From: Naegleria gruberi
Lineage: Eukaryota
Length of the DNA: 64,000 nt
Direction: 5' to 3' (one strand)
Assembly (NCBI GenBank): GCA_000004985.1
Contig: GG738847.1
Of the stretch, positions 1-64,000 are shown one piece after another. Numbering within the stretch: the first letter of the stretch is position 1; every line of letters begins with the position of its first letter. The notes under the pieces were generated by a model, which saw only the letters and a list, made by a program, of their open reading frames with translations, ran no database searches and was not told the origin of the DNA. The position numbers were made by a program, and so were the translations under genes.

Positions 1-2
1 TG

Positions 3-395
3 AAGAGGGCATCTCAGAAAGGAGATGATATTGCAAAAATTTATGCAAAACAAAAGTTTTTCTGGACTGGAAAGTTGTTATTTTCATCAGTAATTGCCAA
101 TTCTTGTTCTGGTCAATTGGAAGCTATTGCAGTGACTAGCACAGTATTTGGATCACCTCATTTTCAATGGAAAGGAGTTCAATTTTTGACACTGAATAGT
201 TTGAATGAAAGTAATGTGGAAAAGTTTTATTCAACAGCTTGTCTGTACGATCAGGACACTACCCTTCAAAACCAACTTGTTGACAATGATTTAGTGAGAT
301 TTTCCTCAGCTGTGCTATTGAATCATTCGTCCAGAGTGTTAACTAATGGATTATTACTGATATTGGTATTGTTCATTGGATGCATTGTTTGTTAA
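3..395 (+). CDS. 3' terminal fragment of a gene whose 5' end lies left of the window; unknown protein with a hydrophobic C-terminal tail
   Basis: Frame 3 is open from nt 3 to the TAA at 393-395 (131 codons). The last ~20 residues (LLLILVLFIGCIVC) are hydrophobic after an N-x-S site, like a GPI signal or C-terminal anchor. No recognisable family. Confidence 0.3.
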   Translation, partial: KRASQKGDDIAKIYAKQKFFWTGKLLFSSVIANSCSGQLEAIAVTSTVFGSPHFQWKGVQFLTLNSLNESNVEKFYSTACLYDQDTTLQNQLVDNDLVRFSSAVLLNHSSRVLTNGLLLILVLFIGCIVC

Positions 396-455
396 TATTT
401 CAGTTTTTCTCAATAATTATTATTATTCTATTGAAATAGAGTTTGAAACATGTAA

Positions 456-2563
456 TTACTCTTCTGATGGTGTGGATGGACTTGAGGAATTTTCCTTCTT
501 TTTTGTTGTAACATTCTTGAGTTTGGTTCCACCTTCTTTCAATAAATTTCCTCCTTGCTTTAATTTGTTCAAACCACCAACACCTCCTTCCTTAAGCAAG
601 TTTCCACCTTGTTTCAACTTGTTTAGTCCACCTGCTCCTCCAGCTTTCATGAGATTCATTCCTCCCTTACCTCCTTGTTTCAATTTGTTCAAACCACCAA
701 CTCCTCCCTCTTTCAATAAGTTTCCTCCTTGTTTCAGTTTGTTTAGTCCACCAACACCTCCAGCTCTCATCAAGTGAATTCCACCTTTACCTCCCTTTTT
801 GAGAATATTGAAACCTTGAGTCATATTTTGCTTTTGCTTATTCATCATGTTACCAATTTGTTTCATGGCTGCCTTTTCCTGTAAATCCTTAAATTCCAAA
901 AATGTTTTCTTTTGGGCTTTCTTGAAATTTGAAAGAAGTGATTCTTGAATGGATTTGGCCACGAAACCAAGTAAGATACCCAACAATCCAAGACCAATCA
1001 AGACAAAGAAACCAAATGTAATCTTACCATTGGTTGTCTTTGGGTAAAAATCTCCATATCCAATTGTACTCAGAGTTACAAATCTTTTCATAAAATCATT
1101 ACCAAGTATAATTACATATGATTGTAAATAAATTTTCTCCTAAATATTGAAAAAACCTACGAATAATAGAATGCATCATAAAACTCCCAATTTTCCAAAT
1201 AACTAAACAATGCAGCAGCTCCCACAACATATCCTCCCAACAGTAAAATCATGTTAATAATCTGAGTAGCACCTCTATTAAAGAATGAAAACATTTTCTT
1301 TTCCAATGGTGTTAGCTCTGGATTTTTCATATTTGCCTTAATTCTCATCACTTCTTCCAAATCTCGATTTTTAGCTGTTTTGAATGTAATTACAATGGAT
1401 CTCTTAATGTAGAGCATGACTACAAATATTCCAGTACCGAAAGAGTTCATAATGGCACCTCCTACGAATGAAATCCACATACCCATGAGGGATATTCCTA
1501 GAAATCCAAAAAAGACAACCCACAGTTTACCTCCAATAGTAGTTGGTGACATATCTCCGTATCCAATGGTTGATAAGGTAACAATCATGAAATAGACACT
1601 GTTTCCATATGTCCATTTAGGATTAAATGGATCAATAGTGACATTGGCATTTCCTGTCGAATTATCAAATGAATATTCATCTAATGTTGAATTCAATAGA
1701 TTTTCCTTATATGCCAAATAATTCTTATATTCAACATCTTGTTCAATGAACATGACAGCCATAGCACCCAATGCAATGACAGCCATGATTAAGGCAAAGG
1801 AAATTAGCAATTTCAAAATATCTTTTGCAAAATCTTTCAGTGATGGCTTTTGAATATATTCCTTTGAAATGTCACCCATCAATTTATCTGAAAATCCATT
1901 CAATAATTTCATAAATTTCTTTTCCTTGACTTCATCTGCATCAGAATCCAATTCTGATTGAGTATTATCAAGTGTAGGAGCTTCCTCTTCATTGGAAACT
2001 GTTCCAGAGTTGACCAAATCGACTATTACATGTTCTCCCATGAGGTGTTCTTGAGATACTTGTGGAAATTCTCCTTGTTTCTCATCGTTATGACCTATTT
2101 CTCCTGTAAATTGTACATCTTGCTCATTATCCATCACATCCTGATCTAGTTCCGCAAGTGCCAACTCACTAACTCGTTGCTCATGCTCTACACCATTCAT
2201 AAACATGACAAATTCACTATATCCATCAATAAACTCAAACAATCGATCACAAATTCTCAATTTCCTCCTCTCTGCATCATCGCCAAAGTACAATTCCACA
2301 TAGTGTTGAATCATATTTTCAATATTTCCCGAACTTGTTGAATTGCCAAATAACTGATGAATGACATCCCATGAAACGCTCTTCAACGATGAAGGAGATG
2401 CCATTGGTGATACTGCTTCTATCCTTCCTTCATCATTCTCATCATTTTCTAAAGATAATGGTGGTGCTTCAATATAGAAATTACCAGAAAAGTCAACGGA
2501 ATCGTGTTCTCTTCCACACAATACACAAAAACATTCTCTATTCACTGTTTCCAACACTCTCAA
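456..2563 (-). CDS. Two-pore-domain K+ channel (K2P/TOK-like, 4TM/2P): long cytoplasmic N-terminus, pore 1 VTLSTIGYGD, pore 2 FVTLSTIGYGD, C-terminal Gly-rich repeat tail
   Basis: Track ORFs 1157..2563 and 456..1091 are one gene joined by a ~77-bp intron (1084..1160). Donor TC|GTAGGT, acceptor AAAAG|A. The splice restores AFYYS-FVTLSTIGYGD, the canonical second pore helix and filter. TM helices flank both TIGYGD filters. Exons are 1161..2563 and 456..1083. The first in-frame codon in the track is TTG. No in-frame ATG precedes the first TAA upstream, apart from a 29-codon uORF-like stretch at ~2700-2790, so the true 5' exon/start is unresolved. Confidence 0.75.
540..780. repeat. About 60-bp tandem repeat array inside the K+ channel C-terminal coding region
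   Basis: Four to five tandem ~60-bp units (ttcctccttgtttcaa[tc]ttgttcaaaccaccaacacctcc...). They encode ~20-aa repeats GG(V/K/A)GG(L/I/M)NKLKQGGNLLKEGG on the minus strand. Confidence 0.8.
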
Positions 2564-2995
2564 TCCATTATCTTCTTCTTCTTCTTGTGGTGATGATGAT
2601 ACAGATGATGATTTATTCCTATTATTTTCCTCTCCATTATCATCATCATGATGCTGCTGTTGTTCTTGTTATGATGAATGTTCCGCTCTTCTAGTTCTAT
2701 TACATTGCTCATGTCCCCCACCACATGATGTTGTTGTTGTTGGTTTTGTGGTGGACATTTTTCTTCGAGTGACTGTTCGTTGTTGTTGTGATTTTGATGG
2801 ATGAGCTGTTAATGTGAATTGGGAAGAGCGAAGGATTTTATTGGATTGATGTGTTCAAAACCTTCTTTTGTTACTTTGACATATTTTATGCATGTGAAAA
2901 AGTTCAATAATAGTTGTGAAGAATAATTAATGTAAACAATTGCTACAAACAAAAATCAGTTATTTAATTAATTCTTCATTGTCAATTATTCCTCT

Positions 2996-4207
2996 TTATA
3001 TTGTAAGATCTATTAATTGTTTCATTTCAGTGAAGTATTTTGTTCCTTCTTCAGTAATAAAATTGTTTCTAATATCAAGTTTGGTCAATTGTTTCAATTC
3101 ACTAATGTATTTAGCTCCTTCATTACGAATCTTATTGTTATTAATATAGAGATAGATCAATTTCTTCAATTCTCCAATAGGCATAGCTCCTTTATCGCCT
3201 AAATGATTAGTTTTAATATCAAGATAGATCAATTGTTTCAATTCACTTAAATATTGAGCTCCTTCATCTCCAATTCTATTATAAGATAAATCAAGACTTT
3301 TTAATTGTGCCAATTGACCAAAATATTCAAGTCCTTCATCACCAATATCATTTTTACAAATATCAAGATTTTTCAATTGATTCAATGAACTAATGAATTT
3401 AGATCCTTCATTTCCAATACGATTGCTATTAATATGAAGAGTGGTCAATTGTTTCATTTTGCTTACATATTTAGCTCCTTCATCACCAAGCCAATTACTG
3501 GAAATATCAAGACAGGTCAATTGTGTTAATTCACTTAAATATTTAGCTCCTTCAGCACCAATATCATTTTCATCAATAGAAAGAGTGGTCAATTGTTTCA
3601 ATTCACTTATGTATTTAGATCCTTCATTACCAACACGATTGCAAAAAATAATAAGAGTGGTCAATTGTTTCAATTCTCTTAAATGTTTAGCTCCATACTC
3701 AGAAATACCATTACTAGGAATACTAAGATAGGTCAATTGTTTCAATTCACTAATATATCGAACTCCCTCATCACCAATATGACTTCCATAAATCGTAAGT
3801 TTGGTCAATTGTTTCAATTCACTTATATATTTAACTCCTTCTTCATCATCACATCTAATGATAAGTTTAGTTAATGATTTCATCAAGATTAATTTTCTAT
3901 AGGTATCCCTTGTGATCACACCAACTTTAAGAGTTGCAATATTCTGTAAAAATCGGCCACTCATTCCACCAACACCACCAAATCTACAATTCAGATTGAG
4001 ATGATTACATGTTGATAAAATAACATGGAACCACTCTTTGGATACCAATGCACAATTCATGACAATAAATTTAAAATCATCCAAGAAGGACAAAATTTCA
4101 TAAATAATGTCAGTGGGGAATTTATAATCTTGCGACAGTAAGTTCTCCGTACTTGTTTCTGCTTCTTCTTTGTGTGAAAGTTGGATACACATTGTGTGTT
4201 TGTCCAT
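2996..4207 (-). CDS. F-box / RNI-type leucine-rich-repeat protein: N-terminal F-box plus ~13 x 24-aa LRRs (LKQLTxLxIxxNxIGxEGAKYIS)
   Basis: Single exon. ATG at 4207-4205 in caaaaaaaATGgac context, TAA at 2996. The F-box motif is PTDIIYEILSFLDDFKFIVMNCALVSKEW. The 72-bp DNA periodicity (agtgaattgaaacaattgacc...) is visible by eye. Confidence 0.85.
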   Translation of the reverse strand: MDKHTMCIQLSHKEEAETSTENLLSQDYKFPTDIIYEILSFLDDFKFIVMNCALVSKEWFHVILSTCNHLNLNCRFGGVGGMSGRFLQNIATLKVGVITRDTYRKLILMKSLTKLIIRCDDEEGVKYISELKQLTKLTIYGSHIGDEGVRYISELKQLTYLSIPSNGISEYGAKHLRELKQLTTLIIFCNRVGNEGSKYISELKQLTTLSIDENDIGAEGAKYLSELTQLTCLDISSNWLGDEGAKYVSKMKQLTTLHINSNRIGNEGSKFISSLNQLKNLDICKNDIGDEGLEYFGQLAQLKSLDLSYNRIGDEGAQYLSELKQLIYLDIKTNHLGDKGAMPIGELKKLIYLYINNNKIRNEGAKYISELKQLTKLDIRNNFITEEGTKYFTEMKQLIDLTI

Positions 4208-4653
4208 TTTTTTTGATAAATCAGCGGATCAACTTGTCAAGAGTTAACAATCAATATGGCAAAAACGTGGTCTTCATGTACAGCCGCTACAGTATTGTTA
4301 GGTTGTTTGGTATTTTAAGAAATAAACAAGTTATCTTTGAACAGCTTCCTCTTCAGAAAGTCCACAACATCCATATTCATACTAGTGATTAAATATTGAT
4401 GTTGTAACATTATCGTAATCCATTAATTTGGTACCTTGTTGTCAAGCGACTGGCTAATAATTACCATAATTGCAAAAGGTGGTGAGTTCAGTGTTTTTCT
4501 ATTTTTCCAATTAATTATATTTCAAATATTCCATAAATCTAATACTATCTATTATCAAGAAGCGAGTGATTTGGCGCCAATTTGAAACTGGGTTGGATAA
4601 GACAGTTACATTTTACAAATTAAGAAATTACCTAAAATGTAAATTTCAAAAAA

Positions 4654-7600
4654 ATGTACATAAAACCATCAAGATCCTCTTCACAGCTGAACAAACACTT
4701 CATATTCCTATTGATTCTCATCATATTGTCCATTTCCTTCATTAATGCACAATCCAAGACAATCATCTTCCTTCCCTTCTGTTCCTCCCTCACAATCTCT
4801 CCAACCAGTAAGGTATTGAGCTCCAACTCACTCTCTCTTACAATATCAGCTCCGAACACTCTGTGGTAGGTTTATCATATATTCGGAATGTTAACATTTG
4901 TAAATTGTTAAGGTTGCCAAAATCAACAGGCCAATATTATCAATTGAACACCTTGACAGCGAGTGATGCTACTGAACAGATCAAGTCACTAGTCGTTCTG
5001 TCTGATCCTAAGGCTGGTGTTGCTAGATCTCCTTCAACTGTTTCTGTTCTATCTGCTTCATCATTTAGTGTTCAATTTACTGGATTGACTAGCAATGCTC
5101 GATTCACATTATTAATTGCTTATGGATTTGCTTATTTGGATGTGGAAACTACCAGTTATGTTCAATTAATTATGATATCCTCACAGTCAGTGTATAACTA
5201 TGCTACAGGAACAGCTCAAATTGAGACATTTGCTTTACAGAACTCGTATGAGAGCTCATTGGGTCAATTTTGTTTATCTAATTTATCTCCATATGCATTG
5301 ACATATCTTTCTCAAATTGATAATATTCGAAACAATGTATTTTCATCTCCATATCTTCAATCTCAAAAATTAATTCTCAATGGTAAATGGAATGGACAAC
5401 CAACTTTACAAAAAATTACAGAATTTGTTTCGAATGGATTCACCTATCAATTGAAGAGTAGTATTGATATCCAATTCCAAGAATTAGCAAATACTCAAAT
5501 CATAATTCCTTTACAATTCAAGAGACATATTGGAGCTGTCTTTGAAAAGATTGATATTGATGATTTCAAGATTAGTGAAAGACCAGCTGATCCGCAAGAA
5601 TTGGAAAGTCTATTCGAAAGGATACGTCAAGAAACTATCTTTTACAAGGTGAGTCTTGATCCTAATACCGCTCCAGTCTCTCAGGAATATTTAACAGGAG
5701 CAGCTGCTGAAACTAATGTTGCCATTCTAATGACCTATGCCTATTACTGGGCAGATTTCTTTGATTGGTATCGTAATCCAATGGTCAGAGTGATAATCAA
5801 GGATGGTATTATTGGAATGATTAGTATTTCAGTGGCAGGTCTCAATTATTTCACATGTCCTTATGGTTCTCTTCGTAGTGAGATACAACACTTTACTCAG
5901 GGAGACTCCTACCATTCGATTGGTTATTCCTCCATCCATTCGATATACACATTTGCCTATGATCAAAAGAATTGGAAAATCAATACGCAAGTGAATATCA
6001 ATACTAATGGAATGGTTGCAAATGTTGCCAGCCTGTCAAATTTTGAAAATTCCTTGAGTTGCATTGATGGAAATTTCAAAGTAACCCTCTCGGATAATGT
6101 ACTAGCAGATTATGAAAGCTTTTTCACTGATAACTATATGATTTCCAAGATTGATACTAGAATGTCCATTCAGTCAATTGAAAATTTTACACTTCTCTAC
6201 GTTGACGATTTGGGAAGTGAATTCACAGGCCCATTAATTACACCAGAGAGTTTCGTTGGAGATTTGCAATTCAATCCAGGATTTTGTGATGAAACTATTG
6301 GTACTGGATTAGGAAATCAATTATCTTACTATTTTTCTTCTAGTGATTTTTCAGTCGAAAGGTTTCCAGAATATTCGACAAGATTGAGCTATGAAAATGG
6401 AGTTTCTTATCTTTCAGATACAAATTCTGTTGGTTTAAAGTATTCCAATCATGAATATTTGCAGGATTTCTCCATAGAAATTGATCAATCTATTCTATTA
6501 TATAAGGAACCCAAAGTTTCATCTGTGAATTTCACATTAATTCCAAATCGTTCAGAATGGAATGAAATGAATGCTACAATTCAAATATTTTCCTTTAACA
6601 GTGGGGATTGGGGTGGTGAATTCACTGTTGAATTGACTTGTTCCTATCCAATCATAATTTCCAATAATTCGCCTCAGAAATTCAACGTGGAGCCAGGACA
6701 AAACTTTACAGCCTTCTTCACTGTCAAGAGTGATTTCGACTCGTGCAAAACTGTATCCCTCCAATCTGTGTGTGATTTCAAAATTTCCATCAAGAAAGAA
6801 CAATTGTGGACTAATCTAGAAAAGGAAATTTCTGCCCATGAATCTGTGGCCATAGATTATGGATATTTCATTCCAAGATGTCAAGCCAAATATAATGAAC
6901 CATTCCTCTGGCTGGAGAATATGACCCTATCCTCTCCATATTTCCAGAGAAGTGCCCATGATGGATTTGTCAACTCAATTCTCGTAGTTTTGAAAACTAA
7001 TAGTTCAGATTTAATCCTTTCGAATATTGCAAGCGGTCTGTTGGCAGATTCTAATAATCCATTCCACTCATGGAAAGATTACTCAATTATTATGCAACAT
7101 GCTGAATATTACATGTTGAACTTTACGATTTCAAGCACAAACGTTGCTAGAATTTTAAGTGAACGAGTTGACCAAACGCTTTACACATTCTCCCTCAATT
7201 TAACTCTATTAGATAATTATATTTGTTGGTCAACAAATGGAAAAGGAGGAATCTTCCCATTTTCCTTTAGTGTTGCCTACGATTGTCCAATCGAGTATAC
7301 CGGTATCCAATGTGATATTCCATTATGTTATGGAATTAATGCAACCAATTATACGAACGTATGTTCAGGTCATGGTGATTGTGTATCGCCAGATTATTGT
7401 TCCTGTCATGCAAATTACACATCTGCCACCTGTTCTGTTCCTATTTGTTATGGTGTTCGTGGAGATAATTTATCTACTTGCTCATCCAAAGGTTCTTGTA
7501 TAGATGCTAATACCTGTACCTGTCAGAATGGTTATACAGGTGTCAATTGTGAAATTCCAATTTGTTTCAATGTTCCAGCTAATTTTTCACATTCATGTTA

Positions 7601-10600
7601 TGGACATGGTAACTGCATTGATCATGATCTTTGTTCATGTAATGATGGATACACTGCTTCATTGAATTGTTCACTTCCAATATGTTATGGATTAGATTCT
7701 AGTCAGCTAATTGTTTGTTCTTCACATGGACAATGTTTGGCTCCAAATAATTGTTCATGTTTTGATGGTTTTACATTCGATAATTGTTCAATTCCAATTT
7801 GTTACAATATTGATGCTTCCAATAGTTCAGTGTGTACTGGATTTGGTGAATGTTATTCTCCAAATAATTGTAAATGTCATGAAAATCATATTGGATTACA
7901 ATGTGAAATTCCAATTTGTTTTGGAGTTCCATCAAATGAAACTCAGTCGTGTAATGGTAATGGACAATGTATTCAATATAATGAATGTGTGTGTCATTTA
8001 GATTATACAGGACTCAATTGCTCCATTCCAATATGTTTTGGAAGTAATGCCACCAACCCAACTGTTTGTTCTTCGCATGGCGTTTGCCAAGCACCAGATC
8101 AATGTCAATGTCATGAAGGATATACTGGAATACAATGTGAAATTCCAATTTGTTTCAACATTCCAGCAACCAATTCCAGCACATGTTCATTCCATGGAGA
8201 ATGTATCGACCATAATCTTTGCACATGTCATGATGGATACACTGCTGCATTGAATTGCTCCCTTCCAATATGTTATGGATTAGATTCTAGTCAATCAATG
8301 GTTTGTTCTTCACATGGTCAATGTTTGGCTCCAAATAACTGTACATGTTTTGATGGTTTTACATTCGATAATTGTTCCATTCCAATTTGTTACAACATAG
8401 ATGCTTCCAATAGTTCAGTATGTAGTGGATTTGGTGAATGTTATTCTCCAAATAATTGTAAATGTCATGAAAATCATATTGGATTACAATGTGAAATTCC
8501 AATTTGTTTTGGCGTGCCATCAAATGAAACTCAAGCTTGCAATGGTAACGGACAATGTATTCAATATAACGAGTGTGTGTGCCACTCAGATTATACAGGA
8601 ATAGACTGTTCAATTCCAATATGTTTTGGAATTAATGCTACTAATCAAAGTCATGTTTGTTTTTCACATGGTATTTGTCAAAAACCAGATCAATGCCAAT
8701 GTCATGAAGGATATACTGGAATGCAATGTGAAATTCCAATTTGTTTCAATATTCCAGCTATTAATTCCAGCACATGTTCATTCCATGGAGAATGCATTGA
8801 TTTCAATCATTGTTCTTGTCATGATGGATACACTGCTTCATTGAATTGTTCACTTCCAATATGTTATGGATTGGATTCTAGTCAGCTAATGGTTTGTTCT
8901 TCACATGGTCAATGTTTGGCTCCAAATAATTGTTCATGTTATGAAGGATATACAGCTGAAAATTGTTCCATTCCAATTTGTTACAACATTGATGCTTCCA
9001 ATAGTTCAGTATGTAGTGGATTTGGTGAATGTACTTTTCCAAATAATTGTAAATGTCATGAAAATCATGTTGGATTACAGTGTGAAATTCCACTTTGTTT
9101 TGGCGTGCCATCAAATGAAACTCAGTCTTGCAATGGTAATGGACAATGTGTTCAATATAATGAATGTGTGTGTCATTCAAATTATACAGGAATAGATTGC
9201 TCAATTCCATTATGTTTCAATATCAATGCCACCAACCCAACTGTTTGTTCTTCGCATGGTATTTGTCAATCACCAGATCAATGCCAATGTCATGAAGGAT
9301 ATACTGGAATGCAATGTGAAATTCCAATTTGTTTCAACATTTCAGCTAATGATTCCAGTACATGTTCATCCCATGGAGAATGTATCGATTTCATGATCTT
9401 TCACTGTCATGATGGATACACTTCAGCAAATTGTTCAATTCCAATATGTTATGGATTAGATTCTAGTCAATCAATGGTTTGTTCTTCACATGGACAATGT
9501 TTGGCTCCAAATAACTGTACATGTTTTGATGGTTTTACATCTGATAATTGTTCAATTCCAATTTGTTACAACATAGATGCTTCCAATAGTTCAGTATGTA
9601 GTGGATTTGGTGAATGTTACTTTTCCAAATAATTGTAAATGTCATGAAAATCATGTTGGATTACAGTGTGAAATTCCACTTTGTTTTGGCGTGCCATCAA
9701 ATGAAACTCAATCTTGCAATGGTAATGGACAATGTGTTCAATATAATGAATGTGTGTGTCATTCAAATTATACAGGAATAGATTGCTCAATTCCATTATG
9801 TTTCAATATCAATGCCACCAACCCAACTGTTTGTTCTTCGCATGGTATTTGTCAATCACCAGATCAATGCCAATGTCATGAAGGATATACTGGAATGCAA
9901 TGTGAAATTCCAATTTGTTTCAACATTTCAGCTAATGATTCCAGTACATGTTCATCTCATGGAGAATGTATCGATCATGATCTGTTGCACATGTCATGAT
10001 GGATACACTTCAGAAAATTGTTCAATTCCAATATGTTATGGATTAGATTCCAGTCAGTCAATGGTTTGCTCCTCGCATGGCCAATGCTTAGCTCCAAATA
10101 ATTGTTCGTGTTTTGAAGGTTTTACATTCGATAATTGTTCCATTCCAATTTGTTACAACATAGACGCCACCAACCAATCAGTATGTAGTGGATTTGGTGA
10201 ATGTTCTTCTCCAAATAATTGTAAATGTCATGAAAATCATGTGGGATTACAATGTGAAATTCCGCTATGTTTTGGAATTGCATCAAATGAAACTTTGGCA
10301 TCGTGCAATGGAAACGGCCATTGTTTTGCAGTGGATTCTTGCTCTTGTAATCAAAATTATACTGGAGCCAATTGTTCTATTCCTATTTGCTTTGACTTCA
10401 ATGCCACCAATTCGAAGGTATGTTCGGGACATGGAAGTTGTTCGAAACCAAACTATTGCGAATGTTTTGAAGGTTATATGGACACCCAATGTGAAACTCC
10501 AATTTGTTTTGATATTCCAGCAACTATGAATAATACCTGTTCTGAAAATGGCATTTGCCAAGATTACAATCATTGTAATTGTAGCTCTGGGTTTACTTCT

Positions 10601-13600
10601 TCAAATTGTTCAATTCCTATTTGTTTCGGTTCGAATGCCACTGACGAAACAGTATGTTCCTCACATGGTCAATGTCTTTCTCCTAATAATTGTTCCTGCA
10701 GTGATGGATACATGCATTCAGATTGTTCTCATCCAATTTGTTTCGGGCTTGAATCAACTAATCGAAACTCTTGTTCTACTCATGGCACTTGCATTTCACC
10801 AAATTCATGTCAATGTGATGGCAATCATGTAGGTGACATGTGCGAAATTCCACTTTGTTTCAATATCCCGGCCAATCATAACTCAACTTGCAGCTCAAGT
10901 GGAAAATGCATTGGTGTGAATTTGTGTGAATGTTATGGAAATTTCACAGGAATGAACTGTTCTGTTCCAATTTGTTTTGATGAGAATTCAACTTCCATTA
11001 TGAGTTGCTCGTCGAGAGGAAGATGTATTGGACCCAACCTGTGTGAATGTCAAGTTGGATATACTGGTAGCGTTTGTGAGTATCCTGTTTGTTACGGTTT
11101 CTATTCGGAAGATGTAAATTCATGTTCAGGACATGGAGAATGTATTGACTATAACAAATGTCAATGTGAAAATGGGTACGTTACTGAGAATTGTTCCATT
11201 CCTGTGTGTTTTGGTTTGAATAGTTCAGATTCCAATGTTTGTGCTTCCCATGGCGATTGCTTGTCACCAAATAATTGTTCATGCCATGAAGGATTTACAT
11301 CAATCAATTGTTCCATTTCAATTTGTTATAATTCACCTGCCACTGACCCATTTGCATGCAATGGAAAAGGAAATTGTGTAAATCCAAATGAATGCGCCTG
11401 TCAAGAAGGTAACATAGGATTACAATGTGAGATTCCACTTTGTTTTGGCGTGCCATCAAATGAAACTCAGTCTTGTAGTGGTAATGGAGAATGTATTCAA
11501 TATAATGAATGTATGTGTCATTCAAATTTTACAGGACTCAATTGTTCCATTCCAATATGTTTTGGTATAAATGCCACTGATCAAAGTCACGTTTGTTTTT
11601 CACATGGTATTTGTCAAGAACCAGATCAGTGTCAGTGTCATGAAGGATATACTGGAATACAATGTGAAATTCCAATTTGTTTCAATATTCCAGCAACCAA
11701 TTCCAGTACCTGTGCATCCAATGGAGTTTGCATTGATTTCAATAATTGTTCTTGTCTTGATGGATACACTTCGGAAAATTGCTCCCTCCCAATATGTTAT
11801 GAATTGGATTCTGGTAAATCAATGGTTTGTTCTTCACATGGTCAATGTTTGGCTCCAAATAATTGTACATGCCTTGAAAGATTTACATTCGATAATTGCT
11901 CCATTCCAATTTGTTACAATATTGATGCTTCAAATAGTTCAGTATGTAGTGGATTTGGTGAATGTTCTTCTCCAAATAATTGCAAATGTCATGAAAATCA
12001 TATTGGATTACAATGTGAAATTCCACTTTGTTTTGGAATTCCATCAAATGAAACTCAGTCGTGTAATGGTAATGGACAATGTATTCAATATAATGAATGT
12101 GTGTGTAATTCAGATTATACAGGAATAGACTGTTCAATTCCAATATGTTTTGGAAGTAATGCCACCAACCTAACTGTTTGTTCTTCGCATGGTATTTGTC
12201 AATCACCAGATCAATGTCAATGCCAAGAAGGATACACAGGTACCAACTGTGAAATTCCCATTTGTTTCAACATTCCAGCTAATGATTCCAGTACATGTTC
12301 ATCCAATGGAGAGTGCATTGATTTCAATAATTGTTCTTGTCATGATGGATACACTTCAGAAAATTGTTCAATTCCAATATGTTTCAATTTGAATAGTACT
12401 GATTCTAGTGTTTGTAACTCTAATGGAATTTGTACTTCCCCTGACAAGTGTCAATGCCAAGAAAATTTCACAGGTGAAAATTGCTCAATTCCAATATGTT
12501 TCGGATTGGCAGCAAACTCAAGCGGGGCATGCTCCGCATCTGGAAGTTGTGTTTATCCCAATACATGCCTCTGCAACCAAGGAATCATTGGCATTAATTG
12601 TGAAATACCTTCCTGTTTTGGAATATTCCAAAATAATAGCCAATCCTGCTCAGGAAATGGAATTTGCATTGAACTGAACAAATGCTCATGCTACCTAAAC
12701 TTCACAGGTGAATCCTGCTTAATTTCTGCATGTAATGGTATTGCCTCTAATGATAGCTCTGTTTGTTCCGGAAAAGGAAAATGCACAGCTCCAAATCTTT
12801 GTGAATCATGTGAGGAAAATTACTTTGGAGAATGGTGTGAAATTTCACAATGTTTTGGAATATTCTCGAATCAGAGTCAAGTTTGTTCTGAAAATGGAAA
12901 GTGTGAATCTTACAATAATTGTAATTGCTCAATGGGTTATGTTGGGGAAAATTGTAATATTCCTGTATGCTTTAAAATTAATTCAACCGATGAAAATGTT
13001 TGTAATTCTAATGGAATTTGTACTTCTCCTGATTTGTGTTCATGTAATTCCAAATATGGAGGTTTAGAATGTTCAGAACCGAAATGTTTTGGAAAAACAA
13101 CATTAGAAGGTGCATGCAGCTCGAAAGGTAATTGCACACAACCAGATTCATGTACTTGTGAGAAAGGTTTCTTTGGTATTTCATGTGAATTGCATTCTTG
13201 TTTTGGAATTCAATTGAATGATTCGAGTGTGATTTGTTCTGGACATGGTGAATGCAAATCTCTGGACGAATGTGAATGTGACAGTGGTTACTTAGGTGAA
13301 TCATGCTCCATCCACACCTGTTTTGGGATTACATTCAATGAGAGTGGTGTTTGCAGTGGAAATGGAAGTTGCTCAAGTTTGGACAACTGTACCTGTTATG
13401 GAGATGGAAAATTCTATGCAAATTGTACTTTAATTCCAAGTGATTCTCCAATAATTGATAGTGATGTACCTTCGAATCATACAGAAATATCCAATAATTC
13501 AAGTTCTTATCCAAATTGCTTTAACATTTCGGCAAATCATTCGAATGTTTGCAATGGAAATGGAAATTGCACAAGTGAAAATGAATGCAAATGCAGAGAG

Positions 13601-15835
13601 GGATATTTTGGTGGGGAATGTTCTCTATTTGCATGTTTTGGAAAGGAATCAGCTGATTCAAGTGTTTGTTCATCCAATGGAATATGCGCGAGTCCAAATA
13701 CTTGTAAATGTCGACCAGAAAGATATGGCTCTCAGTGTCAACTTGTCAAATGTTTTGAAATTCTTTCTAATCAGTCCAATGTTTGTTCCAGTAAGGGTTC
13801 ATGTCAAGATACCAACGCATGCATATGTAATGAGGGCTATTTCGGCCCCATGTGTAATATCACAAGTTGTGAAGGAATTTTGAGTAATAATTCTCAAGTT
13901 TGTAATGGAAGTGGACAATGCACTCATTACAACACTTGCCAATGTAAGGAAGGATTCATTGGATTGAACTGCCAATTCACCAAATGCAACTCTACATCGT
14001 GTAGGCATGGAAGTTGCATCACTACCTCTCAGTGTGAATGCGAAAGTGGATGGACAAGCTCGGAATGCAATCTTCCTATTTGTTACGATTTGTTGGCAAG
14101 TGACTCGAATGTTTGTTCTACACATGGCAAATGTATAGCTCCAAATAAGTGTAACTGCTCCACAAATCCATTGTACATGGGTGATAAGTGCCAATACTTA
14201 CAATTAGATAGTTTGCAATGTAGTATTAATCCATCACTCAATTTGATACCAATTGAGTGGACAATTTCAGGATTGGATAAAATAACATTTGATATGAGCT
14301 CGAAGGAAATACTTGTTAGAAACAGTATCCCATACAGTACATCTCTCCATTCCAAATCAAAATTCAACTACGAGCTCAATATTTACAACACTGGAAAGCG
14401 ATCTTTCAATTATCAAATTAATTCATTCTGTGAAAATGGAATTTCATTCAAACAATTGGGAATTTCTTCTCAATTCGGATTATTACAAGAAGGAAACAAT
14501 GCAAATATTAAGGATTTACAAAATATTGGATTTGCTCTCTTTTGGAATGATGAAAGTTTGAAATATGAAGATATTAAATGTCATGTCGAATTAATAGTCA
14601 ATCCGAAAGATCAATTCGATGAATGTCAACACTACGATTCGAATACTGAAACATCCTCCAAATATAATATTACTCTCATATTGGAACGTACAAATGTTTG
14701 TCAATTTTTGAAAGAAACAGATTTACCACTGACCTTTTCAAGCACTCAATTGTCAACCATGAGTGAAATAGCTCTAATTGATGAAAATATTCTTTCAGAT
14801 AACGATATTCTCAAAATTATTAATACATTCACTCAAAAGAGGAATAACTGGCAAATAATTAATAAGGACAACAGTACTCTTCAAGCTAACATCTTGTTAA
14901 CTGCCCAGTTGAGTAATCCAAACAATGAATTGGGACTTTTTGTTCCATCTCTGATATGTAAGGATGAAAGAATTGTTGATGACATAGAATTTACCACAGA
15001 ATATCTTTCCAATCAATCTCCATTCTCCATTTCTCACTCTCTACAAAAGATTCAATTCCAATTCAATGTTACAATTAAGAATGTTTCGAATTATGTTGAT
15101 TATGGTAGAGTGAGAGGAGGAAAGGAAGGAATGGCAACAGTTCTCATTGAGGACATGCTCCTTAATTGTTCTCTCATTCTCCTACCAAATCCATCTGAGT
15201 GTTGGTCCAACACGAATAGAAATTCCACATTCTCCAAATATATCATTTCACACTTTACACTGCCAATTGTTTCTGGTGAATTTTCATTCTTCCAAGCTGT
15301 GAGATCCTTCGAAATAGGTATCATTACACTTACCTACACTTGTATGGGCATTGGTTTTGCATCCATGATATGCACGACCAAAGTTCCTCGAGATCGAAAA
15401 CATTCTCTGCTCCAACTTGTAGAATTTGTCAAGGAAAAGAGAAGAAACAAACTCAACTCTACATCTGATGACTCCAAACCACTCCTAGAGAATCAAATTG
15501 ATAGGCCATACTGTGAAAATTGTGGTCATCACACTCGGAAGAAAGCTCGTTATGCCATTCGTGTGGAAAATTATGATGCTAATTGCGAAATGTTCATTTG
15601 TGAGAATCAGGTATGTTTTGAAGCCATGATCTCTCTCCACAATAGAGGATACTCCCATCACTATCAATGTTTCGACTTGGATAAAGAAGAAGATTGTCAA
15701 CTCATGATTGAAACACCATTCAAGACACTTGCTGATAATTTTGATGAGTCGGATATTTATGAATCTATGGATATTGAATTTCCAATACCTTCCGATATCA
15801 ATGATGATGAAGAAGATGACTCTGATTTATTCTAA
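4654..15835 (+). CDS. Giant type-I transmembrane protein (~3,700 aa). Signal peptide, ~750-aa non-EGF N-terminal region, ~58-60 tandem tenascin-type EGF-like modules, a TM helix and a Cys/His-rich cytoplasmic tail. The reading frame is interrupted twice (near 9613 and 9985)
   Basis: Exon 1 is 4654..4807 (ATG in aaaaaaaATG context; signal peptide FIFLLILIILSISFINA). Intron is 4808..4929 (GTAAGG...ACAG). Exon 2 starts at 4930 in the frame of track ORF 4863..9632. Modules follow C-x-(I/V)-P-(I/L)-C-(F/Y)-x(5-8)-C-x(2)-(H/N)G-x-C-x(4)-C-x-C-x(2)-G-(Y/F)-T-(G/A)-x-x-C. Track ORFs 4863..9632 (frame 0), 9577..9999 (frame +1) and 9812..15835 (frame +2) are consecutive pieces of the same repeat array, separated by two 1-nt insertions. 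The TM helix is GIITLTYTCMGIGFASMICTT; the tail CENCGHH...C-x(n)-C is zinc-finger-like. Stop TAA is at 15833-35. Confidence 0.7.
7550..12840. repeat. Higher-order tandem repeat (~587 bp = 5 EGF modules) within the giant EGF gene
   Basis: Anchor gaaattccaatttgtttcaa recurs at 7551, 8139, 8730, 9318, 9904, 11664 and 12251. Copy 9043-9400 is near-identical to 9629-9990. The middle units (10000-11600) are more diverged. Confidence 0.8.
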
Positions 15836-15937
15836 TCTAAATTGTTGGTATTTTTTTAATATAATAAAAAATAACAACTTGTTTTATTTAAATTTTGGCG
15901 GGAATGAAGAGTGAACTTGTAAAACCATAAAAAAAAA

Positions 15938-17248
15938 ATGGGTCAACCAATGAATAGACAATTACAGCACACTGGTTTGATATCAGAAAGTGTAAATGAA
16001 GTATTCGCATCGGAAGATGAAACTCTCTCGGAAAATGTAACAATTTCTGATCAGAATAACCCTCTATTTGTTTTTGATATATTGTCTGAGATTTTCTCAT
16101 ATTTGGATAATTTTACAGTTTATTTGAGATGTGTATTGGTTTGTAAAACTTGGAGATATTGTGCTTGGCATTTGTTGGATGAATTTAATTTTAGATATGA
16201 TGATTTGGATTTGTTATTTTATGGGAAAGAGGGAGAACGAATTGCCAAGCAATTTAATCCTTCTCTTGGAAGATCGGAGGCAGTCCGATTGAATAATACT
16301 CAAATGTTGGAGTACATGTTGAATTTAATTGTGAGAAATGCTAGATATTTGAAAAAGTTTAATGTTGTTGGAGCACAACAGAATGAGGATATTAAAAAGA
16401 TGATCAATGATGAGAGAATTGCACTCTTGATGAGATCTTGCTCTGAAAACTTGGAAATGTTGGATTTATCTTCTTGCGATAATTTGAAAGAGGTTTCGTA
16501 TAGTCAAATACTGAACAAGTGTAGAAAAACTTTGAAATCACTCAAACTCAGATGTAGTTTAAGCATTAGAGATACCTTTGCTAAGGATTATATTTCAACA
16601 CTGGAATCTTTGGAGTATCTCAATCTTTCGAAATGTTGTTACATTGGACTTTATAGTTTAATACCAATTTCTACCAATTGTACGAAATTGAGAGTTTTGG
16701 ATGTGTCTGGATGCACGTCATTTTATGGATTTAGCTTTTTAAGGAATTGTACAGTATTGGAAGAGTTACATGTACAAACAACATATTTTTCCTCAGATGA
16801 TTTCCAATACATTCCAAATTCATTGAAAATTTTGGATGTGCAAAATTGCGAACAAGTGAGAAGGTTGAATCATGTAGCAAACTTGGAACACTTGGAGGAA
16901 ATCAACCTTTCCTACAATAACATTCAACTTGAAGGAGAGTGGAAGAATCACGTTATGAAATGGAAAATTCTAAAGGCAATTTCAGTACCAGTTGGCTGCG
17001 AGTTATTAGACCAAACACCATACTTGAAACATTTAGAAATTGGTTTCCTTGAAGCCTCTGCTAGCATTACAATGCTAAGTGTTCTCAAGAGGTCTCATTC
17101 ATTCACAGAGGAAGATTCAACAGCCAAGCTCAGCACCAATCTGAAACATTTACTCATAACTGATTCACACCTTACTCACTCTTTTGTTGAAGAATTGAAA
17201 TACTATTGTCCTTCAATAGTATTAAAAACTCGACGTTGCAATATCTAG
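15938..17248 (+). CDS. F-box/LRR protein (FBXL-type, cysteine-containing LRRs)
   Basis: Single exon; ATG at 15938 (aaaaaaaaaATGggt), TAG at 17246-48. F-box is FDILSEIFSYLDNFTVYLRCVLVCKTWRY. Cys-containing LRRs follow (LDLSSCDNL, LNLSKCCYI, LDVSGCTSF). Confidence 0.8.
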   Translation: MGQPMNRQLQHTGLISESVNEVFASEDETLSENVTISDQNNPLFVFDILSEIFSYLDNFTVYLRCVLVCKTWRYCAWHLLDEFNFRYDDLDLLFYGKEGERIAKQFNPSLGRSEAVRLNNTQMLEYMLNLIVRNARYLKKFNVVGAQQNEDIKKMINDERIALLMRSCSENLEMLDLSSCDNLKEVSYSQILNKCRKTLKSLKLRCSLSIRDTFAKDYISTLESLEYLNLSKCCYIGLYSLIPISTNCTKLRVLDVSGCTSFYGFSFLRNCTVLEELHVQTTYFSSDDFQYIPNSLKILDVQNCEQVRRLNHVANLEHLEEINLSYNNIQLEGEWKNHVMKWKILKAISVPVGCELLDQTPYLKHLEIGFLEASASITMLSVLKRSHSFTEEDSTAKLSTNLKHLLITDSHLTHSFVEELKYYCPSIVLKTRRCNI

Positions 17249-17327
17249 TCTTAGACCATTGCCTTTGTTTCATCCATAATAATCATGTTGTGGTTGAAAG
17301 TTCAAGAAGAAAAGTGAAAAGAAAAAA

Positions 17328-18303
17328 ATGAGTGAAGAAGAAATTATTGATTTTGGAGGTGATGACCTTTTCCAAGTCGACCCTTCCTACTACAGGCAAC
17401 CAAAACCAAATCGTGTAGAAATTATTAAAATCGATAATACAGATATTGAAATTAAAGTGAGCATTTTGGGTAAATATTTAATTAGTAGACTTTCGGAAGT
17501 TGAAATTCGATTTTTTTAATTTATTTTTTAATTTATTATTATTTTCATCACATTCATCATCACCATATCATCACAAATATTGTATTGATAAATAATAATA
17601 GGAGAACACAGTTTATGGGGAAATTACTTGTGGAATTCTGCTAGATGTTTATGCCAATACTTTTACGAAAATCCATCCGCCATTCAAGGTAAAACAGTGA
17701 TTGAATTAGGAGCTGCAGGAGGTCTTCCAAGTTTAGCTTGTGGCAAACTCGGAGCCAAGAAGGTTATTATTACCGATATTGATGATGGAGATTTAATTCC
17801 AAATCTCAAGAGGAATGTTGCATTGAATTTTGATGAAGATAACACTGTGATGGAAGTGAGAGGACATGCTTGGGGTGAAAAATTAGAACAAACATTCGGA
17901 AAAGGAGAGGAGAAGGAAACTTTTGATATCATTCTGTTGAGTGACTTGTTGTTCAATCATTTTTGTCATTCTCAATTGTTGGACAGTTGTGAATATTTGT
18001 CACATCCTAATACTTTAATTTATGTCGGATATTCGTAAGTAATTGTTAATTTCAAATAATACTTATTGTATAATATTATTATTAATAATAATTAAATAAT
18101 AATTTTAATAATATTTAGACATCACCGACCTTGGTTGATTAAGGAAGATATGAATTTATTTAAATTGGCCACAGAGAGAGGATTCAAAGTGGAATATGGA
18201 TTCCAGAGGAAGTATCCACCAATGTTTGAAAATGATCCAGGTGATTATGAAGAAAGATCTACTGTTCATGTTCAAATTATGAGACCACCATCACACAATT
18301 AGC
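17328..18303 (+). CDS. Class I SAM-dependent methyltransferase, Methyltransf_16 family (METTL21/EEF2KMT-like protein-lysine MTase); 3 exons
   Basis: Exons 17328..17469, 17602..18034 and 18119..18303. Introns are 17470..17601 (GTAAAT...TAG) and 18035..18118 (GTAAGT...TTTAG). Motifs: VIELGAAGGLPSLACGKLGAKKVIITD (motif I), HAWGE, DIILLSDLLF. Track ORFs 17328..17519 and 17628..18038 are exon 1 plus intron read-through and exon 2. Confidence 0.7.
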
Positions 18304-18430
18304 TTAATATCTATTAAATATTTTGATCACATGCTTAATGATAACAAGTGATCTTTTGTGTTAAATTCAAGACAAAACAATCCAAGTTAAATACAATGAA
18401 AAGTATAATAATACACTATATTTATACAAT

Positions 18431-18844
18431 TTAGTTCAAGAGGGAAGCAACAGATGGGTCTTGAGCCAAAGCTTCAGCAACCTTACTGACAGCAGCATTG
18501 ATATTTCTGGCATGGTCCAAAGCACCCCAAACGACAATGGTGGTCTTCTTCAACATATGACCACAGACACAAGTCTTTTGAGTAGAATTGGAGACAAATT
18601 CAGAGTCATCAGCTCTCATACCCATGAATTTAACACCACCCAAAGTGCAAGAAATTGGAGCACCAGCACTAGTCTTAATAGCATTAGCCAAAGTGGCAGC
18701 TTCTTGAGCAGAAACATTCCATTGACCAGCCAAACCCCACATACTTCCATCAGCACCCATCAACAAGACAGCAGAAGCACCAGATTGAGCAAGAGGAGCC
18801 AACAAAGCACCTTGAACCCAAGCAGTCCATGGAAGAGAAGCCAT
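18431..18844 (-). CDS. Profilin
   Basis: 137 aa, single exon; ATG at 18844-42, TAA at 18431. Alignment: N-terminal W/W-V, GADGSMWG, GGVKFMG, RADD and KKT...IVVWG match Acanthamoeba/Dictyostelium profilins. Strong C/T-ending codon bias and locally elevated GC suggest a highly expressed gene. Confidence 0.75.
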   Translation of the reverse strand: MASLPWTAWVQGALLAPLAQSGASAVLLMGADGSMWGLAGQWNVSAQEAATLANAIKTSAGAPISCTLGGVKFMGMRADDSEFVSNSTQKTCVCGHMLKKTTIVVWGALDHARNINAAVSKVAEALAQDPSVASLLN

Positions 18845-19405
18845 TTTTGTATAATAATTAAGGAGGTTGTTTTTTTTAATAAGAAAAAAGTGGTTGAGTG
18901 ATGATGTGGAGCCTTATTACACAACAATCACAAACAACACTCTCACCTCCGCTGCTCTCACACGCACACTGAGAGAGTTTGTGAAGAACAATATGAACGT
19001 TTATTGTCGATTACTGTATCGCTCTTTTATGGCGGGAAACTTGTAGCTTCCTTCAAAATTCGAGCAACTTGATTGGAACCTTAATTGGCTGAAAAGTTTA
19101 CAATGACGAATATGGTGAATATTGTTAACAAGGGTTTCATAATGGTGAAATATTGTATCGTTAAGAGGGTACTTGACTTTGATTTTTTTAACAGTCAAGT
19201 TGACTTTCAGTGTTCTAAGAAATTGTTAACAGTTTACAACAATTTTAATGGATTACAGTATTATCCACTTTCCACATCTTTCTGCAACACTGTATTAATA
19301 CAGAATAAACCAGCCGAACTCGAACGAAATTACTATGAATTTCATTCAATTTCGTCATCTTGTTGACTTTTTAAGAATCCACTTACATTTTTCTATTAAA
19401 AAAAA

Positions 19406-21277
19406 ATGAGCAAACATCTAGAGGGTGAAATTCTCTCACCCTCAACAAGAACATTTTCATCATCACGTGATGATGAACTTGAAACTTTTCATCAACTGCA
19501 GCAACGAATTCTTCATCATCATCATGAGGGGAAGAATATTTCATCATCATCGGCACCTTCGGATCATGAAATTAAAATCAAATTGAATACACGAGATGGA
19601 GGAAATGAGGATGATGCAGATGATGCACAAATTAAATACTTGATACCTCCTAATGAATTAAACATGCAAGGATCCGAATTATTTATGAAGGCTTCACCCA
19701 TGTTGGAGGCAATTAGAATGAAGTTTAGACAAGGAAGGGCTGGGGGAAGAAAAAGATATTGTCTCATGCCCTATGATTTGGATTTGACAATGATTACATC
19801 ACGAATTATTGCAACTTCACTTCCCACTTTGAATTGGTTTGTTGGATATTTTAGAAATGATGCTAGTGTTTTGGCAAAGTTTTTGGAGGAAATGTATGGA
19901 AAGGATCATTATATGATTTATAACTTGTCAGAATTCCGATATGAGAAACAAGTTTTTGATGGAAAGGTTGTTGATTTGAATTTTCCTGATCACTATAATC
20001 CACCATTGGACTTGTTAATGATGGGTTGCAAGAGTATTCAAGATTGGCTTGCAAGAGATGAGAAAAATGTTGCATTAATTCATTGTGCTGGTGGAAAGGG
20101 AAGAACAGGAACATTTATTACTGCCTACTTTTTATATTGGTATGTTTTATTTTACTGTTTTCTTATTCAAATAATAATATGTTTAATATTTTATGTAAAA
20201 TATTTAAACTGTTTAATTTGCATTTCTAATAGTTCACTTTTCCGTGATGCAATGGATGCACTCATGTATTTTGCTCTGATGAGAATGGAAAAACCTGTCA
20301 ACCCATTCTCAGTTTGTCAGAATGGTGGTATTAATTCTCCATCTCAAATCAGATACATTACCTACATTCAACATTTGCTGGAAAATAAGTTTGGATCCAA
20401 ATCTCAACGACACACTACCACTAACCCTCAATCTTACTTGTACAATAATACGATATTCGAGAAGGATAACCTATTCTTGAAAAATCATTGTAACATTCCT
20501 GTAAAACAATGTGTTAAATTGGAAAAAATTGTAATAAGAGAAGCTAGTCAACAAATTGTTGACCATGTAAAAGCCAATACATTCTTGTGTGAAATTTGTG
20601 AATTGAGAATACACAAGTTTGAAGAGACTCATAGCCCAATTAGAAATACTCTAGATATTGAAGATTATGAAGTTAGAAAGGAGATTTTACTAACTTTTGG
20701 TAATGAATTTTGTGAAATTAATGGTAATTTATTGAAATTCAATTTACCGAAATCGGTAGCACTCTCTGGTGATGTCATTATCATTATGAGAATGAAGAAT
20801 CATATCAAAATGAAAGAGTTTGCTAGAATTGGTTTCCACACTGCATTCCTCATTAATAATAGACTCTCCCTTACCAAGCCTGAAATTGATGGTGTTCACA
20901 GAAGAGAGACAGTTGGCTCAGATTTTGGAATGGATTTTTACTTTGAACATTCCAATAATGAAACAATTCAATCCACTACCACTGAATACTCTCTCAATAA
21001 TCTCTACCAGTTACCAGAGCAACCTGCCACGCTCAGTCCTCATCACGTATTTTTATACGATACTGACTTCCACTTCCCTTATCATTCCTATCTCAAAACT
21101 CAGAGTGTTGAGAAAATAGAAACAACAACTATGGAAACTCTCTCCCCATCAGTCATCCACTCTCAACAAGTTGTTCACATCAGACCAATGAAATTCAAAG
21201 TCAAATTGGCACCAACCTTACACGAAATGGATCATGCCAAAGGTAAATTCATTTCACTCACCATAACTCTAGGTTAA
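19406..21277 (+). CDS. PTEN-like lipid/protein phosphatase (PTP/C2-type); 2 exons
   Basis: Motifs are RYCLMPYDLDLTMITSRIIATSLP and the catalytic loop IHCAGGKGRTG. Intron is 20140..20232 (GTATGT...AATAG). It is 93 nt and in frame, so the track shows one ORF with the intron translated as YVLFYCFLIQ.... The spliced product gives AYFLYCSLFRDAMDALMYF. Confidence 0.8.
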   Translation: MSKHLEGEILSPSTRTFSSSRDDELETFHQLQQRILHHHHEGKNISSSSAPSDHEIKIKLNTRDGGNEDDADDAQIKYLIPPNELNMQGSELFMKASPMLEAIRMKFRQGRAGGRKRYCLMPYDLDLTMITSRIIATSLPTLNWFVGYFRNDASVLAKFLEEMYGKDHYMIYNLSEFRYEKQVFDGKVVDLNFPDHYNPPLDLLMMGCKSIQDWLARDEKNVALIHCAGGKGRTGTFITAYFLYWYVLFYCFLIQIIICLIFYVKYLNCLICISNSSLFRDAMDALMYFALMRMEKPVNPFSVCQNGGINSPSQIRYITYIQHLLENKFGSKSQRHTTTNPQSYLYNNTIFEKDNLFLKNHCNIPVKQCVKLEKIVIREASQQIVDHVKANTFLCEICELRIHKFEETHSPIRNTLDIEDYEVRKEILLTFGNEFCEINGNLLKFNLPKSVALSGDVIIIMRMKNHIKMKEFARIGFHTAFLINNRLSLTKPEIDGVHRRETVGSDFGMDFYFEHSNNETIQSTTTEYSLNNLYQLPEQPATLSPHHVFLYDTDFHFPYHSYLKTQSVEKIETTTMETLSPSVIHSQQVVHIRPMKFKVKLAPTLHEMDHAKGKFISLTITLG

Positions 21278-21381
21278 AACTTACATGTTTGTAAATACGA
21301 GATGATATAATCTCTTGATAATTTATTATAAATTAATTTATTTAACAAATTTCGAATATATTCTTTTCGAAATCTTTTTGC

Positions 21382-22293
21382 TTATACATCGATTGGACCT
21401 TGTTGTACATAACCAATATCTTTCAGACTTCTTTGACTTCCATCAAATGAGGAAATTTCCTCCTCTCTCATCATACTCCATGCATTGTTATTCTTGAGAA
21501 TGACAGAGTATCGACGAAGACTCTTTCTCGTTCTCTTTTCACACAAGGCACAAACAAGGAGAGTGATACACCCCAAAGCACACAAGGAAACAACAATGGT
21601 CACTGACAGAACTATATACAAATAGGAGAAGGGTTCTGTTTTCAGAACACCAAACTCCCCATTCAAATAACTGATTTGCTTAATTTCTAAAGTCTCATTT
21701 CTTGGCTGTTTACACACAACTTGAATATCAATTACCAAATGTTGATCCTTAGTTGACATGAACGAGGTTGAAAAACTCTTGACTGTTAAATTACTTTGAG
21801 GATATTGAGCTTCAATTAATTGTAAAGTTGGTGATACAGATCGTTCATTAATCAAATCATTCATCAATGAATAATCATCACGATTCAGCTCAACACTGGA
21901 ATCCAAATAATGAATATAACCATGAACTCCCAACAAGTAATCCGACGTTGTGTAAGCATACTTTAAAAACCACTGAGCAACCTGTGAAGTACACTTCCTA
22001 CAAAACACTCTTATTATATTATTCCTCAATTTCCTATCGAGTGATTGTGCCACCCCTCCACATGATATTTCAAATTGACGAATGTTGGCTACTAAAGTAC
22101 TTGGATTTAATTCGGTAATGGAGTGAACAGCAATGAGCGTCGAATTGGTAAGGTAGGGAAAACGTATTGATGAAGCAACCAATAATAATTGGGAATTAGA
22201 ATTGTGTGATGTGATCGATAGGGTTGCATTCAATCTCGGAATGATCAATAGCAATATAAGAATTGCCAAATTTAAAATTAAAATGATTTTCAT
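21382..22293 (-). CDS. Hypothetical type-I membrane glycoprotein (signal peptide, ectodomain, single TM, short tail)
   Basis: ATG at 22293. Signal peptide ILILNLAILILLLIIP, TM YLYIVLSVTIVVSLCALGCITLLVCAL. No recognisable domain. Confidence 0.5.
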   Translation of the reverse strand: MKIILILNLAILILLLIIPRLNATLSITSHNSNSQLLLVASSIRFPYLTNSTLIAVHSITELNPSTLVANIRQFEISCGGVAQSLDRKLRNNIIRVFCRKCTSQVAQWFLKYAYTTSDYLLGVHGYIHYLDSSVELNRDDYSLMNDLINERSVSPTLQLIEAQYPQSNLTVKSFSTSFMSTKDQHLVIDIQVVCKQPRNETLEIKQISYLNGEFGVLKTEPFSYLYIVLSVTIVVSLCALGCITLLVCALCEKRTRKSLRRYSVILKNNNAWSMMREEEISSFDGSQRSLKDIGYVQQGPIDV

Positions 22294-22720
22294 AATTCAA
22301 ATCTCTATGTAGAATGGGCTTCAATATTCCCTCAATTTTCAGCATATAATATTAAGGAAGTTGTTCTTCACAAAATTTAAAATCTTTGATTTCCCTCTTC
22401 TTGTTGGAGATCTTTTTTTAAGTGGTCTTTGAGCGTAGGAGATTTTCTCAAAGGAATATGAGGAAGAAACAATGGTCCTTAGCATCGCTTTATAATGTCA
22501 ATGCAATTAAATGTTAATGGCTTAAAAATAGTGAGTTTATTACTCCATCAGAGAATTAATTGCAACCCTTCTTCCCAAATTCACCATTCGTAGCAGTAAA
22601 CTCAATTCATCATACTATGCCTTGAGAAAGTACGAAAATCGTTTATCGGAGGCTGCAGGACAATTTGTAATTTGAATAAATATTTAATTTTGTGTTCAAA
22701 AAAAATACGTAAACGACAAA

Positions 22721-22956
22721 ATGATCTACGATATCCATTCTGACTTGTTCTTGAGATTTGTTAGAAACAAGACTAACCGTGCTCACTTGAAGTATGTATA
22801 AAAACATTATGATAGTAATATTTATTCCGTTATATTAAATTCTTCACTATAACTTCATCATGACGTTATTCAATATTAAATAATAATAGGAAGCAAGAAA
22901 AGAGAGAAAAGAAGGAAGCTGGTAAGGCTACTGGCGACAAGATGGAAGACGAATAA
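22721..22956 (+). CDS. Candidate 45-aa protein encoded by two exons (MIYDIHSDLFLRFVRNKTNRAHLKKQEKREKKEAGKATGDKMEDE)
   Basis: ATG at 22721; donor GTATGT at 22792; acceptor AATAG|G at 22887-89; exon 2 is in frame to TAA at 22954-56. Exon 2 uses expression-biased codons (gct ggt aag gct act ggc gac aag). No family recognised. Confidence 0.3.
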
Positions 22957-23133
22957 ATTGTCTGAACCCCAATAAAACCTACTCCTCCTAAATTATTTAA
23001 ATAATATAAAAACTAATTTTAAAATTAATATCTGATTAACGACTAATATCTACAGTACGTGAAGAGAGTTTTCAACGTAGACATACAACAACAAAATTCC
23101 TTCTTAGTATTCATCGAAAAAGTAACAATCAAT

Positions 23134-24438
23134 TTATTCCTTCTTGGCTTCTGTGGTAGCTGAAGGAACAACTTCCTTCTTTGTTGGCATGGTAAAGGAG
23201 AGTTTACGAACAGAGAGGAATTCCTTGACTTGTTCATCGGTAATCTTCTTTCTTCTCTCTTGATGTTCGGCAACCATCTTTTGCAAGAGGTCAATCAATG
23301 CTCCCTTGACTTGACCAGTCAACATCTTACCAGTTGAGTACTTTTCACGAATATCTTCTAATTGGACATCATCTTCCAAGAAGAATTGCAAATATTGATA
23401 AGGAACGTCAACAGCCAAGTTAGCTCCATACTTTTCTTGGTCTTCCTTGGTGGCACCACCTCCAGAGAAGGCATGTTTGTTAATCTTATCCTTAATTTGC
23501 TTTGGAGTATCTGTCAAGAAGATTGAAGAAGTGTCAGATGAGGATGACATTTTCTTGTTAGCACCTTGCAAAGCAGGGAAGAATTTGGAGTGAATGAGAG
23601 CTGGCTTTTGGAAACCCAATTTTGGAGCAACATCTCTTGTCACTCTAAAGTATGGATCTTGATCAATAGCACATGGAATCAAACACATAATATCATTCTT
23701 TCTCTTTGTCTTCTTTTGCTTCTTTTTATCTTCAGCTGTTTCTGGGAAAATGTGTGGGAATGAAGTATAGAAGGAAGGAGCAGCTTGAATAGCAGGGAAT
23801 GAGAATTTACCAATATTATCGGAATCTTCAAAACCAAAAACACCTTTAACTTGACTACAAGTTACAGACTTTTCAATTTCGAGAACAGTTCTATATAAAT
23901 GTCCCATATAATCCAAATTGGAGAAGATGAAAGTCTTACTCATATCAAAACCACAGGCAATAATATCCTTGGCGTTTTCATAAGTCAAACGATGAGCTTC
24001 TTCCAATTCCAACTTTTTCCACAAGAACTTTTCATCATCGGTCATTTGAACTACCAAAGGAACATCAAAAACATCTTGCAAATATTTAGTAAACATGAAA
24101 GGAATCAAGTGACCCAAGTGCATTGATTCACTGGATGGTCCTCTACCAGTATATAAATAAAAAGGTTTGCCTTGTTCATAGTAATCCAACAATTTGTGCA
24201 TATCACGATGTGAGAAGAAAATTCCTCTCTTCAAAAAGTGGTGGACAGGCTTCTTGGTAACACGTTCAATACGTTCTAACAAATCTTCAGAAATTGCTTG
24301 AGAACCGAATTGATTAATTAATTTACCATAATCGACACCATCATCACCAGCATCAACATCCCAAGGGGTGACTATTTGTTCCTTCTTTTCTTGTTGTTGT
24401 TCAGTGCTTTGTATTGGTTCTTGTGGTTGTTCGGACAT
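23134..24438 (-). CDS. WARS: Tryptophanyl-tRNA synthetase, cytoplasmic type (class I)
   Basis: 434 aa, single exon; ATG at 24438 (caaaaaaATGtcc), TAA at 23134. Motifs are HLGHLIPF (HIGH-type) and KMSSSS (KMSKS-type). Strong overall similarity to eukaryotic TrpRS. Confidence 0.9.
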
Positions 24439-24803
24439 TTTTTTGATTTTGAATTTTTAATTATTAATTATTTTTAAATTTTTATTGAAAATATGAGTAA
24501 TGAGAAAATTTAAGAATAGAACGATGATGAAATAATGGCAAAAGGTGCAAATGTAAAAACGAAGGTTTTGTCTTCCTTCAAATCTCGGAGAGGGACGAAT
24601 GAAATTGAACAAGGATTTTGCTTGAATTTCAAAATCTATTTTTATGATCAAAGATGAATTGTTTACAATTACATTGAATCTGAATCCTCACCTCTGTGGA
24701 GTGTTATCATTGAAGCTTTGTTCTTTTGAGTATGGTTTAAGATTCATTTCTGGGCAGAAGGACTTTTTCTAATAAAATTGTTCTGAGAACATCACATATA
24801 ATC

Positions 24804-25952
24804 TTAATCGGAGGATACTTCTTCCTTCATTGCTTGCATTATCCACTGATAAAATTCAATACTGATTGGATCGAGCTTGAGTTTTTCTTGAACCTTCTTG
24901 ATAAAATCTTCATTCATTTCTCTCGAGTGGAGCATACACTCTGACCATGGCTTATTGAGGAAGGTCATGATTGATTTGCACACTTGGAGTGTACATCCAG
25001 CTACTGAGTGGAATGGTAAACATCTGAATAGACCACTGATAGGTGGTTTGGCCAAATAATTAGGAGAAATTCTCAGCACTTTGGCATTTGGATCCCATTC
25101 CACTTTACATTTACAAATTTTACACTTTCTATCAACAATAAGGCAAGAGTAAATATCATTGAGATTGATTCTTGAAACTGAACGTTCTTCTGGAGTTGCT
25201 GATCTGAATTCACCAATTTCCATAATATTTGCATCCAAAGCTGCCACACTGAGCATTGGTGGAATATTCTTATTCAAGTGCTTGAATACATTCAAAATAT
25301 CTGGAATGTTAGAAATTTCAAAAGCGAAAAAGTCTCGTATCATGTCAATATTTCCAAGAGGAAATTCCAGAGGGGCCATCTTTTTCTCAACAATCATTTC
25401 CATCCTATCCAACCACTCCTTTTGTTTTCCTTTAATAAATGCCATATGAGGGTCATACAATATCTTTTTAAGGAAATCAGCAGTTACCTGATGTGACTTG
25501 TTGTGATCTTTAAAGAAGCAATTTACATTAATTTCCGCAGAAAATTTGAAAGCAACTTGTAGAGCATTCATGATGTTTCTACAAAATCTTGGTGCTGTTG
25601 TACTCAAAATAATTTCAACAAAACTTCCAATGGTCATTGATGTATCCTCTGCAACAAATCTTGCAACAAACCAAGGATCAAAATCTGTTGGATCATAAAT
25701 CCAAAACGTTGTATCATCCTTTCTTTCAATATGACTATTGAATGGATTTAATTTGCCAGAGTTTGTAGATGAAGTAGTATCGGATTGTTGAGGTGGTGTT
25801 TTGGAAAACATTTCATTAAACTCTGCCAATGATATATCATAATTTACTCCTTTCTTTCTCTTGAGAGGTGGTATATTCTCTCCATTTTCTCCCTTCTTCG
25901 GAGTGAGGTGGTTTACATCTTCATGACGAGTGATAAAGATTGAACAGGTCAT
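24804..25952 (-). CDS. Hypothetical protein (382 aa) with a C-terminal Cys cluster (CKICKC...C-x3-H...C)
   Basis: ATG at 25952, single ORF. No confident family assignment. Confidence 0.5.
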   Translation of the reverse strand: MTCSIFITRHEDVNHLTPKKGENGENIPPLKRKKGVNYDISLAEFNEMFSKTPPQQSDTTSSTNSGKLNPFNSHIERKDDTTFWIYDPTDFDPWFVARFVAEDTSMTIGSFVEIILSTTAPRFCRNIMNALQVAFKFSAEINVNCFFKDHNKSHQVTADFLKKILYDPHMAFIKGKQKEWLDRMEMIVEKKMAPLEFPLGNIDMIRDFFAFEISNIPDILNVFKHLNKNIPPMLSVAALDANIMEIGEFRSATPEERSVSRINLNDIYSCLIVDRKCKICKCKVEWDPNAKVLRISPNYLAKPPISGLFRCLPFHSVAGCTLQVCKSIMTFLNKPWSECMLHSREMNEDFIKKVQEKLKLDPISIEFYQWIMQAMKEEVSSD

Positions 25953-26072
25953 GTTATTTTTTTTTGAAAATCATAATCGTAGATATTTTTGGAGGGAAAC
26001 TAGACAAACATGGAACGTATCTAATTATTTCACATATTGTTGTTGAATTACATGATCATGTAATTTCAAATA

Positions 26073-27608
26073 TTATGTTGTTGTTAATTGAATACCAATT
26101 GGTAGTGAGCTTGAAATGTAAATGAAGAAACAAACCTTGTTTTTCAAAAAGGAGAAAATTCCTCCATCATTACTAGGAGAGGATTGAGAATTGGCAGAAG
26201 AGTGTGAATTACTATTCACTCCCACTTGAGAAATATTTCCATAATGTCCAGGAAGGAAGGAGTAAAGTTTTTCAGACCCTCCTTTTGTGTTATTGATTTC
26301 GAATGCTGGAATATCACCATGATTAGTATTGTTGGGTTGAAGGGTATTGAGGGTTGGTATCTTTTTCATATCTTTGGTTTTGGGATTGAGAATAATTTTG
26401 AGGTATTCTTTCATTTCCATATTCAAATGTTCAGGGAATATTACATCAAATAATACAACTAGGTTTCCATATTGTCCTTTTTTGCCTTTAATAGGCATTC
26501 CTTTTCCAGGGATAGCTTTCTTTTGACCTGGCTGAATGACTTCATCAACCTTGACCACAATTTTTGAATTGTTTTCAATAGAGTCCAGAGTAATATTGAA
26601 TCCTGTCAGAGCTTCCAATAATGTAATAGTTCTATTAATTAACAAGTCATCTCCACTGTATAGAAATTATCAGAATGTTTAACATAAATAATGCTATTCA
26701 AGAAAATAAAACATACACTCTCTGAAATTCCTTATGAGGAATTTGATGAATTTGAAAGATAATATCACCAGTGCTCTTATTTTGCCATTCATCACCTTGA
26801 TTTTTCAAAACGATACGCTCTCCATCAGCAGTGCCTGGTTCCACATTTACAGTTACAGTATTTACCTCATTCACCAATTTTCTTCCTTTACAAGTGTCAC
26901 ATTTTTTAGTGACATATTGTCCTCTTCCTTCGCAATCCATACAGATGGTAGAGAATTGTTGTACAATATTTCTTGGTAGAGTTCTTCTCATAATTCTTCT
27001 ACCAGTTCCTTTACATGCCTTACAATAGAAAACATGTTCATTTGAGAATGCTCCAGTGCCATTGCAAGTTCTGCATAGGATTTTCCTCTTTTTGGTAAAT
27101 TCTCTCTTGCATCCATGATAGAGTTCCTCTAATGTCACTTCAATAGCGATTACCATTTCCTCTTCCGGTTCCTCTGTTGAGGCATTTGGTTTCTGTCCTC
27201 CAAATAATGATTGAAAGAATCCAAACTGATTTAGATACATATCGAATGGATTCATAACAGAATCAGTCTGGTCAAAATTCTGACTATTCAATCCAGATTC
27301 TCCAAAGGCATCATATTGTTGTCTTTTATCTGGATTTGATAACAATTCGTAGGCTTCAGTAATTTCTTGAAATTTACTTGTAATTTCCGCTTGATTTGCC
27401 TTTGGATTTAAATCGGGATGGTATTGTTTTGCCAATTTCCGATAACTTTGTTTAATTTCCTCATCCGAACAATCCTTTTCTATTAATTAATACAAATTAA
27501 ATTGGCAACATTATAATTATATTAAAATTATTAAATTATTAAATTGTTAAATCGTACCCAATCCGAGAAGCTTGTAGTAATCGTGTTTTGGAGATTTATT
27601 TTTACTCA
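26073..27608 (-). CDS. DnaJ/Hsp40, type I (DNAJA-like): J domain, G/F region, CxxCxGxG zinc finger, C-terminal domains; 3 exons
   Basis: Exon 1 is ~27557..27608 (MSKNKSPKHDYYKLLGL). Intron 1 is ~27480..27556 (GTACGA...AATAG). Exon 2 is ~26717..27479 (EKDCSDEEIKQSYRKLAKQYHPD ... four CxxC repeats). Intron 2 is ~26656..26716 (GTATGT...ACAG). Exon 3 is 26073..26655 (GDDLLINRTITLLEALTGF...). There is no CaaX end. A strong AAG|GTTTGT donor at ~26110 may mark a further short 3' intron. Confidence 0.75.
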
Positions 27609-27754
27609 TTTTTTTTAAATGTTAATAACAGACTTTAATGATATCACACTGAAATGAAAACGAAAGTATATTCTTCGAAACTCTTTGGTTCTTATTGTAA
27701 TCAGTGAATAATTATAAATATTAGTTTACTTCATTCTAATGAAAATATTGTACT

Positions 27755-29056
27755 CTAATCCTTCTTATTTCCTTCAATGTGTTCCTTAGTATACTTTTCG
27801 AGACGTTCTTGTTCTTGTTCCTTAGTTTCTTTCACATTAAACCTTTCTTTTCCATCCCAAATATAGGCAATCAGTTTAATACCATCAAATAATCTTCCAT
27901 GATTTTCACTAATACATGTTCTTGCTGCATGAAGTGTCTTGAAACGAATTTCGACAACACCATCAGGATTTTCAGGGTAGAGTTTGATTTTTTCAATCTT
28001 TCCATATTTTTCCATTTCTGGTTTGATTTCATCTTTGAGTTCTGCACCAAAGAGTGGATTTGAAGAGAAATCATCTGGAACAAACATGTGTTTCAAAATG
28101 ACAGTTCTATCAGATGGTTCTGCAGTCTCAGTGGTAACATCTGGATCATCGGCAAATCCCCAGTGAAGTTTCTTATTTTCCTTCTCCTTAATTTGCTTTC
28201 TTCTATTATGGTATTCGAGACTAATGTTGGCATCATAATTTTCTGGCTTGGTAAATTCTGCTCTTGTCACAGTAATGGTTGAACCATCTCCAAACAATGA
28301 AGCACCATCAAATAAAGTGATTGCCAAGTCAATGCTCTCCTCTTTTAAAAAGGTAACTCTTGCATCACCCTTCAGAGATCCATCATCATTTCTATACAGC
28401 TTGACTTTTGGTTGTTCTGTAAATGGATCAGTTTTTATAATACCACACTTGGAAAATTCATCAATTAACAATTGATTATGGACCTTCTTTTCATCAAGAG
28501 GTAGTCCACTAATATAAATCGATGTATTGAATTGAGAATGCCAACCAGGAGCAAAATCATTCTTTCTCTTCTTTTGGTAAGGTTCCCCATTTTCTTGATC
28601 CATCATTGATTTTATATTTCCTCTCTTTTCCTTCTTTTCCTTTCTTTCCATTTCCAATTGTTCACGTAATTTTAAAGCCTTTTCCTTCTCCAATCGTTCA
28701 AATCTCATCTCATCAGTTTCCTCAAAGTGATAAATTGATTGTTGATTTTCAAATTGTGCCTCCTCTACAAATGGAAGCCAAGCCTGTTGATCTCCATGAT
28801 AGCAATATTCCAATCCAGTTTCGGGATCAACAAATACCTGTCCATCTTGTATGATACCAGTTGGAAATTTTGTTGTTGAATTTTCTATATTATTATTATT
28901 ATTAGTACTATTATCTGTTGTTTGTTCTTCTTGATCCGATGACGATGACTGTTTCTCCACCACCACAGCATTAGTCTCACTTGCTGATGTTGTTTCTTCT
29001 TGATTTTCCATTTTTTTCAAATTGTTATTATTAATTTTGATGAAGAGCTTGAACAT
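27755..29056 (-). CDS. HTATSF1: HIV Tat-specific factor 1 / Cus2 homolog (U2 snRNP-associated, two RRMs)
   Basis: RRM1 is NTSIYISGLP...VKLYRNDDGSLKGDARVTFLKEESIDLAITLFDG. RRM2 is RTVILKHMFVPDDF...VVEIRFKTLHAARTCISENHGRLFDG. The first ATG is at 29056. A second in-frame ATG at 29011 (MENQEE) has a better aaaaaaATG context. Confidence 0.8.
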   Translation of the reverse strand: MFKLFIKINNNNLKKMENQEETTSASETNAVVVEKQSSSSDQEEQTTDNSTNNNNNIENSTTKFPTGIIQDGQVFVDPETGLEYCYHGDQQAWLPFVEEAQFENQQSIYHFEETDEMRFERLEKEKALKLREQLEMERKEKKEKRGNIKSMMDQENGEPYQKKRKNDFAPGWHSQFNTSIYISGLPLDEKKVHNQLLIDEFSKCGIIKTDPFTEQPKVKLYRNDDGSLKGDARVTFLKEESIDLAITLFDGASLFGDGSTITVTRAEFTKPENYDANISLEYHNRRKQIKEKENKKLHWGFADDPDVTTETAEPSDRTVILKHMFVPDDFSSNPLFGAELKDEIKPEMEKYGKIEKIKLYPENPDGVVEIRFKTLHAARTCISENHGRLFDGIKLIAYIWDGKERFNVKETKEQEQERLEKYTKEHIEGNKKD

Positions 29057-29217
29057 GTAGTTTAATCCCTCATCATCATCGGAATGAATTAATTTATCAT
29101 CAATTGATTTCCCATCACCATCAAATATTAATTATAATAAAAATTAAATTTGCATCATTAATTTCAAAAATGCAGTAAAACTTCAAAAAAAATTCAATTA
29201 ATAATTTAAGAATCGGA

Positions 29218-30756
29218 ATGAAGAAGACAACGTTTGTTAGGAAGGGAGCCTCTCTTCAGAGACAACTCCCAACAGGTACCAAACCATCTGTACACAATGG
29301 ACAATTACTCGTCTCATCAGGTCTTCACGATTTGGATAGTATTATTGGTGGTGGTTTTCCTTTGGGAAGTTTGGTTTTAATTGAAGAGGATCGTTATAGT
29401 GAATATTGTCAGAATTTGATGAGGTATTTCCTCTCGGAGGGTGTTACTAATAGACACTCTGTTGTCTGTGGTATTTTCAATCAACAACAAATTGCTCAAC
29501 AACAAGCATCATCATCATTGCTTCATCCTTCTCTTTCCTCTGTTTTTGCTTTTAATTATTCACGTTTTAAACAAGAACAAGAATTGAAGGAAGAAGAAAA
29601 GGAAGCCTCTACTACTGCTCAAACATCTGCTACTTTACCAGAAAAAACCGAAGAACAACAACCAACAAAACCAGCCTCTAATAGTATTATGGATAGATTG
29701 AATAGAAAAATTGGAGCCAATGCTGCATCTAATAGTAGTGGAGGTTCTACTACTCAACTCTCTAATTCAACTTCTCAATCAGGAAATGATAGTGAATTGA
29801 AAATTGCTTGGAGATATCAAGATTTCGTCGAACAACAAATCAAGGCCAAACAACAACGTGGTACATCATCTTCTGCTAGCTCTGGAGAAAAGAGTGGTGT
29901 TATTGGTACTGTTTTGTGTAGTGAATATGATTTGAGTAAGAATATGCAAGAGGAATTAATCAAGGAAAATTTGGATGGTATTCATGTCTTGTTTGATAAG
30001 GATGAAATTTTCGAAAGTGACAAGGAAGAAATTAAAATGTTCTACGATGACATACTGAAAAAGATTGCCAATATTATCACAGAGAGTAAGAAGCATTTTG
30101 CTTCAACAGCTACTGGAAATGAAATTTCAAGCAGAGCAGTTGTTAGAATTGGATTACAATCACTGGGATCATTGTTCTATAATTCTGGATCCAATACTCA
30201 CCATCATAATTACATGCTCAGATTCCTTTTACAATTGAAGAGTCTTTTGAGGTCTAGTCTTTCAGTTTGTGTCTGTACAATTCCAAAGGTAGCTCTTCAA
30301 ATGATGTCATCATCTTTGATTCAACAATTGGAACAATTATCGGATTTATCCATGTCTATTGACAGTTTTACAGGATCTCAATTGGATGTTAGTGATTGGG
30401 AATTTAAGGAATATAGTGGACTTTTCTACATTAAGAAACTTTTCAAGATGAACTCTCTGACCTATAATTTCACTCCTGATACTTTGAATTATGCTTTCAA
30501 GATTAAGAAGAGAAAAATGTACATTGAAAAGTTGCACCTTCCACCAGAAGAAACCAGAGAAGCCTCAAATCCTGATCGACCAAAGTTCAAAGCTTCCAAC
30601 GATGTCGAAAGACACAAACTCAAAGTTAACAAGGTTTTGAAGGAAGTTCCATCTGTGAATCAACAAAATGATCAATCACTTCAACAAGCAGATGATCACG
30701 TTTTTGGTTGTGCATCTCAGTCAAGTGTGACAGGATCTAATCCATTAGATTTCTAA
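29218..30756 (+). CDS. ELP4: Elongator complex subunit 4
   Basis: 512 aa. Motifs: GTKPSVHNGQLLVSSGLHDLDSIIGGGFPLGSLVLIEED, KIAWRYQ, VRIGLQSLGS, EKLHLPPE. ATG at 29218. Confidence 0.8.
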   Translation: MKKTTFVRKGASLQRQLPTGTKPSVHNGQLLVSSGLHDLDSIIGGGFPLGSLVLIEEDRYSEYCQNLMRYFLSEGVTNRHSVVCGIFNQQQIAQQQASSSLLHPSLSSVFAFNYSRFKQEQELKEEEKEASTTAQTSATLPEKTEEQQPTKPASNSIMDRLNRKIGANAASNSSGGSTTQLSNSTSQSGNDSELKIAWRYQDFVEQQIKAKQQRGTSSSASSGEKSGVIGTVLCSEYDLSKNMQEELIKENLDGIHVLFDKDEIFESDKEEIKMFYDDILKKIANIITESKKHFASTATGNEISSRAVVRIGLQSLGSLFYNSGSNTHHHNYMLRFLLQLKSLLRSSLSVCVCTIPKVALQMMSSSLIQQLEQLSDLSMSIDSFTGSQLDVSDWEFKEYSGLFYIKKLFKMNSLTYNFTPDTLNYAFKIKKRKMYIEKLHLPPEETREASNPDRPKFKASNDVERHKLKVNKVLKEVPSVNQQNDQSLQQADDHVFGCASQSSVTGSNPLDF

Positions 30757-30829
30757 TAAATTAATTTATTGTTTTTCTTTTGTTTGAAAGAATGTTGTTC
30801 TCTCTGTTGTTGAATCAATGAGTTCTTCT

Positions 30830-31419
30830 TCATCCACGTCTTCTTCCCTGGGTTGGTTGATTCAATTTTGCTGAGCTGGAATGTTTGCTAGATGATGTCA
30901 ATTTACTAGTTGCTGGTAAATTGATTTCTCGTTGTTCTCTCCAATAGCACGAAAATTCTCCAACCAATGTCATGATAATTCCGTGTAAAACAATAAAGAC
31001 ATACCATTCCCAATAAACTGGAAATGCCTTGTAAATGATACAGAAAATCAAATGAATAACATGGAAAGTAATTGTGAAATCCATGCATTTCTTACTACGT
31101 CTTACAATCATGAATAGTAAAAATCCACTATTATATTAATCAATCGGAATACATATTAACTCAACAGAAAATTCCAAAATCCTTACCCCACAAAACCATC
31201 CAATACCCAAATTCCAATACTAATCCATCCAAACAAACTGAAAACAGAAATGGCCTTATATGAGAATATCTGTTCCAATGTCGGAACGTATCCGAATGGT
31301 AAATCCACCACCACACACATTAATACCAATAAAAAATAATTCATCAATTGAATTAATAATATTTGCAAAATAATTAGCCAAGCATCGCTTATCGAACGTC
31401 CCAATGATACTTGAAGCAT
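30830..31419 (-). CDS. Small multi-pass membrane protein (hypothetical); 2 exons
   Basis: Exon 1 is 31187..31419 (ATG at 31419; donor GG|GTAAGG). Intron is 31101..31186. Exon 2 is 30830..31100 (acceptor TTGTAAG|A). About 165 aa with 4 predicted TM helices and a basic C-terminus. Confidence 0.5.
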
Positions 31420-31694
31420 ATTTTCATCTACTTGTTTTTATATTTACAATCTAATCCTCTCTTTATACAAAATTTTCTTTTCTCCAACTCTCCGATTATT
31501 ATTGTCTTTTTGATTATTTACAACTCTGAGTTTTTTAATAATTGACAATAAAATATTTCCTTCTGCTGATGCGTTGAATTGTGTTGTTTTATTTTTTTAA
31601 ATTAATTTTTTAAAAATAGATTTTGAAATAGAAAAAACATGTCATCAAATGAAAAAACACACAAATCGAATGTCGAGCACCCGTTTTATTTCCC

Positions 31695-33130
31695 TTAACA
31701 TATTTTAATAAGGAATCGATACAAATCTTGACTTTTAACATTCATGAGACAGGTATCTTTGAGATGGGAGGCAAATTGAATCGAGTATTCATCAAATTTT
31801 CCACAAACCTTCTCAAAGATTTGAATGTGAGTTTTGACACAGCTCAGATCAGCTTGTTCATCTGAGTAACAAGTCTTGGAAGGGTTTAATCTCATCATAT
31901 CGTCAATGAATTGCTTTCTATACTTTTGAAGTGTTCCTAGATTGAATTGGGTGCTCATTTGGGAGAAGATTAGGTCAGTTCTTGCTTTCTTCTTTAAGAA
32001 GGTGTGATATTCGGTTTCGTATCGAACGAATGTTTCCATGGAGGATTCTAACTTGGCCTTTGTCATTCTCTTGATGAGATAATCTTCATAGACAAATCTG
32101 GAATTGAGTGGCTTTCTGATTGGATTATTGACCTTTCGTCTTGGTTTTGTTTCATGATAAGTTGAAACATTTCCTTGGAAATAAATCAAAGTTTCATCCT
32201 CAAAGGACATGTCACCATATTTACAAACATGTGATGTTGAAGTTTCCTTCAAAACATGATCAAATTGTTCAGCAATAGTTTCCTTTCGAATATCACAAAA
32301 ATCAGTATCATTCATCCAATTAATCGAATAGCAATCATTCAAATAAGCTCCAAATATATCACTATAATCACATGCATACGATGATTCAAAAGGAGTCGAA
32401 GCAGTTTCTGCATAAACATTCAAATTAGCATTCAGTACAGAATTAAACATGCTTCCACTCTCACAAGCTTCCACATAAAACAACACTTGACTATACATTC
32501 TCTTCTTATACATATACTGAAGTGTTTCTAATAAATCTTTCGAATGCAATACATTAAATCCAGGGAAAGCCAAAATATTGGTAGCTCCATGATCAGCAAA
32601 ATAAATGAAAATCCTATCATTTGGTCCACTTTTCAATGTCTTTCCATTTCCTCTAGTGATATTCGAATCTCCTCTGAGAACTGAGAGGAAAACATCAGGT
32701 GTAACATCTTCACCTCTATAATCAATAGCTTCCTTTCCAGGATAAACATTGGTGCCATTATATTCATTGATAATGACACCTTTTTGTGGGTTATCATGAT
32801 TGAAGGCAATGTCATCGAACATGAAGGTGATAATATTTGAAGCAGGAATTCCTCTATCAGTTACAATTTTGTAAGCATGACAAATCTAGAGTTTACAAAA
32901 ATTGTAAAGTGGCTTAATGAGAAATGAAAAGGTAGATTGAAACTTACATCGGCTTGATGTCTATAGTTAAAGTATCCATTCGAACCTGCTACGAGAATAA
33001 CCCAATTTTGACCTTTCGGATTTTGAACATTAAATGTTGGATTATTTTTGTTAATATTAAAAGAAGAAACTCTGGAGAGTAAACAGAGAAAGCCAACAAT
33101 CAACAACACTGAATGTAGTTTAGCTTGCAT
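31695..33130 (-). CDS. Legumain / asparaginyl endopeptidase (peptidase C13); 2 exons
   Basis: Exon 1 is 32948..33130 (signal peptide; NWVILVAGSNGYFNYRHQAD; donor GAT|GTAAGT). Intron is 32886..32947. Exon 2 is 31695..32885 (ICHAYKIVTDRGIP...IFIYFADHGATNILAFP...VLFYVEACESGSMF). Catalytic His and Cys are present. Confidence 0.85.
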
Positions 33131-33661
33131 GATTGATGCTATTATTTTGAAGAATAAAAATCAATTGGAAAGACTATACGAATTCAATTTATAAAAAGAA
33201 ATGTATTAATCAGCATTCTTTCCAATCTAGGTGTTATTCCTTTTCAAAAATGTAGAATTCAATGAAACATTTTAGGACTATCCAAGTTATTCGAAACATT
33301 ATCATTTGGCTGATGGATAGTTAGGTTGAAAATAATTCTAAATACAATCATATGTTGCTGTTCTGTTTTGATAGATTGTCATACAAATAAGAACGCTTTT
33401 TATTTTGTAAAAGTGCTGATTACAATGCCAAGGGTGTAAGCAATGAAACCAATAATTCCATTTCTTGTTACCGTTATTAGAGAGGAGCATTATGATTAGA
33501 ATGTGTTAATAACAAAATTTTCAAAACCAATTCATTGGTATTATCAGCTAAAGAGTTAAACTTTGAAATAAATTCTATTAATTGTAGTATATTGCAATTA
33601 ACAAATGGTTTTCTTTATTCAAATACAAACCAATTATTCCTAGTCCAATTCTTTGAGTTTA

Positions 33662-35170
33662 TCATTCAGTGAATGATTTTCCTCTCCAAAATAGTAATCT
33701 TGGTTCTGTTGTACACGTTACCATATAATCCAAAGCATTAATATCCAAGGAAAGAACAGGATATACATCATCTGTTTCACTTGTATCCATTGAATCGTTG
33801 GAAGGGAGTGGTGAGTGTTCAAAATTCTTTGTGTTACAATTCAGTTTAGATACTATTGTCTCTGTTTGAATATCCCAAACATAAACATAACCATCTTCAC
33901 TACATGATAGAATTACATTTTCTTTTGGATGGAAGGTCAAGTTAACACTGAATCGATTATTTACATGTCCTGTATAATTTTTGATATTTCTCACACTAGG
34001 TCTTACTTGCCACAATCTTATAATGGCCGGTTCAGTTTCTTTAGACATTGTACTCACCAAGAGATAATTTCCATGTGGTGAGAGTTTAGCACACGAAAGA
34101 GGTGGAGCATCATGTGGGTCTTTAAGGATAGTTTTCAGACATTGACCAGTTGTTGTATCCCAAATTCTACAAAAACCATCATAGCTTGAGGTGACCAAAA
34201 GTGATCCATCACGTGAAAATGAAACTGATGTTACAGGATCTGAATGAGCTGGCAGCGTACGAAGACATTTTCCTGTCTTGACATCCCACAATCTAACAGT
34301 TTCATCATAACTTCCACTGGCAATAATATTACCACTTGGGCTGTAAGCCACACAATATGCAAATTGATTGTGTCCATGTAAAATCATTAATATTTCACCA
34401 GTTTCAGATGACCACAACCTTACAGAACCATCATCACTGGCCGAACAAATAAATAGCGAATCTGGACTCCAACAAACATCATTCACTCCTTTAATGTGTC
34501 CAACACATTTAACAGTAGGTTCTGGAACTTTAAACTTGTATGCAGTATTAATCACAATATTCGAACTTTTCTTTTCAGTAACATTTGAAAAGTCAACAGT
34601 TATACCATTCTTGGAACTGGTTGAAGTTGATGTTTTAGGATTATTATTATTATTATCAGGATTAAACACTCCTGGTGGTGTTTGCCTTGCTAATAATTCT
34701 CCACTCACATTTTCAATACTATTCTCATGATCCGATACTTTTGAAATTAAATCCCAAATTTGTATAGTTCCATCAGCCGATCCAGTAGCCAATAAACAGC
34801 TATTTGGTGATATTTTAGCTGTGCTAATAGGTTTTGAATGTACTTGTTTAATAACATCGGGAGAGAGGTCATATAAAATTTGAAACTCTACATTTCTAGG
34901 TTTAAAAGGCTTGTTATTAGTTGTTGTTCTATTATTATTTCTACTATTATTATTATTACTAGGCACATCTTCATCGTGAATTGTTTTAGAGTGTACGGAA
35001 TTTTTAATTATGCTTGGTGTTGAATTGCTCAAAACCGATGATGAAGAAGCATGATGTGATGGTGCATCAGCAGACTCTTCATCATCATCAATTATTTTAC
35101 TCTTTCTTGAAGGTGGAATGGAAGGAGAGGAACGAATGGTTGAGGAAGAACCAGTTTGGCTGCTGCTCAT
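33662..35170 (-). CDS. WD40-repeat protein (7 WD repeats, low-complexity N-terminus)
   Basis: Track ORF starts at a CTG. The first ATG (aaaaaaaaATGagc) is 24 nt downstream at ~35170. Multiple GH...WD units. Confidence 0.7.
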   Translation of the reverse strand: MSSSQTGSSSTIRSSPSIPPSRKSKIIDDDEESADAPSHHASSSSVLSNSTPSIIKNSVHSKTIHDEDVPSNNNNSRNNNRTTTNNKPFKPRNVEFQILYDLSPDVIKQVHSKPISTAKISPNSCLLATGSADGTIQIWDLISKVSDHENSIENVSGELLARQTPPGVFNPDNNNNNPKTSTSTSSKNGITVDFSNVTEKKSSNIVINTAYKFKVPEPTVKCVGHIKGVNDVCWSPDSLFICSASDDGSVRLWSSETGEILMILHGHNQFAYCVAYSPSGNIIASGSYDETVRLWDVKTGKCLRTLPAHSDPVTSVSFSRDGSLLVTSSYDGFCRIWDTTTGQCLKTILKDPHDAPPLSCAKLSPHGNYLLVSTMSKETEPAIIRLWQVRPSVRNIKNYTGHVNNRFSVNLTFHPKENVILSCSEDGYVYVWDIQTETIVSKLNCNTKNFEHSPLPSNDSMDTSETDDVYPVLSLDINALDYMVTCTTEPRLLFWRGKSFTE

Positions 35171-35335
35171 TTTTTTTTGGTTAATTTCCAGCATTTCATT
35201 GATATTATATATTTAATAATACTAGTATTATAAACATTACAAAATTAGGAACTAAGCCAAAATCTATGATTGGGATAATTTTAGATTTCAACTCTATAAA
35301 AAAATTAATTGTTGAACTCCATCACTGCGCGCACC

Positions 35336-35761
35336 ATGATAGCAAATAATAGCACACACATGAATATCATCAAATCTGATCAATTCGCTCACAAAATTTG
35401 TGGTATGAATCAGAGAATGATTAACGTTTTCAGAGCTTCCCGTGATGATCCCACCAAACTCGAACAAAATTTCCTTCTCATGATTGCCAATATTAAGAGG
35501 AAAATACTTGGTGGATTAAAGTTGGAAGCATCGGAATCGATCAGTGTTGGCTTTACCTTTGGAAATGTGGCCCAAGTTTTAACGAGTCATAATTTAAATA
35601 TTCAAGAAAATGATATTGTTGTTTGTTTCCTTTTAGATACTTTGGATATTGATAGTAAGATGGTTACTGCTATTAGAAAATCATCAAAAGTAGTTGATGC
35701 AAGTGATAAATCAGCAGTTTGGAATTTACTTTACAAATTCGATGCAACTTCTTTCCAATAA
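35336..35761 (+). CDS. Hypothetical 141-aa protein
   Basis: First ATG in track ORF 35309..35761. No recognisable family. Confidence 0.4.
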   Translation: MIANNSTHMNIIKSDQFAHKICGMNQRMINVFRASRDDPTKLEQNFLLMIANIKRKILGGLKLEASESISVGFTFGNVAQVLTSHNLNIQENDIVVCFLLDTLDIDSKMVTAIRKSSKVVDASDKSAVWNLLYKFDATSFQ

Positions 35762-35834
35762 TAAAAACAAAAACAAGAATTAAACTAATATTAAACAACA
35801 AAATATTTCATTGTAAAATTTAGTGTCATGATAT

Positions 35835-36239
35835 TTAATTTTGTTCACCAACACATCCACATGTACGACATCCTCTCTCATCCAAAAGATAACCATTTTC
35901 ACAATGTCTAAAACAGTAAAGTTGAGCACAAGCAACTGCTGGTTTACAAGCACAAACTGGACAACCAAGTTCATTAACTTTGAAACCATTTGGACAGTAC
36001 ATTCTACACATTCTCTTATTACAAACACCAGTGACCAATTGTTGAGAAATATCACTCAATGCAACTTCTTCTTCGACACATGTACATGTTTGACAACCTT
36101 TAGCGTTTAATTCATAACCGTGACGACAGTAACGAGCACATTTGACCATTGGACAGTTTGCATTTCTTATTTCGTAGGACAAGTTGACCATCATGCTGAT
36201 GACAACGAGGAATAAACAAATGGCGAGAGTTGTTTTCAT
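35835..36239 (-). CDS. Secreted cysteine-rich protein with three antistasin-like modules (C-x4-C-x3-C-x2-G-[YF]-x2-[ND]-x2-G-C-x2-C-x-C)
   Basis: ATG at 36239 (aaaaaaaaATGaaa). Signal peptide MKTTLAICLFLVVISMMVN. Three ~30-aa 6-Cys repeats (CPMVKCARYCRHGYELNAKGCQTCTC; CNKRMCRMYCPNGFKVNELGCPVCAC; CAQLYCFRHCENGYLLDERGCRTCGC). Confidence 0.65.
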   Translation of the reverse strand: MKTTLAICLFLVVISMMVNLSYEIRNANCPMVKCARYCRHGYELNAKGCQTCTCVEEEVALSDISQQLVTGVCNKRMCRMYCPNGFKVNELGCPVCACKPAVACAQLYCFRHCENGYLLDERGCRTCGCVGEQN

Positions 36240-36482
36240 TTTTTTTTGATATTATTAGGATTCGTTGTTGAAAGGGAGAGGTCATTACTTATTCGAAATG
36301 GTGATGATTATCTTGATGATTATAATAAGTAGTATCTCATGAGATTTGGCATTATAATAATTTGAATGGGTTGTTTATAAAATCATTAGATTCCATTGTA
36401 CTTGAATCTCAACTTGCAATTTACTAGAAAAATAAATTGTAAACAAAATTGGACAAATCAAGTTGAGAAAATCAAAATGTAA

Positions 36483-36553
36483 GGGGGCGAGGGGGAATCG
36501 AACCCCCGGCCACAGCTTTGGAGGCTGCGATGTTACCATTACACCACCGCCCC
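36483..36553 (-). tRNA. tRNA-Trp (anticodon CCA), 71 nt, no encoded CCA
   Basis: Cloverleaf folded by hand. Acceptor GGGGCGG/TCGCCCC (G7-U66). D arm GTGT-AATGGTA-ACAT. Anticodon stem GCAGC/GCTGT with loop CTCCAAA (U33, C34-C35-A36, A37). T arm GGGGG-TTCGATT-CCCCC. Discriminator C. Confidence 0.75.
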
Positions 36554-36615
36554 TTACCTGTTTATTCTTATAAAATTTCGTTCTTATAATAAACATCCTT
36601 AAAGAGATAATTTTA

Positions 36616-37920
36616 TTAAAAATCAACTGATTCCATACTTAAAACTCCTCGACTAATGCAAACTGAGTAAATCTTTGAATTGGTTGAAGCAGCTATTGCA
36701 CAATCTTCAACACCCTCAATCTTTGATGAAATCTGCTTATTTACCTGCCCTGCACTATTAACCAACACATAATCTTGAATTCTGGAAACTGAAATTCCAT
36801 TTCCAAGAGCTGCCAATCCATATCCTCTTGTTGCAAAATTATAATTTTTCTGAATTTCAATATTTCCAATATTGTCTGCCTTTGAAGTAATGCCAATTAA
36901 ATTTGGAATAGCTTTTGCATCAGAGCACACAATTCGAATATCAAACACAAAGTTATTCGAATCTAGTTTGGTCACATTAGCTGTTGGACTTGCACAATTT
37001 CCATGTTGTGCCACCCAAGGATTGAACAATATAACAGATTGCTTTCCAAAACTCTTTTCAACATTGATAACACTCAAATAATCACCACCTGAAACTATTG
37101 TTTGAACACTTGCAGCTGCTATCCATCCTGGAATTCCCAAATAACTCATTGACACGATGGTATATTCCTGATTGGAAAATATTGGACTAGTTGGTTGACC
37201 TGTCAAAACTCTTAATCTAAAAACATAATTTTGACCTCCAATGTAGATCATATCATTTCCATCCCCATATTCATTTGGTACCAGAAGCATGCTACCTGTT
37301 TCCATCACTATTCTATTGTTAACTTGCCAAACAATTTCCAAGCTTGACAATTTCACACCAATAATTTGATCGGTTGAAATAATTACTAAAATGTCATGTC
37401 TTTCAGAGTATGCAGTATCCCAAACAGATCCATCTTGGAGCATTTTCAAAACTCTGAATTCAGCTTTGAAATTATTCAAAGTGTCAAACTTTACAATAAT
37501 TGGGAATGTGTAATTGAGTGTCAAAACATTGACATATACTTCAGAAGATGTCAAAATAGATTGTGTTAACTCTGATGCGGATACGGATGCAGGTAACCCT
37601 GGAAATTCAGTGATTCTAGTTGAAAGACCAGTTTGTAAATCAACCTGAACTATTTTAACAGCATTTTTCATATCAGAAACTAAACTAAAGGCCTTTCCTT
37701 GCTTGGAAGAAAACACAAGTGATTGCTTGAAATCGCCAAAATAAACATCACCACAACCAGCACAAATATTGGCATTCTCCCAATTTGCATGCGATTTGCG
37801 AAAATTAAATTTGTTTGTTCTGAACTCATCAAATTTTTGTTGTGGCCATTGGCAGTTGACAAGTGTCAACAAGAGATGGAGAATAACACAAAGCACTAGA
37901 GTGTTTTTACTTGCTGACAT
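36616..37920 (-). CDS. Hypothetical secreted protein (434 aa, signal peptide)
   Basis: ATG at 37920 (aaaaaaaATGtca). Signal peptide LVLCVILHLLLTLVNC. No recognisable family. Confidence 0.5.
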   Translation of the reverse strand: MSASKNTLVLCVILHLLLTLVNCQWPQQKFDEFRTNKFNFRKSHANWENANICAGCGDVYFGDFKQSLVFSSKQGKAFSLVSDMKNAVKIVQVDLQTGLSTRITEFPGLPASVSASELTQSILTSSEVYVNVLTLNYTFPIIVKFDTLNNFKAEFRVLKMLQDGSVWDTAYSERHDILVIISTDQIIGVKLSSLEIVWQVNNRIVMETGSMLLVPNEYGDGNDMIYIGGQNYVFRLRVLTGQPTSPIFSNQEYTIVSMSYLGIPGWIAAASVQTIVSGGDYLSVINVEKSFGKQSVILFNPWVAQHGNCASPTANVTKLDSNNFVFDIRIVCSDAKAIPNLIGITSKADNIGNIEIQKNYNFATRGYGLAALGNGISVSRIQDYVLVNSAGQVNKQISSKIEGVEDCAIAASTNSKIYSVCISRGVLSMESVDF

Positions 37921-38086
37921 TTTTTTTCAAGATATTTCAATCTCCTCGCTCTAAATTTTTTGGTCAACTAACAATCAGTTATGAAATGATGGATTTCAAA
38001 CTCCTAGAACTCAATTTGTTCCACGATTTCTGATTCACTCAATGGAGATGATTAATTTTAATTTTCCATAGTGGAATACACATTGA

Positions 38087-38716
38087 GGAGTTTTGACGCA
38101 ATTAACAAGTTTGAATATTGGCTTTAATGGAATTGGATCTAAAGGGGCTGCCCATATAAGTGAGATGAAACTATTGACTGAATTAAATATTGAAACAAAT
38201 TATATCAAAGATGAGGGAGCTGAATCAATATCTAAATTGAAAAGCTTGACCAATCTTAAGGCAAGGGGAAACGGAATTACAGAAATAGGAGCGAATGCAA
38301 TCAGTACATTACAAAGATTGAATTGCCTTGATATAAAAGAAAATAGAATAAGATCAGAAGGAGTAATTTCCATTTCCAAGTTGACTCGTTTAACCAAACT
38401 TGATATAAGAAATAATGTTGTAACAAATGAAGGACTTGCTTCTATTGATAGGTTAGAACATTTAACAAAGTTAGTTATTACCAACAATAGGATATCTGAT
38501 GAAGGAGCATTATTTATTAGCAAGTTGAAGCATTTAAACTTTCTTGACATTAGCTCAAATAGTATTTCAGACATTGGTGCAGAATACCTCAGCAAAATGC
38601 GCACCCTAACAAGTATTAACGCAAATAGGAATGAAATTGGATCTGATGGGAAAAGATTGCTTTCTAATATGAAAATTTTAGTTTCTTATTCAAAACAAAG
38701 AGCAAGCTTATTATAA
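38087..38716 (+). CDS. RNI-type LRR protein fragment (~8 x 24-aa repeats) lacking an F-box; truncated paralog of the 2996..4207 family or a gene with an undetected 5' exon
   Basis: The frame opens right after a TGA at 38084-86 with no ATG. The track start is a TTG. Repeats read L(T/N)xLxIxxNxI(G/S)xEGAxxIS. The upstream intergenic space to the neighbouring gene is only ~165 bp. Confidence 0.4.
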   Translation, partial: GVLTQLTSLNIGFNGIGSKGAAHISEMKLLTELNIETNYIKDEGAESISKLKSLTNLKARGNGITEIGANAISTLQRLNCLDIKENRIRSEGVISISKLTRLTKLDIRNNVVTNEGLASIDRLEHLTKLVITNNRISDEGALFISKLKHLNFLDISSNSISDIGAEYLSKMRTLTSINANRNEIGSDGKRLLSNMKILVSYSKQRASLL

Positions 38717-38719
38717 ATT

Positions 38720-39745
38720 CTACTTTTCTCCAAAATAATTGTAATCCTTTAAATAATCAAAATCAAAATTGGTATTGAATAAAGGAGTCCTATCTCCATC
38801 ATCTATATGTTCACTTGAATCCGTTTGTTGTTGTCGCAATTCATCCTTACCAATAAACTGATTCAAGAGTTGGAGCAGAATCTTGCTTCTATCATCAAGA
38901 TTGCAAAAGTTCTGTAAATCATTCATTGTCTTGATTGATTTAATGTCCTTTCCTAACTTTCTCATAAATATTTCAAACTTTTTTGAATCATTTCCATCGC
39001 CTTCTTCATCTTGTGAGCCACTTTCATTGGTTGTTTTATTCTTTTTAGATGGTTGACCCACAATGAGTGGTAATTCACCAGATGGTGAGAATGGTGATTC
39101 ACACATTTCTCTTCTCTTCTTTTCATTATCAATCATTCGAGAAAAAACTGTCATGCCATTCAAAATATGCATCTTAGCATTCTTATCAGCACCACCACTA
39201 TTTGTGAGTACAATTATTCCAATCATGAAATTGCTGTACACTGATGAAATCTTCACCTTCTTGAATATGTCAAACTTGATGACATTTCTAGTTTTCTTTC
39301 CTTTCATACTTTCAGTGCTAAAGAGAGTCAACTTGTTAGGTTCATCTAATTGGAAAATGTAGGCAAATATCGAGTTTTGAGGCTCCTCCACACCATAAAA
39401 CAAATTGCTCAACAAGTCGACACTAATTCTATATCGAATAGTTTTTCGATGTTTAAGAATTTTGGTATCGAAAGTTTCCTCATCAATATCAGTCTCCACT
39501 GAGAATGCATCCTTTGAGTTGTGAGCAACGAATGGCCCTTCATGAAAGCTTCCTCCTCTCAATTCATTCAGTAAAACATCTCTGGCCAAGGGATGGACAG
39601 TAATCACATCTGTGGCCACAAGAGGAAGACCATAAGAAAACTTTTTAAATTGCATATTAATGGAGCACTCGACCTTTCTATTCCTCACAATAGGAGTGGT
39701 CAATACGCTTTGATGATTCAATAGACTTTCTAAATTTTTGCTCAT
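38720..39745 (-). CDS. Hypothetical protein (341 aa)
   Basis: Track ORF starts at a GTG. The first ATG (acaATGagc) is 9 nt downstream. No confident family. Confidence 0.45.
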   Translation of the reverse strand: MSKNLESLLNHQSVLTTPIVRNRKVECSINMQFKKFSYGLPLVATDVITVHPLARDVLLNELRGGSFHEGPFVAHNSKDAFSVETDIDEETFDTKILKHRKTIRYRISVDLLSNLFYGVEEPQNSIFAYIFQLDEPNKLTLFSTESMKGKKTRNVIKFDIFKKVKISSVYSNFMIGIIVLTNSGGADKNAKMHILNGMTVFSRMIDNEKKRREMCESPFSPSGELPLIVGQPSKKNKTTNESGSQDEEGDGNDSKKFEIFMRKLGKDIKSIKTMNDLQNFCNLDDRSKILLQLLNQFIGKDELRQQQTDSSEHIDDGDRTPLFNTNFDFDYLKDYNYFGEK

Positions 39746-40013
39746 TGTGATCACAGAAATTGATTTGTTTTTGTTTTTTTTGTTTTTTTTTGTTTTTATT
39801 TCTTAATTTTTTGTATTGTTGCAGAGTTTATTGCATCACTTTGGTGTAACACTGAATCACACAACACTTTTCATGCAAGAGAAGTTGAGAATTCACCATT
39901 ACCACGGAGAGCAAATAATCATGTATTGGTGATGAGATGTTAAGGTTGCAGATACAAATAATTTCTATCTTGCTAATAATTGTTTTCTAATTTTTAATTA
40001 AAAATACAAAAAA

Positions 40014-40868
40014 ATGATAGAAAGTAAAGAAACAAAAAACATCCAACAAACAACAACAAAAACTCAAAAAGAAAACCTATCAAATTTCCTTCTCCTATTA
40101 AAACAGGGAGACATTGCCAGAGTTTCCGAAATATTTCATCATGATGATCAATTTAAAAAAAGCCTTGATGAAGATGATTTCAAAGAGTTTGGTAAAATTG
40201 CTGCCCAAAACAATTATTCAGACTTGGTTGAATTAATATTCAATGAATGGAGATTGTTGGAAACTACTGAAATTCGTCCAATCAAAGATATTGTTTTCCT
40301 TCTTGATGTTCTTATGGAGGCTTGTGAACATTCGAGTGTGGATGTGGTTAAATTCGTTCTCCCACGTATGGATACTCCCTATAGATCTCAAGTCGATTTG
40401 GTAAAGTTTATTTCTCCAATCTATTTGGGAATTACGAATTTGGATATTGTTAAATTGTATTATGAAAAGTTTGATGTGAATCAAAGTTGTTATGTCATGT
40501 CAGAAGATATGTTTAATACTGAATATGAGATTTTCCCATTGTCTCATGCAGTGGAAATGGATGCAGAGTTGAGTATTGTGAAATATTTACTTGATAAGGG
40601 AGCTAAGGTTAATGAATCGAGTGGCAGATTGTTTTATACAGCCCTATATTATGCATGTTTGGTGAGAAATGAGGAAACTACCAAGTTATTATTGAAATAT
40701 GGAGCTGATCCTCAATATGTCTTGGATACAAACAGTGAAAAGGTGATAGACTTTCTTTCGAATATTTTGGAAAATTTGAAAATAATAGAAGAAACGAAGG
40801 TGGAATTCCATGACAACCTGCAACAAAATATTTCATTAACAGATATTCAGATTTTATTTACAAATTAA
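40014..40868 (+). CDS. Ankyrin-repeat-containing protein
   Basis: ATG at 40014 (aaaaaaATGata). C-terminal ANK-like units (AVEMDAELSIVKYLLDKGAKVNE; TALYYACLVRNEETTKLLLKYGADPQ). Confidence 0.55.
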   Translation: MIESKETKNIQQTTTKTQKENLSNFLLLLKQGDIARVSEIFHHDDQFKKSLDEDDFKEFGKIAAQNNYSDLVELIFNEWRLLETTEIRPIKDIVFLLDVLMEACEHSSVDVVKFVLPRMDTPYRSQVDLVKFISPIYLGITNLDIVKLYYEKFDVNQSCYVMSEDMFNTEYEIFPLSHAVEMDAELSIVKYLLDKGAKVNESSGRLFYTALYYACLVRNEETTKLLLKYGADPQYVLDTNSEKVIDFLSNILENLKIIEETKVEFHDNLQQNISLTDIQILFTN

Positions 40869-40880
40869 AATAATTGACAT

Positions 40881-42302
40881 TTACCATTCCAAAGATCTTT
40901 TGGATAGAGATTTCAAAGTTGGACTATTTTCAGAGTAGAATTGCGAATACCATCTTCTAAATTGACCTATTGGTCCATCAGTTCTCACCAACACTGGCTT
41001 TGGAAGATAGGTTTTGGTATTCCAAATTGGAATGTCTTGTTCCACAAAGGAGGTCATCAAGATTAAAAACCACTTGGCAAAGAATCTAGGAATATACCAA
41101 GGAACATAGAGAACATGTTCAACATGTTGATGAAGAGGGCCAACTGGAGTTACGGTCTGAACGAGATCAAACTTTCCTAAAATTGTAGAAAACTCAAACA
41201 TGACCAAACCAGGTCCATATTGACCTCCCTTTACATCCACAACACTGAATGGAATTTTCAACCTATCATTCATGGCAGTTGAAACGTGTTGAACTTGAAA
41301 GTAAGCCACATGGGAATCTTCCTTCTTTTCACCTTTTTGCCACTTGGCTCCCCAAATATTCCACACAAATCCAAAAGTATTTCTCATTTCTCTATGGACA
41401 ACATTTAAATGATTGGCATCTGGTCCATTCTCTGGAATTTCCTGAATATGACAATAGATGTGATGAGCAATCTTTCCATGTGTGAAGAGATTTTGTCTTA
41501 CTGATGGTGGTTGCCAATGAGGTTCACGACCCTCTGCATCAAACCACAAATAGACGTTATCATTTCTTTCAATAATTGTATAACTCTTGGTGTGGGCTTG
41601 TGATGGAATGCCATCTCTATGTTCACACTCTTCCACTTGTTCACAAGATTCAGCCAATTTTCCACTCTTGTTTTTTGCAATATCAAGAGTTGAATCTTGA
41701 ACAGATAGCTCACTTTTGAATTGACCATTCTTTTTCAAAATTGGCATTGGAAGTGGAGAATCACCAACGGAAACACATTTTCCCTCTCCATTGAATGACC
41801 AATGATGAAATGGACATGTCAAACATTCACCATTGACACTTCCCAATGACAGATTAGCTCCCAAATGAGTACAGTAAGCATCGATAGCATGAACTGTTTT
41901 GGAATGTTGAGCTCTATAGACAGCTAGTTCTAGACCTAACATGCTCTTGTAGATTACTTGTCCAGGGGAAAGATCCCATGAATTGCAGATTTTGAACCAT
42001 CCATTTGGATAAACTGGTGGAAAGTCACCAATTCTCTTTCTACTCTTGGAAGCCAAGAAGGAAGTTCTGGTGGATGGTTTCATTTCGGAAAGTTTAGGTT
42101 CAAGATCAATGAATCTATCAAGAGGATGAAAGAATGAAGAGTAAACTTCCGAAATCAAACTCTTTAATAATTTCCATACAATTGCAAGCACAATAATTGA
42201 AACTCCCAATATGCAAATGTTATTAAAGCTTGTAATATTTTCCACATCAATTGATTGATAAATTTTGGAAAGTGACTGATGGAAGAGAGTTTCGTCTTGC
42301 AT
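40881..42302 (-). CDS. Rieske [2Fe-2S] non-heme-iron oxygenase, Neverland/DAF-36-like (putative sterol C7-desaturase)
   Basis: 473 aa; ATG at 42302. N-terminal TM helix ICILGVSIIVLAIVWKLL. Rieske motif CTHLGANLSLG...CPFHHW. Mononuclear-iron motif D-A-N-H-L-N-V-V-H. Confidence 0.7.
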   Translation of the reverse strand: MQDETLFHQSLSKIYQSIDVENITSFNNICILGVSIIVLAIVWKLLKSLISEVYSSFFHPLDRFIDLEPKLSEMKPSTRTSFLASKSRKRIGDFPPVYPNGWFKICNSWDLSPGQVIYKSMLGLELAVYRAQHSKTVHAIDAYCTHLGANLSLGSVNGECLTCPFHHWSFNGEGKCVSVGDSPLPMPILKKNGQFKSELSVQDSTLDIAKNKSGKLAESCEQVEECEHRDGIPSQAHTKSYTIIERNDNVYLWFDAEGREPHWQPPSVRQNLFTHGKIAHHIYCHIQEIPENGPDANHLNVVHREMRNTFGFVWNIWGAKWQKGEKKEDSHVAYFQVQHVSTAMNDRLKIPFSVVDVKGGQYGPGLVMFEFSTILGKFDLVQTVTPVGPLHQHVEHVLYVPWYIPRFFAKWFLILMTSFVEQDIPIWNTKTYLPKPVLVRTDGPIGQFRRWYSQFYSENSPTLKSLSKRSLEW

Positions 42303-42558
42303 TTTGTTTTTTTAATGTTTTTGAAAGCTTATATCCCTTCACTCGGCCATTGCTTTACAACGATAGGAAGTCCTACTTTACAATGTGTTGAGGAGTTACG
42401 ATAAGATCTATAAAAGGAACAGTAAAATCCTGTACATTACAATGAAAAATAATTAACTTCTGACCCCTCTTCATTGTTCCTTGAAATTCAACTTGATATT
42501 GAACTTTAACACTTGACAATATCAACTTCCAACTTCCCAAGCAAGCTCTACAAAAAAA

Positions 42559-43161
42559 ATGTCTCAAAACCTTCTCACGGCTGCCACTACCATGAACAAT
42601 CACGAAGAAGAGCTTGAAGTTCCAGGCTTTTCATGGATTATAGAATCGGAATTGGCTGGTATGAAATTTCCATCCCTTCCCGAACATTACAAAAATTTAA
42701 ATCATCATCACATTGGTTTGGTGATTTGTGTGAATGAGAGGGTAGCTTCCTTTGTTGAACAATTACCTCATTCAGAATATTTTAATTTAATTTCTAAAAA
42801 ATTACAAAAAATAGAAAATTGTGAAGAATTTACTTATAATGTTGGAAAATTGAATATTGCTCATTTTCCTATTAATGATTATGGAGTTCCTAATATGGAA
42901 TTAATGAATGAAATGATAAAATTGGTAGAATATGTGAGAAAGGTGGATTCGAACAGGGGAATTGTTGTGCATTGCATGGCTGGACTTTCTAGGACTGGAA
43001 TGATTCTGGCATGTTTGTTGGTGAGAGTATGGAAAATGACATTTGAGGAGTCAATCAAGTTGGTCAATCAGAAGAGAGGAAGAAATGGTAGAGGAGTAAT
43101 GACTAGCAAGCAAGAAGCATTTGTGGAAGATTTTTCAAAGACTATTCCTAATATTCAATAA
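42559..43161 (+). CDS. Dual-specificity protein phosphatase (small DUSP, DUSP23-like)
   Basis: ATG at 42559 (aaaaaaaATGtct). Catalytic loop VVHCMAGLSRTGMILACLLV. Confidence 0.75.
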   Translation: MSQNLLTAATTMNNHEEELEVPGFSWIIESELAGMKFPSLPEHYKNLNHHHIGLVICVNERVASFVEQLPHSEYFNLISKKLQKIENCEEFTYNVGKLNIAHFPINDYGVPNMELMNEMIKLVEYVRKVDSNRGIVVHCMAGLSRTGMILACLLVRVWKMTFEESIKLVNQKRGRNGRGVMTSKQEAFVEDFSKTIPNIQ

Positions 43162-43224
43162 GATTACTATTTTTAAATACTATTTCGAATCTTACTAATT
43201 AAGAGCTAAAAATTTACTTCTTGA

Positions 43225-44097
43225 ATGCGTCGACCGGGAATTGAAATTTCCTTTTTTGGAATTCATTTAACTTTTAATTTTATGATGAAATTATGAATGT
43301 TTTATTTTAATATTATTCATGATGTGAAACATCATGTTGAATTCTGTTCATAATATTTAATTCATGATGTGAAACATCATGTTGAATTATTAACAAATGT
43401 TGTTCTTCAATTTTTAATTGAATGTTGTTCTTTCATTGAATGTTGGAAATATTGGAAAGTTGGAAATAAAAGTTGGAAGTTAGGTAACGGGTTATGGAAT
43501 TACCTAATGTGGAAATTGAATTCAATTTTGAAATTGAATTAATACAATGTTTTTTAAATTATTATTATTTAAATGTATTTCACACATTAATTTTGATAAT
43601 GTAATATTAAAGATATTGATAATTGGGTATAGGGAAACGGAATTTCCTAATTGGGAGTCATCACACAATAAATTAAATTTATTATTTATTCATTGATGAT
43701 GTTCACAAACTTTGAATTAACATATTACATGATGAATCAATTACAAAATTAACATCACTATTATTCTGGGGGCAAAATGAACATTAACCATCGGGTAACG
43801 GAAATTGACACATATACCACTTAATTAACAAATTGAATATTAACCATCGGGTAACGGATTTTAATACATGTATTAGTATGTTGATAATTGGTCGACGCAC
43901 AGAAATTTAAATAAACAGAATTAACAAGAATAAAAGCAAAATCCTACATAAGAGTTGGAGAACGGGAAATGAAATTCCCAAATTGAGAAACACAACATGC
44001 ACAATCACAATAATTCATACTATCAAAATGAATTGAACCCGGGTCACGGCGATGGCAACGCCGTATTCTACCACTAAACCATCGACGCTTCTTATTA
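43225..44097 (-). pseudogene. tRNA-Gly (anticodon GCC) gene interrupted in the T-loop by a ~785-bp insertion
   Basis: The 5' part (44097->44030, minus strand) is GCGTCGATGGTTTAGTGGTAGAATACGGCGTTGCCATCGCCGTGACCCGGGTTCAATTC. It gives a perfect acceptor, D and anticodon arm (loop TTGCCAT) plus the 5' T-stem. The 3' part (43244->43225) is TTCAATTCCCGGTCGACGCA. It supplies the T-loop, 3' T-stem, the acceptor 3' strand pairing GCGTCGA, and discriminator A. The 8-nt TTCAATTC is present at both junctions. Confidence 0.75.
43245..44029. mobile_element. Non-coding ~785-bp insertion within the tRNA-Gly gene, flanked by an 8-bp direct duplication (gaattgaa on the + strand); likely a non-autonomous insertion or repeat element of unknown class
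   Basis: No ORF. Content: AT-rich; direct repeat of a 28-bp unit, each with a 7-bp-stem hairpin (catgatg-tgaaa-catcatg) at ~43315-43400; five degenerate copies of a CGGGAAnTGAAA / GGAAtTTCC-type motif; aaccatcgggtaacgga twice; and a GGTCGACGCA fragment in opposite orientation at ~43891-43900. No clear TIRs. Confidence 0.5.
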
Positions 44098-44139
44098 AGG
44101 TACTAAGGCTCATCAAATTTTATTCAAAATGATGTTTTA

Positions 44140-44838
44140 CTAACCAGATTTTTTACAGAAAATCCATTCCAATCCTTCATACAAATTACTCTCATTATCC
44201 GAATGTAGCACCACCATCGTATTCTCCTTCTCATATTCTTGCTCCATAAACTTCTCCACAAATTGTTTAGCCTCCAATGCACGTACTATATGGTCATTGG
44301 TTCTGTGATCCGAATAAATAACAAATAAAATAGGTCGAAAATTCTTCTTCTTTTCAGGAGGAATGAAAAAATAATCATTTTGCCTTTCCACACTATCATC
44401 ACATTTTGCACGTTTTATCATGTCTTTCAATGAAAACATATAGCCATCGAATACTTGTTCAACAGTTTGTGGCCACAATGAATGAATTCTAATCCAAATC
44501 ACAAGTGCATCTCCTCCTTTAATATAATTCGGATACAAGTATTTAATATGAGTATATTTGGAAACATCTCGATCTTCAATAAAGAAATTTTTAAATTCTG
44601 TTTTATAGATTCGAGATTCTTCTTTTATCGGAGAATGTTCATCTGTGATGTGATTTGATTCATAGAGCAGTTTAGCAATTTCCTTATATCCTTCTGCAGA
44701 TACTCCAGAAAAGGAAAAGACAAAAAACTTTTTCTGTGGTCGCCCTACATAATCATAGATTGAATATAAAAATCGATAGATACTTGATGAATAGAGCATC
44801 TGATCAAATTGTTCCAGCAGATCACTAAAATCCATCAT
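44140..44838 (-). CDS. Hypothetical protein (232 aa)
   Basis: First ATG (aaaaaaATGATGgat) is 39 nt inside track ORF 44140..44877. No recognisable family. Confidence 0.45.
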   Translation of the reverse strand: MMDFSDLLEQFDQMLYSSSIYRFLYSIYDYVGRPQKKFFVFSFSGVSAEGYKEIAKLLYESNHITDEHSPIKEESRIYKTEFKNFFIEDRDVSKYTHIKYLYPNYIKGGDALVIWIRIHSLWPQTVEQVFDGYMFSLKDMIKRAKCDDSVERQNDYFFIPPEKKKNFRPILFVIYSDHRTNDHIVRALEAKQFVEKFMEQEYEKENTMVVLHSDNESNLYEGLEWIFCKKSG

Positions 44839-45216
44839 TTTTTTAATATTTTTAATTTTAAATAAAATATTAATCAAATACTCTCATGCTCTACTTTGCT
44901 TTGGTTCTCTCTAAGTGTCATTCTATTTCTGATCATGAAAATTAAATGTTGAAAAATAGAGTTGATGGTAATGGTTGTAAAATCAGATTCAATTTTAAAA
45001 TGGCGCCTAAATTTTGAATATTTGTTACAATAAAACTGTGAGCCAATCAAAAAGTACCAATTCAGAAGTTCTGGGATAGTTGCTGATGGTTGTGCAACAC
45101 GCGCTAAAAATCCGTGCTCGACTGGAGATTTTGAAAAATGCCTCAACAAACATTTATAATGTCAAATGATAACAGTCAACTGTCCAGTATGTTAAAAAAA
45201 ACAACAACATTAAATA

Positions 45217-45540
45217 ATGAATAAGATTACTCTCTGTATTCTCTTTGCTTTGGTTGTCTTGGTTGCTCTCGTTAGTGCCCAACAACAAGAAGAACAATCC
45301 CCAGCTCAACTTTTGAGAAGTATTGCTCGTAGATTGTACCCAAATTCTTCTGATCGTCAAATTGCCAAGAAATTGTTCCCAGGTATTAGAAAGTTGAAGA
45401 AACCAAGCACTGATAAGTTGCTTAGTTTGATTTCTGCTTTGAGTGATTCCCAATCTTTCGATTGTGCTAGATATTGTGCTGGAAGTACTGGAGACTACAA
45501 GGTTTCTTGCTACCAACATTGTCAACGTTATAATTTGTAA
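45217..45540 (+). CDS. Small secreted protein (107 aa) with signal peptide and 4-Cys C-terminus
   Basis: ATG at 45217. Signal peptide ITLCILFALVVLVALVSA. C-terminal C...C-x...C-x3-C. No recognisable family. Confidence 0.45.
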   Translation: MNKITLCILFALVVLVALVSAQQQEEQSPAQLLRSIARRLYPNSSDRQIAKKLFPGIRKLKKPSTDKLLSLISALSDSQSFDCARYCAGSTGDYKVSCYQHCQRYNL

Positions 45541-45868
45541 TTTGGTCGTTGACAAAGTAGTATCAACATTTTGGCAAATTCATCATCATTCGAATAAAGT
45601 TTAGAATTTCGTCAACTACAAAACATCTATTGATAATTTCGGAACAGGGATTCACATGCACAATATTTTGAAATACAACATTACAAGCACTACTGAATTC
45701 AAATTCATACATGTATTTTAAGAATTGATTATTTATTGACACAACAATATTTAATGAAAACTTTCAATTCAAAGAGAAACTATCCATGGTTTAATAAGTA
45801 TAATATCACTACTTCAAATACTCTCATATAAAGTAGAACAAAAGCCACACAACTAACATGCAATTTCT

Positions 45869-47965
45869 TTAATATCTGCTAATAAAAAGCCATGCATTTG
45901 GTTCTTTACCAGTTATAACACAAACATCCCCAGACTCAATTTTAGGGAATCTATCCACAAGATGTTGGTTAGACAATTCTGAAAATTTTGAATATCCTCT
46001 AAATTCAGCATTTGTTTTCTTGTAAAAATCCTCTTCCACTTCATGAATCCTATCCCACAACTCTTCACTAATATGGATTGGAGCAACAACATGCCAGAAT
46101 GGCGAATTAGTAATTGTCTTGGCATTGTATTCCATTTGTTGCTTTTTTCTCATCTTTGGATCTGTGCTTTGTAAGTTTTGTTTGAATTTTTCGTTAAAGG
46201 TTGAAATTAATTCTTCCATAGATTGAGCTTTTACAATTTGCACTCTATTCAAAATTGATTCCTTCAAATGTGAATCTTCCTTATCTAGTAGAGAACTGAT
46301 CATTTCGAAATTGACTTCATTGGCAGGAATTGTAGATTTCTTCAAACTATTTCTTCCCTTGATTGTAATGGTACTTCCTTCCAACTCTTGTTTTCCAATT
46401 GATACTACAAGTGAAACTCCTTTACTCTCCCACTGATAGAACTTTTCCACATTCTTGGTTGCATATCTCATATCGGCATGAACTCTAAAACCAAATGATT
46501 TGAGTTTCTTCTCCATGCTCCTCACATTCTCATACAATATATTGGTATCACAAGATTTACTGAGCATTGGAACAATAACTATTTGATACTTGTTCATGGT
46601 AGAGTGCAGTCTCAACCCCTTGTCATCTGAGCATGAAGCTGCACAAGCTCCAAGAATTCTAGAAGATATATTGCCACAAGTTTGAAAAATTGGCTGAACA
46701 AATATTTGAGATCAATACATGTTGTGAAAAATGTGAATAACTTACAGAAGTGAAATTATCTTGTTTCAATCTATACACGATATTGTACACATCTGAAAAT
46801 ATCCTTCCATAATACTTTCATTAAATGAAACAAATTAAAGTAGAATTCACTTGAAACAACTTACATTAGTTCTTGCAATATTTACACTAGTATTTACAAA
46901 AGGTAGACTCACATCAAACACAATGGCTTGTTTACAATGTGAGAATGCCTTCCAAGGGAAGAGATGATAGCTAATACCATTCCACAAATTACAAACATTC
47001 AATAGAACTGGAAGGTAAACTCTATTCCACATTATGTCATTCATATAAGAAAGAGCATTCTCCTCTGATTCGTGACAGGTATGAATTTCATGCTGATATT
47101 GCTCCTTATTTCCATAAAACAATGGCAATTGAATTCCCTCATCACTCATTACTTGTTGAAAATTCTTTGTCTTACAAATCACCTTATATGGTAACTGAAT
47201 ATAACTCCTTATAATATTCTTAAGGTATGGGAAGATAGCCCACTCACTATTTGGTTTCAAATAAACATTTGGATAATTAAACTTCATTTCATAATCCTCA
47301 TAAATATATCCTCTACTAAGTGAAAACAATTTAGGATCCATCACATGTTGAAATGCATTGACATTGAATAATGAATTTGTTTCCTTAACCTCTTCCATTA
47401 TACTATCAACTTCAACTTGTGATGATTCATTCCACTCTGGTTCTTCATAATCATCAAATCTAACCAATGGATCAGCACCCAATTCCATCATGGCCGAATT
47501 ATTATTATTACTATTATTCATCAATTGTTGTTGATATTCTTCACCATCTTCCTGTTGTTGACTTCTTGGATTTGGATTACTATTTGATAAGGGTTGATCT
47601 CTCAAACTAACCAGCATGGGTAAATCAATCCTCTCCAATTTCTTCTCTTCTATGGCTCCGATCATTGTCTTTTGTGAGGAGGTTATTCCTTCATCCTTAT
47701 TAGAGGAGGAATCTTGATCGGAAGAGGTTTTCAGAATTTCATCAATTAATTTGGCCTTTTCCAAAGCTTCCTCCTCATCAAATCTTTCATCCACTTTGCC
47801 AAATAATTTATCCATCAATTCAAGTGCCTGTTCCTTCCAAATGATGTGTCCATCGAGTGAGTATCGTTCATCCACAAAATTCAAAATCATTGGAGAGGTA
47901 CTCCACTCCTGAAGCCAAGCTTGAAATTGTGTTAGCTCGACGGTGGTTATTCCTTGAGAAGACAT
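45869..47965 (-). CDS. Divergent prolyl-tRNA synthetase paralog (eukaryote/archaeal-type ProRS architecture); 2 exons; catalytic motif 2 and Zn-binding Cys degenerate
   Basis: Exon 1 is 46865..47965 (ATG at 47965; ends ...VNIARTN|GTAAGT). Intron is ~46694..46864. Exon 2 is 45869..46693 (PIFQTCGNISSRILGACAASCSDDKGLRL..., anticodon-binding domain FRVHADMRYATKNVEKFYQWESKGVSLVVSIGKQEL, C-terminal domain ending ...WLFISRY*). This aligns to human ProRS along catalytic, anticodon-binding and C-terminal domains. Motif 2 reads VMSDEGIQLPLFYGNKEQYQHEIHTCHES (canonical [27 protein letters not shown]). The canonical C-terminal CxC...C Zn ligands are absent (canonical CVCGKNPAKYYTLFGRSY). Confidence 0.7.
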
Positions 47966-48258
47966 TTTTTTTTAATTGATTTGAAAGTGAAGAATGCACT
48001 TGTGAAATTGATATTGTAAAGTTAGTTTGGATTGTGGTGATTATAGAGATTCATGACATGCACTTTCGAATAAATGCATTAGGTGTCTTATAGGGGATAT
48101 TTTGAAAAAATTACACCTTGAGTGAAAAGGATTATCAAGAATAAGCCTTCCTAAAACTTTCTTATAAAACCATTGTCGACAACTAATAAGAGAAATCATT
48201 TTGGCGATCAATTTTCACATGTCACCAAAATTTAAATCAAAAAAACAAATCAAAAAAA

Positions 48259-49158
48259 ATGTCATCAGCAATCCTCTCCCGTTTAGAAACCTGTGTAACT
48301 CGCTTGCAAAAAATCAATCCAAAATCATCTTCTGGTGGTAGTTCTTCATCATCAAGCGATGCTGCTCCTCAAGTTGTTGCCTATGAAGAATATTACAATG
48401 ATAATATTGTTCCATTGTTGGAAACCATGACAAAGATTGGAGGTGAAACTGCTCAAATGGTTAGTTTCTTCTTTTCAATGTTCAATATTTAATCTTCATC
48501 ACATTTTCATGTTATTATTCGAATGTTAATATACTATTGTATTATTATTTTGTAAATATTATAGAAAGATGCTGTTGAACAAGGATTCAAGGGATTAGGT
48601 AAAGTCATTGCTTTGGCTTCCACTCATCGTAAACCATCAAGTAATTATGACGAAACTATTGGTCAAATTCTTCAAAACAGTGGAATTGGACAAGCTTTGC
48701 AAACAACTGCTGATTTCCGTTTCAAGAATTTCAAATCAACTCAAGTTAATCATTTATATGCCATTGAAGAAGGTTTGAAGGTTGTTTTGTGGCCAACTAC
48801 CAATACTACTATTTCCTATGTTAAGGTATGTTTTAATTATTTTAACATCAAATATCTGATATTTGGTTTTCATTCATCACAAATTTACTTTTCACTTTGG
48901 TCTATTCTATCTATTTATGTGAATGATTTTGTTGAATATTGGATTTATATCTGAAAAATATATTAGGAAATGGTTAATGCAGTTTCATTCTATACAATGA
49001 AGGTTTTGACCTCAACAAAGACTAATAGTGATGCTGAAGTTCACAAGGCCTATGTCAACCAATGGAAAACATTGATTGAAGCCATGTCTGTTTATGTGAA
49101 GGAATTCCACATGACTGGATTGACTTTTAATCCAAAGGCTGCTCAAGAAGCTAAATAA
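48259..49158 (+). CDS. Cyclase-associated protein (CAP/Srv2) N-terminal region only: coiled coil plus helical folded domain, 217 aa; 3 exons
   Basis: Exons 48259..48459, 48565..48825 and 48967..49158. Introns carry GTTAGT...TATAG and GTATGT...ATTAG. The protein aligns to the CAP N-terminal half (MSSAILSRLETCVTRLQ; AAPQVVAYEEY...GGETAQM-KDAVEQ; VKEMVNAVSFYTMKVL...YVNQWKTLIEAMSVYVKEFHMTGLTFNPK). A TAA follows directly after ...AAQEAK. No polyproline, WH2 or CARP region. Confidence 0.75.
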
Positions 49159-49185
49159 ATTGTACATTATGTTGTTTTAATAAAG

Positions 49186-50067
49186 TCAATTATGACTTCC
49201 CCAAAAGAAAGTATTTCTCATCTTTTGTAATTTTTCTAATGCACCACTACATGTTCTTCCAATTTCTGTTTGTGTATCATTAATTCGTCTTAAAATAGAG
49301 TACATGTTTAGTATTTCCTCCGTTATATCACCAATAACTTTCATGTCTACATATAATTGATCGAACCACTTTCTGGCCTTTTCCTTGTTGATATTATTTT
49401 CTTCATCGTTCTTTAATATTGAAGTCATGTAAATGGATGTCAGGGACACCAGATAGGGTGGATATTTTAGAACCACCTCCGAATAGAAGCTATCATTCAC
49501 AATATTCCAACAAATCTGATACAGAGATTTATCAAGTTCTGCATCCTTTACATAGGTCATGAGGGAAGTATGAGAGTGAAAAACTGTTAAATTAAAATTC
49601 AATTGTTCCATTAAATATAATTCACATTCCAAAATTTGTTGTAGTGGGTAAGGAAAAAGTGTGGTAACATCCTTTGTATCATAATTTTGTGATGATGGTG
49701 TTTCCTTCCCCAAACATATTTGATGTATATTCTTAGCATTGAGTGGACATTCTTCGATTTTACTTGCCAACAACAATGCTGCAGCTCCCAGCAAGGCAGG
49801 ATCACAATCGGAAATACTATTCTGACAATAAAATCGTTTAAAATACACCATTGCTGTTGAAACTACTCTCAGATGGCCACCCACTTTCTTTCCAATATCT
49901 TTTAAATTTTTAATAGTACTCATCAAAATTAATTGTTTTTCCAAGGGAGAAAATTGTGCATCGGGATCGGATGTATCAAGCTGCTGAAGGGATGTTTGTG
50001 GTTGATTCGAAGAAGCTTGCTGCTGTTGTTTTTTAGATAATTGTGTTTGTATCCATTTGCTAATCAT
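49186..50067 (-). CDS. Cyclin C (Mediator CDK8-module cyclin)
   Basis: Start taken at MISKWIQTQ (ATG ~50067). The track extends upstream from a GTG through low-complexity sequence. Cyclin box with HLRVVSTAMVYFKRFY...LLASKIEE (cyclin C signature). TGA at 49186. Confidence 0.75.
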   Translation of the reverse strand: MISKWIQTQLSKKQQQQASSNQPQTSLQQLDTSDPDAQFSPLEKQLILMSTIKNLKDIGKKVGGHLRVVSTAMVYFKRFYCQNSISDCDPALLGAAALLLASKIEECPLNAKNIHQICLGKETPSSQNYDTKDVTTLFPYPLQQILECELYLMEQLNFNLTVFHSHTSLMTYVKDAELDKSLYQICWNIVNDSFYSEVVLKYPPYLVSLTSIYMTSILKNDEENNINKEKARKWFDQLYVDMKVIGDITEEILNMYSILRRINDTQTEIGRTCSGALEKLQKMRNTFFWGSHN

Positions 50068-50358
50068 GTCATTATTTCCAATAGTAATAATAATAATATT
50101 AATAATACAATAATGTTGTTTGTTATGACGATGATGGCCAACAAAATATTCAACACAATAGTAGAACATCAACAATACATCACACACGAGAAAATAAAAA
50201 CACTTCTCCTCCGATAATGTAATTTTTGATTTCTACTTACTATTGTGATGAAACCCAATAATTGTCCATTTTTTTGTATTTTTAGAATTATTAATAAATA
50301 GTATTATCATTTGTAAATTCTTATTGTTAACGTTAACAAGATTTGTTGTTATTGATCA

Positions 50359-50649
50359 ATGATCATGAAATTGTTGATTTATTCCGAATACTACTACTCT
50401 ATCTTTTTGAATTTTTCATTATTGAATGGTCAAAAGTTAGGTGATAAAAACTTGAAATTAATGGTTAATGATGGTGATTATTTATTCTTACCTAAAGAAA
50501 ATGGTTTGATTTCCTGTGTTTCGGAAACAGCTGTAGAAAATTTGGCAGTCTTGGGCTTGATCATATATCCTCTTAATGATTCCCTTAATGAATTTTTGGT
50601 TAATTTCTACAATTTTTTCTATGAGATTTGCAAATTGTATGAATGCTAA
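50359..50649 (+). CDS. Hypothetical 96-aa protein (possible roadblock/longin-like small fold)
   Basis: ATG at 50359. Reasonable codon usage (ggt/gat/aac). It sits in the 680-bp divergent intergenic region between cyclin C and MEPCE. No confident family; could be spurious. Confidence 0.25.
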   Translation: MIMKLLIYSEYYYSIFLNFSLLNGQKLGDKNLKLMVNDGDYLFLPKENGLISCVSETAVENLAVLGLIIYPLNDSLNEFLVNFYNFFYEICKLYEC

Positions 50650-50748
50650 TTCAATTGGAGTTTGTTCTCTAACGAAGAAATTGACCTTCTTATGATTACC
50701 ATACATATCTATTAATGTTTGATTCTTCAAAAGCATTTGAAAAAAAAA

Positions 50749-52086
50749 ATGAAGAGAAAATATGAAGAAGATTTGCCACAAGAACAACATGATGAAGAAG
50801 TTTCCGTGTTGGCAACCCAAGAGGAGGAAGGAGTAATTTCATTACAAACACAATCATTGGAATCGACGTCGGAAGAGTTTCCAATTGTTGCCACTCAAGA
50901 GTTTGAGCAAAGTGCTCAACAACAATCTTTGAATACTCAGGATAGTTCGAGCCAAGTAGGAGATGTTATTAGTGGATTACAAACACAATCGGAAGTCGTT
51001 GAGAAGACTAGTAAGAAGTGGAAGTTTGAAAATAATTCAACAAGCAAGGATTCTAGCTTTGGAAATTATAAGAATTATTATTCATACAGGTACAATGATG
51101 TGAATGCTGCCAAACCAAAGGAAGATAGGCACTTGATTGATCCAAGATTGGAAATAATTTCAAATTGTTTAACGAATTACTTCAAAAATTCCACGGAGTC
51201 ACCAATTAACCTCAATTGTTTAGATATTGGATGTAATCAAGGGTTATTTTCAATGCAAATGGCTGACTTTTATGAATCCCAACTTGGTGTAAAGGCTGAG
51301 AAAGAAATTTCCTTGAAAAATATGAATGCAATCGATATTGATTCAGTACTAATTAGAAAAGCAAAGGATCATTTAATTAATTTGAAGAGATTCAATGCTA
51401 CAGAGAAGGATCAAGATGAGGACGACAAACTTGGCATGAGTGTTCATACTTATGTGGCTTTACATCGAGCAGAGACTCCAGAGGAAAAGGAAGAGAAAAT
51501 TTTCATCTGGAGAAATAATAGAAAATTATTGAAAGAACATTTGGACAATTCTGTGAATATTTGCCACAAATCCTACATGAATACTCTAATCGATAAGGTA
51601 CATTTCAAGGTGCAGAATTTCGTAGAAGAAATTGTAGAAACAAAGATTTCTGACTTAACAATTGAAAAGATGCAGGAAATTATTTCAAAATCAACAAACA
51701 AGACTCAGGCCACATTTAATATCATTTCTTGCTTGAGTGTAACAAAATGGGTTCACCTTAATTATGGAGATAATTCTGTAAAATTCCTATTCCACAAAAT
51801 TCACAAGCTACTCAAGCCTGGAGGAATATTCATTTTAGAACCTCAACACTGGAAAAGCTACACAAAAAAGAGAGAACTCAACTCTAAAATTCAGGAAAAC
51901 TTTAAACACATCAAATTCAGACCAACAAGCTTTCACGATTATTTGTTGAAGGAAGTTGGCTTTACTTCTAGTGAAACCTTTTTCATTGATGAAAATTCCA
52001 CTGAGACACCAACAGGAAACAAGGAAAATGAAAAAAAGAAGAAGAAGGGATTTAAGAAACGTCCAATAGTTTTTTACTATCGTTGA
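50749..52086 (+). CDS. MEPCE: 7SK snRNA methylphosphate capping enzyme / Bin3-family RNA methyltransferase
   Basis: ATG at 50749 (aaaaaaaaATGaag). SAM-binding CLDIGCNQGLFSMQMA. Bin3 C-terminal signature VTKWVHLNYGDNSVKFLFHKIHKLLKPGGIFILEPQHWKSY. Confidence 0.8.
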   Translation: MKRKYEEDLPQEQHDEEVSVLATQEEEGVISLQTQSLESTSEEFPIVATQEFEQSAQQQSLNTQDSSSQVGDVISGLQTQSEVVEKTSKKWKFENNSTSKDSSFGNYKNYYSYRYNDVNAAKPKEDRHLIDPRLEIISNCLTNYFKNSTESPINLNCLDIGCNQGLFSMQMADFYESQLGVKAEKEISLKNMNAIDIDSVLIRKAKDHLINLKRFNATEKDQDEDDKLGMSVHTYVALHRAETPEEKEEKIFIWRNNRKLLKEHLDNSVNICHKSYMNTLIDKVHFKVQNFVEEIVETKISDLTIEKMQEIISKSTNKTQATFNIISCLSVTKWVHLNYGDNSVKFLFHKIHKLLKPGGIFILEPQHWKSYTKKRELNSKIQENFKHIKFRPTSFHDYLLKEVGFTSSETFFIDENSTETPTGNKENEKKKKKGFKKRPIVFYYR

Positions 52087-52349
52087 GATCAATAGATAGT
52101 TCTGCAGTTTCATTTCACGGATGAATGTTAGTAAAGATGATAATCAAGATGAAGAAATGAATTAAAATTAGGAAATGGTTAATTTTTTTCTTCTAGAAGG
52201 AAGAATTATTGAGAGAATTGAATCAAATCTTTAGAAATTAAAGTGTGACACTACTCAAAGAGTTGCTGCTTTATTGAAATAAGTGACCAATATAAGACAT
52301 GAAACTTTCATACTTAATACCATGAGCAAATTTTCAATATGAATGTGAA

Positions 52350-52422
52350 GGGGATGTAGCTCACATGGTAGAGCGCTTCTTTAGCATGGAAGAGGTACGG
52401 GGATCGATACCCCGCATCTCCA
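52350..52422 (+). tRNA. tRNA-Ala (anticodon AGC), 73 nt
   Basis: GGGGATGTAGCTCACATGGTAGAGCGCTTCTTTAGCATGGAAGAGGTACGGGGATCGATACCCCGCATCTCCA. G3:U70 alanine identity pair. Anticodon loop TTAGCAT. Close match to canonical eukaryotic tRNA-Ala-AGC. T-loop begins A54 (ATCGATA). Confidence 0.85.
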
Positions 52423-52436
52423 CTCAGTATTTTTAA

Positions 52437-54491
52437 AGTTTGGAGTTTTTTGAATTCTCCAGCAAAAAGAAGAAACTTCCTAGATCTCCTTCTTTACTTT
52501 CTGAAAATAATTCCTCAGAAAGAATAGCACGAATAAATCCACTCAAATACAAAGAATGGACCAGGGAAGCAATTTACTTAATATTATGCTCTAAAGATGA
52601 GAATGGAGGTGCTGGTTTAACTGAAGATGAAGCAAAACAATTATTTAATGCTGGTTTTACAGCTACTGCAATTAGAGCAATTGTCAACAGACTTTTAGAA
52701 TCACATGATAAATCATTTGGTATTAGTTATGTGATTGATAATGCCTTAAAGTACTTTCCAAATATTTCACGTAATTTAATTGGCAAAGTTGTTGATTGGG
52801 TAGAAAGGGTTATAGTGAAACCAATGGAAAGACCTAAAACTCTCCTCCAATTAATCATAAAATCACAACAAAAACAGATCTCTGACGGTTCAGAGGAGGA
52901 CATGAAGAAATGTGTCGATCAATACGGAGAAGCAAATTCAACTCTCTTGAAAGAAAACCCAACTAAAAACTTAAAGTTTGAAGATTGGCCAAATTTTAAA
53001 CAAGAATTACTGAATGCAACAACTATTCCTTCTTCAGGTGTTAAATTTGGACACCCTGCTTTTGGTAAAAACTTTAGATCATGTGAATTACCTTTAAACG
53101 GTGACAAATTTGCCAAACAAGAGCTACCTTACTTTTCTCAATTCCATTACAAAATGGAAAAAGATGATGAATTATTTAAAAAACTTGAAGAAAAACATAG
53201 AAGTTCCATAATGTTTTTGGGTCCATCTGGTTGTGGAAAGACAACCATTAGATTACTATCTAAAAATCCAGGAATGATTTTAACTTGCACTAGTCATGCT
53301 GAATCATCAAGTGGTTTAACAACTGAATATTGATTTATATTTTAAAATTAATTCAAAATGCAAGAGAAAATCCATTTGTTTTACTTTATTTGGGGAATAC
53401 TTCCATATTTGGCAAACATGCAATTAAATGGTAATACTGGGGCAAGTGGTGAAGCGTTTACCAAGTTTTATGTTCAATACACATTCACGCCTTCTAGTAT
53501 TTTAATTAAAATTTCTCAAGTATTAATTGGAGAAATTATTCAAACCTAAAATAATAATTCTACCTTATTTGGAATTCAAAATCCAATTGAAAAATTCATA
53601 GCTGTCATTGATGAAGCAAATGTTTATTCACTGTATGTATTAATTTTCAAATTTCTCTAGAATATCTCTCTAACAACAAACAGTTCACTCACAGATTCGT
53701 CCAATCTTTCACATTTAATAGGATTAAATGGTACGAAAGGAGGTCTATTAACAATCCTAACACAAGCTATTGTAAACAATAATTTCTTTCACATGTCTTT
53801 ATTCTGTGGAACCAATTTTTCGGCAGAATTTGGCAACACTTTTATTCAATCAGCACGTGTTGATAAAACAAAAGCAAAGATTGAAAATTATTATGACTTT
53901 GGAGTAATTGCCGATAGAGATTTATTTTCATTCCTTCAAAAACACATTAGAATGAACAAGAAGGAACAACGAAATTTAGAACAATTCATTTATGAAAATG
54001 ATTTTAAATATTTTAGAAGAAGATTATTTACATTGGCTTTGGAAGAATTGGAAAAAATCAAAGATGAAAGAAGTAACAATGATAAAAAATTGGTCATTGC
54101 ATTCAAGAAATCAATTGAGACATGTTTACAATATGTTTGTAATGTTATGGTAAAGAAATATTTTGGCAATTACACAACCGTAACACCAACAGAACCAGAA
54201 CCTTTCAATACACTTCAAGAAGGTATTAAGGAAGCTCTTGTTAATTATATTGCACACTATAAGTTTCCTTTTTTAGGATCAACCTTTAAGATTGAGAATA
54301 ATGCTGTTGCTGATGCCTTATTATATTCTGCATTCTCTGGTCCAGAAAATTATGAAGATAAGTGTTATTCGTTCTCTGCAAAAGACTTTTTGGGCGTTGA
54401 GTGTGCTTTTGTTCTCGATATGATTATTAATACTAAACTTTATAACAAGGAGTGTCAAATATGTAACAAGGAGAAGGAAATATGTTATTAG
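52437..54491 (+). CDS. Rad17/Rad24-RFC-like AAA+ ATPase (checkpoint clamp-loader family), multi-exon; gene model incomplete
   Basis: Track ORF 52440..53333 has no ATG. The frame opens 15 nt after the tRNA-Ala 3' end. Walker A is IMFLGPSGCGKTTIRLLSKNPGMIL (compare Rad17 LLTGPSGCGKTTT..LSKE.G). A Walker B segment EKFIAVIDEANVYSL lies in a downstream exon at ~53580-53633, followed by a GTATGT donor. Track ORF 53793..54491 is probably a 3' exon or exons. The 5' exon(s) are not located. Confidence 0.45.
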
Positions 54492-54721
54492 TTCAAAGAT
54501 TGAACTGATTAAGCGAACAGATTCTTATATCAATATGGAACATATTATGATCAGTAGATTGGTAAAAAAATGGAATGAACAATAAACAATATTTGATTAC
54601 ACATCTGAGAAGTATTACAAACTTTGAACAAGTTGTTTTTGTAAACTAGCAAATAACAATTGAAATAGAATTGATTTGGATTCAAATCTTATTGAAGATG
54701 GAATTTATTAATTGGTTTTTA

Positions 54722-57700
54722 TTAAAGCTCTGATAAGCCCATCGATAATCGCACCAACTTTCTCAATTTTCCATAAAATTGGTCTAATTTTTCAGAATCA
54801 ATACTGTTGGCATCTGTTGCTGAATAGAATTGTTCTTCTCGCTGTCTGATATATGCAGATACATTATATCTAAGGAGAAGTCTGTCAGATTCATCAAGTG
54901 ACTCTTCTTCATCTGAGTCAGAGGTTGAAAGTGTTGAATATGTTGAACAACCATTACCAATTAAATGTTTGAGGTTTTTCAATAATAAAAAGAAAGATGC
55001 ATCTCTAACTCCCCATATGACCAATAAACTTGGTAAGATACATAATGAAATAGCAATTAGAGCTACCAAATAAAACAATGAATAATCTCCCAATACTAGG
55101 AAAACTCTCCACAATCTTCCTTCCAAATGTCCCAAATTTCCTCCCAAAAACGACATGCTATTAACAATAAGGAATACACAAATACTTAATCCCATTATAA
55201 CAGTTGATAATCTCAGATTTAGTAAAGAAGGGGATGGTTTTTGAGTGATACCAGGATGGAATTTTACATGATTACACCTTTCCATTATCATAACTGTTAG
55301 ATATTGTACAGAAACAATAATAAAAATCATCAAACTATTAATATGCTCCAAATCATTTTTAAATTTCCCAAATCTAGATATTTCAATATTTAGAGAATTT
55401 TCATGAAAATTTTGAGGTCTACTCAAAATATTGGCTCCATAATAACCAATTCCAAAGCAAGTGAATAATACAATAATAAAACCTTGATAGGCAGCATTCA
55501 AAAACCATAAAAATAAGCTGGTTTGTGTTAAGGTTTCTCCTCTTCTGGAGGATCTGTATAGCTCTGGAATCTTTTCTAGAGCCATATCAGAAACTTCAAA
55601 TGAATGTCCATTATTAGCACTTCCCAATTTAAGTGAAGCTGGAGTAATGTACCGTATTAAATCTCCAATTCTCACATCCCCCATAGAAAATGCAAATGGC
55701 ACAACACTAGTATAAAGGATGTTATAAAAAACCAGAGAATGGGATTGTAAAATAGTATTTCCACTGAAATAGGTGAAAAGTAAATTATAAACAAGCTGGC
55801 ATGCAGCCAAAACAACTGATTTGTACATGGTGTACTGTGAAATGAGAGCCAATCTCTTGTAACTGTTTCTTCCATGCACAAGTAAGAGACGTTTCAACAT
55901 ACTAAATCTTGGAATGCCAAAATCAGCTGCTCTAACAGCCTGTAAATGTTCTGACTCTGTATTGACCTCTTGATGAGTTTCTTGATCTATTTTGGCACTC
56001 GAACTGATACCAATACCAACATCTGCCTCTAGAATCATGTTACAATCATTTCCACCATCTCCAATAGCCAAACAAATTGGAGAGGAGAGCGATTGAAGTC
56101 TATTGTTGGAATCTTCTGAGGAGAGCGGATATTTAATGAGTCTGACAATCTTTCCTTTCAATTTGGGAGTCATTCTGCAGCTAACACATGCATTCACTGA
56201 TTTGCAAAGCTTTAAAAAAGTTGAAACATTCTCCAAATCTGTTGACTCTTGTTCATCCAATATGAAATTCAATACTCTTCCTTCAAATACTAAACATTTG
56301 AAAATATTAGATTCCAATTCATCGTATTTTTCTGAAATTATTCTCAGAGAATCTCTAACAGAGGAGAAGGAATTTCCTTTCAGATGGGATATATCGATTA
56401 AATCTTGATGTAATGAAGGAACCAGATGACAGGCATGAGCAATTTGTACAGCTGTTTCCATCTTGTCACCTGTGAGCATCCAAATAGAGATTCCAGCCTC
56501 TCTCAAGCTATCAATACACTCACCAACTCCTTCTTGAAGTTTATCTTCCATAGCAGTGGCTCCATGTAACAGAAACTCCTTCTCTATTGAATCGACAATT
56601 GGTTGTTGTTCTCCTTCTTCCATTTGTGAAATTGTTTCCAGGAAAGTGGTGACTTCCTCCATAGCAAGCTCTTTACCAGCCATAAGCATTACTCTAAGTC
56701 CTTCTTTCGAGGCAAGATTCTGAATGTGACTCAAGGTTTCTTGTAGTATTTCAGCATTTGCTTGATTGTTCATCCTCTCACAAATAACATCATCTGCTCC
56801 CTTACAGAAAATATAATATTTACACTGGTTTGGATCGTCAGATATTCTTTTTACAATTATGGACATTCTTCTTCTATCTGAAGTGAAGTGAATTACTTTC
56901 AATATATTATATTCCTCCAAAGTAAAATTATTAGCATCTGAATGGATTCTCAAAATCATTCTTTCCTCATCTCTGTAATTTAAAACAACTCCTTGATATG
57001 CTGCATATTTGACAAAGGCATCCTCTTCGGGCGAGCTCGATCTGTAATGTGGCAAGAAGGATCCACTTGTTGAATTGTCGCAATAAACTGTATGGCAAAG
57101 GGCCAAATTTCTCAGGAAGGACAATGTGCTCTCTGTAAAATTACATTGCTCATTGAGGAAACCAATTTTGTGAGTATTTATGCTGGTAGGATGATGAGAA
57201 ACTGAGGCATCAACAACCTTTCCATCAACAATAACTCTAGAGAGTGTCAATAAATTCTCTGTTAGGGTACCTGTCTTGTCACTGAAAATGTAATCTATTT
57301 GACCCAAGTCCTCTGCTACAGAAGTATTGGATGCACTAGTTCTATTCCCCTGAGCATCACATAAAAGGTCATCTTTTGGTATGAAAAACATTGAGATAAT
57401 GTACTTGGCTACATCTGACGTGATTTTCAAAGATTGTGGAATCATTAGAGAGCATAACATGGTAAATCTCAGAGGTATGATTAGGTAAGGCAATATCTTT
57501 TCAGCAAAATATTCAAGCACATCAAGAATGTAGTAACCAGTGACAAGCTTGGAATGTTGAAAATCTACGGCCGTATTAAGATAAAACATATTCTTTCCAT
57601 TATTAAAATAGAGATAATTGCCAATTAATCCAAAGGCCAATCCAATAGAAAACTGGACAATAAAAATTCCAACTACTACATGGTTGATAAAGTTATCCAT

Positions 57701-59446
57701 CTTGGTCCATTTCATTTCAACTTCCTTTCTATTCATTCCAATTTTTGTTTCATTTCCAGTATAAATTACTACAGCCAAAGCAGATGCGGTACTTTTCAAT
57801 GTTGTGCCTTGTAATAGTAAATTATTAGATGTGACTGAAAACCTGTCCATTCTATTCTTGTAGGGTACGATTATTTCACCTTTGAAATGATCCAAATCTG
57901 CATTAGGAGCATTACATTCAATAATACATGAAAAGTCATTTACCATTGATACTTCACTTTCACCACTGGAGGTAGTTAAAAGTTTCTGGATTGCACCAAT
58001 AGATTTCTTCTCCTTGTAGTGAGATTCTCCATCGAGAGCACTTGTTTCCACCCAGGCAATACCACCTGTTACTGTGGAAAAGCCTTCTTTTTTCAGGACA
58101 TTGCTTGAATGAATGAGAACCATATCAGCTCTAATCTGTTCATCATCTTGCAGATAGACAATATCTCCTGCTTGTAGTTGATAGGAAGGAATTGTTTCAG
58201 TTTTTCCATGTCTGATAATTGTCACTAATTTGCTATTAATTTCAGAGTCCTTCTGATATCTAAACAAATCATCCACTAGCTCCTTAGCTACTCCGACTGT
58301 CACGACCAATATTAAGGGAATCCACGTCGTACTTTAAAATTATGTTAAGAATGTTTCTAACTTTTTGAACTCTTATACTCACATTGGATTAGTTGGACTG
58401 GCAGCTTTCCAAAACTGAAGACAGGCCAATGCCAAAAAGTACTGATTCATTCTTAATGAAAATTGAGCACTAATACTCTTCCACAAGAAGTTGTACCATC
58501 TATACTTAGTATTACTAATTGTATTGTCAGAATATCTGGGATAATTAAAATTTCGTTCTCTTGAAAATTCTTTCCTTATTTGAATGGCTTCAGTCAATTC
58601 CTGTAAAGAATGGTATTGTTCAGAAAAGATAAATTTCCAAAAGTAATCAATTAATTCTTGCCAAAACCTTTCGAACATGGCTCTACTTTGAAACATTCCC
58701 AGTGCTGTTCTATATACAGATGCTGTTGCATGACCAGTGCTGGAATTTGCTGATGAAGTCGAAGACCTATCGTCCAATAATACAATTTGTGAATATTCAT
58801 TACATGAACAACTCGAATAAATTAAAGATCCAACTATATAAATTACATTCTTTACACAAATATTAACCAAAATATTTGTGACTTGATAAATTATTAAACA
58901 TATTAAACTTGTTATATACATTAACATTGTTTTTTGCTTGGCAAATGATTTTGCAAAATTTACAATTCTTCTTCTACCATTATTTACAGAGGGAGCAATT
59001 ACCTGATCATGATAATGTTCATGTATCAGCTGTTCCCTCTCAAAACAATGTGATTCTACATTTCCATAAATTATTCTTCGTTTTCCTTTTTGTTCCGAAT
59101 CAAATTCCTCCATAACAAGTACTGACGATGGTTGTATTTGTTCATAATCATCAGAATAATTAATATTTGACTCATCGCCATTGTTAGAAATTTCCTCTTC
59201 CTGATAATAGGCAATCTCTCCTCCTGATAATGATGAAGATGGACTTGACACCTCTTTCATAGTAGATGAACGATCTTTTCCATCATCCCGATCATCTTCC
59301 AATGTTTTACTATTATTTATTGTTGATGATGTTAATGTTGATGGATAACTATTCTCATCATCGTCATTGTTGGATGATTTCCATCCTCCTTTACTGGCTG
59401 CCACTGATGTTCGAGAGAGAATGGTTCCTCCACCATTTGTATTCAT
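54722..59446 (-). CDS. P4-type ATPase (phospholipid flippase); 2 exons, ~1,557 aa
   Basis: Exon 1 is 58383..59446 (ATG aaaaaaaATGaat; NTISNTKYRWYNFLWKSISAQFSLRMNQYFLALACLQFWKAASPTNP; donor AT|GTGAGT). Intron is 58332..58382. Exon 2 is 54722..58331 (TTWIPLILVVTVGVAKELVDD...DKTGTLTEN...GDGGNDCNMILEADVGIGI). Confidence 0.8.
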
Positions 59447-59701
59447 TTTTTTTAATTTCACTTCTAAAATTGGGTATTAATGGGTTGTGCTTGGAATTAA
59501 TAATTTAATGTATAATTTAATATTAAATTAAATTGTATTATTTATTGGTTGATTTGAGTGAAACTAATTTTTGAAAATTAATTTTCAATTAATATTAATG
59601 TTGTGTTCGAATATTTATATCACTAAGTTTATAATCTGGATATGTAGTTTCCACATCGAGGACTTGATTTTTTAATCTTTCCTTAAAAAGCTATTCAATA
59701 A

Positions 59702-60520
59702 TTAAATTAATTTTCCAAAAATAGAAATTTTAAAAACACGTACAGCAATGTTTCCCATAAACTTATCAAGCAATATCAAGACATCATCATGCCCATGAAA
59801 ATAAGCTCTTCTCCTAGGTGTGTGGCCTTCCTTATTTTTCACATCAACCTTAATCTTTGGATGATACAATAACAAGGCAACAATATTGAAATATCCCTCA
59901 CCACAACAATAGTGAAGTGGTGTATTTCCGAGTGAGTCCTTTACATTTACTGGTACACCTCTTGATATTCCATATTTTACAGTCTCTATATTTCCCCATT
60001 GACAAGCATGATGCAAGATATTTCTATTCATCTATATTTTCCGATCATATTAATTAATAATTATTAAAATAATAATCAATTTCCATTATCACAATTATCA
60101 CAATATATATAAACCAATCCACTCCAAAAAAGAGTTCAGAATACATACATGATCCTTTACATTAGCCTTCTCCTTCTTATCCAAAATTTCCTTCACATAT
60201 TCAGGTTTTCCCAACAACCCTGCACAATGAAAAAAGTATTCATCAATAGCCATTCCTAAATTATTTTCTAAACTACTACCACTACCACTACTAACATTAC
60301 TCCCGTTAACGTTCTTATTTTTGTTGCTTTTTGGTGACGAAGATGATGAAGAGTTATCATTGTTCCCGCCAGCAGTGTTGTTGTTCGTTGTGGATAACCA
60401 TAAATTTTGGCGGGAAGAATCAGAGAGGGAATTGTGACTTGAGGAAGAAGTAGTGTTGTTGTTGTTATTGGTCTTGTCCTTCTTTCGGAGGGAATCTAAT
60501 AATTTTCGAAATAATGTCAT
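59702..60520 (-). CDS. Ankyrin-repeat protein; at least 2 exons
   Basis: Exon 1 is 60149..60520 (ATG at 60520; Asn/Ser-rich; donor CAT|GTATGT). Intron is 60032..60148. Exon 2 is 59702..60031 (MNRNILHHACQWGNIETVKYGISRGVPVNVKDSLGNTPLHYCCGEGYFNIVALLL...). A GCT|GTACGT donor near 59765 may remove the last ~17 codons in favour of a short 3' exon. Confidence 0.6.
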
Positions 60521-60847
60521 GTTAACGATGAAAGGTTTCTTTTTTTTTTGCTTTTACATTTGACATGTGGCAAAAGTTGGTGTCAACAGTTCACCAAACC
60601 TTACATTTCAAATAATTAATGGTCATACCAGATTTGAATAGAGTTTTGTAACTTTTTCGATTAATCTCTTACACTTTAAGGGAGGAGACATATCTATAAC
60701 AAAAATATTCGAAAGTTAACGAAACCTTGTAAATTTATTACCTGGGTTGACAAGCAGACATGCAATGAAGTGTTGCAATATCCAGCTGTCTCAATCCTCA
60801 AAAAAATAAATGTTTACTGTGAGTGAGGGTAATCGTCAACTAATAGA

Positions 60848-62743
60848 ATGAAAGAATTTGGAGACGGAATTAATTTCTCTTTGTTGGAAACTAGAAACGA
60901 AACTTTACCTTCATCAAATAGCTCTGTTTATTGTTATGAAATATTATTCGAATTGGGATCTTTGAGTAGGGATAATTCGGAATATCAGTATGGCCTCTGT
61001 CCAGATACTTGGGTAACTTTAGGAGTTTCGTCTAGTTTACTACTACTTTATTTGATTATCTTGCTTACAAGCATTGTAGGAATTGCAAAATTTTGGAACG
61101 AGGGACATATTCGAGCAAGAAGTCCAATACAAATGATCTTGACTCTAACTGCAACCACTATTTGTGTTGTATTGGCATGTTCTAGAATGATTGCTGGCAG
61201 GAGATTATTTCCATGCGGTTTATACTTGTTGGGATGTTTAATATTCCCTCAATTAACGATTATTCCATCATGCATTCGATGTATAAGAATGTATCTCTTG
61301 TATATCTTAAATTTGAAAAAGACGAAACTGGTCGAACTCAAACGAACTGCATCCATGTATCTAGGTTCTCGACCCAAAGATCATGAATTCTCAGAACCAA
61401 ACTCACCAACCTCTCCAGTTCCTCCAACTTTTAGTCCTGATTTTCAAACCCTCAATTCGTTAAATTCCGTTACAACGACCATTGATGAGGTATTTGTTGT
61501 GAATATTGAGAATGAAGATGCTGATTCAAAGATTGAGGATGGTGATATGTTTTCTAGTCCAAGATCAGATGATAAAATGATATCGAGTTATTCCTTGGCA
61601 TCACATCTCACTTCTACAGAAGGTTTTACAATGGAAGATAATGTTATACGAAAGGTTGATTCTCCACCTAGGAAAGATTCCAAGAAGGTAGATTTTGAGG
61701 CTTTCACCATTGAGTCAACCACAATCGATTGTAAGCAAATGGACAAGATTGAAAATCAACTCGAGGAGCAACACTCTGGAGTTTTCGTTCGAAAATATCA
61801 GAAACACATCAACATCCTCTCCTTCATGGTCAGCTACAAGATGTCCATTCCAATTTACATTTTCTTTCTTGGAATGCATATTGTCTTGTATTTCATTCTG
61901 GGTGGAGTTGAAAGCTATTTCCAATCAACACAGAATCAAGAAATATTCCTTCGACCTGGTGGAGATTTTTTCCTGTTCAGTCATGGGTGTGGAATGTCCT
62001 TGAATTATTCCATTATTTTGGTCTCACTCATGGCAATCTACATATTCGCAGAGATTTGTTGCTTAATTTTGAGTTTTTTCGGTGATAAGGACACATGGAA
62101 TATCAAGAGAGAAACCATTGCCTTAATTATTGTTCAAATATTGTGTGCCACGTATTTTATTATTGGAATGTCAGTGCCAATACTGATTGGAATGGTCGAG
62201 TTTTTTGTTCCATCCTCAATGGCTTTTGTGGTCATGTCCATATGTGAAGTATTCATTACGGTGTTTCTTCCGGTTGTGTACAGTTTCTTACAACATATCC
62301 GAAAGAAAAAGAGTAGTATGGAAAATAATTCATCTGATTTGTGTTTTATTCTGGCGAGAAAGAGAAGTTTTAAAATATTTCTCGACTTTGCACGGAGGAG
62401 TTTTTGTCCAGAAGCTGTCATTTGCTATGAACACATTCAACATTATAAGAAATGTTCGAAAAGAAATCGAAAGAAAGTTGCGAATAAGATATTAGAAACT
62501 TATTTAAGGTTGGGAAGTCCACTCGAGCTCAATTATCCCAATTTACAACGACTTTATGATGATTTGGAGATTAAAATCAATTCGAATGAAATACCAGAAA
62601 GTAATTTATTTGATCAAGTGGTATTTCATTGCCTTCAAGATATGAAAGAGTTATTCGAAAGGTTTAAGAATCAAAGTAAGGAAGCAAGAGATATTCTCGC
62701 TGCAAGAAAAAAGACAGAAACTAACAGCAATTCAATCACATAA
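60848..62743 (+). CDS. Seven-transmembrane receptor fused to a C-terminal RGS domain (7TM-RGS)
   Basis: 631 aa, single exon; ATG at 60848. Seven predicted TM helices (3 + long loop + 4). The C-terminal RGS domain is FKIFLDFARRSFCPEAVICYEHIQHYKK...ANKILETYLRLGSPLELNYP...LFDQVVFHCLQDMKELFERFKN. Confidence 0.75.
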   Translation: MKEFGDGINFSLLETRNETLPSSNSSVYCYEILFELGSLSRDNSEYQYGLCPDTWVTLGVSSSLLLLYLIILLTSIVGIAKFWNEGHIRARSPIQMILTLTATTICVVLACSRMIAGRRLFPCGLYLLGCLIFPQLTIIPSCIRCIRMYLLYILNLKKTKLVELKRTASMYLGSRPKDHEFSEPNSPTSPVPPTFSPDFQTLNSLNSVTTTIDEVFVVNIENEDADSKIEDGDMFSSPRSDDKMISSYSLASHLTSTEGFTMEDNVIRKVDSPPRKDSKKVDFEAFTIESTTIDCKQMDKIENQLEEQHSGVFVRKYQKHINILSFMVSYKMSIPIYIFFLGMHIVLYFILGGVESYFQSTQNQEIFLRPGGDFFLFSHGCGMSLNYSIILVSLMAIYIFAEICCLILSFFGDKDTWNIKRETIALIIVQILCATYFIIGMSVPILIGMVEFFVPSSMAFVVMSICEVFITVFLPVVYSFLQHIRKKKSSMENNSSDLCFILARKRSFKIFLDFARRSFCPEAVICYEHIQHYKKCSKRNRKKVANKILETYLRLGSPLELNYPNLQRLYDDLEIKINSNEIPESNLFDQVVFHCLQDMKELFERFKNQSKEARDILAARKKTETNSNSIT

Positions 62744-63018
62744 CCTCTTCATTATCTTGTGAATATTTCAAAACACTCAATTTGGATTTTCATTGATGAA
62801 ACATTCAACGCTCCCTCCAATTCACTAAACTTTTCATTTTACAACAATTTTACAAAACTGTTCACAATTATTTCGAATATTCGAAACTCACAAAAAAACT
62901 CAATTTACTTTTTTGAGCAGCCAAAGGTCATCGCCCCTTGTCTCATTGGAACGTCTCATTCAATAACATCCTAATTAAAATTCGTTAAAAAAATTGAGTT
63001 CATTGCTTTTGTGATAAC

Positions 63019-64000
63019 ATGAAGAATAGCACCAAGTTGTTAATTTGTCAAATAATAACGTCATCCATAGTGGCCTTTGTCATGTTTGTTGTTTGGATTG
63101 GTGTTTTCTTTGGTGAAACCTATCGTAAGTTTTAATGTTATGATGATGATATTGACCTTTCGTATAAACAAATAGCCGAAATTAGAGTGAAAGAAACTTT
63201 CCTTGCCTCTACTTGTAATGTTGTAGGTAGATCAGTCGTATCATCTAAATGTTGTACCAAAGACTGTTCCTATTGTAGCTATTGCCAAAGTGGTGATAGT
63301 TGCTCATCCTTGGCTGTAACCTTGGCCATCAATTCGACATCAGGTTGTTGTGATGGTTACAAGTGTTGTGATACATGTTGCGATAAATGTCAGACATGTA
63401 CTGGTTCTGGCTCTTCAAAATCATGTTATTATCGTGATTGTAATTGTAGATGTTGCAGTAGTGTGCAGAATTTGCAATGTACTTTGACATGTAAGGAATG
63501 TTGGACACCAACTGTTACTATGGAATATCAAACAATAACCAATAGCACTGTACAAGCCAAGATCTCTAAGAGCTGTAACACTGATTACACTTGTGTTGAT
63601 AATTATTTGTCACTTTATCAACTCAATCAAACTTCACAATGTTTTTACAATCCACAAAATACTCAAGAATTGGCAACTTCGAATGAATATACTCCACACA
63701 AATTTGGAATAATGTATACATTCGCTGCATTGACTATTATTTCAGTTATTTGGTTGTTGATTGTCTTGTTTATTTCATTGGGTTTATGTTTACATAAGAA
63801 TGGTTTCATCAAGATTGAATTTACTAGAAATGGAAGTTCAGGAAGCACTAGTGCTTATCATGATGCCACTGCCACTACTACCACAATTGAAACAACGACA
63901 ACTAAACCAGTTGAAAAATCTTATGCAACTTCCACACAATCCATAACTTTAGACCAAGCAAAAGATGATTCTCATAATAATGAAGTTTATCAACCACCTG
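63019..64000 (+). CDS. Cys-rich membrane protein, 5' part (continues past window end): N-terminal TM, CC-motif-rich ectodomain, second TM, Thr-rich tail
   Basis: Exon 1 is 63019..63124 (MKNSTKLLICQIITSSIVAFVMFVVWIGVFFGETY; donor C|GTAAGT). Intron is 63125..63175. Exon 2 runs from 63176 to the window end in an open frame (SGCCDGYKCCDTCCDKCQTC...; TM FGIMYTFAALTIISVIWLLIVLFISLGLCL). Absent from the ORF track because no stop falls in the window. Confidence 0.55.

What the first reader, a model, noticed from the sequence alone, without database searches (positions are those of the whole stretch)
48259..49158. CAP/Srv2 gene that stops right after the helical folded domain
The three-exon gene aligns convincingly to the N-terminal half of cyclase-associated protein (coiled-coil plus HFD, which binds cofilin-actin). 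It terminates with TAA at the HFD boundary. The next gene (cyclin C, opposite strand) begins 28 bp later, so no polyproline/WH2/CARP exons can follow locally. This looks like a natural HFD-only CAP, or half of a split CAP gene.
Basis: partly seen in the sequence, partly recalled or inferred. Interest (0 to 1): 0.5.

Follow-up and report, generated by a model that had tools for sequence, protein, structure and literature searches.

The report
Natural N-terminal-half-only CAP paralogue in Naegleria
This Naegleria gruberi gene encodes only the front half of the actin regulator CAP (oligomerisation helix plus helical folded domain); it is a conserved extra copy kept alongside a normal full-length CAP, not half of a split gene.

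Summary
Exons 48259-48459, 48565-48825 and 48967-49158 (+) splice into a 217-aa protein. It matches the whole Pfam CAP_N model (E 9e-33) and human CAP1 residues 7-208. Its AlphaFold model (pLDDT 91.9) superposes on the mouse and human CAP1 HFD (TM 0.92-0.94, rmsd 1.5 A). The TAA stop falls 11 residues after the domain. A convergent cyclin C gene ends 27 bp further on. No WH2/CARP coding exists anywhere in the 64 kb.

The window is Naegleria gruberi NEG-M. Orthologues of the same size and end point occur in N. lovaniensis (221 aa, 62% identical) and a probable N. fowleri (222 aa), with different downstream neighbours and dN/dS of 0.13-0.15. These genera also have full-length CAPs (N. lovaniensis 497 aa, N. 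fowleri 501 aa, Willaertia 491 aa). A 495-aa full-length gene lies in the same metagenome as a contig 99.6% identical to the window. So "natural HFD-only CAP" is supported, as a paralogue, and "split gene" is not.

The protein equals the laboratory fragment N-CAP, which carries CAP's full cofilin-dependent pointed-end depolymerase activity. That is its most likely function, but it is untested. Willaertia made a similar truncated copy independently. I found no paper describing natural N-CAP-only proteins. Interest is modest.

The parts
48259..48459 (+). Exon 1 (aa 1-67): start codon, N-terminal helix, Ser/Gly-rich linker and first HFD helix
   Evidence: One search gives the splice model. The ORF is identical to P0018 from an independent metagenome contig.
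48268..48315 (+). Codons for aa 4-19, the predicted N-terminal helix corresponding to CAP's oligomerisation domain (RLE..RL motif)
   Evidence: AF2 predicts helix 4-19 with pLDDT about 70. It aligns to human CAP1 residues 7-20. R8, L9, E10 and L16 are kept. Pfam CAP_N-CM was not reached at E<=0.01.
48460..48564 (+). Intron 1 (105 nt, GT..AG, phase 0)
   Evidence: The same position and phase occur in the short and the full-length CAP genes of other Naegleria and of Willaertia.
48565..48825 (+). Exon 2 (aa 68-154), the middle of the HFD
48826..48966 (+). Intron 2 (141 nt, GT..AG, phase 0), specific to the N. gruberi lineage
   Evidence: It is absent from N. lovaniensis, L002, Willaertia and the full-length paralogues.
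48967..49158 (+). Exon 3 (aa 155-217 plus the TAA stop at 49156-49158): last HFD helices and an 11-residue tail
48382..49122 (+). Helical folded domain (aa 42-206), interrupted by the two introns
   Evidence: Pfam CAP_N 1-159/159, E 9e-33. Foldseek to 6RSW, 9Q7O and 1S0P gives TM 0.90-0.94 and rmsd 1.5-1.8 A.
48988..48993 (+). Codons for F162-Y163, the aromatic pair of the actin-binding helix
   Evidence: F162 is invariant and Y163 is >=90% conserved in a 50-sequence alignment. Mutating mouse F162/Y163 abolishes actin binding (PMC6876575).
49179..49184 (+). AATAAA hexamer in the 27-bp gap between the two stop codons; candidate poly(A) signal (inference only)
   Evidence: Read directly from the sequence. 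There is no transcript evidence.
49186..50067 (-). Convergent neighbour: cyclin C homologue (293 aa from the first ATG), which rules out downstream CAP exons locally
   Evidence: Pfam Cyclin_N 1.2e-13. Best PDB match is cyclin C at 1.4e-32, against cyclin K at 7e-22.

Best explanation
The locus encodes a functional, selectively maintained paralogue of cyclase-associated protein. It consists only of the N-terminal helix (oligomerisation domain), a short disordered linker and the helical folded domain. In effect it is a natural version of the laboratory fragment N-CAP. It arose by DNA-level duplication of a full-length CAP gene with loss of the polyproline, WH2 and CARP part. This happened at the latest in the common ancestor of N. 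gruberi, N. lovaniensis and N. fowleri. It now sits beside a normal full-length CAP encoded elsewhere.

[quoted passage not shown] This would speed cofilin-dependent depolymerisation without the nucleotide exchange and monomer recharging done by the C-terminal half. That job would be left to the full-length CAP.

Shown here: gene structure, domain content, fold, conservation, selection, and coexistence with full-length CAP in the genus. Inferred: actin and cofilin binding, oligomerisation, expression, and the presence of full-length CAP in strain NEG-M itself.
For: Domain and fold:
- Pfam CAP_N covers the full model at 9e-33.
- Human CAP1 residues 7-208 align at 1e-17.
- The AF2 model has pLDDT 91.9, and its top 10 Foldseek hits are all CAP HFDs, with TM 0.84-0.94 and rmsd mostly 1.4-2.0 A.

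Same extent as N-CAP:
- N-CAP is as efficient as full-length CAP, and oligomerisation is needed for that (PMC6876575).
- The critical F162/Y163 pair, NHL, W143, P91, K199 and H202 are conserved.

Conservation and selection:
- Orthologues of 221 and 222 aa end at the same place with different downstream genes.
- dN/dS is 0.13-0.15 at dS about 0.5.
- A second N. gruberi isolate has 0 changes in the 654-nt CDS, against 2 in intron 2 and 4 in the neighbouring cyclin CDS.
- The short clade has 100% bootstrap support.

Duplication rather than split:
- Full-length CAPs exist in N. lovaniensis, N. fowleri and Willaertia.
- Contig L008 encodes a 495-aa full-length CAP, has 32.7% GC, and comes from the same sample as L004, which is 99.6% identical to the window.
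- Intron 1 has the same position and phase in both paralogue types.

Partner protein: N. gruberi has a cofilin (XM_002669269, PMC4082629).
Against: - There is no transcript or protein evidence for this gene, in N. gruberi or elsewhere.
- The short copy departs from the consensus at 7 of 21 columns that are >=90% conserved in canonical CAPs (E17Q, L141V, P149T, N165M, L194M, W208F, G212A). Naegleria full-length CAPs depart at 1 of 21. Some change of binding properties is therefore possible.
- The N-terminal motif does not reach Pfam CAP_N-CM at E<=0.01, and its helix has only about 70 pLDDT, so oligomerisation is uncertain.
- No protein named N. gruberi came back for either the short or the full-length CAP. 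Full-length CAP in strain NEG-M rests on a metagenome contig, not on the reference assembly.
Confidence: 0.7

Rival explanations
1. Modulator through hetero-oligomers. The short protein does not act alone. It co-assembles through its N-terminal helix with full-length CAP, changing the ratio of HFD arms to CARP/WH2 arms in the tetramer or hexamer. This would tune depolymerisation against monomer recharging, or act as a dominant-negative. It is a variant of the main explanation rather than its opposite.
For: Both paralogues keep the RLE..RL(E) helix at the same place (alignment; R8, L9, E10 and L16). Oligomerisation through this segment is required for CAP activity. The short clade has its own conserved changes in the helix, for example Cys12 in all three species.
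Against: The helices of the short and full-length proteins differ at many positions. N-CAP alone is fully active in vitro, so co-assembly is not needed for function.
Confidence: 0.2
2. Neofunctionalised HFD. The paralogue kept the fold but no longer works on cofilin-actin. It would serve another partner, for example binding one of Naegleria's many cyclases through the N-terminal helix, as yeast Srv2 binds adenylyl cyclase.
For: Substitutions at near-invariant CAP positions are more frequent than in the full-length copy (7/21 against 1/21). The short clade sits on a long branch.
Against: The actin-contacting aromatic pair F162/Y163 and the R..KN..S..NHL helix are kept. Most deviations are conservative. 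Cyclase binding by CAP is restricted to a few species (PMC7543520).
Confidence: 0.1
3. Half of a split CAP gene. The organism has no full-length CAP and makes the N-terminal and C-terminal halves from two separate genes.
For: The yeast halves are reported to work in trans (my recollection of Chaudhry et al. 2014; not checked here). No N. gruberi-named full-length CAP was returned.
Against: Full-length CAPs are annotated in N. lovaniensis, N. fowleri and Willaertia next to the short genes. A full-length gene (L008) lies in the same sample as a 99.6%-identical copy of the window. In the tree the short proteins form a clade separate from the N-halves of the full-length proteins.
Confidence: 0.03
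4. Decaying remnant or annotation and assembly artefact. The gene would be a truncated pseudogene left by a partial duplication, or its missing exons would be lost in a misassembly.
For: Partial duplications often give truncated dead copies. There is no expression evidence.
Against: The ORF, both splice sites and the same end point are intact in three species that are 62-88% identical. dN/dS is 0.13-0.15. An independent assembly (L004) gives the same locus with an identical CDS. The fold prediction is very confident.
Confidence: 0.04

Closest known systems
Canonical full-length CAP/Srv2 (human CAP1/CAP2, yeast Srv2, Dictyostelium CAP; in Naegleria P0007, P0279 and the L008 gene)
   Same: The N-terminal RLE helix, linker and six-helix HFD are homologous. 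Identity to the Naegleria full-length N-halves is 46-49%, and about 29% to human CAP1. The actin-binding F-Y pair is the same, and intron 1 sits at the same position as in the Naegleria full-length genes.
   Different: It lacks the proline-rich regions, WH2 and CARP/dimerisation domain altogether. It therefore cannot recharge ADP-actin or bind profilin, and cannot act at barbed ends through C-CAP. It is also more diverged at conserved positions.
Laboratory fragment N-CAP (mouse or human CAP1 residues 1-215/217; yeast N-Srv2)
   Same: Domain content and boundaries are the same: window aa 5-209 align to human residues 7-208. In vitro this fragment carries the whole cofilin-dependent pointed-end depolymerase activity (PMC6876575, PMC13048244).
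   Different: N-CAP is an engineered truncation. This is a genome-encoded, conserved gene whose activity has not been measured.
Apicomplexan truncated CAP (Plasmodium, Toxoplasma, Cryptosporidium), which is CARP-only
   Same: It is a natural CAP family member reduced to one functional half (PMC6785269).
   Different: It is the mirror image: apicomplexans keep only the C-terminal CARP domain, and that is their sole CAP. Naegleria keeps the N-terminal half as an extra copy next to a full-length CAP.
Other HFD-only or multi-HFD proteins in sequence databases (Willaertia P0009, Pharyngomonas P0044, Cercozoa MAG P0126, Pygsuia 2xHFD P0010, Porphyridium 5xHFD P0005, Namystynia 4xHFD+CARP P0004)
   Same: All use the HFD as a module without a one-to-one CARP partner.
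   Different: Their origins are independent. The Willaertia copy groups with Willaertia's own full-length CAP (100% bootstrap, 71% identity). The others have tandem repeats rather than a single HFD. None is characterised.

Membership tests
CAP/Srv2 family, N-terminal half | Helical folded domain (Pfam PF21938 CAP_N; six-helix bundle) | tested here: met
   E 9e-33, 114 bits against a cut-off of 27, full model 1-159. AF2 pLDDT is 91.9. Foldseek to 6RSW_C, 9Q7O_W and 1S0P_A gives TM 0.90-0.94 and rmsd 1.5-1.8 A.
CAP/Srv2 family, N-terminal half | N-terminal oligomerisation helix / conserved motif (Pfam PF01213 CAP_N-CM, RLExxxxRLE) | tested here: inconclusive
   Not reported at E<=0.01 for the window protein, and only 4e-4 for the N. 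lovaniensis orthologue. However, residues 5-20 align to human 7-22, R8, L9, E10 and L16 are kept while E17 is Q, and AF2 predicts helix 4-19 at pLDDT about 70.
CAP/Srv2 family, N-terminal half | Actin-binding aromatic pair of the HFD (mouse F162/Y163) within the P107-Y172 contact helices | tested here: met
   F162 and Y163 are present (KEMVNAVSFY). The column is invariant or >=90% conserved in 50 sequences. Their role is stated in PMC6876575 and PMC13048244.
CAP/Srv2 family, full-length architecture | Proline-rich region and WH2 motif | tested here: not met
   The protein ends 11 residues after the HFD. There is no tblastn match to residues beyond 216 of three Naegleria CAPs anywhere in the 64 kb.
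CAP/Srv2 family, full-length architecture | C-terminal CARP beta-helix domain (Pfam PF08603 CAP_C) | tested here: not met
   No PF08603 hit. No CARP coding was found in the window, nor within 6-10 kb downstream of the orthologues in L001, L002/L003 and L009/L010.
CAP/Srv2 family, function | Acceleration of pointed-end depolymerisation of cofilin-decorated actin filaments | not testable with these tools
   Needs purified protein and single-filament assays. Here it is only inferred from domain identity with N-CAP.
Split CAP gene (N-half and C-half as the only CAP genes) | No full-length CAP in the same genome | tested here: not met
   Full-length CAPs exist in N. lovaniensis (497 aa), N. fowleri (501 aa) and Willaertia (491 aa). 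The L008 full-length gene lies in the same sample as a 99.6% copy of the window. The NEG-M assembly itself could not be searched.
Functional gene (as opposed to pseudogene) | Purifying selection and an intact reading frame in several species | tested here: met
   dN/dS is 0.13-0.15 for N. lovaniensis against L002. ORFs and splice sites are intact in three species. The CDS is identical in a second N. gruberi isolate.

The most novel reading that the evidence does not exclude
Vahlkampfiid amoebae have repeatedly (Naegleria once, Willaertia separately, perhaps Pharyngomonas too) evolved stand-alone N-CAP genes. If so, there is selection to uncouple CAP's pointed-end depolymerase arm from its monomer-recharging arm. 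The short protein would either form its own oligomeric depolymerase or mix into full-length CAP oligomers to set the ratio of HFD to CARP arms. That would be a natural separation-of-function system, possibly tied to the very fast actin-only motility of these microtubule-free amoebae.
Probability: 0.3. Interest if true: 0.55.

Novelty: new variant of a known kind. Interest (0 to 1): 0.38.

Why it matters
Reviews describe CAP as a single multidomain protein present in every eukaryote examined (PMC7543520). The only natural truncation I found described is the CARP-only CAP of Apicomplexa. A conserved gene that encodes exactly the fragment biochemists cut out as N-CAP shows that evolution has made the same separation of function, and has done so more than once. 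It offers a natural test of whether pointed-end depolymerisation and monomer recharging need to sit in one oligomer. In practical terms, the gene (and perhaps the full-length CAP too) did not come back under an N. gruberi name from the protein collections. Inventories of Naegleria actin regulators may therefore miss it.

Tried and rejected
- The exact look-up of the 372-aa upstream ORF was not on record.
I therefore could not establish whether the NEG-M reference annotation has a model for this gene.
- The afdb50 fold library was not available.

Limits of the protein searches:
- Three word-index protein searches returned no N. gruberi-named CAP.
- P0007 was not returned, although the query was cut from it. 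The index has gaps, so I do not treat absence as evidence.

Literature:
- Six searches and several full-text look-ups (papers) found no description of CAP in Naegleria or of natural HFD-only CAPs.

Hypotheses rejected:
- Downstream exons: no CARP or WH2 coding in any frame of the window, and the three forward frames after the stop are full of stop codons.
- Willaertia's 226-aa protein as an orthologue of the Naegleria short gene: it groups with Willaertia's own full-length CAP.
- A truncated gene model in Willaertia or N. lovaniensis: no CARP coding within 6-10 kb downstream.

Full report
**What is there.** The window is AT-rich eukaryotic DNA (about 33% GC). Five of its ORFs are letter-for-letter identical to annotated proteins of Naegleria gruberi strain NEG-M on a 941,567-bp scaffold.

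At the reported coordinates three exons (48259-48459, 48565-48825, 48967-49158, + strand) join through two GT..AG introns. The introns are 105 and 141 nt and 19-21% GC; the exons are 35-39% GC. The result is a 654-nt CDS of 217 codons ending in TAA. The second junction is checked independently: the N. lovaniensis orthologue reads the same residues (..VSYVK|EMVNAV..) without an intron.

The protein matches Pfam CAP_N (PF21938) over the entire model (1-159 on aa 42-206, E 9e-33). It aligns to human CAP1 residues 7-208 at E 1e-17. An AlphaFold2 model built on a 50-sequence alignment has mean pLDDT 91.9. It shows an N-terminal helix (aa 4-19), a disordered Ser/Gly linker (about aa 20-36) and a helical bundle. 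Its ten best Foldseek hits in the PDB are all CAP HFD structures: mouse 6RSW/6RSQ, human 9Q7O/9Y9J and Dictyostelium 1S0P/1TJF, with the best hits at target-normalised TM 0.90-0.94 and rmsd 1.5-1.8 A. The next hit has E 0.5.

**The end of the gene.** The stop (49156-49158) lies 11 residues after the last HFD position. The next ORF is on the opposite strand, and its stop codon is at 49186-49188, so 27 bp separate the two stops. Its best solved relatives are cyclin C (1.4e-32, against cyclin K at 7e-22).

tblastn with three full-length Naegleria CAPs finds only the HFD gene in the 64 kb. Nothing matches residues beyond about 216. The three forward frames after the stop are closed. An independently assembled metagenome contig (L004, sample ERZ929261) is 99.6% identical over 1,765 bp. 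It encodes the identical 217-aa protein, with 0 differences in the CDS, 2 in intron 2, 1 upstream and 4 in the cyclin CDS.

**Is it a real, maintained gene?** The closest database protein is a 221-aa N. lovaniensis protein (P0001, 62% identical). It is CAP_N-only and ends at the same place. A second Naegleria, in contigs L002/L003, has a 222-aa orthologue after splicing. It is 88% identical to N. lovaniensis, the same distance as the N. fowleri and N. lovaniensis full-length CAPs (89%), so it is probably N. fowleri.

In those species the downstream gene is pyruvate carboxylase, not cyclin C. The shared end point is therefore not a side effect of local gene packing. dN/dS between the two close species is 0.13-0.15 at dS about 0.5. 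No CARP coding lies within 6-10 kb downstream in any of these loci. A pseudogene or a truncated gene model is therefore very unlikely.

**Split gene or paralogue?**
- N. lovaniensis also has a 497-aa CAP (P0007, XP_044553151.1) with HFD, PPPP, a WH2-like segment and CARP.
- N. fowleri has a 501-aa CAP (P0279) and Willaertia magna a 491-aa CAP (P0280).
- Contig L008 has 32.7% GC and comes from the same metagenome sample that holds the 99.6%-identical copy of this window. It encodes a 495-aa full-length CAP after removal of one intron. This is most likely the N. gruberi full-length gene, but I could not search the NEG-M assembly itself.

In neighbour-joining trees of the N-terminal halves the three short proteins form one clade (100% bootstrap). 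The Naegleria full-length proteins form another (98-100%). Intron 1 sits at the same codon and in the same phase in short and full-length genes. That points to a DNA-level duplication followed by loss of the 3' half, not retroposition.

The second alternative (half of a split gene) does not hold.

**How it probably works.** The protein has the same extent as the experimental fragment N-CAP.
- Human N-CAP (residues 1-215) accounts for CAP's full depolymerisation activity. [quoted passage not shown] Two HFDs of one oligomer displace the terminal cofilin-bound subunit (PMC13048244).
- N-CAP is as efficient as full-length CAP, whereas a monomeric HFD needs more than 20-fold higher concentration. 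Mutating F162/Y163 abolishes binding (PMC6876575).

The Naegleria protein keeps F162 and Y163, the R..KN..S..NHL helix, W143, P91, K199 and H202. N. gruberi has a cofilin.

I therefore think it most likely (about 0.55) that it acts as a cofilin-dependent pointed-end depolymerisation factor lacking the monomer-recharging half. It could act alone or mixed into full-length CAP oligomers through the N-terminal helix.

The cautions are these:
- The N. gruberi protein differs from the consensus at 7 of 21 columns that are >=90% conserved in canonical CAPs, against 1 of 21 in the Naegleria full-length proteins.
- Its N-terminal motif falls below the Pfam CAP_N-CM threshold.
- There is no expression evidence.

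**Comparison with what is known.** Reviews describe CAP as a multidomain protein found in all eukaryotes examined (PMC7543520). The recognised natural truncation is the CARP-only CAP of Apicomplexa (PMC6785269), which is the mirror image of this case. In six literature searches I found nothing on CAP in Naegleria or on natural N-CAP-only proteins.

The sequences themselves are public. The N. lovaniensis orthologue is auto-named 'CAP N-terminal domain-containing protein'. The exhaustive HMMER search also shows other unusual HFD architectures:
- OD+HFD only in Willaertia, Pharyngomonas, a cercozoan MAG and a rotifer;
- 2xHFD in Pygsuia;
- 5xHFD without CARP in Porphyridium;
- 4xHFD plus CARP in a diplonemid.

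The Willaertia short protein is 71% identical to Willaertia's own full-length CAP and groups with it at 100% bootstrap. N-CAP-only genes have therefore arisen at least twice within this group of amoebae.

**Verdict.** This is a real and correctly delimited gene. It is a member of the CAP family by its HFD but not of the full-length architecture: WH2 and CARP were tested and are absent. It is a conserved paralogue rather than a split gene. It is a new variant of a known kind. It is of moderate interest to actin biologists as a natural separation-of-function form, and of minor interest otherwise.

Noticed in passing
L009 6001-6735 and L010 6001-6735 (Willaertia magna, two contigs): Willaertia has its own 226-aa OD+HFD-only protein (P0009). 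It is 71% identical to the N-half of Willaertia's full-length CAP (P0280) and groups with it at 100% bootstrap. This is an independent and more recent origin of an N-CAP-only gene than the Naegleria one. No CARP coding lies within 6 kb downstream.
   Followed up: partly
Proteins P0004, P0005, P0010, P0017, P0044, P0126, P0101: The HFD occurs in unusual architectures in other eukaryotes: 4xHFD+CARP (Namystynia), 5xHFD without CARP (Porphyridium, 960 aa), 2xHFD (Pygsuia and many ~430-aa metagenomic proteins), and single OD+HFD (Pharyngomonas transcript, cercozoan MAG, rotifer). None appears to be characterised.
   Followed up: partly
window 48826-48966: Intron 2 of the short CAP gene is absent from the N. 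lovaniensis and L002 orthologues, from Willaertia and from the full-length paralogues. This suggests a lineage-specific intron gain in N. gruberi, or parallel losses elsewhere. Intron 1 is shared by all.
   Followed up: partly
window 49159-49185: Only 27 bp separate the stop codons of the convergent CAP-N and cyclin C genes, so their 3' UTRs must be extremely short or overlap. An AATAAA sits at 49179-49184 on the + strand.
   Followed up: no
window 48259-49158; L008 497-2195: Neither the short CAP nor a full-length CAP came back under an N. gruberi name from the protein collections, although other NEG-M proteins of this window are there. Only prokaryote-style ORF fragments from metagenomes matched (P0018, P0011, P0152). 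Both genes may be missing or mis-modelled in the reference annotation, but the index has gaps, so this is not certain.
   Followed up: partly
window 50719-52086 (+): An ORF with a Bin3/MePCE-type methyltransferase domain (Pfam Bin3 3.6e-34) lies just beyond the cyclin C gene.
   Followed up: no
window 46847-47965 (-): The divergent upstream neighbour is a 372-aa ORF whose start lies 293 bp from the CAP-N ATG. It has no Pfam match, and the exact sequence is not on record in the gene-position collection.
   Followed up: no
L005 (5319 bp) against L006 and L007: The same 413-aa CAP ORF (P0153, a third Naegleria-like species) sits on contigs of very different overall GC (50% in L005, 40-41% in L006/L007). 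L005 may be chimeric, or may carry a GC-rich neighbour region.
   Followed up: no
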